From a virus, in IMG/VR virus record IMGVR_UViG_3300034198_023063, positions 16,758 through 80,757 of that record: a stretch of 64,000 bases of DNA. One strand, written 5' to 3'. Below are positions 1-64,000 of this stretch, piece after piece. The translations under genes and the position numbers were made by a program. Below the pieces are notes generated by a model. That model was not told the DNA's origin. It saw nothing but the letters and a program-made list of their open reading frames with translations, and ran no database searches. How positions within the stretch are numbered: position 1 is the first letter of the stretch; each line of letters opens with the position of its first letter.

Positions 1-141
1 TCTTATACTCAATACAATAATCCTATAAATATAAAAGTATCTTATACGCCATTTTTAGACTCTAACCAATTGGTAGCAAAGCTTTTAATAAGCGGAGCTA
101 ATAACTTAAAAATTGAACAATACATAACAGGAGTAAAATAA
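1..141 (+). CDS. 3' end of a gene truncated by the window edge (SYTQYNNP...ITGVK*)
   Basis: Frame 1 is open from base 1 to TAA at 139-141, overlapping the next ATG (TAATG). Confidence 0.75.
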   Translation, partial: SYTQYNNPINIKVSYTPFLDSNQLVAKLLISGANNLKIEQYITGVK

Positions 142-659
142 TGCCAGAACAACTAAGACATTCGCCTTTAAGAAATAGTGTTGTCGACTTATATGTTGCT
201 AATTTTAATGGAGCAACGCAAAATACATCTTTTGGATTTAGCCAAGTTCCATCTGTTGATTACCAGTATTTAATAAATAAAGCTAAAATTCAAATAAATA
301 AAATTATACAAGATGGTTATTCTAAATTTTTAAACGATTTTATAAATTATCAAGATGGTCTTATTTTATGTGTTAATACTACTAATTTATTAAGCAAAAG
401 CGAATATAAAACAAGCAATGCCTTTTCTGATTCTTTAAGATTTACAGTAGTAAAAATGCCCGGAGAATTTGTTAATGTAAATAAATCTAAATTATCATCT
501 CCATATCAATATGGAGAAAGATTAAGAGTTTCCGCGTCATTTGAAAAAAAATCGGACACAAGACAAAAAGATTTAATTTATCGAGATACAAATATAAAAG
601 GAAGAAGCAAAACTGGATCAGATTCAACAGGGGGAGTCGGAGTAGGAGTATGGAGTTGA
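141..659 (+). CDS. hypothetical protein, putative virion structural protein
   Basis: 172-aa ORF coupled to its neighbours in the + strand structural block; no motif recognised. Confidence 0.7.
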   Translation: MPEQLRHSPLRNSVVDLYVANFNGATQNTSFGFSQVPSVDYQYLINKAKIQINKIIQDGYSKFLNDFINYQDGLILCVNTTNLLSKSEYKTSNAFSDSLRFTVVKMPGEFVNVNKSKLSSPYQYGERLRVSASFEKKSDTRQKDLIYRDTNIKGRSKTGSDSTGGVGVGVWS

Positions 660-662
660 AAA

Positions 663-3600
663 ATGATAAGAATAACAAATGCTCAAAAAGTAGCACCTAA
701 ACAGCCAACAACGCACACTCAGCATAATTCTTTAGCTGAAGCGTTTAATACTAGAATATTGTCTGGATTGGGGGACTGCGCTTGGAGAATTTTTTATTAT
801 GCTTATTCTACATTTAGAGGATTAAGAAATCCAGATGGAGACTCTTATCCAGCTCAAGATGAGTGGTTTAAATTTTACGCACACATAGAACCTAAGATAA
901 TGTGGGGAAAATTTGGATGGCCAGAAGTTCCCGCTGGAGAAGCTCAAGGACCAAACGTCGCTAACCCATTCATGGCTTGGATATTTGGAAATAACTCTAG
1001 AACAAAAAAGGCTAATGGAGAAAGCGATGATACTAAAGATAGAATTCATGGGTACTGGTCTGAACCAATAAGGTTAAGCGGTTTGGAGGCTCAATTGCCG
1101 ATGCAAATGCCAACTAAAACTAGTGGTGATCCAAATTTACATAGAGTCTGGAGCGATTCAGAAATACAAAGAGGATGTTGCGCTTTTTATCCGAATTATT
1201 TATATTTACCAAGAAATGCTTTACAGCCATCAACAAAGGAGCTGCAATTAGTATCTTTAGGTATATGCTCCGCAGCTAGAAGACATTTGCGATATGTGAT
1301 GGAAACAGTGTCAATGGGAAGATATGCCTCAAGTTATGTTCCAGATACAGATGGAAAAGGGGGAATATTTAGAAAAAAGAATGCTGTTAAAGACCAAATC
1401 GAGCAGGCAATGTTTTATTATTTATCTTTTTTTAGAGGGACCGAGGATCAGAGGTCAAAGCATGACAAAGTAAGAAAAAATGTAAGAACAGAAGGATTTA
1501 ATTTTGAATCTTTTTTTGCTAGACAATTTTTATTAGCTCCGAATTATTCTAGACCAAAATATGAATTAGATCAATCAGGAAAAGTAAAAAAGGATACATT
1601 AGGAAATAATTTAATAAAATATGATAGCATAGGCTATCCTGAGCTTTTTCCTGAAAATAAAAGTTTTATTTGGAGCGTCCCTTTGAGTACAACAGCGTCT
1701 TCAAATGTAATACCTATTTCGACAGATTACTATAATAAAGCAATAGATGAAAAATCAATTAACGATGGCTATTTTTTTAAAGATATAAATAATTCGATTA
1801 CTTTTGATACTGACCCTCAAGATCCGGGATTTAGTAACGAAAGGACAGGAAGAAATAGATTTTGTTTATCGGCGATATTTATACAAACATCTGATATAGC
1901 ATCAAGCACAGTAAATGAAGCTGGTCAGTTATTAAACGGATTATGCATAGACGTATATTTATATGGAAAATTATACGACACAATTCCTCTCAACAATAAT
2001 GAAGATAAGTATATTGTGTCAAGGAGGACCGGAGCAGTTAATAATTCAATAACAGAGCAACAAAATAAATATCAAATTTATCAATTTAATAGAATTCATT
2101 ATTTTCAATATCCCGTCAAAGGTTTAGTTTCTTTTAGAGTAAGAAGCTCTAATGGTTCAATAAATTTTGGCAAAAAAATAGATGATAAAGATAGTTCAAA
2201 TAATGTTTATTCTTTAAATAATTTTAGTATATTTATAAATACAGCTCACGTTTTCGATATGAAGCCTACAGTGGCTGATGCTTATGTAATGATGCGGGTG
2301 GCTACTACAGAAGGCGCGGGAACAGACGCTGGACAAATGGATCCAGTTGGGCATTTCAATGGAGAAACTTGCAAAAGCGTTTTTCAAAATTATATAAAAT
2401 ATGGAGTAGCTTATACTTTAAATAAAGGTAAAACTTTATATCAAAATGATTCTTATGTAAGCGCAAATCCAGTTTATGAATCTGCTAGAAAATTTATAAC
2501 TAGCAATATTAGAATGGCTGATAGAATTTCTTTAGTAGACTACGAGGTGGATTCGCAAGGTAGATCTGTTTTATATTTTAGTCGTTATGCTTATGGAATG
2601 AAAAATAGCGGAGTAGATATTTTTAGAGGAATAGCGCCATCAATAACTCCAGTTGGAAATAGAACAATTTTAGGTTCTAATACTGAAACATTTATTCCAA
2701 TTGTCAAGGGAAAAGAATATATTGTATTGGATTTATCAGAGGCAAAAGATGGTTATATATATTATAGAAATAATGACTCTAGCGTTTCAAAATTAACTCA
2801 CGGTAAAAAATTTAAAGGTGGAGACTATTATTTTGCTTCGGGTTTTTCAAATACTACTATAGGTATTTACGAATTAGATGGAATAGTAGCATCAACTTTA
2901 ATAAATGAATCCCCCAAAGCAAGTATAAAAATCAAAGTTGGATCAGAAGATTTTAATCAAATATCAAATGGTAATATTTCAAATGAGTGGTGCATGTTTA
3001 TGTCTTATAATTTGTACCATTGGTCTAATAGTTCGGCTTGGAAACCAGAAATATATGGCGATATCATGGGGGCTTTTAATGGCAGGTGCTTAACTTCAAG
3101 CGTTTCTTTGGAATATTATAGAACAACTTCTAAAAATGTAAAAAAACATTTGGCAAATGTAACTTGGAGGCCGTACGACATTCCTTTGGTTGTAGAGTCT
3201 CCGTCTGGATATAATTATATAGAAAGCGCAAATACAGATTTATCTAAAACTGGTGGAGCAGATTATTTTTATGCTCAAAAATTCGCAAAAAGTTGTCAAA
3301 TATATGTTCCACCTTATCAAATTCAATCGACTTCTAGAATAAATCCTTATGACCCAAGATGCGATATAATAAAAGTAGTTTTAAATACTAGACTTTCAGC
3401 AAGTAGCATTAATGGCTCAACAGCAGCGATAAAAGGAAAAGTAAGCGAAAACTTAGATTATTTTACATATAAAGCTAACGCTTTTGAGTTTAGATCAGAT
3501 GAATCTGCTGCCATAGATTATGTTTTGCATTATTTGACGGGTAGATCTTGCCCAAGGTCAGTGATTGGAGATGTATCATTAGATAATAACTTTTTTTGGT

Positions 3601-3935
3601 CAAAGCAGAGACCGTTTGGGTGCTGTTATCCAAGATTTTATTTTGTAAAATTAATTCCAAAAGTATCTGCTGGAACAGTAATGTATTCAGATCATTATAC
3701 GCAAATGGAATATTATCTAAGAGCTATGTGTAATGGTTTTATAAATAGAGATACTGAAATGGCCCCAAATGAAATACAAAAAATAATATCAGAAAGAAAT
3801 ACAGGAATTGATGTCGTGGGAGGGTATGATTCTGCTGTTGGAGATTATTTATTTGAAGACTTAATGCGAAAATCTTATGATATTTCGACGAATAATTATG
3901 CACCAATGCCTACAAACATGACCAGCACAGCATAA
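663..3935 (+). CDS. large hypothetical protein, putative virion (tail/baseplate) protein
   Basis: 1090-aa ORF in a tightly packed operon of giant proteins; function inferred from context only. Confidence 0.65.
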   Translation: MIRITNAQKVAPKQPTTHTQHNSLAEAFNTRILSGLGDCAWRIFYYAYSTFRGLRNPDGDSYPAQDEWFKFYAHIEPKIMWGKFGWPEVPAGEAQGPNVANPFMAWIFGNNSRTKKANGESDDTKDRIHGYWSEPIRLSGLEAQLPMQMPTKTSGDPNLHRVWSDSEIQRGCCAFYPNYLYLPRNALQPSTKELQLVSLGICSAARRHLRYVMETVSMGRYASSYVPDTDGKGGIFRKKNAVKDQIEQAMFYYLSFFRGTEDQRSKHDKVRKNVRTEGFNFESFFARQFLLAPNYSRPKYELDQSGKVKKDTLGNNLIKYDSIGYPELFPENKSFIWSVPLSTTASSNVIPISTDYYNKAIDEKSINDGYFFKDINNSITFDTDPQDPGFSNERTGRNRFCLSAIFIQTSDIASSTVNEAGQLLNGLCIDVYLYGKLYDTIPLNNNEDKYIVSRRTGAVNNSITEQQNKYQIYQFNRIHYFQYPVKGLVSFRVRSSNGSINFGKKIDDKDSSNNVYSLNNFSIFINTAHVFDMKPTVADAYVMMRVATTEGAGTDAGQMDPVGHFNGETCKSVFQNYIKYGVAYTLNKGKTLYQNDSYVSANPVYESARKFITSNIRMADRISLVDYEVDSQGRSVLYFSRYAYGMKNSGVDIFRGIAPSITPVGNRTILGSNTETFIPIVKGKEYIVLDLSEAKDGYIYYRNNDSSVSKLTHGKKFKGGDYYFASGFSNTTIGIYELDGIVASTLINESPKASIKIKVGSEDFNQISNGNISNEWCMFMSYNLYHWSNSSAWKPEIYGDIMGAFNGRCLTSSVSLEYYRTTSKNVKKHLANVTWRPYDIPLVVESPSGYNYIESANTDLSKTGGADYFYAQKFAKSCQIYVPPYQIQSTSRINPYDPRCDIIKVVLNTRLSASSINGSTAAIKGKVSENLDYFTYKANAFEFRSDESAAIDYVLHYLTGRSCPRSVIGDVSLDNNFFWSKQRPFGCCYPRFYFVKLIPKVSAGTVMYSDHYTQMEYYLRAMCNGFINRDTEMAPNEIQKIISERNTGIDVVGGYDSAVGDYLFEDLMRKSYDISTNNYAPMPTNMTSTA

Positions 3936-3947
3936 CCATAATAATAT

Positions 3948-6900
3948 ATGAGCGCATTAAATGATAATAAGGCTTTTTTAAGTGGGGTATTAACTGGAGA
4001 ATCATTAAATTTTGATACTTCAGTTTTTGGTCTTTGGGTTTCTATATTTCAAAATGTTAATTATAGTGAAAATGGTTACTCTTACTTTCAGCCGTTAGCG
4101 ACAGACATTACCGCTATAGATTTTCCTATTACTGGTAAAAGATTTTCTTTATTTAATTTTGATGGAAAGTATTCTGATGCAAGATTTATAATATCCTCAG
4201 GTAAAAAGGGAGATGCTGAATATGATACTACTGTTCCTATAGCGGATATTTCAAATTCTTTTGTATCAGGTTTTAAGCCATTAATTATAATGCCAAATGT
4301 TGATTTCACGGGCAGCATTTATAGAAGAACTGAAATCACTGGATATAGAAATTCTGTAATTGGAAATTATCAAACCCTTGGTCTTTCTGGGGAAGATTGG
4401 CAAAAAACATCTATACCAGTAAATGTTAGCGATGACGTTAAAGAATACGCTTATTTTGATACTGGATACTCTGGTTACTCAAACGAAGTCGCTACAAGAT
4501 ATAAATTTTTATATGATGATCCGTCACACTCGCAAAGACAAAACGTATCGATATTTGAAATACCAATTCAATATGAAGCTGGATCAAATTTTAAATATAA
4601 AATATCTAGAAAAAGCGATCCATTTGGAGAATTTTATACCCCAGAAATAACTACTGATGGCAAAATAATTATTGATTACTCTCAATATAAAGATGAAGTA
4701 AATAAGCCAGTGGAAGCTGGATTAAATTATAAATTTACTACAGTTTCTAAATTTTCTTTCCCACAAGGCGTTTTTGAAGATTTAGACGATAATCAAGTTG
4801 TCACTAGGCCGATTAATGATTCTTCTATAACTGGACTGAAATTAACCAGAAGAAAGGAAGGGGATGATACTTATTATGATTTTTATTTGTCATCAACTGG
4901 CGTTAATAATACTGGAGCTACTTATGATGGTATTTATAGAATAACATTTAATGTAGATAGATATAACACAACAAATAAAACAGGAATAGTTGGTTATGTG
5001 ATGACCGGCATCAAAACTGGAGACGTATCAACAAATGTTTTAGTTAATTTAGGAATAAATTCTGGAGTCTACCCTAGGGTCATAGATACTCAAAGATATC
5101 AAACTTCAGACATATTAAATTTAGCAAATTTAGAAGAGCTTATTGTTAATGAGGAGTCGGCGCAGGCTTTAGCTTCTGATACTGATTTTGAAAACGAAAC
5201 TAATTTAGCAAAAAATTTACAAGATAATATAAAGAAAAATGTAGATTTTTTAAACGAATTGCTAAAAGATGAGCCACAAAACCCAACGCAAAATACAACA
5301 TCAGATCAAGTTTTAAGAGGCCAAATTGATTCTCTTGAAAATTCTAATTTAGATTCTGCAAATCAAAATCAAATTATAGAAAAAATTGCTCTTCCAAAAT
5401 TTACGTTACCAAAACAAAATGTAGATAAAAATTATTATAATAATTATATAAATTCTGGAGAAGAGTATGTCGCGGTTCCTTTGGCTAATTACACTCTTCA
5501 GCCAAGTTATGTTTTTTATGGAGATCAATATGGACAACTAGGATACTATATAGAAGAAACTGAATATTCAACATATAGAATAGTTGTTAATTCCACCAGC
5601 AATGGAGTTTACGTTTCAAATACTTCGGTTTGCAAAGGAGACACTGCTATATATGCAAATATGCCATACTCAGAAGATGTATATTTTGAAAATGGTATTT
5701 GCACAAGAATTCCAGAAGATGGAATAATAGATAAAAATAATTACGCAACACAAGATAGCTGGAAGAATGCTGTTAATTATTTTTACACAAAAAATTATTT
5801 ATCTTCAGTAGATGTTTTTCCTACTAGTTCAGATCAAGATGCAAATTTATCTATATCAAACGCAATATCTAAAGCTTTGCAGCAAATAGGTTCTTGCACG
5901 GGAGATTTTCTAACAGAAAACTCAAATGCAAAACCAATATTATATTTGGAAAGAGAAGTTTACGTTGAGCCATACGATAAAGATCAAATAACTCTGCTAA
6001 ACAATACTTTAAATTCGGGGTCTTTCGTATCTCCAAGTGGAGAATTAGTGAGGCAACAAGAAGAAAAGCTTTATTGCGTACAAATTTTTGATACGTCATT
6101 TGCTAAAGATAATAGTTCATTTTTCAAGGCAGCTAATGATTATGAAGAAAGTTTAACTTTTAAATCCTTTGCTCCTTATAAAGATTCTGCTGGAAAAGAT
6201 ATCGTGAGTTATGGTGTCGGAGAAAATTTTGGTACAGTATATTATAATGATCAAAATAAAGATGAGCAAGATATTTATAGATTAGAGTATGTAACTGGAC
6301 AAGCCTTCTCTTATAATAAAACTTCTAATTTTAGAGCTTGGAATGGATTAGGAAGTCAAACAATATCAATATCAAATCAAAACGATAAGAATTATGGCTA
6401 CCACTTGTATGGATATGAAAACGCAGATGATGTTTTAACTTTTGTAAAATCTAACATTTTAAATGGGGTAGATGTTTCACCAACATCTTTTACAAACTAT
6501 GTTGTATTAAAATTTAATAAACAAGGATTTACCGATAGCAGTTATATTTTTAATGACTCTAATGGAACTAATTATACAGCAATAAATACTTCAGTGGTTG
6601 ATTCTTCTGGAGCTTTGTTATCATCAAGTTATGTGTTTTTTAATATACAAAAATATTCATACTTGGCAAGAGCGGTAACAGAAAATAATGTTTGGTATAC
6701 CAACAAGTTGATTCCAATAAATGATGATTCATATGGCGCTGAAGATCAGTTTGGATTATTTGCTCCTAGATTTTTTGAAGACGCAACACAGGAAGCAAAG
6801 TCTGCGGCAGAACAACTTTTTGTGTTTCCAAATGGGCCTTCGACTTCCAAAAATTACGAAGGATCTCCGTTAGTTTACGATCATCTTCCTAGCATACCTC

Positions 6901-9900
6901 AAGGAGTATTAAATAATAAATTAGTCATAACAGAAGAAAGAAAAAATTATAATATAATAAATAATGATTTCATATTAAATTTTGTTTTGGAGGGAAGGCT
7001 TACAAAAGAACTGGGCCTTAATAATGTTAAAAATTATAAAGATTCTAGAAGACTTAAAATAACAAGAGTAAGATACAATGTATATTCTAAAAATTTATTG
7101 ATTGTTGGTGACGCTGGTTTTCCATATGCATTAGCATTAAATACAGGTTGGGAATACAAACTTCAATACAGGAAAAAAGGAGTAGGTTCAGCTTGGAAAG
7201 AGATGGATTCTACCTCATCTTTTACAAATAGTAAAATTGCAAATGTAAGTTCATTTCTGAATCCATATTTTTATAAATTTGAAGATTTGATAACGCCGAA
7301 CTATCTTCCAACTGTTGGGTTTTTGACTAATTTACCAAATTTCTTAGATGATAGCCAATATCAATTTAGAATTTTTAAATACGAAAAATTTGATTCTGGT
7401 TCAGATTCGGTTGATATAATAAGAAAAACAAACTTTTTGCCAATACAAGTAAATTGGGCGAATGATAACAAATCTTCTTATTTTAATATTTACCAATTAG
7501 ATAGCGGCAATAATTTAAAACTAATAAAAACAGAAAACCAAAAAAGTTCTTCTACGTTTGCTATTCCAAGCGTTAAACAGCAATATTTTGATTTGGGATT
7601 GGCTAATTTTTCCAAAAATGGATCAGGATATTATGATATAATAGTTTCTGGCGCTTTGCCATCTACTCAAGTTAATACTGGATTAGCGGGTTCTGTATTT
7701 ATAGGAAATCCAACTATAGGAAATTCCACCGCAGATCCAAGTGATCAAAATGATCCATCTGGACCAATAATAATAGATGTAATTAATCAAACATCTAATA
7801 CAAGCGGTTATAATTCAATAACTGGAGTGACATATGCTCCTCTTATAAATTTTAATAATCCAGAATCTAAAAATGCAGATTTTAGTATTAACGCAAATTA
7901 TAGTGGTTATTATTTTATATCCGATGGTAAAAATGCTACCTTAGATAACTCTTTAGTTAATGGTTTTGAGTGCTATGTTGCAAATACTGGATCATCAACC
8001 AATATTTATTCTAATGGCTCAGCTTATTCTTTAAATAATAATAAGGTAGCAAAAGTGATTTTGCCTTCAGTAACAACTACGGACTCAATCCGAGCTTTAC
8101 CATCAGCGCAAGTAAGCGTTGATTATACTAATAATTATGTTTATATAAAAGAAAATTTTAATTATAACACAGGAGATTTTGAAGCTAGCGCTGGGACAAA
8201 AAGTTCAATTTCTACAATTATAAATGGATCAAGTTCTTCTGTCACATTAACTTATGGGACTGGAACGATATCAATTCCAGCTAATACGAGTTATAAACTG
8301 CAATTCGATAATGGTTGGGATGGGTCTGCATTCGCCTCTCAGATTCTTCAATTAAATTCTTATAAAAATGTAGATACTCAAGCTTCTTATATAAATTCTT
8401 CTGGTGGTTTAGTTAATTTAAATTATGATTCTTTAATATTAAATACCCAAGACTATATTGATTTACCAATTTATAATTTTGCAAAAAATAAACTATCTGT
8501 AAATGGATTAATAAATTTAAATGCAGATTCATTTTATCTTTTGAGTGGAAATCCGGCTGGAACAATAACGGCGACTGAAAAAGATTATTTTGATTCTATA
8601 AAAATATACTTAGATGGAAGCGAGGGGGAAAATAATATTTTTGTATTAAAAGATGATACTGATATAGATGTGTCTTATTTCCAGTTTGGCAATCGAAAAG
8701 AGTATTATTTTATAAAAGACAACAATATACAAAGATCTTTAAATATAAAAATCAAAAATGGAACCTCGGAGAAATTAATTCCAAAAGGATCACCAGATTT
8801 TAAATTAACTGTTAAAAAAGATACGTTTTCTAATATAACTTATGAGATTTTATTTCCATCTTCAGATTTTACTACATTAATCGGAGACGAACTTGAGCAA
8901 TTAATAGTAATAAAATCTCAAAATAGTCATATTATTGATTTGGGATATATAGAGGGCTCGCTAAAATCTAATGCTTTTGTTTATTTTGTTAACTCTTCAA
9001 ATACAAACGTAGATTTTCAAAGAGATTTCAAGAGCGTCATGACTTTATCAAATGGCGAAATCGCTAAAGTAACTCTAGAAAAATACAATCTAACAGCAAG
9101 AATTACAAAAATAAATGAAGCAAGAAATCATTTTGAATTTAAAATAGATCCGCAAATTCATTTAACAGAACCTTCTGGGGTCAATATTTTGAATTTAAAT
9201 TTTTGTGGCGCTGATGTTGTTCTGCCGCCTCCTTCTGATTTTTCAGCTAAAGAAACTTTTATAATTTCTAAAAATAGATTAGCAGCAAATAAAATAGATT
9301 ACAAAAAAATAGAAAACACTCCCAGCACAGCCATATCTTCTGAAGGAAAATTCTCACAAAATAGCATTGTATGTAAAATTTATAAAAATTCATCTTCTAG
9401 TACATACCCTGCCGTAGATCAGTCAGAAATATCTGCTGGCTATTATTCCCCTTTCAGAGAAAGAAATACTCCAAAAGATGATGTTTATGAAGTTTTCTAT
9501 ATTAAAGATGCTGATTTAAAGTCTTTTTCTATAAAAGATTATTTCGAAAGATCAGCATATTATTATGGGAAAGTTTTGTTGGAGTCTGAAAAGGAGTTTT
9601 CTATTTATTCTTATGATGAAAATAATAGCAATACACAAAATGTAGAAAAAAAGGGGGTTAGTTTTGATTTTGATTTCGATTTGGGTGAAGTCATAGATGG
9701 CGCACTAACTACAAAGCTGGTTGAAAACGATTACCAAATAATTAATTCTAATAGCGAAGACGACGGTGTTCAGACTTTAGATAATTTTTCAGTTGGTCAA
9801 TATTGCATAAATTTCGCTTATGATAGCGTAGCTCTTACTGGTCAGAGCGTATCTTTGATTAAAAATAGAGGAGCTTTTATAAACGAAAATCAAGGGTTGA

Positions 9901-12900
9901 GGGTTTTCCCAATTTATAATGAAGATGAGTTTTTTATTGCAGAAAATATAAATCAAGAACTTAGATCTTCTTACACAAATTATAGAAAAGAAGATGGCGT
10001 TAAGTTGTATACTTCATTTTTTTATCAACTTAATAATTCCACGGATATTGAATCAGTATTTCTTCCGTATTCTACTGATAAAAAATATATTATAGAAAAT
10101 TTATCTTCTAGGGCTTTTGATATAAAAACTCTGGATTCAAATTCTTTGGTCACAACAATAAAACCAAACGAAAAAAAGACATTCTCTTACTCGTCTACAT
10201 CTTGGATTAGTTCAAACTACATTGATAGCGTAGATGGATATTTGCCCACTGATAGTAGTCCTTCTGTAATTAAATCTGAAAATCAAAATAATGAAAAAGA
10301 TTCTGCGCACCCATTTATTAGTTTATTTGGAACAGCTAATAGTTTAGATGGTATAAAAGGTAATATTTTTGAGTCATTTTGTTATGATGAGGCTGGTACT
10401 TTAAAGTCATCGATAAGTTTACCAAATGGAGAGCAATCTTTAACATACAATTTAATAGACTGCGATGAGGCCAAAAATAATACCACAACTAGCGATGGGT
10501 CTTCACAGTATATGTTTTGCTATGGAAGAGGAGGAGCAAAAACTATATCTGATACAGATTTTGTTTTAAATGATTTTTATCTTTTTATTAAATATGGAAC
10601 TAGCTACATTAAAAATAAACAAGTAGGCGGAAAGTTTTTAAGTAGAATTAGTAGCGAGGGTATTGATAATCCAATTTTAACTATAATAAAAAGAAATCAT
10701 TTTGATTTGTTGAGTTTATTTATTTCTGAAAATGGATATGCCACATCATTACCGAGAAATTTAAGGTCTGCTACGCCAATTCCGTTTTATAATGAGTTGC
10801 AGACTTATTACTTGCCAAATTTAAATATTACGATACAAAAAACAGAAGAAGAAGTAGAAAATCCTTCCCTTGGCTCTTTATGGCTGGGCAAAAAATTTGT
10901 TTTTATTAATTTAGTAAAAGTAAACTCTCAAGCCCCAAACAAGATATATAATTATACAGATGAAACTTATACTGACTTGATAAATACAAGTGGAGAAAAT
11001 TCTGTTGCTGTTTTTGAGGTGGTATATGATGGGACAAATTATTTATGGAAAAAACAAACTTTAAATGTTCCTAAAATTCAAAATGTATACGTTTCTTTAA
11101 AAAATGTAAAAGGCCTCGATTCAACTTCTTCTTCCAATGTTACAGATGGTAGAGAGATGGTTTATTTGAGTAATTTTAGAACTTTTAATGTTTCAATAGA
11201 TAGTTTTGCTGATTATAAATTTAACAATTTTTATTTATATAATTCCTGCAACTATCCTTTAGAGATTTTGTTTAATGGCTCTAGAAGTAGTTTAGACGCC
11301 AACTCTCCATTCGTGAAAGTTAGTTATGATGGATCTTTTATACCAAAAGAGATATCATATAATCATACGACTAATTTTGTAGAGACTGAATCTATAGATA
11401 TAAGAATTACTTCAAATACAGATACCGATACGACCTTAATAGAGCGAATTGCTTATATTTATCCATCCCCAGTAATAGGGGCTTATGCAAAATTAAATTA
11501 TAGAACATACTCTACAAGTGCGGGGATAACTACTTATTCTGATTTATCATCCGCATTATTCGTATCGTCAAGTAATGGTTGGTCTAAAATAAATTTATCA
11601 GATTATTTAAGCGATAATTATTGCGATCTAAATGTTAGTAATTTAGAAAAATATAGCCCTGATTCAAGATTATTTATTTACGGATCTTCTGTTAGGAATC
11701 AGTACTCTCAAAGCTTTGACACATACACTCTTAGAGTGGTCGCGCCAGAATCAAGATCGACATCGTTTTTTATTTTTAATAATACGGTTAATGATTTAAA
11801 AATAAAATTTGTAACATCTAATTTTACTGACTTCGGCGGAATTGGGCGGTTAACAATTAATTTAGCTAAAAACAGAATCTCTAAAGTTTATAAAAACTCA
11901 AATGGCAAACTATCTTTTGAAGTACTAGAAATCCACCAACGGGGCAGATACTATCTATCTAATAAAAATAAAAACATTAACTATATAAACGGCTCAGAAA
12001 TAGAACTTTTTATTGATGCTTGTGTGCCTTCCGATTTAGACTCTCAACCTTTTGAAATATCAAATGATAATATAAATTGTTTTCTTACATTGTTACCAAC
12101 AAGTTCTGAGTATACTAGGATTTTTTATAATCTTTATCAAGGCGCAAATGGTAATTTAGTTAAAAATAGAGACACAAAAGGCGATTCGGTCAATAATTTT
12201 TCCGTAGTCCCTTTTGATACGTCGCAAAGTCTGGGATGGCTATCTTTAAATAATTCACAAGATTACCAAAAAGATTTAATTACTCCATTTTTGGATATAT
12301 CAGTAGCAGGGCATTATATTTTAACAAACTATAATTATTCTGTAAAAATAACTCCTAGTGCTTCAGATATCTTTTTAGTAAATAATACATCAAAAAATAT
12401 TAAAGTTCAGCAGGGAGATTCTGATTATCAATTATATAGAAATACTGTTTTAATTGTAAATTCTACATCAAAAAGATATTTAAAAAAGGGAAAAAGAAAA
12501 GACGCCTTTTATTCTGTATTTAATCCTAAGACTTTAGTGAATACTCAAAGAGAGATCAGTTTAGTATTGGGAATAGAAAGGCATCAAGAAATTTTGCCGA
12601 TTTATGACATAGATTTTGTAGATGTCCCATCTTATCTAAAGTTATATTCAAGATATGGGCAAACTCAATCTGTTTACTTGAATTTTCAAGATTATTATTT
12701 AGGCAAAGATATTCCATCAGATTGCCCAGAAAATATGCTTGCTTACGAGGTGGGAACTGGGCATGAAACCATATATAAGTTTTTATTCTTTGATCCTTCT
12801 ACTAATTATTATACTTTACCGGGCATAACAGAAGGTGAAGAGTATTTAGTGGATTTTAATGAGGGTTTATTCTTCAATTTATTATTGGGGCAAGGTGGCG

Positions 12901-13745
12901 ACAAGTTTGGTTCAGTTATGTATATGGGTAAAAAATACTATAATGGCCAAACATTTATTGGCGGAGCATCATCTTGGTATGAAGTAGATTGTCCAGATTA
13001 CATAAAAGTACAAAAAATAACTAGAGAAATTCCATTAGGGTTTGAGGATTTTTACGAACCAGAAAAAGACTCTGATATAACAGATTCAACTGCAATAGTA
13101 GATTTAGATCAAAATATTCAATTACCAGATGACCCTCTTGCGCTGCTAAAATCTAATATTTTTAATTTTATTGGGCAAACTTTAGCTTCTTTTCCAGCAA
13201 CTCAATCTTCTTTATGCTGGATTCCAGAAAATCAAAATGCTTTTTGGTTAGACTCTAATTTTATCAAAGATATATGGGAAGTAGAAGAAATAATCCCATC
13301 AGATACTAAGAAAATTACTTCAGGCACTCAAGAAGTTTCATTTGTTAAGTGCAAAATGAAGAAAATTGGCTCTAGATTTTTAATAAATAGCTTTTTCTTT
13401 AACTTTTATTCCGCGCTACAGAATAAGTTAAAAATGAGTGATGATGGGCAAATAAGCATGGGATTTGACTATAATTTAAAGCCTAGTCAAAGAAAAAGAT
13501 TAAATGATATAGGTAAATATGTTTACGAGCAGAATGATTATATTTTCTCAAATAAAGAATTTTTATTAACTCCGATTTTAAAGGAATACTTGGTTCCAAT
13601 AGATTCTAATTCTGCTAGTGTAATTAAAGATGCTGAAACCGAAGTGATAATAACAATAGAAAAATTAAAGAGTATGCCTGAATTAAGGATAGAAGATTAT
13701 TCTTTTGATCCTACGGTAACTCTTTTGAATAGTAACAAGGCATAA
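3948..13745 (+). CDS. giant (3265 aa) putative tail/fibre protein with degenerate beta-rich repeats
   Basis: Uninterrupted 9.8-kb ORF rich in N/S/Y/I/F, with a recurring aromatic-hydrophobic-x-N-x-S/T...hydrophobic motif. Confidence 0.7.
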   Translation: MSALNDNKAFLSGVLTGESLNFDTSVFGLWVSIFQNVNYSENGYSYFQPLATDITAIDFPITGKRFSLFNFDGKYSDARFIISSGKKGDAEYDTTVPIADISNSFVSGFKPLIIMPNVDFTGSIYRRTEITGYRNSVIGNYQTLGLSGEDWQKTSIPVNVSDDVKEYAYFDTGYSGYSNEVATRYKFLYDDPSHSQRQNVSIFEIPIQYEAGSNFKYKISRKSDPFGEFYTPEITTDGKIIIDYSQYKDEVNKPVEAGLNYKFTTVSKFSFPQGVFEDLDDNQVVTRPINDSSITGLKLTRRKEGDDTYYDFYLSSTGVNNTGATYDGIYRITFNVDRYNTTNKTGIVGYVMTGIKTGDVSTNVLVNLGINSGVYPRVIDTQRYQTSDILNLANLEELIVNEESAQALASDTDFENETNLAKNLQDNIKKNVDFLNELLKDEPQNPTQNTTSDQVLRGQIDSLENSNLDSANQNQIIEKIALPKFTLPKQNVDKNYYNNYINSGEEYVAVPLANYTLQPSYVFYGDQYGQLGYYIEETEYSTYRIVVNSTSNGVYVSNTSVCKGDTAIYANMPYSEDVYFENGICTRIPEDGIIDKNNYATQDSWKNAVNYFYTKNYLSSVDVFPTSSDQDANLSISNAISKALQQIGSCTGDFLTENSNAKPILYLEREVYVEPYDKDQITLLNNTLNSGSFVSPSGELVRQQEEKLYCVQIFDTSFAKDNSSFFKAANDYEESLTFKSFAPYKDSAGKDIVSYGVGENFGTVYYNDQNKDEQDIYRLEYVTGQAFSYNKTSNFRAWNGLGSQTISISNQNDKNYGYHLYGYENADDVLTFVKSNILNGVDVSPTSFTNYVVLKFNKQGFTDSSYIFNDSNGTNYTAINTSVVDSSGALLSSSYVFFNIQKYSYLARAVTENNVWYTNKLIPINDDSYGAEDQFGLFAPRFFEDATQEAKSAAEQLFVFPNGPSTSKNYEGSPLVYDHLPSIPQGVLNNKLVITEERKNYNIINNDFILNFVLEGRLTKELGLNNVKNYKDSRRLKITRVRYNVYSKNLLIVGDAGFPYALALNTGWEYKLQYRKKGVGSAWKEMDSTSSFTNSKIANVSSFLNPYFYKFEDLITPNYLPTVGFLTNLPNFLDDSQYQFRIFKYEKFDSGSDSVDIIRKTNFLPIQVNWANDNKSSYFNIYQLDSGNNLKLIKTENQKSSSTFAIPSVKQQYFDLGLANFSKNGSGYYDIIVSGALPSTQVNTGLAGSVFIGNPTIGNSTADPSDQNDPSGPIIIDVINQTSNTSGYNSITGVTYAPLINFNNPESKNADFSINANYSGYYFISDGKNATLDNSLVNGFECYVANTGSSTNIYSNGSAYSLNNNKVAKVILPSVTTTDSIRALPSAQVSVDYTNNYVYIKENFNYNTGDFEASAGTKSSISTIINGSSSSVTLTYGTGTISIPANTSYKLQFDNGWDGSAFASQILQLNSYKNVDTQASYINSSGGLVNLNYDSLILNTQDYIDLPIYNFAKNKLSVNGLINLNADSFYLLSGNPAGTITATEKDYFDSIKIYLDGSEGENNIFVLKDDTDIDVSYFQFGNRKEYYFIKDNNIQRSLNIKIKNGTSEKLIPKGSPDFKLTVKKDTFSNITYEILFPSSDFTTLIGDELEQLIVIKSQNSHIIDLGYIEGSLKSNAFVYFVNSSNTNVDFQRDFKSVMTLSNGEIAKVTLEKYNLTARITKINEARNHFEFKIDPQIHLTEPSGVNILNLNFCGADVVLPPPSDFSAKETFIISKNRLAANKIDYKKIENTPSTAISSEGKFSQNSIVCKIYKNSSSSTYPAVDQSEISAGYYSPFRERNTPKDDVYEVFYIKDADLKSFSIKDYFERSAYYYGKVLLESEKEFSIYSYDENNSNTQNVEKKGVSFDFDFDLGEVIDGALTTKLVENDYQIINSNSEDDGVQTLDNFSVGQYCINFAYDSVALTGQSVSLIKNRGAFINENQGLRVFPIYNEDEFFIAENINQELRSSYTNYRKEDGVKLYTSFFYQLNNSTDIESVFLPYSTDKKYIIENLSSRAFDIKTLDSNSLVTTIKPNEKKTFSYSSTSWISSNYIDSVDGYLPTDSSPSVIKSENQNNEKDSAHPFISLFGTANSLDGIKGNIFESFCYDEAGTLKSSISLPNGEQSLTYNLIDCDEAKNNTTTSDGSSQYMFCYGRGGAKTISDTDFVLNDFYLFIKYGTSYIKNKQVGGKFLSRISSEGIDNPILTIIKRNHFDLLSLFISENGYATSLPRNLRSATPIPFYNELQTYYLPNLNITIQKTEEEVENPSLGSLWLGKKFVFINLVKVNSQAPNKIYNYTDETYTDLINTSGENSVAVFEVVYDGTNYLWKKQTLNVPKIQNVYVSLKNVKGLDSTSSSNVTDGREMVYLSNFRTFNVSIDSFADYKFNNFYLYNSCNYPLEILFNGSRSSLDANSPFVKVSYDGSFIPKEISYNHTTNFVETESIDIRITSNTDTDTTLIERIAYIYPSPVIGAYAKLNYRTYSTSAGITTYSDLSSALFVSSSNGWSKINLSDYLSDNYCDLNVSNLEKYSPDSRLFIYGSSVRNQYSQSFDTYTLRVVAPESRSTSFFIFNNTVNDLKIKFVTSNFTDFGGIGRLTINLAKNRISKVYKNSNGKLSFEVLEIHQRGRYYLSNKNKNINYINGSEIELFIDACVPSDLDSQPFEISNDNINCFLTLLPTSSEYTRIFYNLYQGANGNLVKNRDTKGDSVNNFSVVPFDTSQSLGWLSLNNSQDYQKDLITPFLDISVAGHYILTNYNYSVKITPSASDIFLVNNTSKNIKVQQGDSDYQLYRNTVLIVNSTSKRYLKKGKRKDAFYSVFNPKTLVNTQREISLVLGIERHQEILPIYDIDFVDVPSYLKLYSRYGQTQSVYLNFQDYYLGKDIPSDCPENMLAYEVGTGHETIYKFLFFDPSTNYYTLPGITEGEEYLVDFNEGLFFNLLLGQGGDKFGSVMYMGKKYYNGQTFIGGASSWYEVDCPDYIKVQKITREIPLGFEDFYEPEKDSDITDSTAIVDLDQNIQLPDDPLALLKSNIFNFIGQTLASFPATQSSLCWIPENQNAFWLDSNFIKDIWEVEEIIPSDTKKITSGTQEVSFVKCKMKKIGSRFLINSFFFNFYSALQNKLKMSDDGQISMGFDYNLKPSQRKRLNDIGKYVYEQNDYIFSNKEFLLTPILKEYLVPIDSNSASVIKDAETEVIITIEKLKSMPELRIEDYSFDPTVTLLNSNKA

Positions 13746-13746
13746 A

Positions 13747-16700
13747 ATGGCAAGTATTTCGCTGACGCCAACAAGAACGCCAACTAGGACAAGAACTCCT
13801 AGTATTACGCCTAGCGTAACACCGACTACTAGCGCAACGCCAACGACTAGCGTTACTCCTAGCGTTACTCCAACAAACAGCGTAACGCCGACTACTAGCG
13901 TAACACCGACTACTAGCGTAACGCCAACGACTAGCGTTACTCCTAGCGTTACTCCAACCAACAGCGTAACGCCGACTACTAGCGTAACACCGACTACTAG
14001 CGTAACGCCAACGACTAGCGTAACGCCGACGGCTAGCGTTACTATAACACCAAGCGCTACTCCTAGTACGACTCCAATACCAAGCATAACTCCATCAATT
14101 TCAGTTTCTGGAGCAAAACCAAATGATGATAAAATATTTTTAGTTAATATTTTTAATATTATTGGAGCATTAACAAGAAAGCCGATTGCAGATCAATTAA
14201 TAAATATAGATACCTCTATAAAAACAGCTTACTCGAAAGACATTGAAAATTTTGAGCAGTACGCTTCAATAAGTTTATTTAATAACAAAACAATAACTGA
14301 TTTTTATAATAATGTAATAGTTAAGTCTTCATCAATCTTAGATCCAAATGCTAAAAATGCTGTATTAGATAAGGACATTAAAGAAATAAGATCGGATTTA
14401 ATAAATATTTATCTTTTCTCGACTTATAGAAATGTTAGTCAAAAAGACTGCATCTCTTTAAATGCTGATGGCACTATAAATTTCGAAGATTTAACTGTTC
14501 TATCAAAGATTTATAATATAAATTCTACATCTGTTGATGTATTGCAACTTGGAGATCCAAATTTATCTAGTTATACAAATCAACAAGAATCAGCAAAACC
14601 ATATGCAGAAGTTAGAGAATGCGATGGAATTTTAGTTTCAAAATCTTATGTAAATGTTGATGGTCTAATAAAACAGATTTATCCTTGGGACTATAGCAGC
14701 TCTAAATATTCCAGCGCAACAGATAAAATAGTAACTTCATTTTATAAATGTAAGATTTATTTATTTGTAGTTAAGAATTACGAGCCGCAAAGCGCGACTT
14801 TCTCATACACAACATATCCTTTAGTGTTTAAATACTCTTCAATAGAGTACGAATACGCACAAGATTTTGATGATGTAACAGAAATTCAAACTGCCCAAAA
14901 TATACAAGTAAATAAAATCTTCTATCCTTATTCTTTATTAATAAATAATAATATGGTGAAAAAAGGAAGCTTGATGGGCGCGGCTTTGCCAAAATCTTTC
15001 TTAAACTTCCCTAAGATTTGCATAAATGATGACGGATACTTCAATGGGGATATGTCCGCTTTATCTTTGCCGCAAAATACAATGGCTTGTGATTTAGGCG
15101 GAAATTTAATGCTGCAATATAATAGTGGGCAAGTGTTAAAATTAGCAGATGCTCAATTATGTGGCGACCAAACAAGAAACGCATTTATTAAGGTTAATAA
15201 CGTTCTTTCTCAGTCTTCTCCCATTTACAAAAATCTTCCAGTTGTATCTGGGGCGATAGATATATATGCTGACAATTTTTCATATTTATATTATATTAAA
15301 AAGGACTCTTCTTTAGAACTAATCACTGGAGATGCATCTATAAAAAATCAAACCCAGTTATATTCTGGGCTGCCTTTAAATACAGACAATTATTTTGCTT
15401 ATTCTTATAATGAAAAATACAAAGATTCAGCTTTTATATTTTCGTACGCTTTTAGAGCAGTGAGCGGAACTAGTTCTACTGATTTCTATTTAGATGTGAA
15501 GCCAGAGGTAAAGAGGCCAAGATTAAGATTGCAAAATATAAATTCACTTAATAAAGTCGCTGTTATTTCAGATTTTGCTACTGGACTAATATATTCATTT
15601 AATGACGAAGCTGCAATCTCAACAGGAATTGTTGATTCTGGTAATGGAATAAATCAAATATCTTTTATTCCAACATCTGGAAAATATGGAACACTACACA
15701 TAGAAGCTAGAAATTATTTTTATGACTTTGATGACGGAAGCAGAAGTTTGTACTCTACGTCAGATTCGATTCAAGTAGGTAATTCTCCTGTGATATCTGA
15801 TTTTAGATTAGAGTTGCTAAGAAATGGAACGCTTACAAATTTTTATGATTCTAATCAAAATTCTATACCTGCAATATCTGGAGCAGTATTTGACCAACAA
15901 ACTTTTGATAACTATAGATATTATAATCCATACACTAATAACAATCCTATACAATTTAAGTTATCTTACAATTATAATTACCAGATCGGTTTAAGAGTTG
16001 GAAACTCGGATATAAGAATGATCCCAAGCGGATCAAGCGCTACGTTCAGTAAACAGGACTTCTTCTCTTTATTGTCTAATGATGGATCTATTAATATAAC
16101 TTCAATATTACAAGATGGGACAGAATTTGTAGCTCCATTTATTTTTAAAGATAGCTACAATATGAATCCAGCTTTATCTAATCTTACAATAAATAAAGTT
16201 ACAATGTATAACGCCGAAGAAACAGATTTGACTTTTAGCTTCGACTATCAATATACAGAAATGATTAGATATGAAATATTAAATCAAGATGGCGTTGTAA
16301 TTTATTCTGCGCCGTTCAAGACGAAATTCTCTTCTAGCGTAATTTCATATTCCATAAAAACTGACATCATTCCAATAGAAAATGTAGATAGTTTAACCGT
16401 AAGAGTTACGCTAAAAAATACAACTGACTCATCTGGAAATGAATTATATAATACAGCGATTTCAAGTTCTAGTTCTTATATCTTGCCATTAAGGTTGCCA
16501 AGATTAAATGCTTCTTCGATAAGGTTCTTTTCCGACGCAGCCTTATCGAATGAAATATCCACAATGAGAAAAAATCAAACTATTTATGTTAAATTACAAT
16601 TATTTGATAAAAATGGTATAGAAATAAATGAAAACGATTACTATAAATATATAAATACAGATCCTAATTCTTTGCAATTCATATTCTCAAATCCAGAGAA

Positions 16701-16845
16701 TTTAAATGACTATCAGAGAGGTGTAATTTTTAATAAGATATCTAATTATGTTTATTCATTATTTATTTCCCCAGACACAAGTTTTGCAAAAAATACATCT
16801 TTAGTAAGCGTAAAATACACACCAATATACGAATATAAAAATTAA
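13747..16845 (+). CDS. putative virion protein with N-terminal Thr/Pro/Ser/Val (mucin-like) repeat
   Basis: 1032-aa ORF; the first ~120 aa are TPTTSV/TPSV repeats. Confidence 0.7.
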   Translation: MASISLTPTRTPTRTRTPSITPSVTPTTSATPTTSVTPSVTPTNSVTPTTSVTPTTSVTPTTSVTPSVTPTNSVTPTTSVTPTTSVTPTTSVTPTASVTITPSATPSTTPIPSITPSISVSGAKPNDDKIFLVNIFNIIGALTRKPIADQLINIDTSIKTAYSKDIENFEQYASISLFNNKTITDFYNNVIVKSSSILDPNAKNAVLDKDIKEIRSDLINIYLFSTYRNVSQKDCISLNADGTINFEDLTVLSKIYNINSTSVDVLQLGDPNLSSYTNQQESAKPYAEVRECDGILVSKSYVNVDGLIKQIYPWDYSSSKYSSATDKIVTSFYKCKIYLFVVKNYEPQSATFSYTTYPLVFKYSSIEYEYAQDFDDVTEIQTAQNIQVNKIFYPYSLLINNNMVKKGSLMGAALPKSFLNFPKICINDDGYFNGDMSALSLPQNTMACDLGGNLMLQYNSGQVLKLADAQLCGDQTRNAFIKVNNVLSQSSPIYKNLPVVSGAIDIYADNFSYLYYIKKDSSLELITGDASIKNQTQLYSGLPLNTDNYFAYSYNEKYKDSAFIFSYAFRAVSGTSSTDFYLDVKPEVKRPRLRLQNINSLNKVAVISDFATGLIYSFNDEAAISTGIVDSGNGINQISFIPTSGKYGTLHIEARNYFYDFDDGSRSLYSTSDSIQVGNSPVISDFRLELLRNGTLTNFYDSNQNSIPAISGAVFDQQTFDNYRYYNPYTNNNPIQFKLSYNYNYQIGLRVGNSDIRMIPSGSSATFSKQDFFSLLSNDGSINITSILQDGTEFVAPFIFKDSYNMNPALSNLTINKVTMYNAEETDLTFSFDYQYTEMIRYEILNQDGVVIYSAPFKTKFSSSVISYSIKTDIIPIENVDSLTVRVTLKNTTDSSGNELYNTAISSSSSYILPLRLPRLNASSIRFFSDAALSNEISTMRKNQTIYVKLQLFDKNGIEINENDYYKYINTDPNSLQFIFSNPENLNDYQRGVIFNKISNYVYSLFISPDTSFAKNTSLVSVKYTPIYEYKN
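13765..14100 (+). repeat. coding tandem repeat (18-nt and 12-nt units) with an 84-nt higher-order unit
   Basis: Blocks 13813-13896 and 13897-13980 differ at 2 of 84 positions; a partial third copy starts at 13981. Confidence 0.9.
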
Positions 16846-16850
16846 ATCAT

Positions 16851-19800
16851 ATGCCAATACAAGAAGATGGAATCATTGAAATATCGGATGGCGTAGATCA
16901 AGACCCCTTAAGCCCTCCAACAGTAAAAGATCTTTTCATTAAGATTGAAGATACTAGAGTTATAAATAATCTTAACAATATAATTGTTGATTCTGTTTAT
17001 GTTAATTGGAGTGTGGAAAACGCGTCTTCAATAGAATTAAAAATTCAAAAAGTAAATAGTTCGATGGTTGTTTTTGGCGATGAGGAAGTTATAGATGTAT
17101 CTTTTTTTAATCAAAGAGATGGATATTTATTAGTTTTAGATAAAGATTTTGGATTAAAAATTACTATTGCTGCAAAAAATCCAAATACTGAGCCAAGTCA
17201 AGATTCAAGATCTATAATAATAAAAAAAGCCTCTTCTAATTCTATCCCATCGGATTCTATAGTTAATCAAGAAAATGGTTTTTTTATAGAAAAAGCTGGA
17301 AGCGATTATGATTTTAATGCTGTAAAACTTACTTTGCTTTTAGATAAAAAAGGAGGAGTATTTAGTTTTCCGGAAGATGGAGCTTCTTTAGATATATTTT
17401 TAAACTATACTTCTAATAGAAATAGATCTTGGACACCGATTGCTTTGAGTGGTGGATCTACAAAGGAGATAAAAGACGCTGGCGATAATATAATAAATTA
17501 TAAATTTATATTTGGATCTAATGGTTCAATAAAAATAAATCCGCCTCAGAATGGGGGTACTATATTCTTTTATTGTAGGTTAGTTACAAAAAGTGCAGAT
17601 GGGCAGGCAAATGAGTATAGAACAAAAGAAGAATTTTTGTTTTTTGACACAGTTGAGTTACAAACAAATCAAGCGAATGTAGTTTTAGATTCATCTTCAT
17701 CAAAACCCGCAAAATTAAAATATGAAATCAAAACAACGATTTCAGAAATGTATGCGTTAGCAGAAAATATAGTAGGAAAAAATGGAGAAAAAATAAAAAA
17801 TAATTTTATTCATTATTTTTTAGATTCTAAAAAATTTAAAGGAAAAAACTATTCAGATTCGTCTTTTGTTTATTATGTGGACGGTTCTTTAAGGTCTAGT
17901 TTTATATATGAAGCTTCTCCTAAAAATGGAACGAATACTCAAGGATATTTTTATCCAGCTTGTGTGTCTGAAATTTTACCATGTATAAATATTGTTTTAG
18001 ATGCAAATGGAAAAAATAATTGCGTTACTTTATTTTGGAAAATAATTGATGATTTTTATGATTATACTTTTTTCAATGGAAACATAAATATAAAAACAAA
18101 TGAGTTAAAAATCTCAGTTGAATATTTAGATGCTGGAGTTTATAAAGAGATTTTATCTGACGTATTATTAAGTTATGGAGCAGATAAAAATTATGATCCT
18201 GTAGAAAATAAATTTTTTATTAAAATCAGCAAAGACAATAGAGAATTAAAGAATGCGTCTTTATTTTTTAATATTTCAGAATTGGATAACCAAAATAAAA
18301 ATTTAAGAATCGTTGTAAAATCACATAAGGTTACAGTGTCTACTCCATTTTTAGGTACTTTTGATTATTCTTATAATAAGTTATTAATAACTCCAGAATG
18401 GACTCATCTTTTATATGATCAATTTATACCAAGTTCCAGCAGGGATTCTTTGGATAAAAAGTTTAGTATTAATTTAGATAGTCCTATTTTAAGAGGAATA
18501 GTATTACCAGATAAAGCATTCAAAATTTTTGATATTTTAAAAGGAATTAGTTATGGCAGTGGAATATCAGGAGATCCATTTGTAATTAAACAAGATTACA
18601 AAATACTATATAAATTATTTACGGAAGTAAATGCTTTCTACTTAGATCCGATTAGAGAGGGAACAATAACTTATATAGATTTACCAAATAAATCTGATTC
18701 TGTATTTTTAATACCGCCATCATTAACTATTCCACCACCAAATCTAGATCAAATAAATGGAATACAGGCTAAAGCAGAAGTTGTATTAAATGAATATGGA
18801 AAAATAGGAGGAATAAAAATAATAGATCCGGGGAGTGGGTATTCATTTTTTAAAGATTCTCAAGCTAAAAGAGAGCAAACTTTCATAGATTTAATTCCAG
18901 TAATAAAATCAACATATCAAATAGTATCTTCTAATTTAAATGTTAACAAGCAAACTTTAACTCTTGTAAATAATTCATTTTCTAGATTAAAAGCTAGTAT
19001 TGATGGTGGGACTCTCTTGTCTCAAGCAGCTACTTCTTCGAGAGTACTGGATTCCGAACAGCAAGCAATATTAGAAGACTATAAGCAAAGAAATAATTTT
19101 AAAGATGATTCTAATATAGAGGAAAGTCGAGATTCTATTGGATACAACAACACAAGGACGGTAATAAAAAATAATGTCTCGATACAAATTCTTGATCCTG
19201 AGTGGTACGCAATATCATCATTATATGGAGAAAAATATAATAATCCATTAGAAAATTTATCTATTTATAATCAAGATACAGATCCAGCCGCAGAGTCAAT
19301 AGATCCTTCTAGTTTGTCTCCAAATGTACAAAACGCTTCCGTCGCAATAGAAAATCCAGAAGGTCAGACCGTTGTGCAAAATAATACACAAATACCGGGA
19401 ACATCAACAACTTCGGAAACTTTTGCTTTAAATTATTTAACTATTTATACAGATTCTAGCCCCTCGATTTCTTTAATAAATAACGATAGCGCTCCTCCTT
19501 GGCTTACGCTCTTACCGAAAGAATATAGAAGCGATGGTTCACCTGCTTATGGAACTTTAGCGAATATGTTGCCAAGAGCTTATAATTTATACAATAGATT
19601 ATCAGTGGGAATTAATAATCTAAATGAAGTGAGAGTTATGATTCCGATGATTTGGGCTGTTGATTTTACTACCTCTTCAAAAGATTATTATTTACCAATA
19701 GATCAAACGGAAGATGAGAATAAGATAATAGAATGGAGTCAAGATGGGACGAGAAAAACCTTTCAACAAACTTATAGCTATTATCAACCAATAAACTCTT

Positions 19801-20351
19801 CAATAGGAGTTTCAGCGTCAAGAAGTGTTGGTAAAGTTTGGTATACAAATCTGGATAGGATAGATAGAGGTTTGGAAAACTCTAGTGCTAGCGAATTTAA
19901 AATCTCTTCAGAATATGGAAGTTCAGCGTCTTTTGCTCCATTTGTGCATCCTTGGATGGAAAAAGCATTTCCAGAATTTTATTTAAGATCTTATAAGAGA
20001 AAGTTTTTAGGAATAGTGACTGAGCAGTCTTATTCGTGTTCGAGCTACACTCCTTATCAAGAAAATGGCATTTCTTATATATCTTGCGCTGGTGTATGGG
20101 GAGATCCATACGCAAAGGCAACGTCAGCTTCAAGTATCCCAGTTGATATTGGAACCACAAATACTCGTTTTGAGTTTTTTGGAAATGGAACAATATCAGC
20201 GTCACCAGATGGAACAGCCAGAGCTTTATCGGTACACAACGGAGCAAAAAATGGAAGAAGAATATTTTGCTCGGAAAGTTGTGGGACACAACACTATAAA
20301 ACAATAGATTTTAAATATACAAATATGTATCCGGGAACAGTAAGAATATGA
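16851..20351 (+). CDS. large hypothetical protein, putative virion protein
   Basis: 1166-aa ORF containing 'QAKAEVVLNEYGKIGGIKIIDPGSGY', similar to the I.I.dpGsGY motif common in phage baseplate/tail proteins. Confidence 0.65.
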   Translation: MPIQEDGIIEISDGVDQDPLSPPTVKDLFIKIEDTRVINNLNNIIVDSVYVNWSVENASSIELKIQKVNSSMVVFGDEEVIDVSFFNQRDGYLLVLDKDFGLKITIAAKNPNTEPSQDSRSIIIKKASSNSIPSDSIVNQENGFFIEKAGSDYDFNAVKLTLLLDKKGGVFSFPEDGASLDIFLNYTSNRNRSWTPIALSGGSTKEIKDAGDNIINYKFIFGSNGSIKINPPQNGGTIFFYCRLVTKSADGQANEYRTKEEFLFFDTVELQTNQANVVLDSSSSKPAKLKYEIKTTISEMYALAENIVGKNGEKIKNNFIHYFLDSKKFKGKNYSDSSFVYYVDGSLRSSFIYEASPKNGTNTQGYFYPACVSEILPCINIVLDANGKNNCVTLFWKIIDDFYDYTFFNGNINIKTNELKISVEYLDAGVYKEILSDVLLSYGADKNYDPVENKFFIKISKDNRELKNASLFFNISELDNQNKNLRIVVKSHKVTVSTPFLGTFDYSYNKLLITPEWTHLLYDQFIPSSSRDSLDKKFSINLDSPILRGIVLPDKAFKIFDILKGISYGSGISGDPFVIKQDYKILYKLFTEVNAFYLDPIREGTITYIDLPNKSDSVFLIPPSLTIPPPNLDQINGIQAKAEVVLNEYGKIGGIKIIDPGSGYSFFKDSQAKREQTFIDLIPVIKSTYQIVSSNLNVNKQTLTLVNNSFSRLKASIDGGTLLSQAATSSRVLDSEQQAILEDYKQRNNFKDDSNIEESRDSIGYNNTRTVIKNNVSIQILDPEWYAISSLYGEKYNNPLENLSIYNQDTDPAAESIDPSSLSPNVQNASVAIENPEGQTVVQNNTQIPGTSTTSETFALNYLTIYTDSSPSISLINNDSAPPWLTLLPKEYRSDGSPAYGTLANMLPRAYNLYNRLSVGINNLNEVRVMIPMIWAVDFTTSSKDYYLPIDQTEDENKIIEWSQDGTRKTFQQTYSYYQPINSSIGVSASRSVGKVWYTNLDRIDRGLENSSASEFKISSEYGSSASFAPFVHPWMEKAFPEFYLRSYKRKFLGIVTEQSYSCSSYTPYQENGISYISCAGVWGDPYAKATSASSIPVDIGTTNTRFEFFGNGTISASPDGTARALSVHNGAKNGRRIFCSESCGTQHYKTIDFKYTNMYPGTVRI

Positions 20352-20611
20352 TATCTGAATCTTTTAAAAATTTACTAAAAGAAGGGCTAAAAATTCAAAA
20401 CGGAATGATAAAAACAACGCAAAGAGCTTCTTCAGCAATAATAAATAATGGAAAGCTTGTCTCTACAAAAGATGAAGCTAAAGCTAGGCTTGATATATGC
20501 AATAAATGCCCCAACCTTTCGAAAAAGGGGGGCAGATGCGAACTTTGTGGATGTTTCGTGGTAGCTAAAGTAAAGCTTGACTTTGAAACTTGCCCAGCCG
20601 GTAAATGGTAA
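20348..20611 (+). CDS. small Cys-rich putative metal-binding phage protein
   Basis: RLDICNKC...CELCGC...CPAGKW pattern; ATGA overlap with the upstream gene. Confidence 0.75.
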   Translation: MISESFKNLLKEGLKIQNGMIKTTQRASSAIINNGKLVSTKDEAKARLDICNKCPNLSKKGGRCELCGCFVVAKVKLDFETCPAGKW

Positions 20612-21319
20612 TTACTTACTGGAAGACTTCTTTATACGATCTATAAGCTCGAAGATCTTTGGCTTTGGAATATCTGAAAGAGCAGTTATTTCTTCAGCTT
20701 TTTCATATTTCTCTTTAGATAATTTCTTTTTTAAGTCATCTAGAGAAATATTTTTTTCTTTCATTAGGTTAGAAAGAACTGCTGTTGGTGAAAGAGGGTT
20801 TTCTGGAGTAAGTTCTTCAAAATTAACTTTAGCTCCAATTTCATCTTGGCCAACGATATTAATCTTAAGGAAATTGCGGACGCATCGTACAAAGGCTCTA
20901 TTTTCAGCTATTGCTGCTAAATAATTTCTAGCAAAGCTCTGTGTATTATCTGGAGAAGCGTCAGCGAGTGCTTCGAAGATGATTTCCTTCCCATTAGTTT
21001 CATAGTTACTGCTCCAACAAATTGTACAACCAGCTATAACATATGACGGACTTGCTGATGGAATAGAGTACCCAACAGAGGTGAAACCTCTAATCTGGGC
21101 TAGCTCTTTGATGCCGCCTAGAAGGATAAGAAGATCCTTGTCCTCAAGCTTTGATATGTCAGTCTCTTGGGTTCTTTGCTTATTAGGAACAAGAAATTCT
21201 GGGCGAATCATTTTGCGCCAGTTTACAGATCCATCTTCATTGTAGACGTATGGAATTGGCGGATTCTCAAGAAGTCCATACTCATTTCTTGAAAATATTT
21301 TTGGAGGAATAGAACTCAT
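20612..21319 (-). CDS. putative Rad52/Sak-like single-strand annealing protein
   Basis: 'LAAIAENRAFVRCVRNFLKI' resembles the SSAP helix motif. Start moved to ATG 21319, 6 nt after a -10 box. Confidence 0.5.
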   Translation of the reverse strand: MSSIPPKIFSRNEYGLLENPPIPYVYNEDGSVNWRKMIRPEFLVPNKQRTQETDISKLEDKDLLILLGGIKELAQIRGFTSVGYSIPSASPSYVIAGCTICWSSNYETNGKEIIFEALADASPDNTQSFARNYLAAIAENRAFVRCVRNFLKINIVGQDEIGAKVNFEELTPENPLSPTAVLSNLMKEKNISLDDLKKKLSKEKYEKAEEITALSDIPKPKIFELIDRIKKSSSK

Positions 21320-21325
21320 CTTTGT

Positions 21326-21354
21326 AGTATGGATCAAATTTTTTCGTTAGTCAA
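21326..21354 (-). promoter_or_regulatory. leaderless sigma70-type promoter TTGACT-N17-CATACT
   Basis: ATG 21319 follows the -10 box after 6 nt. Confidence 0.7.
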
Positions 21355-22491
21355 GAAGTAAAAGCTGTCAGCCTCTTCTTTGAAAGAGTCGTCTAAGATT
21401 TGAGGCAAAGGGAAAGAGCCATTTCTAACATCTGGGTGATTAATTCCAGCCCGACAATGCCATTTGCTAGCGAACGTTTTCCCGCTTTTAATTATTATTT
21501 TATTTGTTTTGAAGAAAACTTTTGATTTATCAAGCCCATCTAAAAATGATAAATCCATTTTATTTAGCTTGTTAATTATTTTATAATTTAAATATTTTAG
21601 TTTTTCAGGCTCTAGGTCTTTATCGTTAAGGGATGTTATAATGTCATAATTAAATTTAAAAGACTCCAGTAAGTCTATAAAAGATGGATCTGAACCTTTT
21701 TGAACTTTAAAATATATTTTTTTAATTGAATTTTTATAAGTTAGTAAAATATTTTTAGAAATATCTCTATTTGTTACTATGGAAGCGGGACCATTTTTTA
21801 ATTGATCAGCAAGGTTTGCTTCTGAAAAAAATTCATCCATTCTAACTAATATTTCATTTTTTGAATCATTAGTTATTTTAAAACTGCAATCTGGAATTAA
21901 ATCCATAGTTGGAAATGAATAAACTTTCCCAATCGAAAGGGTTCTATCAAAATCATAATTTTCTTCAGGCGATAGTTTTGAAAGTATCTTTACTGCGATT
22001 TCTTCTGGTCTAATATTATTTATGAAATTACCAATAGGATTAAAAAAGTTTTTTGATGCTTTATTCGTATTGATGATTTCATTTTCGCCAAGCAGCAAAT
22101 TGTCAACAAGATAATCTGTTTTTAAAAATATTTGCGGAATTCCTTTTTCAGAACAGATGAGAGAATAAAATTTTGAAGAACCACAATAAAGCATTGAGTG
22201 GTTTAGCATATAGGCTTTTTCAGACAAACTGGTTTCTTTGTCTATGCAAGTGCGGCTGAATGGTTGTTTTTTGTCGTCTACAAAATTAACTATCTCTATA
22301 CTATTTTTAGATAAGAAAGGCTCAATTAATTGAACGACCCTACTCCAGAATACATAATTTAAATTTTGATCATCGTTTTGAGTTTCCAGCACTATGTATT
22401 TAGTGAATGGTAGTGGGAAAAACTTCTGATAAATAAAACTATCATTAGGCTCGATGCCTGTAGTAGAAGAAAAAGATTTAAGTAAATTCAT
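21334..22491 (-). CDS. glycosyltransferase-like protein (GT9/GT-B-like N-terminal half) with unknown C-terminal domain
   Basis: 'KYIVL...YVFWSRVVQLI...TSLSEKAYMLNHSMLY...INNIRPEEI' resembles the heptosyltransferase C-terminal pattern, but is degenerate. Confidence 0.45.
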   Translation of the reverse strand: MNLLKSFSSTTGIEPNDSFIYQKFFPLPFTKYIVLETQNDDQNLNYVFWSRVVQLIEPFLSKNSIEIVNFVDDKKQPFSRTCIDKETSLSEKAYMLNHSMLYCGSSKFYSLICSEKGIPQIFLKTDYLVDNLLLGENEIINTNKASKNFFNPIGNFINNIRPEEIAVKILSKLSPEENYDFDRTLSIGKVYSFPTMDLIPDCSFKITNDSKNEILVRMDEFFSEANLADQLKNGPASIVTNRDISKNILLTYKNSIKKIYFKVQKGSDPSFIDLLESFKFNYDIITSLNDKDLEPEKLKYLNYKIINKLNKMDLSFLDGLDKSKVFFKTNKIIIKSGKTFASKWHCRAGINHPDVRNGSFPLPQILDDSFKEEADSFYFLTNEKI

Positions 22492-24353
22492 GGAACTAAA
22501 ACAGAATGAAAATTATTAATAGAAAAATTATCAAGGCAATAAATCGACTCAAAGTTATTTCTAAGAAATTCTAAATTGCTTAAATCTTTGCCTTGAACGA
22601 GAACTTCATGGACGTCAGTATTACCAAAGAATATTTCAGCAGAATCTTTATTTGTATGAACAAATATTTTTTTATTTGGTTGTTTTTTCTTTATAGAAGA
22701 AATGATTTTAGTTGATAAAAAAACATTCTCCTTGGAAGAATTTATACTAACAAAAATTCTGTCTTTCTTTTCGCTGTCTATGAATAAATTATCTACAGTA
22801 GTATTTTTAAATTTTGCTACTTCTTGCCTAGCAACATCTCTAAAAAATCCAACAATAGCATCTCTGGGAACGCCAGAATTTATTTTTTCAATCCAGTGCG
22901 TTAGACCTTCGTCGTTATCTTTGACTATTCTGCCTAGAATTTTAAAATATAAAGTTTTAAGCCATAAAATATTATCTTCTATGTTATCTATATTTGCTTC
23001 TGGGTTAGCTTTTGAATTTTTACTGTCTTCTGGACAATATTCTGAAAAGGGTTGCGAATCTAAAAATTTTTCTATTTTTCCACCAATAAAAGAGGCGGAA
23101 AAATTTTCAATTACCCATTTCCTAGCGGTTCTTCCCATTTTTTGTTTTTGAGACGAATCCATTTTGAAAACAGTTTCTAGATTTTTAGCAATTGATTTGG
23201 GGCAAGTTGAAGCTTTAATAAACTCCGTCCCGAATTCTCTATATTCACTCCAGTCTAGAGGAATTGATGCGGCTTCTGGACAGCACATTTCTTCTCCGCA
23301 GCTATAGTTTGTAACTAAAGTAATTAAGCCAGTAAGCTTCGCTTCTTGTATGGGTATTTCCTGACCGCCGCTAGTAAAGGGATGACAATAAACATCCATG
23401 CAATTGTATATTTCATTTAATTGCTTTTCATTAACGCCGCAAGCAACACCAGTGGTTATTTGAGAATTATTAGTCCTGCAAAATTTACAACTGACTTCAG
23501 GGCCAGAGAAATTTTTAATTTCATACGCTTTGCAATTTCTACAAACGTATGTAGTCAAAACATCCGACTCTGCAACTCCAGTTTCTTTGCATAGTTTATG
23601 AATATTCCAACCTTCTTGCCAATGAGTGTGTAGAAGTAATTTTGCTGAAATCTGAGGATTGACGTCTTTGAAAATTTTAAAACCCTGTAGCAGATTAGGA
23701 ACGGATTTTCTTAATTGATTTCTAAAAACAAATCCTATAATAAAATCTTTTTTTGGTATGTTGTTATTTTTTCTAATTTCATCCTTTTCTTCTTGAGGCA
23801 GCGGTTTGAAGTCGGAAATATAAATAGCTCCATGAAGGGTTTTAACGTGAGATAAACCGATCCTGTGCATTTCTTTCTCAGCAAAACTAGACCATACCCA
23901 ATAGTTTTTAATTTTAGGAGCTTGAGATATGGCGGATGGAAGAAGCGGCAATGAATCTAAAGTGGTCCATATTACAGAATTAATTTTATTAAACCAAGGC
24001 TTATCAATGCAATAATCTACACCCCAAAAATCTTGAACTCCTATATAGAAATCTGGTTTTTCATTTTCTATTATTTTATCTATTTCAAATGCTCCATATG
24101 AATATAGTCTAGTTTTATCTGGAGAACTATTAAAATCTTGAAGTTCTGGGCCTTGGCTTGGTACTACGCCAACGCTTCTCCAAGGGGTTCTTTCTAGCTC
24201 TGGATGATTTTTTGTTACTCCTCCAGCCAAGCTAATTATATCATACTTTCCAGTATTATATAAATAAGAAAGAATGGCCTTGGCATTTCTGCCAAAGCCA
24301 GTCTTACTAAGAGCAAAATCGCTATGAAAAACTATTTTCTTCTTTTTTACCAT
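22488..24353 (-). CDS. GT4-family glycosyltransferase with CxxC-CxxC insertion and C-terminal DUF4214-like/GT9-like segments
   Basis: TGFGR N-terminal motif; RNQLRK; 'LNEIYNCMDVYCHPFTSGGQEIPIQEA'; CRNC...CKFC; 'LYFKILGR...DEGLTHW'. Confidence 0.75.
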   Translation of the reverse strand: MVKKKKIVFHSDFALSKTGFGRNAKAILSYLYNTGKYDIISLAGGVTKNHPELERTPWRSVGVVPSQGPELQDFNSSPDKTRLYSYGAFEIDKIIENEKPDFYIGVQDFWGVDYCIDKPWFNKINSVIWTTLDSLPLLPSAISQAPKIKNYWVWSSFAEKEMHRIGLSHVKTLHGAIYISDFKPLPQEEKDEIRKNNNIPKKDFIIGFVFRNQLRKSVPNLLQGFKIFKDVNPQISAKLLLHTHWQEGWNIHKLCKETGVAESDVLTTYVCRNCKAYEIKNFSGPEVSCKFCRTNNSQITTGVACGVNEKQLNEIYNCMDVYCHPFTSGGQEIPIQEAKLTGLITLVTNYSCGEEMCCPEAASIPLDWSEYREFGTEFIKASTCPKSIAKNLETVFKMDSSQKQKMGRTARKWVIENFSASFIGGKIEKFLDSQPFSEYCPEDSKNSKANPEANIDNIEDNILWLKTLYFKILGRIVKDNDEGLTHWIEKINSGVPRDAIVGFFRDVARQEVAKFKNTTVDNLFIDSEKKDRIFVSINSSKENVFLSTKIISSIKKKQPNKKIFVHTNKDSAEIFFGNTDVHEVLVQGKDLSNLEFLRNNFESIYCLDNFSINNFHSVLVP

Positions 24354-24922
24354 AGATCATCGTCCGAAGACTCCTGCTTGGGTGCCTCTTCCTTTTTTGG
24401 AGCGGCCTGAGCGGGAGCAGCGGTCGATTTATTATCTTGTTCCTTCATTGCCTTTTCAAAGATTTTTGCCAAAGACAACATAAAATAAGATTCAAGCTTG
24501 ATAGCTTCGCCAAAAGTAAAACCGATTAGGAATGAAGTTTTATCTTGAGCATTTTCTCGGCTTTCCTTAGATACAGAAAGTGAGTAGCCAACTTGAGAAA
24601 TCTGATTTGGATTATCCTTGCTGGCGCGATTGTATGGAGAAAACTTAATTCGAGTTACTTGTTTAGGAGAATCGTGAAAGCCGTTGAATTCAGCATTTCT
24701 ACGCATGGCTGAAATAATGTCTCCAATCTCAGTAGAACTGATTTTGACAGAGGCAGACATTTTTGGATTTTGAGCGTTTCCAGCGAAAGAGCCACGCTTC
24801 TTGGCTTCATCCCAACTAGATTGCTTGATTAGGTTAATATAGACGCAGTCGTCCTTGGCTGAAAAGTTGAACGAACATCCAGTCCCAGTGTTTTTTGGAT
24901 TCGGTTTATAAAATTGAATCAT
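24347..24922 (-). CDS. putative single-stranded DNA-binding protein, Whirly/PC4-like fold, with acidic tail
   Basis: Next to dnaE; FYK...WD...F...S.E.G.I...FHD...GYSLSV...F..GEA..L pattern; C-terminus ESSDDDLW. Confidence 0.55.
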   Translation of the reverse strand: MIQFYKPNPKNTGTGCSFNFSAKDDCVYINLIKQSSWDEAKKRGSFAGNAQNPKMSASVKISSTEIGDIISAMRRNAEFNGFHDSPKQVTRIKFSPYNRASKDNPNQISQVGYSLSVSKESRENAQDKTSFLIGFTFGEAIKLESYFMLSLAKIFEKAMKEQDNKSTAAPAQAAPKKEEAPKQESSDDDLW

Positions 24923-24929
24923 ACGATAT

Positions 24930-24958
24930 ATGATGCTCTTTTTACTCTAGATTGTCAA
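24930..24958 (-). promoter_or_regulatory. leaderless promoter TTGACA-N17-CATCAT
   Basis: ATG 24922 follows the -10 box after 7 nt; the -35 box lies inside the dnaE 3' end. Confidence 0.7.
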
Positions 24959-27509
24959 GATTTTTTTCTTTAAGCTCAGACAATTTTGTATATATTTTTA
25001 GTGTTTGAACGCCGAAAGTTTCTGCGAAAACACAGTCTTGCTTTTTGGTTCCTTTAACGATAACTATGTCTTCAGTTTCGGGCAGATAATCGTTATTTGC
25101 CGACTTGTTAAAGTCGATTTTATCATTAAAGGTAAGGATGGGAATTGATCCATACTCGTCAGACACAATCATCTTAAATGTTCTGGTTTTCTTTTCGTTT
25201 TTGGATACCCATTGGGAACTTTCTTCAACTTTGCCAACTATAAATACAGTAGAGTTATCTTGTTTATTTGGTAAGTCTTTCAATGTGACTAGATTAGGCA
25301 TCTTCTGAGAGAATATCTCAAATAAAGATTTGTCGTAGCTGTATCCAAGAAGTTTAGTTTCATAAAACCAATTAGCAAAGCTTTCTGATTTATTATTTTG
25401 CTGGTAGATCTTTAAATAAGGATCATATTTCTTTTTGATTGTCTGAAATCTAGATTCTTTAATTAAAAGCTTGCCATTTTCATTCTTTGTCTCTGATAGC
25501 TTTTTAAGAACTTTAATTAAATCAAACTCAAATTCTGAACCAAATTGAATGGCTAACACTTTTTCCTTATCAGTAAGAATATTCCATAATTGAGCCTCTA
25601 GCACAACTCTGCTTCTTGAAGATGAGAATCCATCTAACGCACCGGCTTGAATTAAAGCTGAAACAACTCCAATAGATAGCCCGACTTCTTTTGCTGCCTC
25701 AAAAACTTCGAACTTGTTTGAATGATCTGATTTAAAGTTTTTAAGCTTTTCCATCGTTTTTTCAGAAATACCCTTGATCGAAGACAATCCGAATCTAATG
25801 TCTTCTCCTTGAATTGAAAAATCTGTTTCTGATTTTAAGATATGCGGGCCAAGAAGCTTTATGCCGAAATGCCTAAGTTCTTTCTGTATTTTTGAAATTT
25901 CTTCTAGAGGAGCAGGTTCATGCTTAGTCATCTCAAGCAGAGCGAGGAAAAAATGTTTTGGATACTTGAATTTTAAGTAAATAGTGCAAGCAGCCAATGC
26001 GGCATAACTCATTGAATGAGATTTATTGAAAGAGTAGTTTGCGGAGTTTTCTAAAATTCTCCACAGAATATCTCCAATCTCGGGAGCTAATTTATTTTCC
26101 TTAATTTTTTCAGAAATCTTTTCTTGCCACTTCTTTACTTCTTCTACCTTCTTTTTGCCAACAATTCGACGCAAAACTTCAGCTTCATCAAGAGTGAAGC
26201 CAATCTTGTTGGACATTTTCATTAACTGCTCTTGGTAAAGAGCTACGCCGCCACTTGAGCTAAGAACAGAATCAAAGAAAGGATGAATTGGTTCGTAAAC
26301 ATTGTTGTTAGTAAAATTAGCGTATTGATCTACGAACTCCAAGGCTCCGGGGCGAGCCAATGCAAGTACACCACTTAATTCTTCTAGATTTTTCGGTTTA
26401 ACTTTTTTACAAACCTTGAAATTTGTATCAGCTTCAATTTGAAAAATTCCATGAGGAGTTTTTAAATCGGCTAGTTGTTGATAAATGAACGGATCGTTAA
26501 AATCTATATCGTTAACGTTTATTCCAACTAACTTGCAGACTCTATCGACTATTGAAACGCTTCGCAAACCTAACAAGTCAAGTTTAACATTGAACGTGGA
26601 TGCCCAGTTCATGTCATAGCTAGAGACCTGTTCCTTGTCGCTAGTAAGTTCAGTAGGGCAGCTTTTATCCATCGGGTAGTACGAAAGCATCATGCCAGAT
26701 GCATGAACGCTTTTATTTTTGATTAAACTTCTTAATTTAAGAGCGGTATTGTAAACCCTTGGATTTTCATTACACCATTTCTTGAACTCTTCCACTTCGT
26801 CATAAGCGTCTTTCAGATCCATGACTTGGCCGAAAGTCTTCGGAATTAAAGAGCTTACGTCATTCATTTCTGTTTCTGTCTTTTCTTCTATTATTTTACC
26901 ACATTCTTTGATTAGTAGTTTGCCACTCAAAGTGGTTAATGTTAAAATTTTAGAAGTCCTTCCAGAGAATAACTGCTCTAGGAATTTAATTACTTTATAG
27001 CGATTATAGTAGCAAATATCAATGTCAACATCGCACATTAAAGATCCATCAAGATAAGTAATGCCATCGACTACTTGCTTCTTGGCTCGAATCTTAGAGA
27101 TGAAACGCTCAAAGAATAGTTCGTATTTGATTGGATCTACCTTGGTAACCCCCAACAAATAAAGAATAAGGCTGCCAGCAGCAGAGCCGCGTCCAAGACC
27201 AACAGGAATGGAGTTTTCGTTGCAATAATTAACAACAGTCCATACTAATAGAACATAATCTAGAAATCCAAGCTCTTTAATGGTTTCCAGTTCATACTTT
27301 ACTCTTTCTGAATATTTAGAGTATTCTTCTTTCGGAATTTTTAATTTCTTAAAATTGCTTCTGCAAACTTGAATCAAAAAGTCATAGTTAGAAGACTCTT
27401 CTTTTAGGCCGTATTGAGTCTTGAGCCGGTTCTCTATATTAAATTCTGGCAAACGAACGCCATACAATGGAAGCTTTATATTGTCAAACGCAGATTCAAA
27501 TTTATTCAT
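24942..27509 (-). CDS. dnaE: DNA polymerase III alpha subunit catalytic core (palm/thumb/fingers/HhH/OB), lacking the PHP domain
   Basis: GLGRGSAAGSL, FFERF, DVDID, KLDLLGL, YQEQLM, YSFNKSH and IRFGLSSIKGI motifs. Confidence 0.95.
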   Translation of the reverse strand: MNKFESAFDNIKLPLYGVRLPEFNIENRLKTQYGLKEESSNYDFLIQVCRSNFKKLKIPKEEYSKYSERVKYELETIKELGFLDYVLLVWTVVNYCNENSIPVGLGRGSAAGSLILYLLGVTKVDPIKYELFFERFISKIRAKKQVVDGITYLDGSLMCDVDIDICYYNRYKVIKFLEQLFSGRTSKILTLTTLSGKLLIKECGKIIEEKTETEMNDVSSLIPKTFGQVMDLKDAYDEVEEFKKWCNENPRVYNTALKLRSLIKNKSVHASGMMLSYYPMDKSCPTELTSDKEQVSSYDMNWASTFNVKLDLLGLRSVSIVDRVCKLVGINVNDIDFNDPFIYQQLADLKTPHGIFQIEADTNFKVCKKVKPKNLEELSGVLALARPGALEFVDQYANFTNNNVYEPIHPFFDSVLSSSGGVALYQEQLMKMSNKIGFTLDEAEVLRRIVGKKKVEEVKKWQEKISEKIKENKLAPEIGDILWRILENSANYSFNKSHSMSYAALAACTIYLKFKYPKHFFLALLEMTKHEPAPLEEISKIQKELRHFGIKLLGPHILKSETDFSIQGEDIRFGLSSIKGISEKTMEKLKNFKSDHSNKFEVFEAAKEVGLSIGVVSALIQAGALDGFSSSRSRVVLEAQLWNILTDKEKVLAIQFGSEFEFDLIKVLKKLSETKNENGKLLIKESRFQTIKKKYDPYLKIYQQNNKSESFANWFYETKLLGYSYDKSLFEIFSQKMPNLVTLKDLPNKQDNSTVFIVGKVEESSQWVSKNEKKTRTFKMIVSDEYGSIPILTFNDKIDFNKSANNDYLPETEDIVIVKGTKKQDCVFAETFGVQTLKIYTKLSELKEKNLDNLE

Positions 27510-28144
27510 ATCTCGACTTGAAATTTAATTTTATTCCACACTTTTAGATTTAACTCCAAATCTACAATAGCATTGTGGAGATTTTCGTAATCATGCTCTA
27601 TGTTATAATCTTTTCCGAGAGAAGTTAAATTAGTTTTAATGCCTTTTCTATAAGTATGAAGCAACTTGTATTGATATTCTACAAGGGACTCTTTTGGCAT
27701 TTTAGGAATTCCATATTTGATTCCTTTAGCCAAGCAATTAGTATCAAGGATTTTATTAACTAGATGGCTAGCTCGCATTCCTTTGAGTAAATACATCTCT
27801 TTTATTAAATACAAGTCGAAGCCAAGAATATTATGACCAACAATATAGTCAGAACACTCAAGCCAATCCCTAACAGTACTAAACACATCATCAAATTTCT
27901 TGCCAGTTGTTCTAATAAGTTCTTCTGGATATCTTGTGATTCTTCTCGCATCTTCAGATATTTTAAGGTTTGTGTCCCATTTAACAAGAAAATCTCGCTC
28001 GTCGACTTTTTTTCCGCCAACAGTGCTTAGCATCGCTATTTGCCAAGGTAGATTTTGACAGAAATTAAGGCAAAGATTAAGTGTTTCGCAGTCGATAAAA
28101 ACAAGTTTTTTAGACTTGTCAAATCTTAATAGTTCATTTTCCAT
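27506..28144 (-). CDS. DEDDh 3'-5' exonuclease (DnaQ/epsilon-like)
   Basis: ExoI FIDCET, ExoII GHNILGFD, ExoIII HNAIVD. Confidence 0.9.
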   Translation of the reverse strand: MENELLRFDKSKKLVFIDCETLNLCLNFCQNLPWQIAMLSTVGGKKVDERDFLVKWDTNLKISEDARRITRYPEELIRTTGKKFDDVFSTVRDWLECSDYIVGHNILGFDLYLIKEMYLLKGMRASHLVNKILDTNCLAKGIKYGIPKMPKESLVEYQYKLLHTYRKGIKTNLTSLGKDYNIEHDYENLHNAIVDLELNLKVWNKIKFQVEI

Positions 28145-28901
28145 ATTTTTCCTTGAATGATTCTGCGCAAAATTCGTTAGACGAAAAGTGGTCTAAGTTT
28201 GGTTTATTTAAAGTAGTTCTATTAGAAATACATCTGAAAGTTAAATACGTTAGAAAGTCTTCTTTGTTTTCGTAATACACAGATTGACTTTGCACTATAG
28301 AAGACTTGTCGAGAATTGTATCGTTAACCTTACGACTCAAAATACCATCGAAAGGCAAATTATTATCTTCAACAAAATAAATCAAATCGCAAAAACTAAA
28401 ATCAGGAACGCAAATGCTATAAGTTAAGTTATTCTTAAAAATATAGGAGTCGTAAAATGGTATTGCCATTAGAAGATTATCTTTATTCCATAGCTCTTTT
28501 AGAACTTTACAATCTATTCTTGGGTAATAATAAAATCCAGTAGTGCTGGCTGTTGTGGATATTTTAATTAGATCCTTATACCCTTCAGCATTTTTGATAA
28601 AGATTATTACTTTGTGCTCTTTATCTTTTGACTCAGTGGTCTTATTATTTATATCATCACATATCGTGAGCCTAAGCCCAAACCTTAAATCAATCTTCGA
28701 TTCTTCGCAAGACTTGTACGCCTCTAGAAAACCAGAAATAGAATCTTCAACCAAATATAGTTTGTTTAATTTAAGTTTTAAAGCAATATCTATTATTGAG
28801 CTTGGTTCATGCTCTGAGCTAGACCCAGCCTTAGAAAGCGTCAAAATAGATTTCCCAAGACTATAATGGGATTTGAAAAGAGGAATGGCTGAGTAGTCCA
28901 T
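28134..28901 (-). CDS. stand-alone PHP domain of DNA polymerase III alpha
   Basis: SHYSL, 'SISGFLEAYKSC', 'FIKNAEGYKDLIKI' and 'FYYYPRID' match the DnaE N-terminus. Confidence 0.85.
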   Translation of the reverse strand: MDYSAIPLFKSHYSLGKSILTLSKAGSSSEHEPSSIIDIALKLKLNKLYLVEDSISGFLEAYKSCEESKIDLRFGLRLTICDDINNKTTESKDKEHKVIIFIKNAEGYKDLIKISTTASTTGFYYYPRIDCKVLKELWNKDNLLMAIPFYDSYIFKNNLTYSICVPDFSFCDLIYFVEDNNLPFDGILSRKVNDTILDKSSIVQSQSVYYENKEDFLTYLTFRCISNRTTLNKPNLDHFSSNEFCAESFKEKYGK

Positions 28902-28906
28902 GGGAT

Positions 28907-28934
28907 ATGGTGGGCGATAGGTTCAATAAGTCAA
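28907..28934 (-). promoter_or_regulatory. leaderless promoter TTGACT-N16-CACCAT
   Basis: ATG 28901 follows the -10 box after 5 nt. Confidence 0.6.
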
Positions 28935-29897
28935 TCAAAAAGTTGGATCATCTTTGCGCCAAAATGGGCAACCTTTATAAGATGTTTTATTTATCAAAAC
29001 AATATTCGAATCATTAAAAAGATCGTCTCTGTTAAAAGATGATTTAATAAATTTATCATTCTTATCGTAACCCATATAATAAGTAGCTGGAAGTCTGGAT
29101 GGACAAATCCATTTTCCCTCTACGTCACTTCCACACATCCATTTCTTTTTTGGAGTACTCGCAGCTAAATTTTGAACAGCTCTTTTTTCATCAAAAGATG
29201 ATATGTATCCAGCGACGTAACTAAGATAAGCCTTGAAACCCTCTAATTGCTCTACGGTTGGTTTTGGGGCTTCTTGAATTGGCTGTTTTTTAAATTTAAG
29301 AAAAATAAATGAGACATCTGGAATATGGCCTTTAGTTTTAAATACAGCTAAAGAATACATCAAGTTTTGTAGGTTAAAGTCAATCTCTTCTTTAGAAAAC
29401 TTACCTTTGCTTGATTTGTAGTCGTAAATTTTATAGTTTGTATCGCTAAATTTTGCAAGCTTGTCAATAAATCCATTGATAATATAATCTTCCTCTTCAA
29501 GTTTAAACTCTGATTCAGCTTCAACAAGCAAAGCTCCACTACAGAAAAAGTCGCTTTGAAGACCTGTTTGGATCATATTATAAATAAGATCTAAATTTTC
29601 TTCGTCATTTACTTTGAGCTTTTTAGCGTGTTTTAGAATAAGTCTATGGATAGATGGATTTTTTATAACTCCAGCTTTGCCAGAGCATAGATCTTCAAAA
29701 TATTTTTTATGCCTATCAGTAAGGAGTAGCTCAAATATTAAATGGCAAATTGTCCCCCTTGAAGCTCCAGCGTTAGAAATATCTGGAAGTTTAAGAATAT
29801 ATTTAGTATAGTAAAGCCAGCTACACCCTTCGGCGGTTTTTATTTTACTAGCGCTTAGTTTTACTTTTTCTTTATTAATTAAAGTGTCTTGTGCCAT
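28935..29897 (-). CDS. PD-(D/E)XK exonuclease, Cas4/AddB/RecB-like, likely Fe-S
   Basis: LSASKI...C, RGTICH, GFIDKL, IYDYKS, Q...Y; one N-terminal and three C-terminal Cys. Confidence 0.85.
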   Translation of the reverse strand: MAQDTLINKEKVKLSASKIKTAEGCSWLYYTKYILKLPDISNAGASRGTICHLIFELLLTDRHKKYFEDLCSGKAGVIKNPSIHRLILKHAKKLKVNDEENLDLIYNMIQTGLQSDFFCSGALLVEAESEFKLEEEDYIINGFIDKLAKFSDTNYKIYDYKSSKGKFSKEEIDFNLQNLMYSLAVFKTKGHIPDVSFIFLKFKKQPIQEAPKPTVEQLEGFKAYLSYVAGYISSFDEKRAVQNLAASTPKKKWMCGSDVEGKWICPSRLPATYYMGYDKNDKFIKSSFNRDDLFNDSNIVLINKTSYKGCPFWRKDDPTF

Positions 29898-30811
29898 TGT
29901 AATATCTTTGCTTTGTCTAGCAGGTTTAAGTCTCCAAAGTCTTTCCCGCCAACAGGAAGATTGATTGAAATTTGATTTGTGTCAAAATAATTCAGTAATT
30001 TATTTTTTACAGCTTCCGCTGCTTCATTGCCAGCGTTGTTTGCTTGAGAGTCGTTATTAAAAGCTACAATTATTCTTTTAGGATTGATGGCGATTAAACT
30101 ATAAATTATTTTAACAGAAAGATTGAGACCAAATGTAACTATGCAATTTTTGATTCCATTTTCTCTCAAAGCGAGCATGTCGCCAATGCTTTCCACAAGA
30201 ATTACGGATTTGCTTTCTTTGATATCTTCTAAATTTACCTTTAAAGGGTAAACCCATTCTTTTTTATCTCCTATGTGTTTCCATTTTGGCCTTCCGTCTA
30301 AAGACAAAGGACCTACGTCTCTACCTGAAAAACCGATAATATTATCTTTGTTATCAAATACTGGGAAGGTGTATCTATTATACATTTTACCAGTAGTAGC
30401 AAGGCCGCATTGAAATGGAAGTAAAGTAGACGCAGAAATGCCTCTATTTAACCAGTAAGAATCGTCTTTGGCCAATTTTAATAATAAAGATTTATCAAAA
30501 TATTGGATTTGAGAAGTTGTTATCTTGGGTTTTTCTATCTCTTTAGTATCATAATTAACTCCTTTGGAAGAGATCCAGCTTTTAGCTTCGGTTATGTTTT
30601 TAAGCTTTAAAGTTATTTTAACTAGCTCCTCCAAGGACCCGCTTTTGCTTTCCTTGAAATCAACCCATTGACCAGAGTTTTTCCAGATGCGAAGTACGTT
30701 ATCGTTATCTGAGTCTCTATACAATGGCTTTGCTCTATATTCTCTTCCGTTATCGTTAAGAACATAGCCTAAATCCTGTAGGATTTGCCTAACAGACTCG
30801 CAGTCGTTCAT
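29879..30811 (-). CDS. dnaG: DNA primase (TOPRIM)
   Basis: RYTFPV...IIGFSGR, PKW, LVESIGD, AFNND...GNEAA, KDFGD. Confidence 0.85.
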   Translation of the reverse strand: MNDCESVRQILQDLGYVLNDNGREYRAKPLYRDSDNDNVLRIWKNSGQWVDFKESKSGSLEELVKITLKLKNITEAKSWISSKGVNYDTKEIEKPKITTSQIQYFDKSLLLKLAKDDSYWLNRGISASTLLPFQCGLATTGKMYNRYTFPVFDNKDNIIGFSGRDVGPLSLDGRPKWKHIGDKKEWVYPLKVNLEDIKESKSVILVESIGDMLALRENGIKNCIVTFGLNLSVKIIYSLIAINPKRIIVAFNNDSQANNAGNEAAEAVKNKLLNYFDTNQISINLPVGGKDFGDLNLLDKAKILQWHKTL

Positions 30812-32271
30812 AGAAGTTCGCCATCTCCAGAATCGTCTAATTCGGGTCTTAAAGATCTAGCTTCAACAATATCTTCAAGAGTTCCCTTTTCTTCAACATT
30901 AAAATTTGATATATTAAAGCTGATATAGTTAGGAATATACTTAGTTCTTTTGCCTTCTTTAATTCTAACTAAATCATGGTGACCGGCAGAATCTTTGCCT
31001 TGAAAGCGTGTAGCTAAAGGAATTAATTTGTGAGATCCAAATTCTTCTCCATCGTCAGCGATTTCTTCTACGGTTTTTCTTCTAAAAATACCTACGAACG
31101 AAGCAAACCACTGTAAACGATCTGATTGAGAAATTGCACTACTATCATCAACGCCATTTTCTGCGCTTCTATTTAATTGGCAAGCTGTAAGAATTGGAAT
31201 ATTTAATTCAGAAGCAAGTTCTTTCAAAGCGTTCACCTTATCGCCAATCAACTGATACTCTTGTTTGTTTTTATCCATTTCTCCAGTCAGTTTTATATAG
31301 TCATAAACGATAACGCATGGATTTCCTCTGCCAACTTTCGCAAAGTACCATCGGCGAATAATTGAAATAACCTCTTCAATTGGTTTGCCAGAGACCTGAA
31401 CGTGATCTACTTGATTCTGTATTTTAATTATATCAGATTTCTTTTCTTGAAAAAGATTGTATAGATTTGTGTTTTTCTTCCAATTTCCAGTTTCTAGATA
31501 CCAAACAGGAATCTGCGTGATTGAGGAGGCTATTCTGAACTTCATATCTAGAGTAGACATTTCAGTATCAAGAACTAAGGCTCTGCAACCTTTATTAATT
31601 GTTGTGGTTTTTATTGCTAGATCATTTAAGATAGTTGATTTGCCATGCTTTGGGCGACTAACCCAAGCGTATAAGTTTCCGGGCCTTACGCCACCATAAA
31701 GGCGATTAAAGTTTTGATATGGAGTCTCTAGTCCATTTTCTTTGATTGGATTATTGCCTCTTTCCTCAATGATCTCTATAACATTAGAAGTTATATCTTC
31801 TGGCTTATCATTTTCGTTAGCATAAAGAGATATTTTTTTATTATAGATCTGGTCTGATTCGGTGATAATTGACTCAAGATCTTTTTCCGCACAACTATGC
31901 GCGAATTTCTTGATGTTTTCGCCGGTCTCTTCCAGCTCTCTTCTTACTCTAAATTTAACTAATTCTTTTGCAGCTTCAATCAATCCATTCTTTGTTGTCG
32001 GGATTAAGCATATGCTGTTGACATAATCAAAAACATTGATGCTTTGATCTTTAAATGTAATGCCTAGGTTTTGCGCTTTTTGAGCTACAAGAACTTTATC
32101 TACAGTTGAGCCATTTTCAAAGCAGTCTTTGAAGACACAAAAAATAGTATAATGAACGTCATTGACAAAATCATTTTCATTAATAAAAGAACGAACATCG
32201 CCAAATGAATCGTGATGCCTAATTAAGCCTGAAAGAATGTATTTTTCTAACTGCAAAGAATAAATTGCCAT
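30808..32271 (-). CDS. dnaB: replicative DNA helicase
   Basis: Walker A SRPKHGKST, DTEMS, VYDYIKL, CQLNR. Confidence 0.92.
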   Translation of the reverse strand: MAIYSLQLEKYILSGLIRHHDSFGDVRSFINENDFVNDVHYTIFCVFKDCFENGSTVDKVLVAQKAQNLGITFKDQSINVFDYVNSICLIPTTKNGLIEAAKELVKFRVRRELEETGENIKKFAHSCAEKDLESIITESDQIYNKKISLYANENDKPEDITSNVIEIIEERGNNPIKENGLETPYQNFNRLYGGVRPGNLYAWVSRPKHGKSTILNDLAIKTTTINKGCRALVLDTEMSTLDMKFRIASSITQIPVWYLETGNWKKNTNLYNLFQEKKSDIIKIQNQVDHVQVSGKPIEEVISIIRRWYFAKVGRGNPCVIVYDYIKLTGEMDKNKQEYQLIGDKVNALKELASELNIPILTACQLNRSAENGVDDSSAISQSDRLQWFASFVGIFRRKTVEEIADDGEEFGSHKLIPLATRFQGKDSAGHHDLVRIKEGKRTKYIPNYISFNISNFNVEEKGTLEDIVEARSLRPELDDSGDGELL

Positions 32272-32272
32272 A

Positions 32273-32689
32273 TTATAATATTATATTAAATTTCTCAAGG
32301 AAAAACTTTTCATTTAAAGAATCAACTTCATTGTCGTAGATCTCAACAAGAATAAATTTATTCAATGTGAGCCAGTTTTCCTTGGCGACATCTCGCTTAA
32401 TTGATTTTAAATAATTTAAACGAGAATCGTTATGAAAAAACTTATTGTAAGCAGAGTGCTGTGGGCCGTGGACCTCAACAGCAATCTTGCGAGTTGCGTT
32501 CAAAATGTCAACTTTTAATCGACTTCCAAACACAGGAAACTCCTCGTAGACAATATGGTTTTGCCAATATTTTCTAAGGAACTGCTTGGTTTTAAATTGT
32601 ATTTTAGATCTGGAGGCGGCGTCCCAGTCTATAGTATATTGAGATACATTTTTGCTTACAACCTTGCCAAAAGCATTATAGAGCTTCAT
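32273..32689 (-). CDS. Vsr/DUF559-like endonuclease
   Basis: EEFPV...LKVDI...IAVEVHGPQH...RDVAKENW. Confidence 0.7.
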   Translation of the reverse strand: MKLYNAFGKVVSKNVSQYTIDWDAASRSKIQFKTKQFLRKYWQNHIVYEEFPVFGSRLKVDILNATRKIAVEVHGPQHSAYNKFFHNDSRLNYLKSIKRDVAKENWLTLNKFILVEIYDNEVDSLNEKFFLEKFNIIL

Positions 32690-33798
32690 TTCTTTAGGAC
32701 GCTAATAAATTTATCAAACAAATATTTAGTGATGTTTGGGTTTTCCTCAAGGAAATTTTTGAGATTGGCTTCTCCTTGATGTTGTTTTGGAAACTCTAAA
32801 TTATTATCAGCAAGCTCTTTGACAAGCTCGTCAGTTATAGTTATCCAAGCTCCTTTTGCATGAGCGAACTCCCAAGCAAGCAATTGGTCCACAATCTCAT
32901 ATTCAATCCAAACGCTAGAGCCGTTTTTGCGCCCATATTTAATTGGATACCGAACTTCTCTGCCAGATTTCTCATTTGGAGTTTTTTTGAAAACTATTTT
33001 GCACCAATGCCCGACAGGATTACCATCTTGTTTGGCGTTTGCATAAATAAAGTCTTTGTTCCAACGCTGCTGGAATTCTAGGATCCAGTCAGAATAATGA
33101 AGGGCTGCGTTTCCGCCGCTGGCATTAGTAACTTTTGGATCACCCTTCTCGTAAGGATTAATCTTAATTGAAGATCTGACTTGAGAAATTATGAAACAAA
33201 TGTGACCTCTGGAAGAAAAAGCGGCGGCCATCTTACGAAGTAGGTCCGCAGTTAGGAGCGCGGCTCCAGCAGTCTTGTTAGCTTCAGTGGATGACTTTGC
33301 TAAATCGTTTCTTGGTACTAAAGCGTCAAGGCTATCAAGAATGAAGAAATATAAATTATTGTCATCGTTATCTTTGATTAGCCTTCGCATCATGTCGATG
33401 ACAAATTCATAATCATTAGTTGGAATTACTTTCCAACGGTCTGGATCTGTGCTTACTCCAGATCTTTCAATGATTGCTTCACTAAGTCTGCCTTCAGATT
33501 TTATATAAATAATACATCCTTTTTCTGGATGAAGATCTTGAAAGCTTTTAGCGAAAGCCAGAGCGTTGCTTGTTTTGCCGCCTTCTGTGACACCGGAAGA
33601 TCTTACGATACCGGGATGGATTCCTCCGCCCATTTCAATATCTAAAGTTAAACTGCCGCTGCTAACTACATAATCAATATTATTATCAAAAGCATAATGA
33701 TGTTCTTTATTATCTTTTAAGATAGAATCTAAAACACGAAGTTTGTTAGATGATGATTCTTCTTGTATTTCGGAGGTTTCTTTTTTGGGTCGTGCCAT
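32686..33798 (-). CDS. recA: RecA-family recombinase
   Basis: SSGSLTLDIEMGGG, GVTEGGKTS, ILDSLDAL, ISQVR, SGGNAALHY. Confidence 0.9.
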   Translation of the reverse strand: MARPKKETSEIQEESSSNKLRVLDSILKDNKEHHYAFDNNIDYVVSSGSLTLDIEMGGGIHPGIVRSSGVTEGGKTSNALAFAKSFQDLHPEKGCIIYIKSEGRLSEAIIERSGVSTDPDRWKVIPTNDYEFVIDMMRRLIKDNDDNNLYFFILDSLDALVPRNDLAKSSTEANKTAGAALLTADLLRKMAAAFSSRGHICFIISQVRSSIKINPYEKGDPKVTNASGGNAALHYSDWILEFQQRWNKDFIYANAKQDGNPVGHWCKIVFKKTPNEKSGREVRYPIKYGRKNGSSVWIEYEIVDQLLAWEFAHAKGAWITITDELVKELADNNLEFPKQHQGEANLKNFLEENPNITKYLFDKFISVLKK

Positions 33799-33799
33799 A

Positions 33800-34156
33800 T
33801 TATTTATTGAATAAATTTAAAAACTGTTTAAGTGATGTGGGCTTTTTTACAACTTCTGTAAGCGGAGCTACAGTTTCATTTTCTAATGTGATTTTAGGCT
33901 TTTCAAAAGACAAGGACTCGTATTTTTTAATGGCTTCCAAAAATTTTTTACCGTTTTCTCCTAAAAACCACGTCAAAGAAATCAACTTTGTTCTTCCTTT
34001 GAGGCCAATTAAAAAATCAAATCCGTATTTTTTAATTAATTGACCAGCCACGCGCATTTCGTTAGGCCAGTTGCAATTCTTGGTGTCTACAAGAAAAGCA
34101 GAAATAAGCAATTGATGGTTGCTAAGTTTTCTGGGTTTTTTGATCTTGTCCACCAC
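33800..34156 (-). CDS. hypothetical protein (first gene of the recA-dnaB-dnaG operon)
   Basis: 118-aa ORF with a GTG start 7 nt after a -10 box. Confidence 0.7.
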   Translation of the reverse strand: MVDKIKKPRKLSNHQLLISAFLVDTKNCNWPNEMRVAGQLIKKYGFDFLIGLKGRTKLISLTWFLGENGKKFLEAIKKYESLSFEKPKITLENETVAPLTEVVKKPTSLKQFLNLFNK

Positions 34157-34163
34157 AGAATGG

Positions 34164-34192
34164 AGTGTGGCTTGAAATCAGAGATTAGTCAA
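34164..34192 (-). promoter_or_regulatory. leaderless promoter TTGACT-N17-CACACT
   Basis: GTG 34156 follows the -10 box after 7 nt. Confidence 0.65.
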
Positions 34193-35236
34193 GAGGGAAA
34201 TATCGTGCAAGACCATTTTGCTGACAAGGTCTTTAAATGAAGACTTTGGACTCCATCCAAGCTCTTCTATGGCTGGATTTGAATTGCCGAGAAGTAGATC
34301 GACCTCTGCTGGTCGATAAAATTTAGGATTTATTTTAACTAAAATAGATGAAGATGGATCATTTTTAATGGCGTATTCGGTGGTGACGCTGTACTCCTCG
34401 CTCGTTCCTTGACCATGCCAAGCCCCTTGAATGCCTGCTGTTGAAAATGCAAGCTCAACAAATTCTCTAATTGAATGAGTTTCATTTGAAGAAAGGACAT
34501 AATCTTTAGGAGAGTCTCTGTTTAACATTTTCCATACCCCATCAACAAAGTCTTCGCTGTCTGACCAGTCTCTTTTAGAGTCTAGATTTCCAAGTTCAAT
34601 AGCCTCAAATACTTCTCCTTTATTAATAGCATTTATTATTCTAGCTACTCCTTTAGTTATTTTTCTTGTAACAAACTCTTCTCCTCTTTTTGTCCCTTCA
34701 TGATTAAATAAAATGCCATGAACGGCGTAAAGGTTGTAAGACTCTCTGTAGACCTTGACAATATGCCTAGCGGCAGCTTTAGAGGCTCCATATGGGCTTC
34801 TTGGGCGAATAGGATGGGCGATATCTTGAGGGGCGTAGGCTACGTCTCCGAACTCTTCACTTGACCCAGCAGAATAAAACCTGCAAGCTGGTCGATGTTT
34901 TCTTATAGCTTCAAGGCATCTTGCGACTCCAGTGGCATTTGTATCAAATGTTTGCAATGGTATTTCCCAACTGCAACCAACAAAGCTTTGCGCACCAAAA
35001 TTAATAAAGTAATCTGGTTGTATTTCTTTAACTAGAGAATCTATTGAAACACTATCGCAAAGATCGGCATAAACAAACTTAAATCTACTATTTTTAATAA
35101 ACGACTGACAGTTTACAAAATTTGGATTAGAACTTCTTCTTATTGTTCCAAATATTTCATGGTTAGTATTTTTTAATAAATACTCGACCATGTTTGCCCC
35201 GTCTTGCCCTAAAACGCCGGTTATTAAAACTCTCAT
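34178..35236 (-). CDS. gmd: GDP-mannose 4,6-dehydratase
   Basis: ITGVLGQDG, AQSFV, PRSPYGASK, GILFNHE, FVTRKIT, LGNLDSKRDW, RPAEVDLLLG. Confidence 0.95.
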   Translation of the reverse strand: MRVLITGVLGQDGANMVEYLLKNTNHEIFGTIRRSSNPNFVNCQSFIKNSRFKFVYADLCDSVSIDSLVKEIQPDYFINFGAQSFVGCSWEIPLQTFDTNATGVARCLEAIRKHRPACRFYSAGSSEEFGDVAYAPQDIAHPIRPRSPYGASKAAARHIVKVYRESYNLYAVHGILFNHEGTKRGEEFVTRKITKGVARIINAINKGEVFEAIELGNLDSKRDWSDSEDFVDGVWKMLNRDSPKDYVLSSNETHSIREFVELAFSTAGIQGAWHGQGTSEEYSVTTEYAIKNDPSSSILVKINPKFYRPAEVDLLLGNSNPAIEELGWSPKSSFKDLVSKMVLHDISLLTNL

Positions 35237-35237
35237 A

Positions 35238-35552
35238 TCAAAACTTTACTCTTCCAATAATTATATCTTTAAGCATTACCCAGTCCGCTGCCTTAGCCCA
35301 GATTGGATTTTTAAATGCGGCTGGTTTATTTTTCTCTATGAAAAAATGACCGCTCCAAGCAAATGGATAAACAATAAATGGAAGCGCTATAAACATGGGA
35401 AGAAAAAACAAAGACTTCCAAAAAACGAGTCTGATACAAAGAATAAAATAACCAATTGTAAACAACTGACCCAGAACATGAAGTCTTCTGTTCCACTTAT
35501 TTTGATGGAGTGTTAGATACATTTCGTAATATTCTTTAAATGTCATATTCAT
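35238..35552 (-). CDS. DUF962/Mpo1-like membrane protein
   Basis: YLTLHQNKWNRRLHVLG...YPFAWSGHFFIEKNKPAAF. Confidence 0.85.
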   Translation of the reverse strand: MNMTFKEYYEMYLTLHQNKWNRRLHVLGQLFTIGYFILCIRLVFWKSLFFLPMFIALPFIVYPFAWSGHFFIEKNKPAAFKNPIWAKAADWVMLKDIIIGRVKF

Positions 35553-36277
35553 GATTTTAATAATTCGCTAGATGAATATATTTTAGGAAGATCAAGAACT
35601 ATTTCTAAAATATTATTTTCTTTGCAAGTTACGGACTCGGCGGAGTCTAGGTTTCCGTGTTTTCTGTCTCCACTGTTAAAAAACATGATTTTACAATCTT
35701 GATACTTACTTTTAATTAATTTTAGAGTTCGGCATTGAGTTTTATCTTGATCTATAGAAACTATAGCTTCGTCTACACTTTTAAGATTTTTTAATATATC
35801 TTGCCTATGCGACTCTGACATAAACGATTTGCTACCTTTTAGTAAAACTTGATGATCATTATTTATAATAGCTATTAAATAAGAGCAGTTCTTTTTTGCT
35901 TCATTTATGTATTCTAGATGCCCGGAGTGGATGGGGTTGAAGTATCCAGATACAACGCCTATAGTTTTATTTTTTATTGATTTTCTCCAATCAACAGCAT
36001 TTAGGCCCTTATCGTCAATAAAAATATCGCCGTTTGGTTTACCTTTATCTATAAGTTCGTGGTATTTAACGCCCCAATGGTTTAGTTGTTTTACTGTTAG
36101 TTCATGCCAGTTTAATCCTGATGAAGCCCCTCTGGCGGTAAATAAGATTATTATATTTCCATTTTCATAGAGATAATTTATTTCTTTTACAGCTTCTGGA
36201 AATGGCTCAGCTTTTTCGTACTCTCTTTTTTCATTTGTGGAACATATAGTTCCATCTATGTCAATAACATATCTCAT
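35549..36277 (-). CDS. fusion of HAD phosphatase (capsule-biosynthesis type) and cytidylyltransferase-like nucleotidyltransferase
   Basis: N-terminal DIDGT...TAR...KP..D.FIDDK; C-terminal SGYFNPIHSGH...SSS. Start moved to ATG 36277. Confidence 0.85.
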   Translation of the reverse strand: MRYVIDIDGTICSTNEKREYEKAEPFPEAVKEINYLYENGNIIILFTARGASSGLNWHELTVKQLNHWGVKYHELIDKGKPNGDIFIDDKGLNAVDWRKSIKNKTIGVVSGYFNPIHSGHLEYINEAKKNCSYLIAIINNDHQVLLKGSKSFMSESHRQDILKNLKSVDEAIVSIDQDKTQCRTLKLIKSKYQDCKIMFFNSGDRKHGNLDSAESVTCKENNILEIVLDLPKIYSSSELLKS

Positions 36278-37235
36278 TTGTATTATCAAATATAGTAGAA
36301 GCTCCGGAATCGTCGAAGTCAAAATCTAAAACGCTGTTTCCAAATGTTTCTTTAATTCTTTTCTTTACATTGGGATTGCAAATAACTAACACAAAACCGC
36401 ATCCACCAGCGCCAAGGAGTTTGGCCCCATAAGCTCCGAGGCCAATGCATGTAGTAATAATGTTGTTTACAGAGCTGGTGGCTATTTGGTTTGATATCTT
36501 ACGTTTCTCCATCCAAGATTGATATAGCAGGTTTCCTATTTCACGAATATTTTCATTTATGAAAGAGCTATAAGCAGCTTTTGCTAATTGGAGTATTTCT
36601 AGTTTGTTTTGATTTTCGTGAGACTTGGCGACGTCGCTAGACTGTCTTTGCTCATTAGAGTAAATTAAAACCATTGATCTTTGAAGCTCTCGTTTGAACT
36701 CCTCTGTAACTGGCAGGGGCTTAACAAGAAAGTCGCCATTGGTTTTAATATTTATTGTATTAAGTCCTCCATAAGCGGACCATATTTGATCTTGAATACC
36801 GCCACTTTCGTTGAGGGTTGTTCTTTCTATTTCTATAGCGTCTTTTGCTAGCGTTTTTTTAGAAGTTTCTAGTTTAAGAAATTTTCTAATTAAATAACTC
36901 ATTCCGACGCAATAAGAGGATGACCCTCCTAGGCCTGTTCTAGAAGGTATATCGGAAAAAGAAATAAATTCTATAGGAGATTTAATTTTAAAATATTTTA
37001 ACGTTTCTCTTATAAGTGGATTTTCTATTTCTTCTAATGTTTTAACTCTTTCAAACTTTGAATAACTTATTGTCGTTTCTTCGGATAAAATTTTTGGTTT
37101 TTCTCTTATAGAAAGATATGCATATTTATTTATAGCGCAGCCAATTATAAAAGATTCATGCTTCTCGTAAAAATCTTTATAATCAGTCGAGCCACCAAAA
37201 AATGAAACTCTAAATGGAGATTTCGCTAAAATCAT
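36261..37235 (-). CDS. hddA: GHMP kinase, D-glycero-alpha-D-manno-heptose-7-phosphate kinase-like
   Basis: PFRVSFFGGSTD, IPSRTGLGGSS, GIQDQ, GAKLLGAGGCGF. Confidence 0.85.
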   Translation of the reverse strand: MILAKSPFRVSFFGGSTDYKDFYEKHESFIIGCAINKYAYLSIREKPKILSEETTISYSKFERVKTLEEIENPLIRETLKYFKIKSPIEFISFSDIPSRTGLGGSSSYCVGMSYLIRKFLKLETSKKTLAKDAIEIERTTLNESGGIQDQIWSAYGGLNTINIKTNGDFLVKPLPVTEEFKRELQRSMVLIYSNEQRQSSDVAKSHENQNKLEILQLAKAAYSSFINENIREIGNLLYQSWMEKRKISNQIATSSVNNIITTCIGLGAYGAKLLGAGGCGFVLVICNPNVKKRIKETFGNSVLDFDFDDSGASTIFDNTNEICY

Positions 37236-38407
37236 GACGGCAAGCTATTTACAAGAGAAGTGAGTTGTAAGATATGTTCTTTGGGAAGCTCTGGATAATT
37301 TCCTATATACCATCCGAAACTATGGCAATGATCTGTAATAGGAAAATTAAGATAATAATTATCGAAGAGCTTTTTTAGATACGGCTGACGCAATTGATTG
37401 CCGCCTCCAGATAAACCTCTTCTAAATTCTATCCCTGCATTTTTTAAAGCTATTTCAACATTTAATGCTAGCGTTGGGCTTGGCTGTCTTAAAATAAGGG
37501 TAAATGCATAATTAGAATTTCCTTCTCTATCAAATCCTGTAAAAAATTTGGTGGGATCTAAATTATCTAAGAACAGATTTAAGTTTTCTGCTCTAATTTT
37601 ATTATTTTTATCTAAATTAGGTAGCTGGTTCAAAGCTAATACGGCGTTGATTTCTGTAGACCTAAAATTATGAGCGGCCTCTAGGAATACAAAGTCTTTA
37701 TTTAAATCTGGGTGTTGATTTAAAATTTTACTCTTTAGATTTTCATCAGTTGTTTCTCTTAACATTCCGTGAGAGCGGAAAGCTCTGATAAGTTGATATA
37801 TATCATGATTGTTGGTGCTAATCATGCCGCCCTCAATAGAAGTCATGTGATGGGCGTAATAAAAAGAAAAATTAGAAATATCTCCAAAGGTTCCTACTTT
37901 TTGACCTTTAAATGTGGCTCCATGAGATTCGCAAACATCTTCAATCAATAGAATATTCTTTTCCTTACATAACTTAAGAAGCTCGTCACTTAGGCCATTA
38001 TATCCTAAAATGTGTATTAGCAAAATAGCTTTAGTTTTTGGAGTGATTTTAGCTTTTATTTGCTCAATATCTAAGGCTAGATTGTTAAGTGTGATGTCGC
38101 AAAATACTGGAGTGAAATCATTCTGTAAAATTGCAGCAACATCTGAAACCCAAGCCATGGGGGGTACAATAACTTCCCCGCCTTCAGGGAACATATACTT
38201 AAGATAAAGCAGGGACAACTCGTTAGCGGCGCTGCCTGAGTTTACCATTATATTATATTTAGTCCCAAGCCATTCTCCCCACTTAGTTTCGAACTCTCTT
38301 ACTTTAGAAGAGTTGGTGAGAATAGGGAGTGGATCTTGAGATAGGAAATCAATAATTGAATTCGCGTCTGATCGCGAAATATTGTTATGCATTAATGGCC
38401 ATTTCAT
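37232..38407 (-). CDS. PLP-dependent DegT-family NDP-4-keto-6-deoxysugar 3-dehydratase (ColD-type)
   Basis: VNSGSAAN, EDVCESHGA; SFYYAHHMTSIEGG has His in place of the Schiff-base Lys; no E1-type Fe-S Cys cluster seen. Confidence 0.85.
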   Translation of the reverse strand: MKWPLMHNNISRSDANSIIDFLSQDPLPILTNSSKVREFETKWGEWLGTKYNIMVNSGSAANELSLLYLKYMFPEGGEVIVPPMAWVSDVAAILQNDFTPVFCDITLNNLALDIEQIKAKITPKTKAILLIHILGYNGLSDELLKLCKEKNILLIEDVCESHGATFKGQKVGTFGDISNFSFYYAHHMTSIEGGMISTNNHDIYQLIRAFRSHGMLRETTDENLKSKILNQHPDLNKDFVFLEAAHNFRSTEINAVLALNQLPNLDKNNKIRAENLNLFLDNLDPTKFFTGFDREGNSNYAFTLILRQPSPTLALNVEIALKNAGIEFRRGLSGGGNQLRQPYLKKLFDNYYLNFPITDHCHSFGWYIGNYPELPKEHILQLTSLVNSLPS

Positions 38408-38422
38408 ACAGTATTAGTTTTA

Positions 38423-39217
38423 TTAAGTTAAAGAATTAGATATTTCTAAAAACTTTGTTCTTTTTTCTATTATCTCTTTTAGAAGAGAGCTAACGCCATC
38501 GGGCGGACAATATCTTCTGTGCAACGCGTTACGATTAGAAGCCATTCTTTTGGTTCCTGAATCTGATTCCATAGTTTTATTATGAATGGATTTATGTAAA
38601 ATATTAATTTTTTCTCTATAATTTAAAATAGTAAATTTATTAGATTCTTTTGCAAGTTTATATAATTTTACATCACCTTCCCACGTTGGATATTCTCTAG
38701 GGTAAAATTCTCCCAAATCAAAGCAGTAATTAGAAGAAAGAATAGGAAAACAACAGCATTCAAATATTTCTTCTTCGTGTATTCGTTTGTTTTGTTTCCA
38801 GTGGGTGTCGTCAGATATAGAAATATAATAATATTTATTAGATAAAAAATCAGACTGAAATTTTTGAGAATAAATTATTTTTTCAAGTTCTAAATCCCAA
38901 TTTTTAGTATCGATAGAGCAATCATTTCCTAAAATCCATTTAAAATAAGATTGCTCGCTAAGATCTAACCCGAGGCTGTAATAGTGGTTAGGAAGGTCTA
39001 ATGATTTTTCCTGTTTTCTAGATATAAATTTAAATTCATAAGAAAGTTTTAGAGCTGTTTTTTGAAAAAGGTTTATTGTTTCTATATCGTCATGATCGCA
39101 AACTCCAACAACATCTATTTTTTCTTTGTTTTTTGTAAATTTTTCTATAGACAAGAGTAATTGCTCAGTGGAATCTAATCTAGATCTGGCAGGAAAAATA
39201 ATTGATACGGTATTCAT
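38423..39217 (-). CDS. GT-A fold glycosyltransferase (GT2-like)
   Basis: VSIIFPARSR...DHDD...GNDC...CFPI. Confidence 0.65.
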   Translation of the reverse strand: MNTVSIIFPARSRLDSTEQLLLSIEKFTKNKEKIDVVGVCDHDDIETINLFQKTALKLSYEFKFISRKQEKSLDLPNHYYSLGLDLSEQSYFKWILGNDCSIDTKNWDLELEKIIYSQKFQSDFLSNKYYYISISDDTHWKQNKRIHEEEIFECCCFPILSSNYCFDLGEFYPREYPTWEGDVKLYKLAKESNKFTILNYREKINILHKSIHNKTMESDSGTKRMASNRNALHRRYCPPDGVSSLLKEIIEKRTKFLEISNSLT

Positions 39218-39223
39218 AATATA

Positions 39224-40195
39224 TTAAAAAAAACTACATTTTATAGTTTCGTAATCTAGCTGTTCTTTTGTTAAATAAAGATTATTTTTTAAGAACTGCT
39301 TTAATCTTTCTGGATCTTTAGATTTACCGTCTGGATGATAGCATTCAGGACGATGAGGAAGAATTCTATTGCATTCTTCATACCCAAAACCGCATTCAAC
39401 AGCTTCTGGATCTTGTACGATTTTAAAAATTGTTTCAGGAGCGGGAGCAATAAAAGTATGGCACCAAGCTGGAAATTGCACTAATTCTGGCCTAAATCCA
39501 GAACTTGCGCCATCCATGCTTGTTTGATGGTGCGCAATGACATCTTTATGAGCAATAAATTTCTTATTAACACTAGCACATAAATAAGAAAAAACAGATT
39601 CCGTACAGCAAGAAGCGAAAATATCGGGTATTAATTTTTGATTAAAATTTTCGTATAAAGAATGATCAAATATTTGACAATGCAAATTTAAAGTTTTGCC
39701 TATTGGAATAATTAAATGATCGTTTTTGAAAAGAGAACCTTGAATAGATTCGTCATTAGAAAATTGACTTTCATTAAACCATACGAATGCCCCGCTGTCA
39801 GAATCTGTCCTTGAGCAAGTCATTGCATATTCTTTAGAACAATGCAAACTATAAAGCTTTTCTATAGCGTTTAAATCATGCTCAAGGCTTATTCCTGAAT
39901 CGATATATAAATATCCACTAAATGGCCCAAATCTTTTAACGCATTCTTGGGCTGTTTTATTAAATGTTACGTTTACTGGAAGCTTTTCATCTATAAAACA
40001 ATAATTTATTAAATCACCAAAAGAATCTCTTAAGTAGTTTTTAGTGTTTTCGCTATTAAGGCACGAAGACACTACTATTTTTATATTTTTTTTAGTTTGA
40101 TTTAAAAAACTAGTTATTGAATTTTTATAATAGAAAATATTTTCTCTTCCAGAAATGCCGCATGTATTATATACTAGTAAAAGATCGTTATTCAT
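39224..40195 (-). CDS. putative GT-A fold glycosyltransferase
   Basis: Cluster context; 'VNVTFNKT...YLYIDSG' DxD-like site. Confidence 0.5.
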   Translation of the reverse strand: MNNDLLLVYNTCGISGRENIFYYKNSITSFLNQTKKNIKIVVSSCLNSENTKNYLRDSFGDLINYCFIDEKLPVNVTFNKTAQECVKRFGPFSGYLYIDSGISLEHDLNAIEKLYSLHCSKEYAMTCSRTDSDSGAFVWFNESQFSNDESIQGSLFKNDHLIIPIGKTLNLHCQIFDHSLYENFNQKLIPDIFASCCTESVFSYLCASVNKKFIAHKDVIAHHQTSMDGASSGFRPELVQFPAWCHTFIAPAPETIFKIVQDPEAVECGFGYEECNRILPHRPECYHPDGKSKDPERLKQFLKNNLYLTKEQLDYETIKCSFF

Positions 40196-40935
40196 AGTTG
40201 AAAATTATATGTTGTATTTGGTAAATGGGAAATAGAAACTAAAGATTTAAAAATTGACTCATCGTAATTATCAAAACTTAAATTGCTTTTTTCTGAATTA
40301 AATTTTTGATTGCATTCCATATAAATATCTGGGCCTAATTTTTCCGTTGGTCTTTCGCCGTTTATCATCTCTTCGTAGAATCCGAGCCAATGATCAACCC
40401 AATGATGAATGAAACATGTATTAAATATTACATTTTCCATGTGTTTTTCTATAGATAGTCTTTCTATAGCAAAAAAATGCCATACATTATAGGGTCTTCC
40501 ATTTTTAATTGAGCAAAGCGGATTGTCTGGCCATATATTTCCAGTATGGCGCTTTATCCTTTTATCGTAATAATTTTTTTCTGGACCACCTAGATGATGT
40601 GTTAAATTGCATATTCTAAAATCTAAACTTTGAAAATCATCATTAGAAAAATAGTCTTTTATTTTTAGAAAATCTTGCTTTACGCAATGGTCATCTGGTA
40701 AAATTATAACGTAATCGTTTTGAGATTCTTTGTACGCTTTATTAAAACCATAAACAGATCCATTATTTTTGTCGTCTTCAACCCATTTTATATTTGAGCT
40801 TTCTTTTATTTTATTTTTGGAACAGACAATTATTTCATAATTAGAATCATCCAAATCTGTTATTGATTTAATAGTATTTTCTAAAGCAAAATTCGATTTG
40901 TTGCTGGCTATAATATAAGATAGTTTGTTTTTCAT
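40192..40935 (-). CDS. GT2-like glycosyltransferase
   Basis: LSYII...YEIIV...GFNKAY...IILPDDH...HHWVD; paralog of the next gene. Confidence 0.75.
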   Translation of the reverse strand: MKNKLSYIIASNKSNFALENTIKSITDLDDSNYEIIVCSKNKIKESSNIKWVEDDKNNGSVYGFNKAYKESQNDYVIILPDDHCVKQDFLKIKDYFSNDDFQSLDFRICNLTHHLGGPEKNYYDKRIKRHTGNIWPDNPLCSIKNGRPYNVWHFFAIERLSIEKHMENVIFNTCFIHHWVDHWLGFYEEMINGERPTEKLGPDIYMECNQKFNSEKSNLSFDNYDESIFKSLVSISHLPNTTYNFQL

Positions 40936-41649
40936 TCAATCCTCTCTTTCATTATAGCAAAGAGTGTTATTTTTAAAAAATTTCTTTACGAGTTTTTCGT
41001 AAGTTTCGAAATCTTTCGAATCATTAACTGTATAAGACGTTGGTTTTTCAGAAATTCTATTTAAAGAAGATCCAAGACAAAAAATTGGCTCGCCATCTAT
41101 TTTAGATATAAAAAAAGGCAAAAAGTTATCAGCGTAATGATGCAAGAAAGATTGATTAAAAATCACTCCTTGGAGATAATTTTCAACTGTTTCTCTATCA
41201 AATACTGGATATCCCATGATCATTTCGGTCGGCTCGTTATATATATTTTCAATGGGTGGTATTCTTGTGGCTGTTAATTTATTTAAATTTAAAGGGGCTC
41301 CTATAGCTGTTATTTTTAATTTTCTATTGTTAAAAATGTTAGATTTTAATAATTCTATGGCGTCTAAACAACCATCTGAAAGTTTATGATCGTCATTTAA
41401 AATAAAAATATATTTGCCTTTAGACGCTTTGTACATTTCATTATAGCACTTAACAGTATTCCCATATTTTTTATTAGTATCTATTATATTAATTATTCTA
41501 TCGTCTTTTATTTGTTCGAATGAAGATATAATTATTTCAAAAGAATATTTTTTATAATGATTGGTGGTAGTGTCGATAATATTATCTACTACTTTTTTAC
41601 ATAAAACATCATAATTTTCGCCATTTACTATAAGAAAAGAAATATCCAT
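40936..41649 (-). CDS. GT2-like glycosyltransferase
   Basis: ISFLI...FEIII...YNEMYKASKGKYIFILNDDH...HHYAD. Confidence 0.75.
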   Translation of the reverse strand: MDISFLIVNGENYDVLCKKVVDNIIDTTTNHYKKYSFEIIISSFEQIKDDRIINIIDTNKKYGNTVKCYNEMYKASKGKYIFILNDDHKLSDGCLDAIELLKSNIFNNRKLKITAIGAPLNLNKLTATRIPPIENIYNEPTEMIMGYPVFDRETVENYLQGVIFNQSFLHHYADNFLPFFISKIDGEPIFCLGSSLNRISEKPTSYTVNDSKDFETYEKLVKKFFKNNTLCYNERED

Positions 41650-41650
41650 A

Positions 41651-42547
41651 TTATTTTGCGGTTATAATTTCAATAAGATTTTTAGCTTTTTCTTTATGTA
41701 TGTTGCTGGAATGTTTTAATTTATAATTCCTGAGAGAATTGAGTCTTTTCTGTATTAATTTTTCTCTATTGGAGCAAATATCAGTTATTTGATTTATTTC
41801 ATTATAATTTATAGAATTTAATTTATTACAATATTCATCCATTCCCCATCCGTCCGAAACAATCAGGCAAAGACCAAAAGACATAGCGTTAGTTAAAGAG
41901 CAGGAGTGGACTTGTCTTGATGGAAGTAAGAAAATATCTGATTTATAGTATAGTTCTTGAAGTTCATTTTCTGAAATATATTCTTTGATTATATTTACTT
42001 TATCTGGGAATAGATTTTTGCATTTTAGATTTTTATTAGTTCTAAAAGTCAAATTAATATTAATATTATTTTGAAGAAGATAACATGCTATGTCATCCAC
42101 TTTATCTCCGCCTCTTTCGAAAAAATTATTATCGTTTATGTCTATCCAGCTACCCCAAGCTATAAGATTAATAGGCCTATCAGATTTTAAAGATTCTATA
42201 TTTTGTAAAATAATAGAATAGTTTTTATCTGGAGAAGATAAGTCTAGATGATATGTATTGCAATTATATTTTTCAAATACTTGCTCGCATGTGTTTTTTA
42301 TATGACTAATAAAACCGAGAAAATTTTTATTGTTTATGATTTCTTCTCTTCGAAAAGTTTTGAATTCTTCTAAATATAGAAAAAATGGTTTTTTATAAAA
42401 CTCTTCGTTTGAATAAAATGGCAAATTCATGCCAGAATGAGGGTCGTCAAGTCCTATAATATTGCAATCAAAGTCTATACTTTTAAAAGTATTTCTTAAT
42501 ACATTATATAAAGTATGATCGTTTTTAATTGCGAAAATGTTTATCAT
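41651..42547 (-). CDS. GT4-like glycosyltransferase
   Basis: LQELYYKSDIFLLPS...NAMSFGL..IVSD. Start moved to ATG 42547. Confidence 0.75.
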   Translation of the reverse strand: MINIFAIKNDHTLYNVLRNTFKSIDFDCNIIGLDDPHSGMNLPFYSNEEFYKKPFFLYLEEFKTFRREEIINNKNFLGFISHIKNTCEQVFEKYNCNTYHLDLSSPDKNYSIILQNIESLKSDRPINLIAWGSWIDINDNNFFERGGDKVDDIACYLLQNNININLTFRTNKNLKCKNLFPDKVNIIKEYISENELQELYYKSDIFLLPSRQVHSCSLTNAMSFGLCLIVSDGWGMDEYCNKLNSINYNEINQITDICSNREKLIQKRLNSLRNYKLKHSSNIHKEKAKNLIEIITAK

Positions 42548-42548
42548 A

Positions 42549-43079
42549 TTATTTTTCGTTGTAAAAATCTCCCCATTCAACTAAAATTGTAGATTTGCCA
42601 TCTGTTCTATTCAAGGCTTTCTCATAAGCAGGAAATATGTCTTCAGGCTCATCTAGCCTAATAACGTCAATATTAGACAGCATCAATTTAAAAGCCTCTG
42701 TAAAATCTCCAACATGTTGATGCTGGGGGTGCATTGGGCGGATAGATCCAATTCCTGTTCTAATTATAGCTTTTGTTTTATAATCAGAAATCATTTGGAT
42801 CTTGTCAAGATGACTAACTACTTGGTTGGTCGCCAATAAAAAGAAATTCCATCTTGGATAAATGCTGATTGGTATTTTTCCAGATAAAGCAAGCCCATTT
42901 GTGATTCCAGCTTGTAAGTCTTCGCAAACTGGAAGCTCTAGTTTCTTAGAATCTGGAACATCTTTCAGGGTATTAGTCATTGCAGTCCCAGCGTATTCAA
43001 CGGCCTGACCAATAAAAATAGTGTCTGGATGAGAAGCCAGAAAATTCATTGATCTTTTTAATTCGTCAAAATATTTCAT
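42549..43079 (-). CDS. TPP-enzyme pyrimidine-binding subunit (E1-beta/transketolase-like, lacks the C-terminal domain)
   Basis: FIGQAV, ELPVCED...GLAL.G..P, HPQHQH. Confidence 0.8.
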   Translation of the reverse strand: MKYFDELKRSMNFLASHPDTIFIGQAVEYAGTAMTNTLKDVPDSKKLELPVCEDLQAGITNGLALSGKIPISIYPRWNFFLLATNQVVSHLDKIQMISDYKTKAIIRTGIGSIRPMHPQHQHVGDFTEAFKLMLSNIDVIRLDEPEDIFPAYEKALNRTDGKSTILVEWGDFYNEK

Positions 43080-43080
43080 A

Positions 43081-43689
43081 TTAAAATTGAACTCTTTGCC
43101 CAGCGCCAGCGTGGGGCCATTTAGTTTCGTACTTATAGTAGTGAATGTATTTGTTATAAACTCCTTCGTAAGTTAATCTAATTGAATTCCATGTTTTTTT
43201 AGTATCTGTGCATACGGATTTTCCATTGTCCTCAATAATGAATCTTACTGGAAGATCGTGATTTTTAACATATTTATAGCATTCTTCAAAAGATCCAGTT
43301 TCAGATGTCATGTCTCCTACGAAACAATGTATTTTTTCTGAAGATCCATTTCTTTTAGAAGCTATTCCAAGGCCGACTGCTATAGGTAATATTCCAGTCA
43401 CAATAGCGGAAGAAAACACTTTATATTCAGGAAAGCAAAGAGAAATAGATTTGCCATCCATAATACTTTGTTTGACTTGATCTTGAGGGACTCCCTTTAG
43501 AAGGCATTGATAATGACTTCTCCAAGTACAAAGAACCCAATCTTCATCTTTTATATCTTGAAAAACATTTATAATGCTATCTTCGTTTCCATTATATAGA
43601 TGAACTGGAGATTTTATTTTGCCAGAATTAAATTCTTTGGCAATATCTTCTTCAAATTCAATCAATTCTTCTTTTGAATATTTTTTCAT
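43081..43689 (-). CDS. TPP-binding subunit (E1-alpha-like, short)
   Basis: HLYNGNE, TWRSHY, GDMTSETG...EDN TPP-binding motif. Confidence 0.85.
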   Translation of the reverse strand: MKKYSKEELIEFEEDIAKEFNSGKIKSPVHLYNGNEDSIINVFQDIKDEDWVLCTWRSHYQCLLKGVPQDQVKQSIMDGKSISLCFPEYKVFSSAIVTGILPIAVGLGIASKRNGSSEKIHCFVGDMTSETGSFEECYKYVKNHDLPVRFIIEDNGKSVCTDTKKTWNSIRLTYEGVYNKYIHYYKYETKWPHAGAGQRVQF

Positions 43690-45210
43690 TTAATTGTAAA
43701 TTTTACGTTTGAGTTTTACTTGTAACATATTTTTGATATTTTCACAAGCCCTTATTCCAAATTTATTTTTTATCTTTTCTAAAAATTTTGAATCGTTATG
43801 ATATTCTTCGAAAGCTAAATCTCTAAATTTTAAAATTTCAGCAGCGCTCAAAGTTTCTGTAGGAAGAGGCATAGTGTCGTATCCATGAAAAGAAAACGCT
43901 TCATACTTATCTGGAACTTGTATGTTTTTAGATATAGCGTCTTTGTAAAGTTGGCTGCCGGGAAGAGCCATTGCTGCGTAGGCATTCCAACCTGCTGTGC
44001 AAAGTTCTTTTGAGAACTCTAAAGTCTTTCTCATACTTTCTAAAGTATCTCCGGGAAGTCCAAAAATATAATTAGCCATTACTTCTATTCCAGAATCGTG
44101 GACTTGAGATATTACTTTTCTTATGTCAACTTCTTCGAATTTTCCTTTAGATACTTCTAGTCTTACTGATTTTTCTGCGCTTTCTATGCCAAGAGCAAGC
44201 CATCTGATTCCAGCAGATCTAACTAGCTTTAAAAGCTCTGGATTGCGTACAGTATCTATTCTTGAATAAGCCCACATCATTAAATCTTTACCGTATCCAC
44301 GATCTCTAAGCATTTCACATAAAGGGGCATAAAATTTTTTATTGAGTAAGAACATTTCGTCAGTTATTTTTATTGTTCTAACTCCCATGGAATATAGTTT
44401 GTCAAACTCTTTAATTATAAATTCAGGAGTCCAATACCTCATTCCACTATATTTACCAGCAACGCCTACTTCTTCATTATCATTTCTATTGATAATATTT
44501 ATCATGCAGAAATTACATGCGAATTGGCATCCTAGAGAAGTTTGAATTGCTGCGTAAGGAGTCCTTTTCGATTCGTCATATTCAGAATGCCATAGCGGAG
44601 ATCTATACAAGTCGAGAGGAGATTTATCAAATGGCAAGAGATCCCAAGCGTATCCCGGTAAATCTATATCCATTCTGTCGTTTGGAACAACTTTTTCTGG
44701 AGGATTTATTGTTACTACTCCATTTTTTCTCCAAACTATGCCTTTAATTTCTTCTAAGTTAGAAAAATCATTTAAAGCAGCAAGATTTCTTATGGCATAA
44801 ACACCTTCATTTGTGCAAGCGAAATCTATAGACTCTTCTTCTTTTAAGCATTTAATAGGAAGAGCTTGGACATAAGAGCCGATATAGCAAATTGGAATTT
44901 TTACATTTTTTGATTTTAAAAATTTAGAAACAAAAACAGCTCCAGACATATTTACTGTCCCAGCATTTACATTTTGCCCGTATACGACAAAACATAAAAG
45001 CTTGGGTTTCAGTTCATTTATTCTGTCTAGAATAGACTCGTTGCTAAGTCTTTCGGCGTTGATATCTAATATTCCGACTTTAAATCCGATTGACCTACAA
45101 GATTCAGCCAATAATAATGCCCAAGTAGGAGGTTCTATTGCAGAATAAGATTCAGAAAGACTTTGATAAATTCCAGAAGAGTTGCCGGGAGATATGAATA
45201 GTATGTCCAT
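43690..45210 (-). CDS. cobalamin-binding radical SAM enzyme (class B methyltransferase-like)
   Basis: N-terminal B12-binding domain (EPPTW...); SLGCQFACNFC CxxxCxxC; GIES; IFGLPGDT. Start moved to ATG 45210. Confidence 0.9.
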   Translation of the reverse strand: MDILFISPGNSSGIYQSLSESYSAIEPPTWALLLAESCRSIGFKVGILDINAERLSNESILDRINELKPKLLCFVVYGQNVNAGTVNMSGAVFVSKFLKSKNVKIPICYIGSYVQALPIKCLKEEESIDFACTNEGVYAIRNLAALNDFSNLEEIKGIVWRKNGVVTINPPEKVVPNDRMDIDLPGYAWDLLPFDKSPLDLYRSPLWHSEYDESKRTPYAAIQTSLGCQFACNFCMINIINRNDNEEVGVAGKYSGMRYWTPEFIIKEFDKLYSMGVRTIKITDEMFLLNKKFYAPLCEMLRDRGYGKDLMMWAYSRIDTVRNPELLKLVRSAGIRWLALGIESAEKSVRLEVSKGKFEEVDIRKVISQVHDSGIEVMANYIFGLPGDTLESMRKTLEFSKELCTAGWNAYAAMALPGSQLYKDAISKNIQVPDKYEAFSFHGYDTMPLPTETLSAAEILKFRDLAFEEYHNDSKFLEKIKNKFGIRACENIKNMLQVKLKRKIYN

Positions 45211-45212
45211 AA

Positions 45213-45818
45213 TTATAATTGTTTTATCCAAGTATTAAATCCAATAAGCTCAATATCATATCCAAAATGATCAAAAGTAGCTTGAATAACCCCTTGATGT
45301 CTTGGCGGGTTTCCAGTGCAATCTTTATTTAAAATATTAGGATCTTTTGTTTCGTTAACAAATTCAAATCCTTCAAAATCATGACCGCATAAAAAACCTC
45401 CTTTTTTAACTTTTGGAATACATAACTTAATATCAGAATATACGCTATCATATGCGTGGTCGGCGTCTATAAAGCAAATATCTAAAGAGTTATCTGGTAT
45501 TAAAGGAATCATGTCTTGACTTTTGCCATCTTTTATTTCAATTATATCAAGATATTCAGAAAGATTGGTTTTGAATTGTTTCAAAATTAATTCATGATTA
45601 TCTTCATTATACCCATGCGGTCCTACTACGTTAAGATTTCCTTTAAACCAGTCTACTATATATATTTTTCCTTTATTTTTTTTTATTGTTTTTACATAGC
45701 CAATCGTTGTAGAGCCATCGAAAGAACCAATTTCAGCAACTGTGATTCCGTTTTTTGCATTTTTATGTATTAAATTAGTAAAAGCAAAATTTTGCTCTGT
45801 TATAAAATTTTTTATCAT
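45213..45818 (-). CDS. class I SAM methyltransferase (Methyltransf_24-like)
   Basis: EIGSFDGST...FIDADHAY...GGFLCGHD. Confidence 0.85.
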   Translation of the reverse strand: MIKNFITEQNFAFTNLIHKNAKNGITVAEIGSFDGSTTIGYVKTIKKNKGKIYIVDWFKGNLNVVGPHGYNEDNHELILKQFKTNLSEYLDIIEIKDGKSQDMIPLIPDNSLDICFIDADHAYDSVYSDIKLCIPKVKKGGFLCGHDFEGFEFVNETKDPNILNKDCTGNPPRHQGVIQATFDHFGYDIELIGFNTWIKQL

Positions 45819-46750
45819 AGATTTGTGAAATCTTTATTTTTATATTTTATTATTTGTTGATATCCACAAATCAACTCACTGATTCCAGCCTCTAAAGAAA
45901 AATTTGGGCTCCATCCGTAAGACTCTATCTTTTCGTTTGATACCCTATAATTCCTTTGATCGAAATCTTTTTTAAATTCATTTTGAACAATAACTAGTTC
46001 AGGAACAAATTTTTTGATCGTTTCAACGAGTTGTAGTTTATTAAGATTAGCGTCAGAAAGACCAACATTAAAAGCGTTGTTGTTGCAATTCAGATAGCGA
46101 TTAACCATGAAAGAAAATGCTTTGGCTACGTCTCTGACATGAATATAGTTTCTTATAAAATGAGATTCAAAAAGAACCAAATAACCATCAGTTAATGATT
46201 TATATACCAAATCGTTAACAAGAAGATCCATTCTCATTCTGTAAGACATTCCAAAAACTGTGGCAAGCCTTAGCGCTATTCCATTTCCAGAGTCTAATAG
46301 AGCTTTTTCTGCATCACATTTAGTTTCAGCGTAAAGAGAAAGAGGTTTAAATGGACTACTTTCAGTAATAATTTCAGTAGAAGACCCATACTGGCTATTA
46401 GTATTCGGCAATATGATTCTGTGTCTAGGGCTAGAGAATTTAATTACATTTTTTATTTGATTAAGATTAATGTCTATAGCTGCTTGAGGATTAACTTTGC
46501 AAGCTGGCATCCCAACTATTGCAGCTAGTGGAATAACAACTTCGTTCTCTTTTACAAACTTTTCCAAAAGCGCGGAATTTCTTACGTCGCCAAGAATAAA
46601 CTTAAAAGATTTGTTGTGAAAAAATCCACTCAGAGAAAGTTGGTTGTAACATAAATTATCCAAAACTGTTACCTCATGCCCTTCTTTGAGTAAGGTTTCA
46701 GTAAGCACTGATCCTAAATAGCCAGCTCCTCCTGTAATTAAAATTTTCAT
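45815..46750 (-). CDS. NAD-dependent epimerase/dehydratase (extended SDR)
   Basis: ITGGAGYLGS, YAETK, RLATVFG. Confidence 0.9.
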   Translation of the reverse strand: MKILITGGAGYLGSVLTETLLKEGHEVTVLDNLCYNQLSLSGFFHNKSFKFILGDVRNSALLEKFVKENEVVIPLAAIVGMPACKVNPQAAIDINLNQIKNVIKFSSPRHRIILPNTNSQYGSSTEIITESSPFKPLSLYAETKCDAEKALLDSGNGIALRLATVFGMSYRMRMDLLVNDLVYKSLTDGYLVLFESHFIRNYIHVRDVAKAFSFMVNRYLNCNNNAFNVGLSDANLNKLQLVETIKKFVPELVIVQNEFKKDFDQRNYRVSNEKIESYGWSPNFSLEAGISELICGYQQIIKYKNKDFTNL

Positions 46751-47256
46751 ATTGTGTATTTTATAATTTCTTTTAGTAAATCTTTTCCATCTTTATAGTT
46801 TTCAAGCCACTTATTTTCTTGATTTTTCTCTCCTATTATATCTGAAATATACTTAAAACACAAAAAATTTACACCCATTGTTTGGCATGTTTTTGCTAAC
46901 GCAAAAGCTTCCATATCAACACAATTAGCGTGTTTATTTGGGGTTTCAGTTACAAAATTATCAAAAGTAAGACATGTGTTTTTAGAAGCTTGAAATACTA
47001 TATGTTCTTCCACATAGTTTGGATAGCTTAATTGTCCATCTATAAAAATACCGCATTCGATAACAGAACCTTTTCTATGATTTATTCCGCCAGCAGAACC
47101 AACGTTTATGACTAGTTGAGTTTGCGGATTTTTATTAAGATAATTGCAAATGCTTAAAGTAGCATTTACTTTTCCTACTCCAGTATAAATGACTGGAAAT
47201 TCATTATCGAATGGAAATTCGGGCTTTATTGCCGTTGCTATAATAAAATTTTTCAT
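46747..47256 (-). CDS. MTA/SAH nucleosidase-like (PNP_UDP family)
   Basis: GVGKVNA, NVGSAGG, VDMEAFA, KYISD. Confidence 0.85.
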   Translation of the reverse strand: MKNFIIATAIKPEFPFDNEFPVIYTGVGKVNATLSICNYLNKNPQTQLVINVGSAGGINHRKGSVIECGIFIDGQLSYPNYVEEHIVFQASKNTCLTFDNFVTETPNKHANCVDMEAFALAKTCQTMGVNFLCFKYISDIIGEKNQENKWLENYKDGKDLLKEIIKYTI

Positions 47257-47789
47257 TGATCTCTTTGGGAAAGTATAGGGTTTTTAATAGGCCAAAAAAT
47301 ATTATAAGATGGATCGTTCCATTTAACATGGATTTGATCCTTTTGGGCTACATATTTATGTGTTAATTTATAATGAAATAAACACTCTTCAGAAACGCAA
47401 AGGTGAGCGTTAACGCAACCATTTGGAACCAAAATTTGCAATTTATTATGCTCGTTTAAATTAAACGCCTGATGTATGCCATAAGTCTTTGAGTTTTTTC
47501 TAGTATCTAGTACAACAAAGTAAATAGATCCTTTTAGGCAGTCTATGAGTTTCCATGCGAATTGATCTCCGTGAAAGCCTCTAAGTGAGTTTTTACTAGA
47601 TTTGGAATAACTATCTATTAAGAACTTTGGTTGTTGCTTTTGCCATTCTTCACTGGAAGAAAATATTTCTTGATACTTTTCGTCGTCGTATCCTTCAAAG
47701 TTTTCGCCTCTGAAATCATAAAATGATTCAGGCTTTAATATAAAAAGATCTTGTATATTTGAAGTGGAGCTAAGATTTTCTAGTTTCAT
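47253..47789 (-). CDS. rmlC: dTDP-4-dehydrorhamnose 3,5-epimerase family
   Basis: DFRGENFE, LRGFHGD, VVLDTRKNS, VPNGCVNAH, WNDP...WP...PILSQRD. Confidence 0.85.
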   Translation of the reverse strand: MKLENLSSTSNIQDLFILKPESFYDFRGENFEGYDDEKYQEIFSSSEEWQKQQPKFLIDSYSKSSKNSLRGFHGDQFAWKLIDCLKGSIYFVVLDTRKNSKTYGIHQAFNLNEHNKLQILVPNGCVNAHLCVSEECLFHYKLTHKYVAQKDQIHVKWNDPSYNIFWPIKNPILSQRDQ

Positions 47790-48495
47790 TTATTTTAGAT
47801 TTTAGCTTCTGTACTTCTTTAGATATATCTAGAGAATATGGATCGACAGAATTTCTAGCAGAATTCATTCTCATTTCTGCGGCGGTTATATCTGGATTTA
47901 TTACCGCTTCAACAGTTCTGTGTAAAATGTGGTCTATTTGAAGATTTGATAAATCGATAACTCTATCAATAGAATCATAAACTCTATATATAGAAGAGTC
48001 TCCGCCTAGGCCAACAAAAGAGTCGTACATGAAAAAACCAATAGTATTAACAGCCTCTCTAGATATAATTGGAAATGAACAGTAGCCTTTTGAATGATCT
48101 CTATCTGCGCTATTGCAAGATGTTTTGCAATAATAAATATTGTCGGTTATATTGTTTTCTTGCTTATATTTATTGATGTTTTCTTCGGCAATCAAATCCC
48201 AGTCTTGGGTGATTATCTGAATGTCATCATTGCAAACAAAAATATTATCTCCTCTAGAAAGGAATACTAGTTCGTTTATTGATTTATGAAGATTGGTTGG
48301 TCTATTACCACAAAAAAATTTAACATTTAAATTAAATTTATACTCAGCAAGTTTTAAGGATTCGGGGTCGTCGTTATCAATCCTTATTAAAATTTCTACA
48401 TCTTCTTTGCTTTTTGTTTTTTCAAAGATAGACTTTATGAAATTAAAAAGAAACTGAGGTCTTTTTCTGGAATTAAGAATTAGGCTGAACTTCAT
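47770..48495 (-). CDS. GT2-like glycosyltransferase
   Basis: FSLILNSRKRP...IDNDD...CNDD...SFPIISRE. Confidence 0.75.
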   Translation of the reverse strand: MKFSLILNSRKRPQFLFNFIKSIFEKTKSKEDVEILIRIDNDDPESLKLAEYKFNLNVKFFCGNRPTNLHKSINELVFLSRGDNIFVCNDDIQIITQDWDLIAEENINKYKQENNITDNIYYCKTSCNSADRDHSKGYCSFPIISREAVNTIGFFMYDSFVGLGGDSSIYRVYDSIDRVIDLSNLQIDHILHRTVEAVINPDITAAEMRMNSARNSVDPYSLDISKEVQKLKSKINETRKS

Positions 48496-49294
48496 TTAAT
48501 TGAAGATTGCTGTGAAGATTTTCTAGTATGAATTTTTCTATGGCTTCTTGATCGTCATTGATATTTTTAGTTTTAAAGACTTTCATTACTCCATCTTTGG
48601 CGTACTGATTAACAAACATTAAATCTCTAATCTCATCAGGGAAGTCTCCAATAATACAAATAGTATTTATCTTTTGCATGGAAGACATAGATTTGAAACA
48701 ACTGTCTAAACCAATAAGTGTTTTACAATATTTAACAGCAGACAAACTATACAATATATTGTCAAACGATACAAATTTTACATTTTCAGATTCTTCTAAT
48801 CCATAATTCGAAAGCTCTTTTGGTGATCCAAATATCAAATAATTATAGTTGTTGCTAATAATATTTTTTGTTAGCTGTAATGGAATTATTTTAGCTGGTA
48901 GATTAAACTCGTTATAAACTGAAGTAGCAAATCCACTTCTGAATGGGTGTATTCCTATGATATCTTTTTTAGAAGAGAAAGAATTAGCCAAATTTTCTGC
49001 TGCTAAATTGGCTTCTTCGCCAAAATCAAAAGAAGAATAAAATGCCCTAGGAGTTTCTTGTATGTCGTTTTGATTTTCTTTGGCGTGAACTTCTTTGATA
49101 GCGTCTACTTGAGAGTTATGGCTATCCATGTCGTCGAACTGGTAAAAAGAACAATTTGTGGCTCCAGCGTGATCAAATATTTGCTTTACACCTTTAAAAT
49201 GAGAATGAACTATGTATTCTGCTTGTGGATAATTTTTAATAAACCAAAAATGCTGTAGCAAGTCTCCGATTCCGCCTCTAATATAAAACTTCAT
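48473..49294 (-). CDS. GT9/GT-B-like glycosyltransferase
   Basis: GGIGD N-terminal motif; IGIHP; LIGLDS. Confidence 0.7.
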   Translation of the reverse strand: MKFYIRGGIGDLLQHFWFIKNYPQAEYIVHSHFKGVKQIFDHAGATNCSFYQFDDMDSHNSQVDAIKEVHAKENQNDIQETPRAFYSSFDFGEEANLAAENLANSFSSKKDIIGIHPFRSGFATSVYNEFNLPAKIIPLQLTKNIISNNYNYLIFGSPKELSNYGLEESENVKFVSFDNILYSLSAVKYCKTLIGLDSCFKSMSSMQKINTICIIGDFPDEIRDLMFVNQYAKDGVMKVFKTKNINDDQEAIEKFILENLHSNLQLNEVQPNS

Positions 49295-49307
49295 AGGTAA
49301 AAATATA

Positions 49308-49349
49308 TTAAGGTCTAACTATGGAATTTTCCATAAAATTAGACCTTAA
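49308..49349 (-). terminator. stem-loop downstream of nrdJ
   Basis: Inverted repeat TTAAGGTCTAA/TTAGACCTTAA with inner ATGGAA/TTCCAT. Confidence 0.6.
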
Positions 49350-49367
49350 CTTTATTGTTTTTAATTG

Positions 49368-51338
49368 TTAGCGAATAGGGCAAGCGCCAGAAGAGCATTC
49401 AGCCATATCAAGCATTTCACTGCTGTTTATAGATAAGGATGAGATAGGCTTAACTTTAGAAGAAGCTGACAGATAAGTTTCTTCATCAATTTCTTGATAG
49501 GGAGCTTGTTTAAACCCATGATTTTTAAATAATAAAAAGCTAACGCTCTTAATATTATGCTCGTAGTTATTTTTTAGCCAGATTTTTAAGGATTCAAGTT
49601 CTTCTGGTTTATAATACGCTGTTACAGAAACGGCGTTATCAGACCAGTCTGTCTGTAGTTTCTTAACCATGTCAAGCTGCTTCAGTACGTCCATATCCTT
49701 GGCAAGTATGGAGCCTTCAGGAGTTTTACATGGGAAATAGACTACTACAGTATCCCTATTTTCTGTGCCATCAAAATTAACCAAAAACTCAACATGATAA
49801 CCCATGTCCTTGCAGATTTGGACTAGATTATCAGAACTAGACATGCGCACGGTCCTCATGTAATACTGACTGAAGGCCGGGTGAACTCCGGGGGTTGCTC
49901 CGCCAAGAAGACTTAGCGTCCCAGAAGGCTTGACAGTCGTGAGCTTAATGCTCTCAGGCCATCCGCGATGCTTGCTCCAAGCTTTATCGAAAGAGCGTAA
50001 AGAAATATAACAGTCATCAAGCCAATCAAGCTTGTGTAAAGACTGACAAACGCCAGTAATACCAAGGCCGAGACGCATATTTTTATGGACAATTTTGTTA
50101 GTTTCTTCATGGATGAAAGGCAAGGAAGCTATTGCTTTTTGAGTTTTATAAAGAAGTGTGGCGCAATCAATTAGTTCTTCTTTAGATTCGATATTGTTTA
50201 AATATAGTTCGCACAGGTTACAACATTCGTAATTTGAAAGACTTATCTCAGCGCATGGGTTAGTCATTTCGCAATTATCAAAATCTGTAGGATACATTGA
50301 ATTGTTGGAGATGAGCCCATCTTTAATTCTTCCAAATTTTTGAGACAATGGAAGATTAAAAAACCCATAAGGCTCTCCATTAGCATATCCGCTATCTTGA
50401 TTTATTTCATATCCGTTTTTCCAAACCTCTTCAAGCACATGACTATAGCTATCGGCGTATATCGTGTTGTTGCTCATAGCTCTCCAATTGGGAACGTTTC
50501 CAGTTCCCCAGTTTTTAGCGCGAAGATATAAGATGTCGTCTGGATCGCCTAGAGCAATCTCAGCGCTTCTACGAACATTGCCAGCAACAACAATGCTGCC
50601 GATGATATTGCAAATATCCAAAACATCAATTGAACGAAGTTTTTTTCCTTCTCTGGATTGAAATATCTTTGTGATTTTATCGATTCCATCAATAAGGATT
50701 TGTGGACCGCTAGCTTTTCCCCCAAAGCCCTTGATCGGCTCACCATACCCACGAATAAGGATCGTAGAGTAAGAGAACGATTTGCCAGACACATAGAACG
50801 CATCAAGAACATTCGAAAGTAAGTTAACCCACCCTTCGCGCTTGTCTGGAACGATATAATCAGCATCTTTAGTGCCTTCATGTATAACAGTTACACCTTT
50901 CTTTATTTTGGGGAGTTCATGAACATCTTCTCTGCGAATGCTATAGCCAACTCCGCCTCCAAGCATCAAGTTTTCAAAAAGGAATAAAAATGCTTTTGGC
51001 TCTCTCATGGCAACTGCCCAGCAATTTAAAAGAGAATTAGCCCCAAACCTATCAACAGTAGAGGTGCCTAGTTGCCATAGCATTCTTCCAGCAAAATTGC
51101 ATTTAAGATTAAAAACATAATCATAAATTCTCTCAGCTTCGTCTTTGGTATATCCTGCGCCGATTTTTTGCGCACCATTAACGCAGCGCTCTACCGTTTC
51201 AAACCATTCCTCTGTGGAGCCATCGTCCTTGTTTCTAGCGTAGGTTCTTTTGTATACAATATAACCTAATCCGTTAAAACCCCAGTTCGGTTGTCTGTTT
51301 TTATATTTATTTAAGAAGTCTTTTGAAATGATGCTCAT
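49368..51338 (-). CDS. nrdJ: class II (adenosylcobalamin-dependent) ribonucleotide reductase
   Basis: RTYAR, GNVRRSAEI, TNPCAEI, TTVKPSGT, C-terminal CSSGACPIR; no R2 subunit nearby. Confidence 0.92.
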   Translation of the reverse strand: MSIISKDFLNKYKNRQPNWGFNGLGYIVYKRTYARNKDDGSTEEWFETVERCVNGAQKIGAGYTKDEAERIYDYVFNLKCNFAGRMLWQLGTSTVDRFGANSLLNCWAVAMREPKAFLFLFENLMLGGGVGYSIRREDVHELPKIKKGVTVIHEGTKDADYIVPDKREGWVNLLSNVLDAFYVSGKSFSYSTILIRGYGEPIKGFGGKASGPQILIDGIDKITKIFQSREGKKLRSIDVLDICNIIGSIVVAGNVRRSAEIALGDPDDILYLRAKNWGTGNVPNWRAMSNNTIYADSYSHVLEEVWKNGYEINQDSGYANGEPYGFFNLPLSQKFGRIKDGLISNNSMYPTDFDNCEMTNPCAEISLSNYECCNLCELYLNNIESKEELIDCATLLYKTQKAIASLPFIHEETNKIVHKNMRLGLGITGVCQSLHKLDWLDDCYISLRSFDKAWSKHRGWPESIKLTTVKPSGTLSLLGGATPGVHPAFSQYYMRTVRMSSSDNLVQICKDMGYHVEFLVNFDGTENRDTVVVYFPCKTPEGSILAKDMDVLKQLDMVKKLQTDWSDNAVSVTAYYKPEELESLKIWLKNNYEHNIKSVSFLLFKNHGFKQAPYQEIDEETYLSASSKVKPISSLSINSSEMLDMAECSSGACPIR

Positions 51339-51352
51339 AATAAGGGGTAATG

Positions 51353-51359
51353 ATTACAC
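51353..51359 (-). promoter_or_regulatory. GTGTAAT motif upstream of nrdJ (candidate phage-specific promoter)
   Basis: 14 nt before ATG 51338; the same motif precedes three other genes. Confidence 0.4.
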
Positions 51360-51379
51360 ATTAATGACGTTCAATAGAA

Positions 51380-51751
51380 TTAGTCAAGTTGAATTTTCGG
51401 CATTTCTGAAGGGTTTATTTTTTCTTTGTATTTCATTCCTTTTCTTTTTTTAGAATAAGACTCTTCAGCTTTCTTTTTTACAGGGTCTTCGCCATGAATT
51501 TTAGCTCTTTTGTCGCTTAATTCTTTGGAATAGTCCCAAATTTCTCCCATTGTACCTTTCATTTTACCAGTCTTTTCTACAAATTGAGTAGCGGATTCTG
51601 GGTTGATTTGAGAATCAATAGATGCATTAGGTACTGTAAACACTCTTTCATACTCAATTCCATTCTCTGAGTATTTATGATCTTCGTTCATGAATTGGAA
51701 AACTTGAACAATAGAACCATTTTTAGGATTTTTAAAAAGGTAGAATGGCAT
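51380..51751 (-). CDS. FmdB-like small protein (Cys-less)
   Basis: MPFYLF...V..M...H...ERVFTVP pattern. Confidence 0.6.
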   Translation of the reverse strand: MPFYLFKNPKNGSIVQVFQFMNEDHKYSENGIEYERVFTVPNASIDSQINPESATQFVEKTGKMKGTMGEIWDYSKELSDKRAKIHGEDPVKKKAEESYSKKRKGMKYKEKINPSEMPKIQLD

Positions 51752-51752
51752 A

Positions 51753-52835
51753 TTAAATCATCAATAAAAGTTTGTTTGCTAAATCAGAATATTTAAATTC
51801 TTCTTTGATCTTCAATCCGCTTTCATTTACTCTATTTTCTTTTACTCTAGCTATCGCTAACTCGCATCCATATATGAAAGCTTCGTCATCAAAGTCATAA
51901 ATATAACCTTGATTAAAAGAAGAGCCTTTTTGGAAAAACTTGTCATCATAAACTTCAATTTTTCCATTTGGCTCTACAAGAACTGAGTTTTCATTCGTGG
52001 CCCATTCTTTATATGCAGTTGCATTTAATATAACAGCGTGTTTTCCTAAAGCTACAGATTGGAACTCTGGCAAGCCCCAGCCCTCACCGCCAGACATTCC
52101 AATAACAATATCTGAAGAGTTCAAATAATCATTATATATTGAATTCTTCGGCATATGATTTAAGAATGATATATTAAAGAAAGACTGACTTTCCAATATA
52201 TTTCCATATATTAATTTAAGTTCGTTAGGATCAGGATAAAATTGATTATGGATTGCGCACTGTAGCGCGTAACGCTTGTCTTTGCCGAATTTTTTAGCCC
52301 ACGCTTTTATAATTTTAGCGTGGTGCTTACGTTTTTCAAATTTACCGCAAAGATTAAATGTTATTCTTTCGTCGTCAAAATATTTTTTGTTTGTCGGTTT
52401 GAAATGAAGAGAATCAAAACCAAGTTTGCACATTTCAGTTTTTAATCCGTGATGTTCAAAAATAGATTTTGTAAAAGAAGATGTGACACAAAGCTTGCTG
52501 TATTTTGCTATATTTATTTCAGCTTTAGTAAGTTGATCTGTTTCATGAAAAGTAAGTAAGACTTGATTGTCTGAGTAAGTTCTCCACGAATCATTAATAT
52601 GCCACAGCCTGATAATAGGAGTTTCTCTGCTGTGTTTAAATAAAGATAATTGATGATTAGAAGTTATCCATTTTATGAATCCTTCATCAAAGTCGTAAGC
52701 CGAAATATCTATTGGGTGATCAGAAGCTTTGAAAATAGATGGGTGAAGGCCCATCTTATAAAATTCGTAAAGTAAATTAAAACTTACTTGACCGAAACTT
52801 AAGCTATTTAATGGAAGCTGTACAGAAAAGTTCAT
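51753..52835 (-). CDS. GT4-family glycosyltransferase
   Basis: GKFEKRK; SGGEGWGLPEFQSVALGK. Confidence 0.85.
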   Translation of the reverse strand: MNFSVQLPLNSLSFGQVSFNLLYEFYKMGLHPSIFKASDHPIDISAYDFDEGFIKWITSNHQLSLFKHSRETPIIRLWHINDSWRTYSDNQVLLTFHETDQLTKAEINIAKYSKLCVTSSFTKSIFEHHGLKTEMCKLGFDSLHFKPTNKKYFDDERITFNLCGKFEKRKHHAKIIKAWAKKFGKDKRYALQCAIHNQFYPDPNELKLIYGNILESQSFFNISFLNHMPKNSIYNDYLNSSDIVIGMSGGEGWGLPEFQSVALGKHAVILNATAYKEWATNENSVLVEPNGKIEVYDDKFFQKGSSFNQGYIYDFDDEAFIYGCELAIARVKENRVNESGLKIKEEFKYSDLANKLLLMI

Positions 52836-52865
52836 AAAAAAACCTACCTATTGTTATAGGTAGGT
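52836..52865 (-). terminator. rho-independent terminator
   Basis: 10-bp stem ACCTACCTAT/ATAGGTAGGT followed by a U-tract on the - strand. Confidence 0.75.
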
Positions 52866-52896
52866 GAAAAAGATTTTCTATATTTTTTAGTCCTTT

Positions 52897-53199
52897 TTAT
52901 AGGACATCAGCTTCGTCGAGCACTGGCTCTGGCTTAGCGATCTTTTTGCTTTCGTGTTTAACAGGCTGGGCGGAATTCGCATTATCTTCAGACTTCTTCT
53001 CCGAAAGATATATCCTGAAGTCCGGAGCCTTATCCGTCTTCTTATCCTTGTTGGAAAAAATGACAACGTCAATTTTCCCCTCCAATGATGTCTGGATATG
53101 GCCGGTCATATATTTCTGGCTCTTATCTTTGCTGAGTTTAGTCCATAATGCACCAACCTCGCGTCTGTTCCACTTGTTTTCGTTTGCGTTCTCGTTCAT
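52897..53199 (-). CDS. DUF736-like protein
   Basis: EVGALW.K...Y..G...VIF.NKDK...APDFRIY. Confidence 0.65.
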   Translation of the reverse strand: MNENANENKWNRREVGALWTKLSKDKSQKYMTGHIQTSLEGKIDVVIFSNKDKKTDKAPDFRIYLSEKKSEDNANSAQPVKHESKKIAKPEPVLDEADVL

Positions 53200-53206
53200 T
53201 CAATAT

Positions 53207-53235
53207 AATATGGGTCAAAGACTTACAAAAGTCAA
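53207..53235 (-). promoter_or_regulatory. leaderless promoter TTGACT-N17-CATATT
   Basis: ATG 53199 follows the -10 box after 7 nt. Confidence 0.7.
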
Positions 53236-53843
53236 ACAAAATCGACAAAATCTTTGCTCGTAACTTTATTTTTCAAGAAAATTCTTGTCTTTTCGTGAAG
53301 ATTGATTGCTGTTTGAGTGCTAACCCCAAGTTTTTTGGCGATAGAATTCCAAGTAGCCAGCTTCTCCTCTCCTGAGAAATACCTAAGCTCATACACCTTT
53401 TTTATCCTTTCATCTTTGAGAGAAGACAGCAGAGAATTTAAATACTCAAATGTCTCATTGTTTTTATCAAAAGATAATACAATATCCTTGTTATTAAAGA
53501 AATCTATTTTATTATCCTCAGAAACTATATATTTCTTGTTTGAGTTAATATAATTCAAAAAATGATACTTGACGCAGTTGCAAAACCAAGTTGAAAACTT
53601 CGTTTTCTGCTTCGCATCGAAAGATTTTACTGCTTTATAAAGAATAAAGTCCTTCTCAGCTTTAATATCACTTATATTCATTCCAGCCCTCATCAAGGCT
53701 GAAGAATATTTCTGAACTATCGAGTAGTAAAAGTTATCGTATCCTTTTGATAGAGATACGAAACTATCGTTACAGTTAAGATCTTTAATTTTCTTTATTA
53801 ATCTTAACTCATCCTTGTTAATATTGTTTTTTACTTTAGCCAT
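53232..53843 (-). CDS. phage sigma70-family RNA polymerase sigma factor
   Basis: Region 2 'LYKAVKSFD...KFSTWF'; region 4 HTH 'VYELRYF...TWNSIAKKLGVSTQTAINLH'; AAAGGA SD upstream. Confidence 0.85.
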   Translation of the reverse strand: MAKVKNNINKDELRLIKKIKDLNCNDSFVSLSKGYDNFYYSIVQKYSSALMRAGMNISDIKAEKDFILYKAVKSFDAKQKTKFSTWFCNCVKYHFLNYINSNKKYIVSEDNKIDFFNNKDIVLSFDKNNETFEYLNSLLSSLKDERIKKVYELRYFSGEEKLATWNSIAKKLGVSTQTAINLHEKTRIFLKNKVTSKDFVDFV

Positions 53844-54279
53844 AGTGTTTTCCTTTTAGACATTGGAAAACAGCCATCGCCTTTATAACTTTTCCCTGAG
53901 TTGGCTTTTAAGAAATAGCAGGTCAACTGAAATTGTTAGATTTCAGTTTATTTAACCCAATCCTACCCGCTTCAGTCATCGCATCCCCGGCTTTAGTGAG
54001 TCCGTGTAGCTCGCGACTAAGATTGGCTATTTTCTGCTAACTGTTTACGGTTGACTTTTTTTTCGACACAGCCATCGCCTTTTCCCTTGAGAGGATTTAA
54101 GTTTCTAGCAGTTTTTCACAGGGGCCTTTAGGACGCCGCTTCTCCCGAACTAACGCTGGGATTTCTCCCAACCGCCTGTGGTCTTTTTACGGGCTTGTTG
54201 TCTCTTACGAGTTTTAAATGGGTTTCCCCAAGTGAGCATGGTTTTGCTCTAGCTACCACCAACACCGCACAGTAAGTTA
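53844..54279 (-). ncRNA. putative large structured ncRNA / 5' leader of the sigma factor gene
   Basis: Has its own promoter with no start codon after it; GC-richer than flanks; multiple helices and GNRA tetraloops; duplicated 15-nt motif. Confidence 0.65.
53870..54082. repeat. exact 15-nt direct repeat ACAGCCATCGCCTTT (53870-53884 and 54068-54082)
   Basis: Read directly; both copies have additional shared flanking blocks. Confidence 0.9.
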
Positions 54280-54285
54280 AAAAGA

Positions 54286-54313
54286 ACAATGATCCGTTTC
54301 CCTTGAAAGTCAA
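54286..54313 (-). promoter_or_regulatory. promoter TTGACT-N16-CATTGT driving the non-coding leader
   Basis: Same class as the other promoters; predicted +1 near 54279. Confidence 0.6.
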
Positions 54314-54314
54314 G

Positions 54315-54722
54315 TTACTTCTGCAAATCTTTTGGCGAAACTTTAGATGCAATAAATATTAAATTTTTAATATCTTTTTCCGTTATATTTTTCGGATCGC
54401 TCTTTTCGGCTTCGTTTTGGAGAACTTCGCAGACGTTATTTATTACACTCGAAATTCCAGCAGCAAGAAGATAGTTGAGTTCGATTTGCTGAGAAAATGC
54501 CTCTAGCGACTTAAATAAAATCCAGTAATCAGATCCTCCAACTGAACAGCTTCTGAGCAGACCAGAAGTTTCCATATCCTTCAACGCACATCTTAAAGCG
54601 GCTTCGTCTTCCTCTTCGTTTTCTGTAACCATTACGATTTCTTTAAAATGGGTTTTTAAATTTAAAACAGTTTTTTTGTTGAAAAACTCATTGATTAACT
54701 GATAAGCATCTAAAATAGTCAT
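54315..54722 (-). CDS. hypothetical protein (possible winged-helix N-terminus)
   Basis: 135-aa ORF preceded by TTGATT-N16-AATACT, 6 nt before the ATG. Confidence 0.7.
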   Translation of the reverse strand: MTILDAYQLINEFFNKKTVLNLKTHFKEIVMVTENEEEDEAALRCALKDMETSGLLRSCSVGGSDYWILFKSLEAFSQQIELNYLLAAGISSVINNVCEVLQNEAEKSDPKNITEKDIKNLIFIASKVSPKDLQK

Positions 54723-54728
54723 ATTAAC

Positions 54729-54793
54729 AGTATTACAATAAAATAAAAAAAATCAACTTTTAAATTGACTTTTGTTCTTTCATATCCCATAAT
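54729..54793. promoter_or_regulatory. divergent back-to-back leaderless promoters (- strand TTGATT-N16-AATACT; + strand TTGACT-N17-CATAAT)
   Basis: - strand 54756-54729 then ATG 54722; + strand 54765-54793 then GTG 54799. Confidence 0.7.
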
Positions 54794-54798
54794 CAAGC

Positions 54799-55218
54799 GT
54801 GGATGTTTTTATAAAACTTTTAAGTGACGTGGCTAAAACCCCGACCCAAGGGACAGCTTTTTCGGCTGGGTATGACCTTTACTCCGCAGAAAGCACAACG
54901 ATTGCCAGATTTGCAAGAAAGTTAATCAAGACAAATATTAGCTTGGCTATTCCCATTAATTATTATGGAAGGATAGCTCCTAGGTCTGGTTTAGCTTTTA
55001 AAAACGGTATAGATGTTATGGCTGGAGTTATAGACTCCGACTATAGAGGTGATATTGGTGTAATATTATATAACACGGACGAAAAGGAATTCGTAGTTAA
55101 TGTTGGCGACAAGATCGCTCAAATAATCATAGAACCATGCGCTTATTCAAACTTTGTAATATCAAAAGAATTGCCAGCTTCTAAGCGTGGAGATGGTGGT
55201 TATGGACATACTGGCTAA
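54799..55218 (+). CDS. dut: trimeric dUTPase
   Basis: SAGYDL, GRIAPRSGLA, GVIDSDYRG, GDKIAQ, RGDGGYGHTG. Confidence 0.97.
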   Translation: MDVFIKLLSDVAKTPTQGTAFSAGYDLYSAESTTIARFARKLIKTNISLAIPINYYGRIAPRSGLAFKNGIDVMAGVIDSDYRGDIGVILYNTDEKEFVVNVGDKIAQIIIEPCAYSNFVISKELPASKRGDGGYGHTG

Positions 55219-55534
55219 CATTTCTAACGCAGCCGCTTGTTCTGCTGTATCTTTCTTGATTTACAAGACTGATTTCATAGCTGAATATGGAAAGCTTATT
55301 GGCTTATCTAAGCCTTTAAGGTTAAGCGAGTATTTCTGTCATAAAATATTAAGCGGCGGCAAGGCGTCTTATTTTGATTTTCTAAAGTCCAAATACGATA
55401 ATTTTATCGCTAGATTACTATCATGTCCTTTTTGCTTAGGGTTCTGGCTTTGCTTGATCGCAAGTAAATTTAAAATTGATGTTTTAACGTGCTACTTCTT
55501 TTACGTTTTATTTTACAAGATCATAAACAAGTAA
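55202..55534 (+). CDS. DUF1360-like membrane protein
   Basis: LLSCPFCLGFW plus hydrophobic segments; start likely ATG 55202. Confidence 0.6.
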   Translation: MDILANISNAAACSAVSFLIYKTDFIAEYGKLIGLSKPLRLSEYFCHKILSGGKASYFDFLKSKYDNFIARLLSCPFCLGFWLCLIASKFKIDVLTCYFFYVLFYKIINK

Positions 55535-55535
55535 A

Positions 55536-55847
55536 ATGACAAAAATATTAGAAATAAATGGCTTCTTTTCCTTTTGCCAATTTCTGGCAAAGCACCCAGA
55601 AGAAATAATAAAAAATAAAGAATTAGAAAATCTTTTAGATTTTTGTTTTAAAGCCGTATCAAACTGTAATTGCTCCGAGAAAGACAAGGAGGAAGCCGTG
55701 TTCTTAAATGAAGAGTTTGAAAAAAGAATGTTATCTATGCCTGAAGACTGCATAAATAATATAGGCAACCTATTTTGTTCTAATGGTAACTATAGCGAAG
55801 GATATATAGTTTTTCCAAACTCAAACAATAAAATCAAAATTAAATGA
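55536..55847 (+). CDS. hypothetical protein
   Basis: 103-aa ORF in the operon; CNC motif. Confidence 0.65.
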   Translation: MTKILEINGFFSFCQFLAKHPEEIIKNKELENLLDFCFKAVSNCNCSEKDKEEAVFLNEEFEKRMLSMPEDCINNIGNLFCSNGNYSEGYIVFPNSNNKIKIK

Positions 55848-56023
55848 ACGACATTAAAATTCAAATAAACAAAAAACTAATTGGCAAATCAGTTAAGGTT
55901 TTAGATGAAGGTTTTGAATGGATTGGCGAAGTTGTAGATGTTAGAGACGAAGAGTCTTTCGTTGTTTCTAACGGAGAATCTTTATCTGTTGTCGATATTT
56001 TTAATATAAGATCTCTCGATTAG
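55844..56023 (+). CDS. 59-aa ORF absent from the ORF track, Sm/SH3-like small beta-barrel
   Basis: ATG 55844 overlaps the upstream stop; MNDIKIQINKKLIGKSVKVLDEGFEWIGEVVDVRDEESFVVSNGESLSVVDIFNIRSLD*. Confidence 0.7.
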   Translation: MNDIKIQINKKLIGKSVKVLDEGFEWIGEVVDVRDEESFVVSNGESLSVVDIFNIRSLD

Positions 56024-56030
56024 GTGTAAT
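56024..56030 (+). promoter_or_regulatory. GTGTAAT motif (candidate late promoter)
   Basis: 8 nt before ATG 56039. Confidence 0.45.
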
Positions 56031-56038
56031 AAACAAAT

Positions 56039-56242
56039 ATGCCATTACCTAATCCAAGAAAAGGCCAAGACCAAAACGCGTTTATGTCTAAATGCATGGG
56101 AGACGAAACAATAAAGAAAGAGTTTCCCAATCAAAAACAAAGAATAGCCGTTTGCTTGAGCCAATTTAAGAGGAAAAAAGCTACAGCTTCCGAAGACACA
56201 GATTGGGACAGCATCTTCGACGAAGATTTCATTTTATTTTAA
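56039..56242 (+). CDS. small phage protein (MPLP.P...F..KCM...EFP...QR.AVC motif, often associated with head genes)
   Basis: Motif recalled from phage head-related proteins. Confidence 0.65.
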   Translation: MPLPNPRKGQDQNAFMSKCMGDETIKKEFPNQKQRIAVCLSQFKRKKATASEDTDWDSIFDEDFILF

Positions 56243-56243
56243 T

Positions 56244-56281
56244 AAAAAAAGAGGCGCGTTTTTCAACGCGCCCTTGTTTTT
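56244..56281. terminator. bidirectional rho-independent terminator
   Basis: GGCGCGTT/AACGCGCC stem flanked by A- and T-tracts, between convergent genes. Confidence 0.75.
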
Positions 56282-56290
56282 AAATGAATG

Positions 56291-56515
56291 TTAACGCTTT
56301 CCGGTGTTTCCTGAATTACCGGCACTTCCGCCCTTTCCGACATTGCCAGTAGAGCCTCCGTTACCGACATTTCCAGTAGAGCCTCCCTTACCGACATTTC
56401 CAGTAGAGCCTCCTTTACCGACATTACCAGCATTACCAGCGGATGATGTATTGCCGACATTTCCGACGTTTCCAGTCTTAGCTGCGGCCTTTTTTTGCTT
56501 TTTTGTCTTACTCAT
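56291..56515 (-). CDS. 74-aa Gly-X-Y repeat peptide with basic N-terminus
   Basis: ATG start; ~20 triplets, nearly all starting with Gly; 27-nt repeat encoding GNVGKGGST, with most differences between copies at third codon positions. Confidence 0.7.
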   Translation of the reverse strand: MSKTKKQKKAAAKTGNVGNVGNTSSAGNAGNVGKGGSTGNVGKGGSTGNVGNGGSTGNVGKGGSAGNSGNTGKR

Positions 56516-56560
56516 AACGTAATATATTAAACTAACTATTCTAAAAATCTAAAAAAAATC

Positions 56561-56591
56561 TTGACTTTTTTATTTCGGAGAAGCTCATTAT
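56561..56591 (+). promoter_or_regulatory. promoter TTGACT-N19-CATTAT (atypical spacing)
   Basis: GTG 56596 follows after 4 nt. Confidence 0.45.
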
Positions 56592-56595
56592 TAGT

Positions 56596-57210
56596 GTGGC
56601 AGGAATAGAAGATAAACCTCTTTGTTTATGCTTGAATAAAAGATGGCAGCGGATTGGTATAAAATCCGTCAGGCAAGCTTTTAATGAATTGGTTAGCCCA
56701 TTTTGTTCTGCTTTAAATATTGTTTATAGGCAAAATGAAGATGGTTCATTTGATTTCAATGATGTATTAGACATTCAAGCCCTTAAATGGGAAGATTGGA
56801 TTAAACTTCCAATTCGCTCTTGTGATTTTGAGATCAGAACCAGCAAATTAACAATCAGAGTTCCAACAGTTATCGTTTCTTCCAGATACTCTGAAATGCC
56901 TGAAAAAAGATACAATCCAACCAAACATAATATTTGGATTAGAGATAATGGAACTTGTCAGTATTCTGGTAAAAAACTACAGAAAGAAGAAGCCAACATT
57001 GACCACCCAATGCCAAAATCGAGAGGAGGCCCAAATACTTGGGAAAACATGGTGCTTTGCCATAAAGATATAAATTCCAAAAAGGGCAGCAAAACCCCAG
57101 AAGAAGCTGGTCTTAAATTAATAAGACAGCCTAAAAAATTGCAACCTACGTTGTTTTGTGACGCTTTAAAGTTTAATAACCATATAGATTGGGCTTTATT
57201 TTCAAAATGA
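56596..57210 (+). CDS. HNH endonuclease (McrA-like)
   Basis: IRDNGTCQYSG...NIDHPMPKSRGG...WENMVLCH..IN..KG.KTPEEAG. Confidence 0.9.
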   Translation: MAGIEDKPLCLCLNKRWQRIGIKSVRQAFNELVSPFCSALNIVYRQNEDGSFDFNDVLDIQALKWEDWIKLPIRSCDFEIRTSKLTIRVPTVIVSSRYSEMPEKRYNPTKHNIWIRDNGTCQYSGKKLQKEEANIDHPMPKSRGGPNTWENMVLCHKDINSKKGSKTPEEAGLKLIRQPKKLQPTLFCDALKFNNHIDWALFSK

Positions 57211-57878
57211 AAAAAATAATAGGAATATCAGGGTTAGCTGGCGACGGCAAGGATACTGTTTGTGAAATGTTTTCAGCATTTTTTAAAATTGCTGGATTTG
57301 AATTTCAAAGAATATCCTTAGCAGATAAACTTAAGGAAAAGTGCGCTCCAGCAATGAAGGAGATGTTCAAGATCGATCCTACTAACTGCCCCAGAGAAGA
57401 CAAGGATAAGATAAGAGACTACCTTGTATTTTACGCTAAGGTAGCGAGAATAGAGTCTAAAGGAAAGTTTTGGACATCTATTGTTGACGAAATCATAAAA
57501 AAAGACAATATTAAACCCAAAACCAATAAAATATATTGCATTCCAGATATTCGTCATGCTTATTATCCAGAAGACGAGGCTCAATGGGTCAAAAAAAACG
57601 ATGGTATCTTAGTTCATGTTAAAAAATACACCATAGAAAGCCCATCTCCCTTTAGAATCAAGTATTCACAACCCATAAATCAAGAAGAAGCATTCAATAC
57701 GCCAATAGTTGAAAAACTTGCTGATTTCGTCTTGGAATTAAGCGATTGCTCCCCACTTAAACCATCTCAAAATATTACCAGCATTCAAGCAGTGTCAGAG
57801 ACATTTCGCATGATCATCGACTCAATTGAAGCGTCAAAAAGTCACTCTAAGTCGCTAAAATCAGGAAAAAACGCCTAA
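57207..57878 (+). CDS. deoxynucleoside monophosphate kinase
   Basis: IIGISGLAGDGKDT, SLADKLK, IPDIRH...E; start ATG 57207. Confidence 0.8.
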   Translation: MKKIIGISGLAGDGKDTVCEMFSAFFKIAGFEFQRISLADKLKEKCAPAMKEMFKIDPTNCPREDKDKIRDYLVFYAKVARIESKGKFWTSIVDEIIKKDNIKPKTNKIYCIPDIRHAYYPEDEAQWVKKNDGILVHVKKYTIESPSPFRIKYSQPINQEEAFNTPIVEKLADFVLELSDCSPLKPSQNITSIQAVSETFRMIIDSIEASKSHSKSLKSGKNA

Positions 57879-57884
57879 AACAAG

Positions 57885-57901
57885 CTGGCATATCAAATGC
57901 T
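57885..57901 (+). promoter_or_regulatory. sigma54 (-24/-12) promoter CTGGCATATCAAATGCT
   Basis: GG-N10-GC spacing with TGGCA and TGCT; predicted +1 ~57912, ATG at 57916. Confidence 0.65.
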
Positions 57902-57915
57902 AAAAAAAATTGTCT

Positions 57916-58251
57916 ATGAATACATTACATAAATCAACTGAAGAAGCAATAAAGAAAATCAACAGTTATGCAACCCTGTCTTTGTGGGAAGAGACTGAGT
58001 CAAGTTATGATTTTGAACTTGATGTTCCGGGTTTTTCTAAGCCTGAAATAGCCGTCTCTACTAAGGGAACCATGCTGAGTGTTTCTATCACGCCAAACGA
58101 GAAGAATAAAAGAGAAGCTTTCAGCGCAGAATATCGTCTTCCGCAAATCGCCAATTTAGGAGAAACACAGGCTACCCTAGAGAACGGAGTCTTGTTCGTT
58201 AGCGTCCCTAAAAAAGAGCAGGAAAAAGCCAAGCCTATTTGCATAAAATAA
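57916..58251 (+). CDS. small heat-shock protein (Hsp20)
   Basis: ELDVPGFSKPEI...F...YRLP...ATLENGVL.V.VPK. Confidence 0.9.
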   Translation: MNTLHKSTEEAIKKINSYATLSLWEETESSYDFELDVPGFSKPEIAVSTKGTMLSVSITPNEKNKREAFSAEYRLPQIANLGETQATLENGVLFVSVPKKEQEKAKPICIK

Positions 58252-58252
58252 C

Positions 58253-58281
58253 TTGACTTTATTATAGAAAAGATTCATAAT
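58253..58281 (+). promoter_or_regulatory. promoter TTGACT-N17-CATAAT
   Basis: ATG 58290 follows after 8 nt. Confidence 0.75.
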
Positions 58282-58289
58282 TCATTGAT

Positions 58290-58478
58290 ATGAATAAGTA
58301 CACTATTACAGTAACGGAATCAGATAGCGGCAGACTTGCTATTATCAGCGTGTCTCAGCTAACCAAGGTTAATCAGCACAAGACCATTTCTAAGCCGTTG
58401 GCTAGAAACGCTTTTGGCTTTGCTGACGCCTCAGACCCGCAAACGCTCACCAAGCGAGCGGCAAGGAAGTCGCGCTGA
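58290..58478 (+). CDS. small basic hypothetical protein
   Basis: 62 aa, bounded by its own promoter and terminator. Confidence 0.7.
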   Translation: MNKYTITVTESDSGRLAIISVSQLTKVNQHKTISKPLARNAFGFADASDPQTLTKRAARKSR

Positions 58479-58484
58479 ATCCAA

Positions 58485-58509
58485 GGGGGCGAAAGCCCCC
58501 GTTTTTTTT
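58485..58509 (+). terminator. rho-independent terminator
   Basis: GGGGGC-GAAA-GCCCCC followed by GTTTTTTTT. Confidence 0.9.
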
Positions 58510-58511
58510 AC

Positions 58512-58727
58512 ATGGATAAAATTGACATCATTTTGAAAACTTGCGACTTTTATAAAAAAGAATGCAAGAAAGTATTAGCCGAAAGCATAAAATGCAAAAC
58601 TGTAAAAGAAAAGAAAGACAACCTAGTAAAATTAAAAACCCTAAAAGCTAAAATAATATTTGAAATTGAGCAAATAAACAAAATAATAAAAGAATCACAA
58701 GACGGGGATGAGTGGAAAGATGGCTGA
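58512..58727 (+). CDS. hypothetical coiled-coil protein
   Basis: 71-aa Lys-rich ORF; its last codons lie inside the tRNA. Confidence 0.55.
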   Translation: MDKIDIILKTCDFYKKECKKVLAESIKCKTVKEKKDNLVKLKTLKAKIIFEIEQINKIIKESQDGDEWKDG

Positions 58728-58803
58728 GTGGCCTAAAGCGCGGGTTTGCTAAACCCGTGAACTTTAATCGGTTCCGAGGGTTCGAATCCCTCTCTTTCCG
58801 CCA
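58714..58803 (+). tRNA. tRNA-Ser(GCT)
   Basis: Acceptor stem GGAAAGA/TCTTTCC, G discriminator, encoded CCA; anticodon arm CGGGT-TTGCTAA-ACCCG; long variable arm; T arm GAGGG-TTCGAAT-CCCTC. Confidence 0.95.
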
Positions 58804-59325
58804 TTAAAACGCTGTATATCCGTAAGTTCTTCCAGACCTTAAATAAGGATAAAACTCTGGGAAAGAGCCAGCCACAATATCGTCTCCAACAACTTGTTTT
58901 GGGTCCAACCTTCTAGCTCTGTAAGCACCAATCAAAAACTTAAGCTCTTCTTCCTCTTGTTTTTTCTCTGCTGAAACTGTTCTTATTAATTGTCCTCTGT
59001 CTACTTTTCTTACTTTGAATTCTCCCTCTTGAACTTCCACTACAGGGTCTGAATCTGTAACCGATAATTTAGATCTTATAACCACAGAGTATCTATAAAC
59101 CATGTATAATTTTTTTAAAATTGCCACTGCATTTATATCTATTTCAGCGCTATTATTGTCTGCGTCTGTTATTTCGTAATCGCTAGAAATGACAAAATTA
59201 GAATACAACAAACTATTTAAATATCCAACGTTTGCCCTAACCCAATAAGAGATAGCGGCTATACTTAAATCGGATGGTTCCCCTAAATCAAAATAAATTT
59301 CTTGAGCTATATCAACTACTTTCAT
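58804..59325 (-). CDS. hypothetical protein, possible head-tail/neck protein
   Basis: 173-aa ORF in a two-gene unit downstream of a GTGTAAT motif; function inferred. Confidence 0.55.
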   Translation of the reverse strand: MKVVDIAQEIYFDLGEPSDLSIAAISYWVRANVGYLNSLLYSNFVISSDYEITDADNNSAEIDINAVAILKKLYMVYRYSVVIRSKLSVTDSDPVVEVQEGEFKVRKVDRGQLIRTVSAEKKQEEEELKFLIGAYRARRLDPKQVVGDDIVAGSFPEFYPYLRSGRTYGYTAF

Positions 59326-59326
59326 A

Positions 59327-59668
59327 TTAGTATGTTATTTCTGGGTTTATTGTGAATTTTCCATAATCTATAACTTTAGAATAGTTAACCCCAGAATATA
59401 TTTCTATGCTATATAAAGCTTTTGTAACTGGGGTTCCAGTTGTTTCGTTTCTTCCCAATTCTACTTCTACCAATCCGCTAACATAAGAAGACCCTAGATT
59501 TCCAGATACTATTGTTGGATTTAAATTAATTAATATTCCAGAACTTCCATAACTATACCTTACAAACCCAGAAATAGTGTACCCACTCAAATTAAGAGCC
59601 GATCCATTCTCATCTACTCCTGTAAGCCGTTTGTAAAAGTAATTGCCTTTTGTTATGGCTAAATCCAT
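59327..59668 (-). CDS. putative virion Ig-like (BppU-N type) protein
   Basis: 'L.I..G..F...D..G..LNLSGYT...G.V...L...ET......Y.IEI' pattern; start likely ATG 59668. Confidence 0.6.
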   Translation of the reverse strand: MDLAITKGNYFYKRLTGVDENGSALNLSGYTISGFVRYSYGSSGILINLNPTIVSGNLGSSYVSGLVEVELGRNETTGTPVTKALYSIEIYSGVNYSKVIDYGKFTINPEITY

Positions 59669-59675
59669 AATATAC

Positions 59676-59682
59676 ATTACAC
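59676..59682 (-). promoter_or_regulatory. GTGTAAT motif (candidate late promoter)
   Basis: 7 nt before ATG 59668. Confidence 0.45.
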
Positions 59683-59745
59683 CTTAAAACAAAAACTTAA
59701 TTAATTTATAAAAAAGCAAGCCTCAAAAAATAGCAGATTTTCGGC

Positions 59746-59773
59746 TTGACAAAATTTATAAACTGACCACCAT
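59746..59773 (+). promoter_or_regulatory. leaderless promoter TTGACA-N16-CACCAT
   Basis: GTG 59781 follows after 7 nt. Confidence 0.6.
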
Positions 59774-59780
59774 TGTATCG

Positions 59781-60164
59781 GTGAAGCAGAAATTGGCAAA
59801 AAGAGCCATTCAAATTGCTCAAAATTTATGTCCCATCAATCGCGAGATGCGGGCTAGTCATGTTGCGTTTTTAATCAAATCGAGTAAAATTGAAAAAATA
59901 GGAGTAAATAAAAGAAGAACTCACCCAGAAATATCCAATCACCCTTATCACGAAGGACACGTTGGTATTCACGCGGAGTTGGATTGCATTTTAAAAGTTG
60001 ACAAAGAAGATCTTTCTAGCTATAAAATGTTAGTTCTGAGAGTGGATAAAAAAGGGAAACTTTCCATGAGCAAGCCCTGTCCCGGCTGCCAAAGCCTTTT
60101 GAAACAATTTAATGTGTCAGAAACTTGGTACAGCAATAAAAATGGAGAAATAGAAAAATTATGA
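59781..60164 (+). CDS. zinc-dependent cytidine/dCMP deaminase-family protein
   Basis: HAE and SKPCPGC motifs. Confidence 0.88.
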   Translation: MKQKLAKRAIQIAQNLCPINREMRASHVAFLIKSSKIEKIGVNKRRTHPEISNHPYHEGHVGIHAELDCILKVDKEDLSSYKMLVLRVDKKGKLSMSKPCPGCQSLLKQFNVSETWYSNKNGEIEKL

Positions 60165-60910
60165 AAATTTCCAGCAACAACAAAAAAATCCTTATCTTTT
60201 CTGATCCGCATCAAGAATTAGATAAGGTAAAGAAAATAATACAAGCTGAAAAAGCCGACATAAATGTTTGCTTAGGCGATTGGTTTGATAGTCATTTTCG
60301 CGACGACGATAAGGATTGTCAAAATGCAGCAGCTTATTTAAAAGAAGAGTTTTTGCCGAGCAATAATAATATCACTCTTTTTGGTAATCATGACATTCAT
60401 TATCTATTCAACAATAGATATACGATTTGTAGCGGTTATGAAGACAGAAAAGCAAATATTATTGACAAAACGATAGGAAAAAACAAAGAAGAATTCGTTA
60501 GAAAATTTTCTTGGTTTTTCTATATCGATGAATTTCTTTGCACTCATGCTGGTTTACATAAAATGTTTATTAAGCCTTTCGTTTATAGCCAAGAAGATTT
60601 GTATGATTATTTAACAATCCAAACAAATGAGGCAAATATAAATATAAGGACAAATCAAAATCACTGGATTTATGCCGCAGGTAGGGCTAGAGGTGGAAGT
60701 CAAACCAAAGGCGGTCTTGTGTGGTTAGATTTTGATTCTGAATTTAGCCCCATAGAAGATATAAACCAAATAGTCGGCCACACGCACCGCAAGCAAGGCA
60801 GGATTAAATCCTACGCTGGAACAGAAAACTACTGCATAGACACTAACCTTAATCAATGGATTACAATATCTAATGGTAAAATGGAAACCAAAAACTACTC
60901 TGATTTATGA
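60161..60910 (+). CDS. calcineurin-like metallophosphoesterase
   Basis: SDPH, LGDWFD, GNHD, THAG, VGHTH. Confidence 0.9.
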   Translation: MKISSNNKKILIFSDPHQELDKVKKIIQAEKADINVCLGDWFDSHFRDDDKDCQNAAAYLKEEFLPSNNNITLFGNHDIHYLFNNRYTICSGYEDRKANIIDKTIGKNKEEFVRKFSWFFYIDEFLCTHAGLHKMFIKPFVYSQEDLYDYLTIQTNEANINIRTNQNHWIYAAGRARGGSQTKGGLVWLDFDSEFSPIEDINQIVGHTHRKQGRIKSYAGTENYCIDTNLNQWITISNGKMETKNYSDL

Positions 60911-61551
60911 GCTATCAACTATATTTTGATTTTAGAACTCCAGAGCAGAAAGCTGCTCATGACGCGTCCGTGAAAGAAATAAATACAGAGCTAGACGATA
61001 TCTTTGATGAAGAAGAGCGTTTAGATAAATTCTTAGATCTTATCCCTTTTGGCGTCGGGCATAAGGTTCGTGAATTTTATTATTCTTGCAGATGGAATAT
61101 TAAATGCACTTATCAAAAAATTCGCTATGGAGTTTCTGACGACGATATTTTTTCATTATATGATAATATATCTAAATTTCTTATTCCAAGATTGCAGTAC
61201 TTTAAAAAGCATGGTAAAAAAGGAATTCCAGTAGAATTTGTTCCCCATGATTACCATCTTCTTTCCGAAAGCGAAATGAAGATCGCAGATGAAAAAGCCG
61301 ACAGAGAATGGGGTTCTATTCTTGATGAAATTATTTTTGCTTTTGATTATACTATCGACAGTGATAAATACGCTCCATTTCCTGAAATCTTGATGAAAGA
61401 TCCTTTTGATAAAATTAATTTCAATCGAGATAGAACTCCAGAAGAAAAAGAAGCTTGGAACAATTATATAGCTCTTTGTAATCAACTTAATGAGCGCAAG
61501 AAAAAGGGCTTAGAACTTTTCGCAAAACATTTTGATAATTTATGGGTTTAA
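60907..61551 (+). CDS. conserved hypothetical phage protein
   Basis: 'W..ILDEIIFAF...KGLELFAKHF..LW' pattern recalled from large phages. Confidence 0.65.
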   Translation: MSYQLYFDFRTPEQKAAHDASVKEINTELDDIFDEEERLDKFLDLIPFGVGHKVREFYYSCRWNIKCTYQKIRYGVSDDDIFSLYDNISKFLIPRLQYFKKHGKKGIPVEFVPHDYHLLSESEMKIADEKADREWGSILDEIIFAFDYTIDSDKYAPFPEILMKDPFDKINFNRDRTPEEKEAWNNYIALCNQLNERKKKGLELFAKHFDNLWV

Positions 61552-61567
61552 TAATATTATAAAAAAA

Positions 61568-62224
61568 ATGAACTTCACACTAGAATCAATAGATCCAGAA
61601 TTGGATAAATTAATAAACAAGTATGGATCTGATAAAAATCTTAGCAAGTATAATTTAGTTTATTCTAAGCTTTTTAAAGATATTAAATTAGATGTGACTT
61701 CAGTTTTAGAAATCGGAGTTGGCAGTTTAACTTCCGAAAGCTCAAGTTTTGCTGGCATCAAAAGATTTTTTCCAAACTATTCTCCCGGTGCGTCTTTAAG
61801 GGTTTGGCGTGATTATTTCCCCAACGCTTTCATTCATGGCGTTGATATAGGAGAAGACTGCTTAATAGAAGAGGACAGGATAAAAACTTTTATTTTTTCT
61901 TCTACTCGCCACGACAAGTGTTTGGAGCATTTATTTGAATATAAATATGATATTATAATAGATGACGGAGATCATCAAGGATTGAGCCAACTTTTAACTT
62001 TTAAAAATCTAATTCCTTTGTTAAAGGAAAACGGATATTATTTTATAGAAGATGTTGGCGGTTGCGGTGGCTATTTAGCGACAGACGGAACCTCTTATAA
62101 TCCTCAGCTATTTGGTGAATATAAAGATGAATTTTATAAAACTGTAGAAAGATATGAGCAAAAAGCTTATGTAAATACAAGACCAATTATAATAACAAAA
62201 AATCCAATGACTTTTGGTTTATAG
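61568..62224 (+). CDS. SAM-dependent O-methyltransferase (MycE/TylE-like), paralog 1
   Basis: YGSDK, VLEIGVG, GASLRVWRDYFPNA, IIIDDGDH, YFIED. Confidence 0.8.
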   Translation: MNFTLESIDPELDKLINKYGSDKNLSKYNLVYSKLFKDIKLDVTSVLEIGVGSLTSESSSFAGIKRFFPNYSPGASLRVWRDYFPNAFIHGVDIGEDCLIEEDRIKTFIFSSTRHDKCLEHLFEYKYDIIIDDGDHQGLSQLLTFKNLIPLLKENGYYFIEDVGGCGGYLATDGTSYNPQLFGEYKDEFYKTVERYEQKAYVNTRPIIITKNPMTFGL

Positions 62225-62237
62225 TTTTATTTCTAAA

Positions 62238-62462
62238 ATGAAATTTACATTAGAACAACGCAAATTTATTAAAGAAACCAAAGAAAAAGTAAAGGAGCTG
62301 GAAATCCAACAGCAAAATTTATATAATAATATGCTTAAAGAATTAGACGTGGACCCACAAGTCGAAGACTGGATGTTTGATTATATTTATAATTCTTTTG
62401 GCTCAATAAAAAATATTGAAACTCTAATCACAAAATCAAAATGCAAGATGACAGACCAATAA
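62238..62462 (+). CDS. hypothetical protein
   Basis: ORF from ATG 62238; WMFDYIYN. Confidence 0.6.
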   Translation: MKFTLEQRKFIKETKEKVKELEIQQQNLYNNMLKELDVDPQVEDWMFDYIYNSFGSIKNIETLITKSKCKMTDQ

Positions 62463-62464
62463 AT

Positions 62465-62644
62465 ATGATAAAGATTTCTCCAAAAGAAGAAAAAAATTAT
62501 AAATTAGTCAAAGAAGGCCAAGATTTCGAAATTGGAGATTTAATTCATCTTGTTGATGATGAGTATGTTAAATTGAATAATGATAATCAACTTTTAAAAA
62601 CAAAAATAACTAGGTACAGCAAAGTATTAAGAAAGGTAAAATGA
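62465..62644 (+). CDS. hypothetical protein
   Basis: ORF from ATG 62465; YKLVKEG...IGD. Confidence 0.55.
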   Translation: MIKISPKEEKNYKLVKEGQDFEIGDLIHLVDDEYVKLNNDNQLLKTKITRYSKVLRKVK

Positions 62645-62997
62645 GAATTGAAAGACTACATATTGTTCCCAAGGGCTGGGGATTCGAAAAATGGATTGTA
62701 AATAATGATAAATACTGTGGCAAAATTCTTTACATGGTTAAAGACCGCAGATGTAGTTGGCATTATCATAAGATAAAAGACGAGACTTTTTATGTCCAGA
62801 GCGGAGAATTAATTTTATATTATGGATGGAGTGATGAAATCGCTCTAGCTAGCTCTACAATATTAAAGCCGGGGGATCATTTTCATATTCCAGTAGGATT
62901 AAAGCATCAAATGGTAGCTTCGCAAGACACTGAACTATTTGAATTCAGCACCCAGCACCTTGACGAAGACTCTTATAGGATAGAAAAAGGAGATTGA
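62641..62997 (+). CDS. cupin (mannose-6-phosphate isomerase-like)
   Basis: VPKGWGFEKWI...SWHYH..KDETFYV..G...PGD.FHIP.G..H. Confidence 0.85.
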   Translation: MRIERLHIVPKGWGFEKWIVNNDKYCGKILYMVKDRRCSWHYHKIKDETFYVQSGELILYYGWSDEIALASSTILKPGDHFHIPVGLKHQMVASQDTELFEFSTQHLDEDSYRIEKGD

Positions 62998-63000
62998 TTT

Positions 63001-63648
63001 ATGTATAGAAAATTTCAATCTAAAGACCCACTGCTCGATAGTTTAATAGAAAAATACGGGTCAGACAAAAATTTAAGTGAATATAATTTAATATATGCTG
63101 AAATATTTCAAAAAATAAGATTCGATGTAAAATCAGTTTTGGAAATTGGTATCGGCAGTATGATTTCGCCGCACTCTAGATTCGATGGAATAAAAACTCA
63201 CTACCCACACTATTCTCCCGGCGGTTCTTTAAGGGTTTGGAGAGATTATTTCCCAAACGCTTTTGTTCATGGAGTAGATATTGGAGAAGATTGCCTTATA
63301 GAAGAAGAGAGAATAAAAACATTTATTTTTTCTTCAACCTTACATTATAAATGCTTAGAAAATTTATTTAATTATAAGTACGATATAATAATCGATGATG
63401 GCGACCATCTTGGTTTAAGCCAACTTCTTACATTCAAAAATCTAGCTCCTCTTTTGAAAGAAAATGGTTATTATATTATTGAAGATGTTGGAGGCGGAGG
63501 TGGGTATCCAGTTACTGACGGCAGTCATTATAATCCTAATTTGCTAATAGAATTCAAAGATGAATTTTACAAAACAGCAGAGAAACATCAATTAACAGTC
63601 TACGCAAACAAAAGACCTCTAGTATTATCTAGAAACCATGTCGAATAA
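63001..63648 (+). CDS. SAM-dependent O-methyltransferase (MycE/TylE-like), paralog 2
   Basis: Same motifs as 61568-62224, with long identical stretches. Confidence 0.8.
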   Translation: MYRKFQSKDPLLDSLIEKYGSDKNLSEYNLIYAEIFQKIRFDVKSVLEIGIGSMISPHSRFDGIKTHYPHYSPGGSLRVWRDYFPNAFVHGVDIGEDCLIEEERIKTFIFSSTLHYKCLENLFNYKYDIIIDDGDHLGLSQLLTFKNLAPLLKENGYYIIEDVGGGGGYPVTDGSHYNPNLLIEFKDEFYKTAEKHQLTVYANKRPLVLSRNHVE

Positions 63649-63662
63649 ATCAAATTGAAAAA

Positions 63663-63848
63663 ATGGATTCCGTTGTAAAAATATCCACTCCTTGCATAAG
63701 ATATTGCAAGTTGAAGGATGGTTTTTGCGAAGGATGCGGGAGAAGCTGGGAACAAATTAGAGATTGGACTTCTTACTCTGAAAATACAAGGTTAGAGGTC
63801 ATGAAAAGCTTAATCCCAAGATCTAAAATAAAAAGTAAATTTGACTAA
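63663..63848 (+). CDS. DUF1289 family small Cys-rich protein
   Basis: STPCIRYC....CEGCGRS..QI.DW. Confidence 0.8.
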   Translation: MDSVVKISTPCIRYCKLKDGFCEGCGRSWEQIRDWTSYSENTRLEVMKSLIPRSKIKSKFD

Positions 63849-63871
63849 TATTTTGTGTAAGTAAGGTTGTT

Positions 63872-64000
63872 ATGTCCAGCTTTACTCAAGATTATCCAGA
63901 GCATATTGGGTGTCATACAATTTATGATCCTCTAATAGATAAATATAGACCTATTTCTAGTGCTGATTTTTCTAACGGAAGCATAGCTGGGATTGATAAA
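63872..64000 (+). CDS. 5' end of a gene truncated by the window edge (MSSFTQDYPEH...)
   Basis: ATG 63872, open to the window end; preceded by GTGTAAG at 63855. Confidence 0.65.
   Translation, partial: MSSFTQDYPEHIGCHTIYDPLIDKYRPISSADFSNGSIAGIDK

Follow-up and report, generated by a model that had tools for sequence, protein, structure and literature searches.

A predicted start-site hairpin at the end of a conserved structured leader RNA upstream of a sigma factor gene in uncultured phages

Sigma factors encoded by phages determine when middle and late transcription take place, and to our knowledge the control of their own synthesis is poorly known outside a few model phages. The mRNA leader of E. 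coli rpoS contains a self-inhibitory stem, which the small RNAs DsrA, RprA and ArcZ open together with Hfq. The phage sigma gene studied here resembles rpoS in having a structured leader of several hundred nucleotides in which an upstream segment pairs with the ribosome-binding site and translation is low (here, by prediction). The original prediction for this locus had described a switch, in which the segment that covers the Shine-Dalgarno (SD) sequence could instead pair with an upstream GGAAAA and so free the SD. In our analysis the hairpin and the leader proved solid, whereas the GGAAAA switch found no support of its own. In uncultured phages of a widespread group, recovered largely from lake metagenomes, the sigma gene is preceded by a large RNA that covaries strongly and had not been described before, and a start-site mask appears to have been attached independently to the 3' end of this leader in at least two lineages.

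The sigma gene and its leader RNA

The window, by which we mean the whole 64-kb stretch of DNA that was analysed, is a piece of an 80.7-kb IMG/VR viral record with an estimated completeness of ~53%. The class II ribonucleotide reductase of the record has its nearest cultured-phage match in a Maribacter phage (49.5% identity), which is a weak lead to the host. On the minus strand of the window, positions 53232 to 53843 encode a sigma-70-family (ECF-like) sigma factor of 203 aa, recognized by Pfam Sigma70_r2, by PHROG sigma factor families and by TIGR02937 (46.8 bits, against a cutoff of 42.9), with its ATG start codon at 53843-53841. The GenBank phage collection held no match for the DNA or for the sigma protein. 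Metagenomes yielded 190 sigma homologues at E <=1e-5, many of them from lake or other aquatic source records, and the closest (P0002-P0017) were 73-87% identical to the protein of the window.

The gap between the sigma gene and the upstream gene, which encodes a 135-aa protein, is 471 nt long and has a G+C content of 0.45-0.48, compared to ~0.32 in flanking windows. Directly after the stop codon of the upstream gene (54317-54315) lies a -35-like TTGACT (54308 to 54313, minus strand) that is invariant in all aligned relatives, followed after 16 nt by a weak -10-like CATTGT (54286 to 54291, minus strand) read from the sequence. An nAnnnT hexamer occurs 16-17 nt past TTGACT in every clade while the spacer sequence varies, and TTGACT and the ATG stay 455-489 nt apart among relatives. 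These features suggest that the leader has its own sigma-70-type promoter, with a predicted transcript start near 54279 and ~435 nt from there to the ATG. The unit of leader, sigma gene and a gene for a 100-aa protein is closed by an intrinsic terminator (52836 to 52865, minus strand) with a 10-bp G+C-rich stem followed by U7, whose 101-nt fold reaches -30.5 kcal/mol (z = -5.7).

A conserved structured RNA occupies positions 53873 to 54276 of the minus strand, with helices P1 and P2 closing domain 1, followed by domain 2 and two homologous stem-loop modules. Searches with nhmmer found it upstream of sigma in ~70 loci (41 unique) on uncultured phage contigs, many from lake metagenomes, and it was present in every locus that had a sigma protein at least 58% identical and enough upstream DNA. 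Four more distant loci (L105, L107, L111 and L083; sigma ~40% identical) carry the RNA upstream of the gene that precedes sigma, which in L105 is a 208-aa dNMP-kinase-like ORF. The RNAalifold consensus of a 33-sequence alignment contains 72 pairs, 66 of which were re-tested against 500 shuffles. In these 66 pairs, 96.9% of cells were paired (84.0% in shuffles), 40 pairs had changed on both sides (28 in shuffles), and 282 cells showed a change on both sides (78 in shuffles); none of the 500 shuffles reached the observed values. When the structures were slid by 1-3 columns, just 36-45% of cells remained paired. Many conserved G.U pairs of the RNA would become A.C mismatches were the opposite strand read, which places the RNA in the sigma sense. 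The leader is a real structured RNA on the minus strand.

This RNA belongs to no known class by Rfam 15, in which neither the leader of the window nor those of seven divergent relatives matched any family, aptamers of known classes included, at gathering or at permissive thresholds (E 5-10). Several other candidates were set aside. Pattern-scan matches in L130-L132, L134-L137, L155 and L161-L163 were undetected by nhmmer and are due to chance, as is the match in L008, which falls in the gene of a Gly-Ser-Gly-Asp repeat protein; no pattern-scan match in bacterial genomes was confirmed. An alternative closing helix for domain 2, AAAUAGC/GCUAUUU, is the less likely choice, having only an invariant 5-bp core and being paired in 74% of cells, compared to 91% for the stem of module 2.

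Both modules consist of a basal stem, a CUU/AAG tier and a short apical CC/GG stem with a (U/A)CUCAA loop, the basal stem being GCUA with UGGY in module 1 and a 10-bp GCUAUUKCUU with AGGCGAUGGY in module 2. Module 1 of the window (54071 to 54111, minus strand) is a three-tier hairpin with GCUA/UGGC, an internal loop, CUU/AAG and an apical UCC/GGA closing a UCUCAAG loop. In module 2 (53873 to 53921, minus strand) the basal stem joins GCUAUUUCUU (53919-53910) to AGGCGAUGGC (53882-53873), with a mismatch at U53913/C53879. Isolated segments of both modules fold as three-tier hairpins in the window, and so do their counterparts of different sequence in L105 and L083; for module 1 this is the minimum-energy fold in all three. 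Across the main family the module stems are 88-100% paired, module 2 having 90.9% of cells paired over 32 distinct sequences with G-C, G.U or A-U as its first pair. Variation in these stems is one-sided, and no two-sided covariation was found in them within the main family; two-sided support comes from L105 and L083, in which the module-2 stem is kept although both strands differ.

The 3' strands of the two modules are near-identical within each genome and differ between lineages, with at least seven distinct variants that are each found in both copies. The exact 12-mer GGCGATGGCTGT occurs twice in the window, at 53881-53870 and at 54079-54068. The word GGAAAA (53895-53890) makes up the 3' half of module 2's apical part and recurs in module 1. 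The original prediction was correct in placing it inside a duplicated motif, of which module 2 is the second copy. No further module copies were found elsewhere in the 80.7-kb record. A third copy, GGAAAC, at ~54301-54296 lies in the promoter spacer and is thus probably not transcribed.

A hairpin over the ribosome-binding site

The sigma gene has a clear SD, which was noted at the outset to be rare in this window, and indeed SD-type words (AGGA, GGAG or GAGG) occur at -16..-5 in only 6 of the 56 ORFs of at least 90 aa. AAGG(A) stands at about the same distance from the start in most clades, and we infer that AAGGA serves as the SD in an SD-poor genome. Because SD words are so scarce, the weight of SD pairing in initiation is uncertain.

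The perfect 8-bp stem that had been proposed over this SD was confirmed at every coordinate on the minus strand. Its 5' arm, the anti-SD UGUUUUCC (53865 to 53872), forms eight Watson-Crick pairs, six of them A-U, with the SD arm GGAAAACA (53846 to 53853), whose AAGGA core ends 7 nt before the ATG, around an A-rich loop of 11 nt, AAUGUCUAAAA (53854 to 53864). The fold is longer than the original prediction had described: interrupted by two 1-nt bulges, it goes on beyond these eight pairs through AUGG/CUAU and GGC/GCU, in which the start-codon segment CUAUGGCU (53838 to 53845, minus strand) can pair with GGCGAUGG (53881-53874), lengthening the hairpin over the AUG as well. In isolation the extended hairpin has a predicted energy of -16.9 kcal/mol, compared to -7.1 kcal/mol for the core. 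The local minimum-energy structure of an 81-nt stretch (-18.4 kcal/mol, z = -2.3, matched by 3 of 200 shuffles) has the 8-bp helix at its core, and each pair of that helix has a probability of at least 0.989 in the full 474-nt leader. Opening the region -15..+3 of the sigma start would cost 10.7 kcal/mol, which ranks third among the 56 ORFs (median 3.8). By these predictions the fold of the start region is unusual, not unique, and its z-score alone is modest; the hairpin is raised above chance because relatives conserve it.

Comparison among relatives was centered on clade A, which comprises nine unique sequences, six in A1 (the window, L002, L004, L010, L013 and L015) and three in A2 (L043, L049 and L046), with sigma proteins 58-80% identical to that of the window; the contigs behind P0002-P0017 are left out of this count. 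The SD hairpin is the minimum-energy structure in 9/9 of these sequences. All nine keep the anti-SD as UGUUU(U)CC, abutting the 3' strand of module 2 without a linker, while the loops between the arms are free to differ in sequence and in length (8-11 nt). Four U stand opposite four A in the window (A1) and in L046 (A2), and their nearest relatives have UUU opposite AAA, a pattern that points to two independent matched changes between a 7-bp and an 8-bp form of the stem. In L046, UG also stands in place of CA, and two wobbles maintain the pairing. Across a bulged C, A1 has G-C at the pair G53874-C53845 where A2 has A-U, and the A2 change breaks one pair of module 2. The remaining pairs of the extension over the AUG are seen in A1 only. 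Two of the nine sequences have defects in the stem (a bulge in L004, a mismatch in L049), suggesting that single defects are tolerated. Since the stem hardly varies within clade A, its support consists of matched indels and one covarying pair, not of broad covariation. Of the two pairings whose conservation the original prediction had asked of homologs, then, that of anti-SD with SD was kept throughout clade A, and the other is taken up below.

In clade C, a different anti-SD, CAUAAUCUU, lies 5 nt past module 2 and is complementary to that clade's own AAGGAUUAUG; in 4/7 sequences the AUG has a predicted unpaired probability of 0.01-0.05. A mask beside module 2 thus appears more than once, built from unrelated sequence. 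An anti-SD is absent from clade B and from several smaller clades (~20 unique sequences), in which the SD is predicted to be largely single-stranded (0.7-0.87); the hairpin CUCUGUGG..ACAGAG that follows module 2 in clade B does not touch the SD. Masking is thus a recurrent add-on to the leader and not its conserved core function. Taken with the predicted folds, these comparisons make the masking hairpin look real.

Two other roles for this segment were considered and set aside. As an intrinsic terminator or attenuator the hairpin fits poorly, its stem being A/U-rich and followed by CUAUGGCU, and a scan of the minus strand gave no terminator-like site there. Translational coupling through a 13-codon upstream ORF, running from an AUG inside GGCGAUGGCU to a UAA that overlaps sigma codons 2-3, was ruled out because the corresponding frames in L015, L010 and L004 stop after 4-6 codons, and that in L043 is in frame with sigma.

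Masking, switching and other explanations

The explanation we favor, by a little over even chances, is that the hairpin, stacked on module 2 of a new leader RNA, serves as a translational mask specific to one lineage and would damp or gate sigma synthesis. According to this model, the sigma mRNA of one sublineage of these uncultured phages would carry the ~435-nt structured leader from its own sigma-70-type promoter, and the last 30 nt of the leader would form the A/U-rich hairpin of eight perfect pairs plus G53874-C53845 across the bulged C. With the ribosome-binding site as its 3' arm and a 5' arm that starts at the nucleotide where module 2 ends, the hairpin would mask the start site and hold sigma translation down, and in the window the mask could extend over the AUG by borrowing GGCGAUGG from module 2. 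The mask might be opened by a trans-acting RNA, by a factor that binds both modules, or by ribosomes standing by on the A-rich loop. All folds and energies on which this model draws are nearest-neighbour predictions. Should the mask prove responsive to the leader's state, phage development would have a new checkpoint at the RNA level, and the leader would be a new class of large structured RNA; if not, the hairpin would be an ordinary translational damper. A bolder version, which we offer only tentatively, is that the leader as a whole is a new class of phage riboregulator, an RNA-based developmental timer in which the two concertedly evolving modules sense a host or phage factor, or a metabolite, and gate sigma through clade-specific anti-SD arms. 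The arms in question would be UGUUUUCC in the clade of the window and CAUAAUCUU in clade C, both of which lie beside module 2.

The hairpin could also be non-regulatory: a structural end-piece of the leader that serves, for example, in protection or processing, or a local fold that is simply tolerated. In either case its 3' arm would be conserved only as a ribosome-binding site. The different hairpins that follow module 2 in each clade, including the one in clade B that misses the SD, the stem defects in 2/9 clade-A sequences and the z-score of just -2.3 are all consistent with this possibility. However, the non-coding 5' arm has been conserved beside a drifting loop, U/A indels that match each other arose twice, and the compensatory pair between A1 and A2, together with the independent anti-SD of clade C, argues for selection on start-site pairing. 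We consider a non-regulatory hairpin unlikely.

The switch described by the original prediction is a riboswitch-like platform in which UUUUCC of the anti-SD pairs with the SD in the OFF state or with GGAAAA in the ON state, depending on folding of, or binding to, an upstream module or aptamer. Both pairings exist in the sequence, GGAAAA being complementary to UUUUCC as had been claimed, and every clade-A sequence can form 5-6 pairs between GGAAAA and its anti-SD. When the SD is forced to be single-stranded, the best alternative fold uses the GGAAAA pairing, extended by AGUUAU/AUGGCU. GGAAAA is also transcribed before the SD, so its pairing could form first, and it excludes the module-2 stem, as in thiM-type logic. 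Were the 10-bp stem of module 2 formed, GGAAAA and UUUUCC could pair only as a pseudoknot in which a linker of 2 nt had to bridge the stem, and the alternative pairing would therefore require module 2 to be unfolded.

Conservation and energy both stand against this model. No clade and neither module copy departs from GGAAAA, and this holds equally for the ~25 sequences that lack a UUUCC anti-SD, so a switch does not explain why the word is conserved. Nor does the length of its A-run (4-5 A) track that of the anti-SD U-run (3 or 4 U), and no covariation between GGAAAA and the anti-SD was found among the aligned relatives. Forcing the alternative pairing cost 10.2 kcal/mol in a 114-nt context (-10.9 vs -21.1) and 11.1 kcal/mol in the full 474-nt leader (-116.1 vs -127.2), and the alternative hairpin in isolation reaches -5.4 kcal/mol, less stable than either the core (-7.1) or the extended mask (-16.9). 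The ensemble probability of the alternative pairing was <=1e-6. A switch of this kind would need a factor or kinetic trap worth ~10 kcal/mol, and searches of the window and seven relatives against Rfam 15 detected no known aptamer. Thus the masking half of the proposed platform found support, and the unlocking half did not; coupling to the upstream RNA holds as physical continuity, in that the 5' arm joins module 2 without a linker and shares UGU with the duplicated 12-mer. We regard the anti-anti-SD model as possible but unsupported, and its being correct as quite doubtful.

The choice that is best supported by comparison lies elsewhere, between the module-2 basal stem with the core mask (-7 kcal/mol) and the extended hairpin (-17 kcal/mol), and not between SD and GGAAAA. 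The strand GGCGAUGGC (53881-53873) is common to the module-2 basal stem and to the extension of the mask over the AUG. Forcing the module-2 stem in the full leader costs 9.1 kcal/mol and leaves the 8-bp core formed. The energy model prefers the mask extension in the window; comparison among relatives supports the module-2 basal stem. The G-to-A change of A2 at the position equivalent to 53874 would favor the mask over the module stem, and the evidence for extension as an alternative is thin because A1 alone has the other pairs that reach over the AUG.

It is also conceivable, if improbable, that the repeated (C)A(A/G)GGAAA words, which occur in the loop regions of modules 1 and 2 and at the SD, are sites for a single RNA-binding protein, CsrA-like or phage-encoded. 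Such a protein would bridge module and SD to repress translation, and the hairpin would be secondary. CAAGGA is found three times in most clades (in both modules and at the SD), as CAAGGAU or CAAGGAA, words which we take to resemble CsrA sites, and the concerted evolution of the modules within each genome would be expected if one partner reads both. However, no candidate protein emerged; the upstream 135-aa protein, which matched no Pfam, PHROGs or NCBIfam family, offers only weak winged-helix leads, and the GGA of the modules lies in a stem, not in a loop. We give very little credence to an RNA thermometer, in which melting of the A/U-rich mask would tie sigma production to water temperature: U-run pairs do lie next to the SD, the core is modest at -7.1 kcal/mol and many relatives come from lake metagenomes, but the extended form is far more stable, the four U pair with an A-run and not with AGGA, and a 435-nt conserved leader would be unneeded.

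Comparison with known systems

The translational mask that we favor shares features with several described systems. Like thiM TPP-type platforms, it places an SD-sequestering helix directly downstream of a conserved structured domain, with which it shares a strand. Here, however, the domain matches no known aptamer, and the platform is found in one sublineage of the RNA family only. In a riboswitch the alternative pairing is conserved for its role and is energetically competitive, whereas the anti-anti-SD pairing proposed here shows no covariation, in length or otherwise, and is disfavored by ~10 kcal/mol (10.2-11.1).

FourU and ROSE thermometers likewise have short A/U-rich hairpins in which a U-run pairs at the ribosome-binding site. 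In our case the U-run (53870-53867) pairs with an A-run (53851-53848) 3' of GG while CC pairs with GG, the hairpin can lengthen to a stable 15-bp form (-16.9 kcal/mol), and it is attached to a conserved 435-nt RNA. The likeness to phage translational operators, such as the MS2 replicase hairpin and those of T4 RegA and gene 32, is in concept only: the start of the mRNA lies in a small hairpin that a phage protein could hold shut, but here there is no sequence resemblance and no identified binding protein.

The rpoS leader differs from the present one in that the two have no sequence or Rfam relationship, and ours is phage-encoded, with an inhibitory arm that is separated from the SD by only 11 nt and directly adjoins a conserved stem-loop module. 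The arrangement that defines the rpoS type, a long structured leader in which an upstream segment occludes the ribosome-binding site, is nevertheless what we find here, where the predicted hairpin covers both the SD and the AUG. By analogy, and not by homology, the rpoS leader is the closest functional analogue of this phage RNA.

Variation in the two leader modules

The leader of the sigma gene carries two homologous stem-loops (54071-54111 and 53873-53921, minus strand), which we compared with the corresponding pairs in two distant relatives, L105 (556-603 and 730-802) and L083 (666-712 and 846-897). The 3' strands of the two modules were near-identical inside one genome and different from lineage to lineage, with variants such as GGCGAUGGCUGU, GGCAAAUGGUGGA, GGUGAUGGUGG, GGAUAAGCAGU and GCUGGGAGUCA each found twice per genome, and the G/A of CUGCUA changed jointly in both copies. 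The two modules thus evolve in concert, suggesting a shared partner, competition between strands, or gene conversion. A two-copy match to the GGCGATGGCTGT pattern in an unrelated viral contig (L008, 8196-8492) was dismissed as chance; the matching DNA encodes a 98-aa protein made almost entirely of Gly-Ser-Gly-Asp-Gly-Cys-type repeats.

The leader of one relative, L025, combines a 5' half of the type found in L033 with a 3' half of the type found in L063. Either the lineages have recombined or the assembly is chimeric.

Shine-Dalgarno-like words and the sigma start region

Shine-Dalgarno (SD) sequences are scarce in this genome, with AGGA, GGAG or GAGG present at positions -16 to -5 in only 6 of the 56 ORFs of at least 90 aa across the whole window; despite this, the AAGG(A) of the sigma gene was retained in most clades of relatives. 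An SD-like word, AAGGAAA(A)C(A/G)G, also lies in the promoter spacer between the -35 and -10 hexamers (54296-54301, minus strand), and is kept in clade A, the window and eight relatives in which an anti-SD arm is predicted to pair with the sigma SD. It is complementary to that arm over up to 8–9 pairs (window, L043 and L046), and would be present in the transcript only through read-through from the upstream gene.

A 13-codon upstream ORF (53836-53877, minus strand), whose AUG lies inside GGCGAUGGCU and whose UAA overlaps sigma codons 2-3, was judged incidental because it is not conserved among the relatives. In the clades of L054, L017, L064, L032, L040 and L034, the word GUGUAAU occurs between leader and sigma gene, approximately 30–40 nt 5' of the sigma ATG; it is absent from the window's own leader. 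The same word, as GTGTAA, is a proposed late-promoter motif before several window genes.

Flanking genes and possible host

The coding sequence immediately 5' of the leader was alignable across relatives, and L035 has a 135-aa ORF at the equivalent position, ending at the leader. Pfam, PHROGs and NCBIfam assigned no family to the 135-aa protein encoded there in the window (54315-54722, minus strand), and its look-alikes in language-model and structure searches were weak winged-helix proteins (scores <0.9, TM <0.5).

Downstream of sigma, a strong intrinsic terminator (52836-52865, minus strand; 10-bp stem and U7, 101-nt fold z = -5.7) leads by its U-tract directly into the glycosyltransferase ATG at 52835, a start region whose opening energy of 16.4 kcal/mol is the highest in the window. 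Sub-threshold Rfam manA-II matches (25–30 bits, gathering score 100) were found roughly 300–400 nt downstream of sigma in L057 (2411-2493), L024 (2419-2494) and L054 (2397-2457), at roughly the terminator and intergenic spot of the window, and probably represent merely the terminator hairpin.

The scarcity of SD sequences would fit a Flavobacteriia-type host, whereas the TTGACT-N16/17 promoters do not. The top cultured-phage match of the class II ribonucleotide reductase (49368-51338, minus strand) was Maribacter phage Panino (49.5% identity), a weak hint of such a host.

Follow-up and report, generated by a model that had tools for sequence, protein, structure and literature searches.

Few known bacterial or phage RNAs are as large and complex as the one described here, and the earlier examples, namely RNase P, the group I/II introns, tmRNA, OLE, GOLLD and ROOL, are all biochemically unusual. 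Several of the large orphan RNAs of the GOLLD and ROOL kind have been associated with tRNA genes as well as with phages or prophages. The nut sites of lambda and the put sites of HK022, which span 15–70 nt, lie in two separate operons just downstream of early promoters. 6S RNA is a rod-like, long and irregular duplex whose central bubble resembles an open promoter. Autogenous operators, such as those of T4 gp32 and regA or the leaders of ribosomal-protein genes, measure 30–150 nt and are bound by the regulated gene's own product. In the dCas12f–sigmaE systems of RNA-guided transcription, found on the chromosomes of Bacteroidetes, a guide RNA is linked to the gene for an ECF-like sigma factor (PMC13472631). 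GOLLD and ROOL are reported to form assemblies (bioRxiv 10.1101/2024.12.08.627333).

The DNA studied here is a 64,000-nt stretch (the window) of a phage genome assembled as a single contig of 80,757 bp. Comparison with related sequences establishes that it codes for an RNA of ~410 nt belonging to a family not previously described (Table 1). This RNA lies in a 470-base intergenic gap between two minus-strand genes, one for a phage sigma factor (start at 53843) and the other for a conserved 135-aa protein (end at 54315). As the original prediction, made from the sequence alone, had noted, this gap is richer in GC than its flanks (0.45–0.46 versus 0.29–0.37); its description as the only large gap in the window is roughly right, a second stretch free of long ORFs being present at 55848–56595. 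The latter contains a terminator and a small Gly-rich ORF. In the window, all three types of stop codon occur in every frame of the gap, and no reading frame is conserved across it in the window and 19 relatives: the longest stop-free runs span 47–91 codons and differ in frame and strand from one relative to another. A hidden small ORF or a gene using an alternative code can be ruled out, because no frame is kept open in the relatives.

Table 1. Features of the RNA locus and its flanks (window coordinates)
Feature	Position	Strand	Details
Conserved 135-aa gene	54315-54722	-	ends 2 nt ahead of promoter; residues 1-78 predicted winged helix
Host sigma-70-type promoter TTGACT-N16-CATTGT	54286-54313	-	-35 TTGACT 54308-54313; -10 CATTGT 54286-54291
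Structured RNA, ~410 nt	53868-54279	-	predicted start to end of M2 hairpin
P1/P1b, long-range helix closing domain 1	54037-54276	-	CUUACUGU (54269-54276) / ACAGUUAG (54037-54044); GCGGU (54264-54268) / ACCGU (54047-54051)
P2 hairpin GAGCA/UGCUC	54234-54249	-	compensatory changes; absent in distant clades
P3 hairpin GGGG/CCCA, GAAA-type loop	54219-54230	-	compensatory changes
P4 hairpin CUC-GUAA-GAG	54202-54211	-	compensatory changes
Likely pseudoknot CCCG/CGGG	54144-54193	-	CCCG (54190-54193) / CGGG (54144-54147, P5b loop); pairing possible in all sequences
P5 CACAGG/CCUGUG	54117-54180	-	54175-54180 / 54117-54122; three-way element enclosing P5a and P5b
P5a, GAAA loop	54157-54170	-	within P5
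P5b	54133-54156	-	within P5
M1, three-tier hairpin	54068-54111	-	a1 CUGCUA (54106-54111) pairs b-box; internal loop GAAA/GCGA; CUU/AAG; apical CUCAA loop
b-box 1, GGCGAUGGCUGU	54068-54079	-	3' strand of M1
Domain 2, two stacked helices, core and hairpin	53926-54026	-	D2a CCAAUCUUA (54018-54026) / UAGGAUUGG (53957-53965); D2b UCGC/GCGG
Domain 2 invariant core	within 53926-54026	-	AGCUA..ACGGACU..AAAGCCGGGGAUGCGAUGACUGA
Hairpin D2e	53926-53947	-	4/8 pairs with double changes
M2, three-tier hairpin	53870-53921	-	a2 CUGCUAUUUCUU (53910-53921) pairs AGGCGAUGGCUG
b-box 2, GGCGAUGGCUGU	53870-53881	-	identical to b-box 1
Linker to sigma start codon	53844-53871	-	GUUUUCC (53865-53871) can pair GGAAAAC (53847-53853), covering AAGGA Shine-Dalgarno
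Phage sigma factor gene, 203 aa, group-4-like	53232-53843	-	Pfam Sigma70_r2 E 2.5e-5; PHROG sigma factor families
First downstream intrinsic-terminator-like hairpin	52842-52865	-	10-bp stem then U7; likely transcription-unit end

The same prediction had called the element an undescribed, large, multi-domain structured RNA, and a search of the whole window with the 4227 models of Rfam 15 (including GOLLD, ROOL, OLE, HEARO, raiA, 6S, tmRNA, RNase P, riboswitches and group I/II introns) agrees that it is undescribed: at the gathering thresholds the sole match is a tRNA at 58714–58800. Relaxing the cutoff to E<=10 over 53600–54600 gave six noise matches and no family; the 3' end of the RNA is touched in this noise only by a group I intron (12.4 bits versus 50; 53758–53922, mostly over the start of the sigma gene) and by rli37 (53830–53888). 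Neither the region nor the sigma protein was matched by blastn and tblastn in 50,697 deposited phage genomes, and the phage's DNA polymerase has only <32%-identical matches among deposited phages; since these offer no close match, they furnish neither a cultured relative nor a clue to the host. The RNA goes unmentioned in two 2026 preprints on intergenic RNA discovery, and fragments of it may figure among the 10,000 candidate viral RNAs of PMC10690425.

Relatives are nevertheless numerous in environmental sequence collections. The sigma protein led to three IMG/VR contigs in which the gap recurs at ~90% column identity, and two conserved words of the RNA retrieved 20 viral and 24 metagenome contigs, which make up a set of 28 distinct sequences of 64–100% identity. 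The family was extended by a sigma-profile search, then nhmmer, and then a covariance model, R1, of the conserved 5' core (P4-P5-P5a-P5b-M1), thereby reaching phages whose sigma factors are only 38–46% identical. A motif taken from the RNA only (GCCCGTAAAAAGAC, 25–50 nt, TKCGGGR) picked out 44 viral contigs, mostly new. Together these place the RNA in ~65 IMG/VR and 24 metagenome contigs from at least three clades, some of which may be the same DNA (one contig, L252, is the full copy of the partial L124). On the minus strand of the window R1 scores 188 bits (54048–54214; E 6e-37), as against 44–78 bits in the distant clades. Scanned with the RNA motif, 185,579 species genomes gave 17 matches, in bacterial genomes, versus ~28 expected by chance; none of the 17 fits R1, and neither a copy in a prophage nor a hint of the host emerged. 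Searching viral contigs by 14-mers was discarded, having returned chance matches only, among them the false positive L122, a Gly/Asp/Ser repeat protein. Nucleotide identity to the relatives is higher in the RNA (72–82%) than in the coding sequences of the sigma factor (65–75%) and the upstream gene (59–61%).

Folding of the single sequence is not significant (z = −1.37 sense, −1.16 antisense) and hence uninformative, so the case for an RNA rests on comparison with relatives. The original prediction had looked to homologs for conserved, covarying helices, and these are present at both depths of the family: RNAalifold on 20 close-clade sequences proposes 80 pairs and detects compensatory double changes in 35, and in the R1 core alignment (63 copies, 42 distinct sequences) double changes affect 24 of the 31 pairs. 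In a structure curated to 93 pairs, four of which make up a pseudoknot, 95.8% of cells are canonical, a level that none of 500 shuffles attains, versus 87.6% in shuffled alignments and 35–49% when the partners are slid by 1–3 columns. In the close clade it has 35 pairs with double changes versus 22.1 when shuffled, and 154 cells with double changes versus 43.7, a level reached by none of 500 shuffles. For the R1 core, 89.6% of cells are paired as against 35–48% in slid controls, a percentage (unlike the diversity of pair types) that is inflated because the alignment was fitted to the model. Compensatory changes affect all seven pairs of P1, for which the register in the window was read by hand, and 9 of the 13 pairs of D2a and D2b; across the 42 distinct sequences, double changes are seen in 6/6 pairs of P5, 5/5 of P5a and 3/5 of P5b. 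G-U pairs are frequent and fit only a transcript of the minus strand. On this comparative evidence, the element is a conserved and heavily base-paired RNA of two domains, with ~90 pairs and GNRA loops.

About ten helices had originally been paired by hand, and seven of them are backed by covariation: GAGCA/UGCUC, UGGG-GAAA-CCCA, CUC-GUAA-GAG, CACAGG/CCUGUG, UGGGA-GAAA-UCCCA, CCAAUCUUA/UAGGAUUGG and AACUGAAAU/AUUUCAGUU. The other three have to be redrawn. In UGCGG-UGUUG/CAACA-CCGUA, the partner is invariant while the 5' segment UGCGGUGUUG varies; this segment covaries instead with 54037–54051 as P1/P1b, and CCCG would form the pseudoknot. The second, CUGCUA/UAGCAG, fails in that the UAGCAG partner is unconserved, CUGCUA pairing rather with a b-box (see below). 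Likewise, AGAAAAUAGC/GCUAUUUCU is broken by G>A (4 of 20 aligned sequences) and U>C changes, whereas a helix with the b-box accommodates both, G-U becoming A-U and U-G becoming C-G. The pseudoknot is likely real but thinly supported, by one double change, C-G to U-A in the relative L152, at otherwise invariant positions.

The RNA bears two three-tier hairpin modules, M1 and M2, that share a 3' strand, the b-box, of 12–16 nt. In the window its sequence, GGCGATGGCTGT at the DNA level, occurs at these two sites and nowhere else in the 80.7-kb genome. The two b-boxes of a phage are identical or differ by one mismatch in all 39 readable copies from a table of 41, and a search of 29 additional distinct sequences for exact direct repeats spaced 150–260 nt apart always gave the b-box as the longest, at 13–16 nt. 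Between phages the b-box differs, with at least 13 versions in the family, including GGCGATGGTAG, GGCAAATGGTGGA, GGGTGATAGTGT, GGATAAGCAGTCA, GGCTGACAGTCAA, GCTGGCAGTTC and GGAAGGAAGAAGTTAA; in another phage, for instance, it reads GGAUAAGCAGUCA as against GGCGAUGGCUGU in the window. The 5' strands shift in step, such as from CUGCUA to CUACUA in both modules, and the outer stem of M1 is rebuilt from clade to clade while still being paired (CUGCUA/UGGUAG, UGUUAG/CUGACA, GCCAG/CUGGU and GCU/AGC).

Local hairpins alone would not demand such identity of the two b-boxes, which therefore calls for an explanation. We consider three: a single sequence-specific partner may read both, the modules may have to pair with each other, or gene conversion may act over short patches. 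Wholesale gene conversion is disfavored by the conservation in all phages of the differences between M1 and M2, namely GAAA versus UUG and the length of the loop. Identity within a phage combined with divergence between phages is the pattern to be expected of twin sites for one phage-specific partner. The b-box words have no other copies and no enrichment elsewhere in the genome, which argues against their acting as a guide for a genomic target or mimicking some recurrent promoter or operator. Reading by hand also eliminated an ECF-type −35/−10 pair, since the spacings in M1 and M2 differ, and leader peptides starting from an AUG inside the b-box, as their lengths are unconserved and the AUG is missing in several clades. 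A switch based on the alternative pairing of b1 with a2 is not favored either: such pairing would be knotted with P1 and presents no obvious energetic frustration; because b1 equals b2, it is also indistinguishable from the local hairpins.

Upstream of the RNA lies a promoter that the original prediction had already assigned to it. Its class (TTGACW-N16/17-CANNNT) is enriched in the window, with 12 copies versus 2.95 expected and none of 100 shuffles reaching 12. The −35 box and its spacing to the first helix are retained in all relatives, and near-consensus promoters such as TTGACA-N17-TATACT occur in the distant clades. The first helix of the RNA begins 9–10 nt past the −10 box, and the start of transcription probably lies near 54279, 2–3 nt ahead of that helix. 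Between the RNA and 52842 the minus strand of the window contains no terminator, and the sole further downstream promoter of the class is at 53207–53235, close to where the sigma gene ends. With neither a terminator nor a promoter of this class separating it from the sigma gene, the RNA would be the 5' part of the sigma mRNA, the two most simply forming one transcript; the view that it is cotranscribed with the sigma gene thus appears sound. In the window only 25 nt separate M2 from the ATG of the sigma gene. The pairing in this linker that would cover the Shine–Dalgarno sequence was seen in the single-sequence fold of the window, and an equivalent GUUUCC/GGAAAC pairing exists in L097 and L252 and is absent from the other subclades; being restricted to one subclade, such a sequestering hairpin is not a feature of the family.

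The gene neighborhood is strongly conserved. The order of 135-aa ORF, RNA and sigma gene is found in 28 of 28 close-clade loci, in which two bases separate the end of the upstream gene from the −35 box, and the sigma gene begins 25–45 nt past M2; the window has the same synteny on one strand. Among loci detected by the RNA motif alone, profile searches place the 135-aa family upstream in 38 of 40, and the sigma gene is downstream in all those with enough flank. In most of these loci a P-loop dNMP kinase of ~210 aa (Pfam DNMK) stands between the RNA and the sigma gene, which follows the RNA directly in three of them, as in the window; the distance from the motif to the start of the downstream ORF is nearly constant, mostly 382–397 nt. 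Genes for a dUTPase and ribonucleotide reductase are also found in the neighborhood. Two loci depart from this arrangement: in L269, ~300 extra non-coding bases precede the sigma gene, and in L274 a tRNA-Gly comes 14 nt after M2 and is followed by a fresh TTGACA promoter, whereby the RNA is uncoupled from the operon. Given the intervening kinase in most loci and the tRNA and promoter in L274, the RNA is better described as the leader of a sigma-containing operon than strictly as a leader of the sigma gene.

The 135-aa protein has no match in Pfam or PHROG, and its 14 homologs are all unnamed and free of Pfam domains. Its AF2 model (pLDDT 86.8) aligns with the winged helices of MarR, PadR, BlaI, Fur, Z-alpha/Z-beta and histone H1 (VIA-align Z 7.5–9.0; rmsd 1.7–3.0 Å over 62–75 residues), the Foldseek E values being weak (0.03–0.1). 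Hence, the model predicts that residues 1–78 form a winged helix, a common fold that does not in itself prove a function.

Taken together, the covariation, apparent co-transcription, gene linkage, twin modules and presence of a candidate partner lead us to favor, tentatively and just short of holding it probable, the interpretation that the RNA acts in cis as the leader of the sigma operon and that a factor specific to the phage binds its twin modules. Under such a scheme, a host sigma-70-type promoter would drive an early operon in which the RNA is transcribed ahead of the sigma factor and sets in cis the amount or timing of the sigma factor (and the kinase). M1 and M2 would be the likeliest control points, their b-boxes serving as twin recognition sites for one phage-specific partner, for which the neighboring winged-helix protein is the obvious candidate, by analogy with the action of lambda N on boxB in nutL/nutR. 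As M2 ends 25–60 nt before the downstream start codon, its occupancy or refolding could alter ribosome access or read-through, although how binding would be turned into output is conjecture. That the RNA might gate the sigma factor or serve as the early-to-late switch, as the original prediction suggested, is likewise conjectural, and the comparisons speak neither for nor against its being bound by the sigma factor itself. Several observations weaken the cis-leader interpretation: the gene directly downstream is that of the sigma factor in some clades and of the kinase in most; L274 is uncoupled and L269 has its 300 extra bases; the Shine–Dalgarno-sequestering hairpin is limited to one subclade; and ~400 nt with a pseudoknot far exceed the needs of known protein-operated leaders. 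The twin-site element of the proposal is likewise weakened in that gene conversion over short patches might equally maintain the identity of the b-boxes, and the candidacy of the partner in that position alone ties the winged-helix protein to the RNA. Winged helices usually bind DNA.

The excess of size and complexity bears on an alternative that we regard as a real possibility, if some distance from probable, namely that the RNA is a stand-alone, ornate molecule cut from the early transcript and acting in trans or as an RNA-only or ribonucleoprotein assembly, as has been proposed for GOLLD, ROOL and OLE, its adjacency to the sigma gene reflecting only a shared early timing. The number of helices, the pseudoknot, the GNRA loops and the long invariant single-stranded blocks would suit such a molecule, as would its better conservation than both flanking genes, the variation of the downstream gene by clade, and the closed domain created by P1 joining the 5' end to an internal segment. 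In L274, moreover, RNase P would define the 3' end of the RNA at the tRNA-Gly that immediately follows, before the new promoter. However, most loci have no terminator or clear processing signal after M2, the downstream start codon lies at a near-constant distance, all ~90 contigs have the RNA within the winged-helix/sigma block, and it has no sequence or structure in common with GOLLD or ROOL.

A bolder reading, which we consider unlikely as it stands, would make the winged-helix protein, the 410-nt RNA and the sigma factor a self-contained device for reprogramming transcription, with the RNA as an active component rather than a passive leader. The RNA might then be, for example, a scaffold or gate, with one or more phage proteins reading the twin hairpins to release, load or time the sigma factor. 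If true, this would constitute a new RNA-dependent control of sigma usage, with the b-box as a phage-specific “address” in at least 13 versions.

A metabolite or ion riboswitch, perhaps a tandem one, that tunes the operon for nucleotide metabolism and the sigma factor to the state of the host is improbable. The position as a 5' leader, the invariant purine-rich junctions and pseudoknot that could make a pocket, the two similar modules reminiscent of tandem aptamers, and the nearby genes for the dNMP kinase, dUTPase and ribonucleotide reductase are all in keeping with it. Yet known aptamers are unmatched, no conserved terminator or sequestering helix offers an expression platform, and the RNA is two to three times bigger than most riboswitches. 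The modules, moreover, differ from one phage to another yet change together within each, contrary to what a conserved ligand pocket would show, and this change of sequence from phage to phage makes a classical metabolite riboswitch unlikely for them. Least probable of all, and very improbable, is a DNA-level element, in which the b-boxes would be operators of the winged-helix protein (acting by roadblock or looping), or the region would be an origin or iteron, with the RNA folding incidental: the exact 12–16-bp direct repeats ~200 bp apart, beside a gene for a predicted protein of a typically DNA-binding type, and the palindrome TGACAGTCA in the b-box of L274 agree with it, but compensatory changes extend over ~90 pairs, the frequent G-U pairs are meaningful on one strand only, the a-boxes change to maintain the b-box pairing, the b-box words are absent elsewhere in the genome, and the remaining 350 nt would be left unaccounted for.

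Set beside the described systems, the cis-leader that we prefer resembles each in part. Like 6S RNA, it could bear on the usage of sigma factors or RNA polymerase; a 6S-like decoy of the polymerase was nonetheless rejected, since the Rfam 6S models are unmatched and the covariation-supported fold is multi-branched and two-domain, and nowhere else in the genome do the b-box words resemble promoters. With the dCas12f–sigmaE systems it shares a non-coding RNA genetically linked to a sigma factor gene, but here the carrier is a phage, the neighbors are the 135-aa winged-helix protein and a kinase with no Cas12f/TnpB-like gene, and no guide-like segment matches the genome. Autogenous operators are likewise structured 5' leaders, bound by a protein of the phage or host and setting downstream translation, whereas the present RNA is far larger and its only candidate binder is encoded upstream. 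The closest parallel to the twin modules comes from lambda nutL/nutR, with boxB and N, and from HK022 putL/putR, in which each phage has two near-identical hairpins in its early transcripts that differ between related phages. The position behind an early promoter fits these as well; unlike them, both copies here lie within one folded RNA of 410 nt, an intrinsic terminator is absent between the RNA and 52842, and neither an N-like protein nor a boxA was found, nor were there downstream terminators that would have to be read through.

In its architecture, the RNA is most akin to GOLLD and ROOL (and also to OLE, HEARO and raiA), with its hundreds of nucleotides, many covarying helices, pseudoknot, GNRA loops and invariant junctions, as well as its occurrence in phage DNA from lakes and oceans and the tRNA directly after it in L274. 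It differs from GOLLD and ROOL in length (~410 nt versus 580–800 nt), in matching no Rfam model, and in its one fixed block beside a sigma factor, its apparent read-through into the next gene and its twin co-evolving modules. It belongs with the large orphan structured RNAs of phages, a loosely defined class, but has nothing detectable in common with any member. The fixed three-gene context, which includes the sigma factor of the phage itself and a protein predicted to bind nucleic acids, provides an experimental handle; the compact size suits probing and cryo-EM, and at least 13 matched b-box variants can be swapped for specificity. Its study could reveal how widespread uncultured aquatic phages time the hand-over from host to phage transcription. 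To our knowledge, no other large RNA has a fixed partnership with a sigma operon or twin hairpins under concerted evolution.

In the viral contig L274, a tRNA-Gly(GCC) (L274:426-501) begins 14 nt past the last hairpin of the structured RNA, and the promoter for the dNMP kinase gene (TTGACA-N18-TATTAT) comes after this tRNA; the RNA and the tRNA are a separate unit of their own in this phage. In L322 (855-870), a representative of the third clade, a run of seven U residues stands directly 3′ of the hairpin of M2, the second of the RNA's twin modules, and looks terminator-like; this run is absent from the other clades. In L296 (820-866) and its relatives L281, L292, L294 and L313, M2 is joined to the kinase start codon by a conserved, AU-rich stretch of 45-60 nt, with the conserved letters GAAGAUUGUUAGAUUUAAA..UAUAAUAU-AUG, that contains neither a Shine-Dalgarno sequence nor a promoter at leaderless spacing. 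L269 has large insertions in the RNA itself, and about 300 additional non-coding bases (L269:1180-1490), within which the motif ACGGAACC(U/C)UAACGAAA is duplicated, separate it from the sigma-factor gene.

The scan with the pattern of the b-box, the 3′ strand shared by the twin modules, also matched L122:8190-8490, a false positive in an unrelated viral contig; the protein encoded there consists nearly throughout of Gly-Asp/Ser-Gly-Cys/Tyr repeats.

Within the window, the second GC peak is accounted for by a small ORF and its adjoining hairpin. Further, as a promoter lies just ahead of the DUF736 gene, the latter can be transcribed with or without the sigma factor.

Additional features of the window
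Feature	Position	Strand	Remarks
DUF736 gene	52897-53199		100 aa; directly after the promoter
Promoter TTGACT-N17-CATATT	53207-53235	-	near sigma gene 3′ end; same class as the RNA's promoter
Terminator hairpin	56253-56272		strong, bidirectional; GGCGCGUUUUUCAACGCGCC
Small ORF	56291-56515	-	65-74 aa; GC-rich, Gly-rich repeats; adjoins the terminator hairpin
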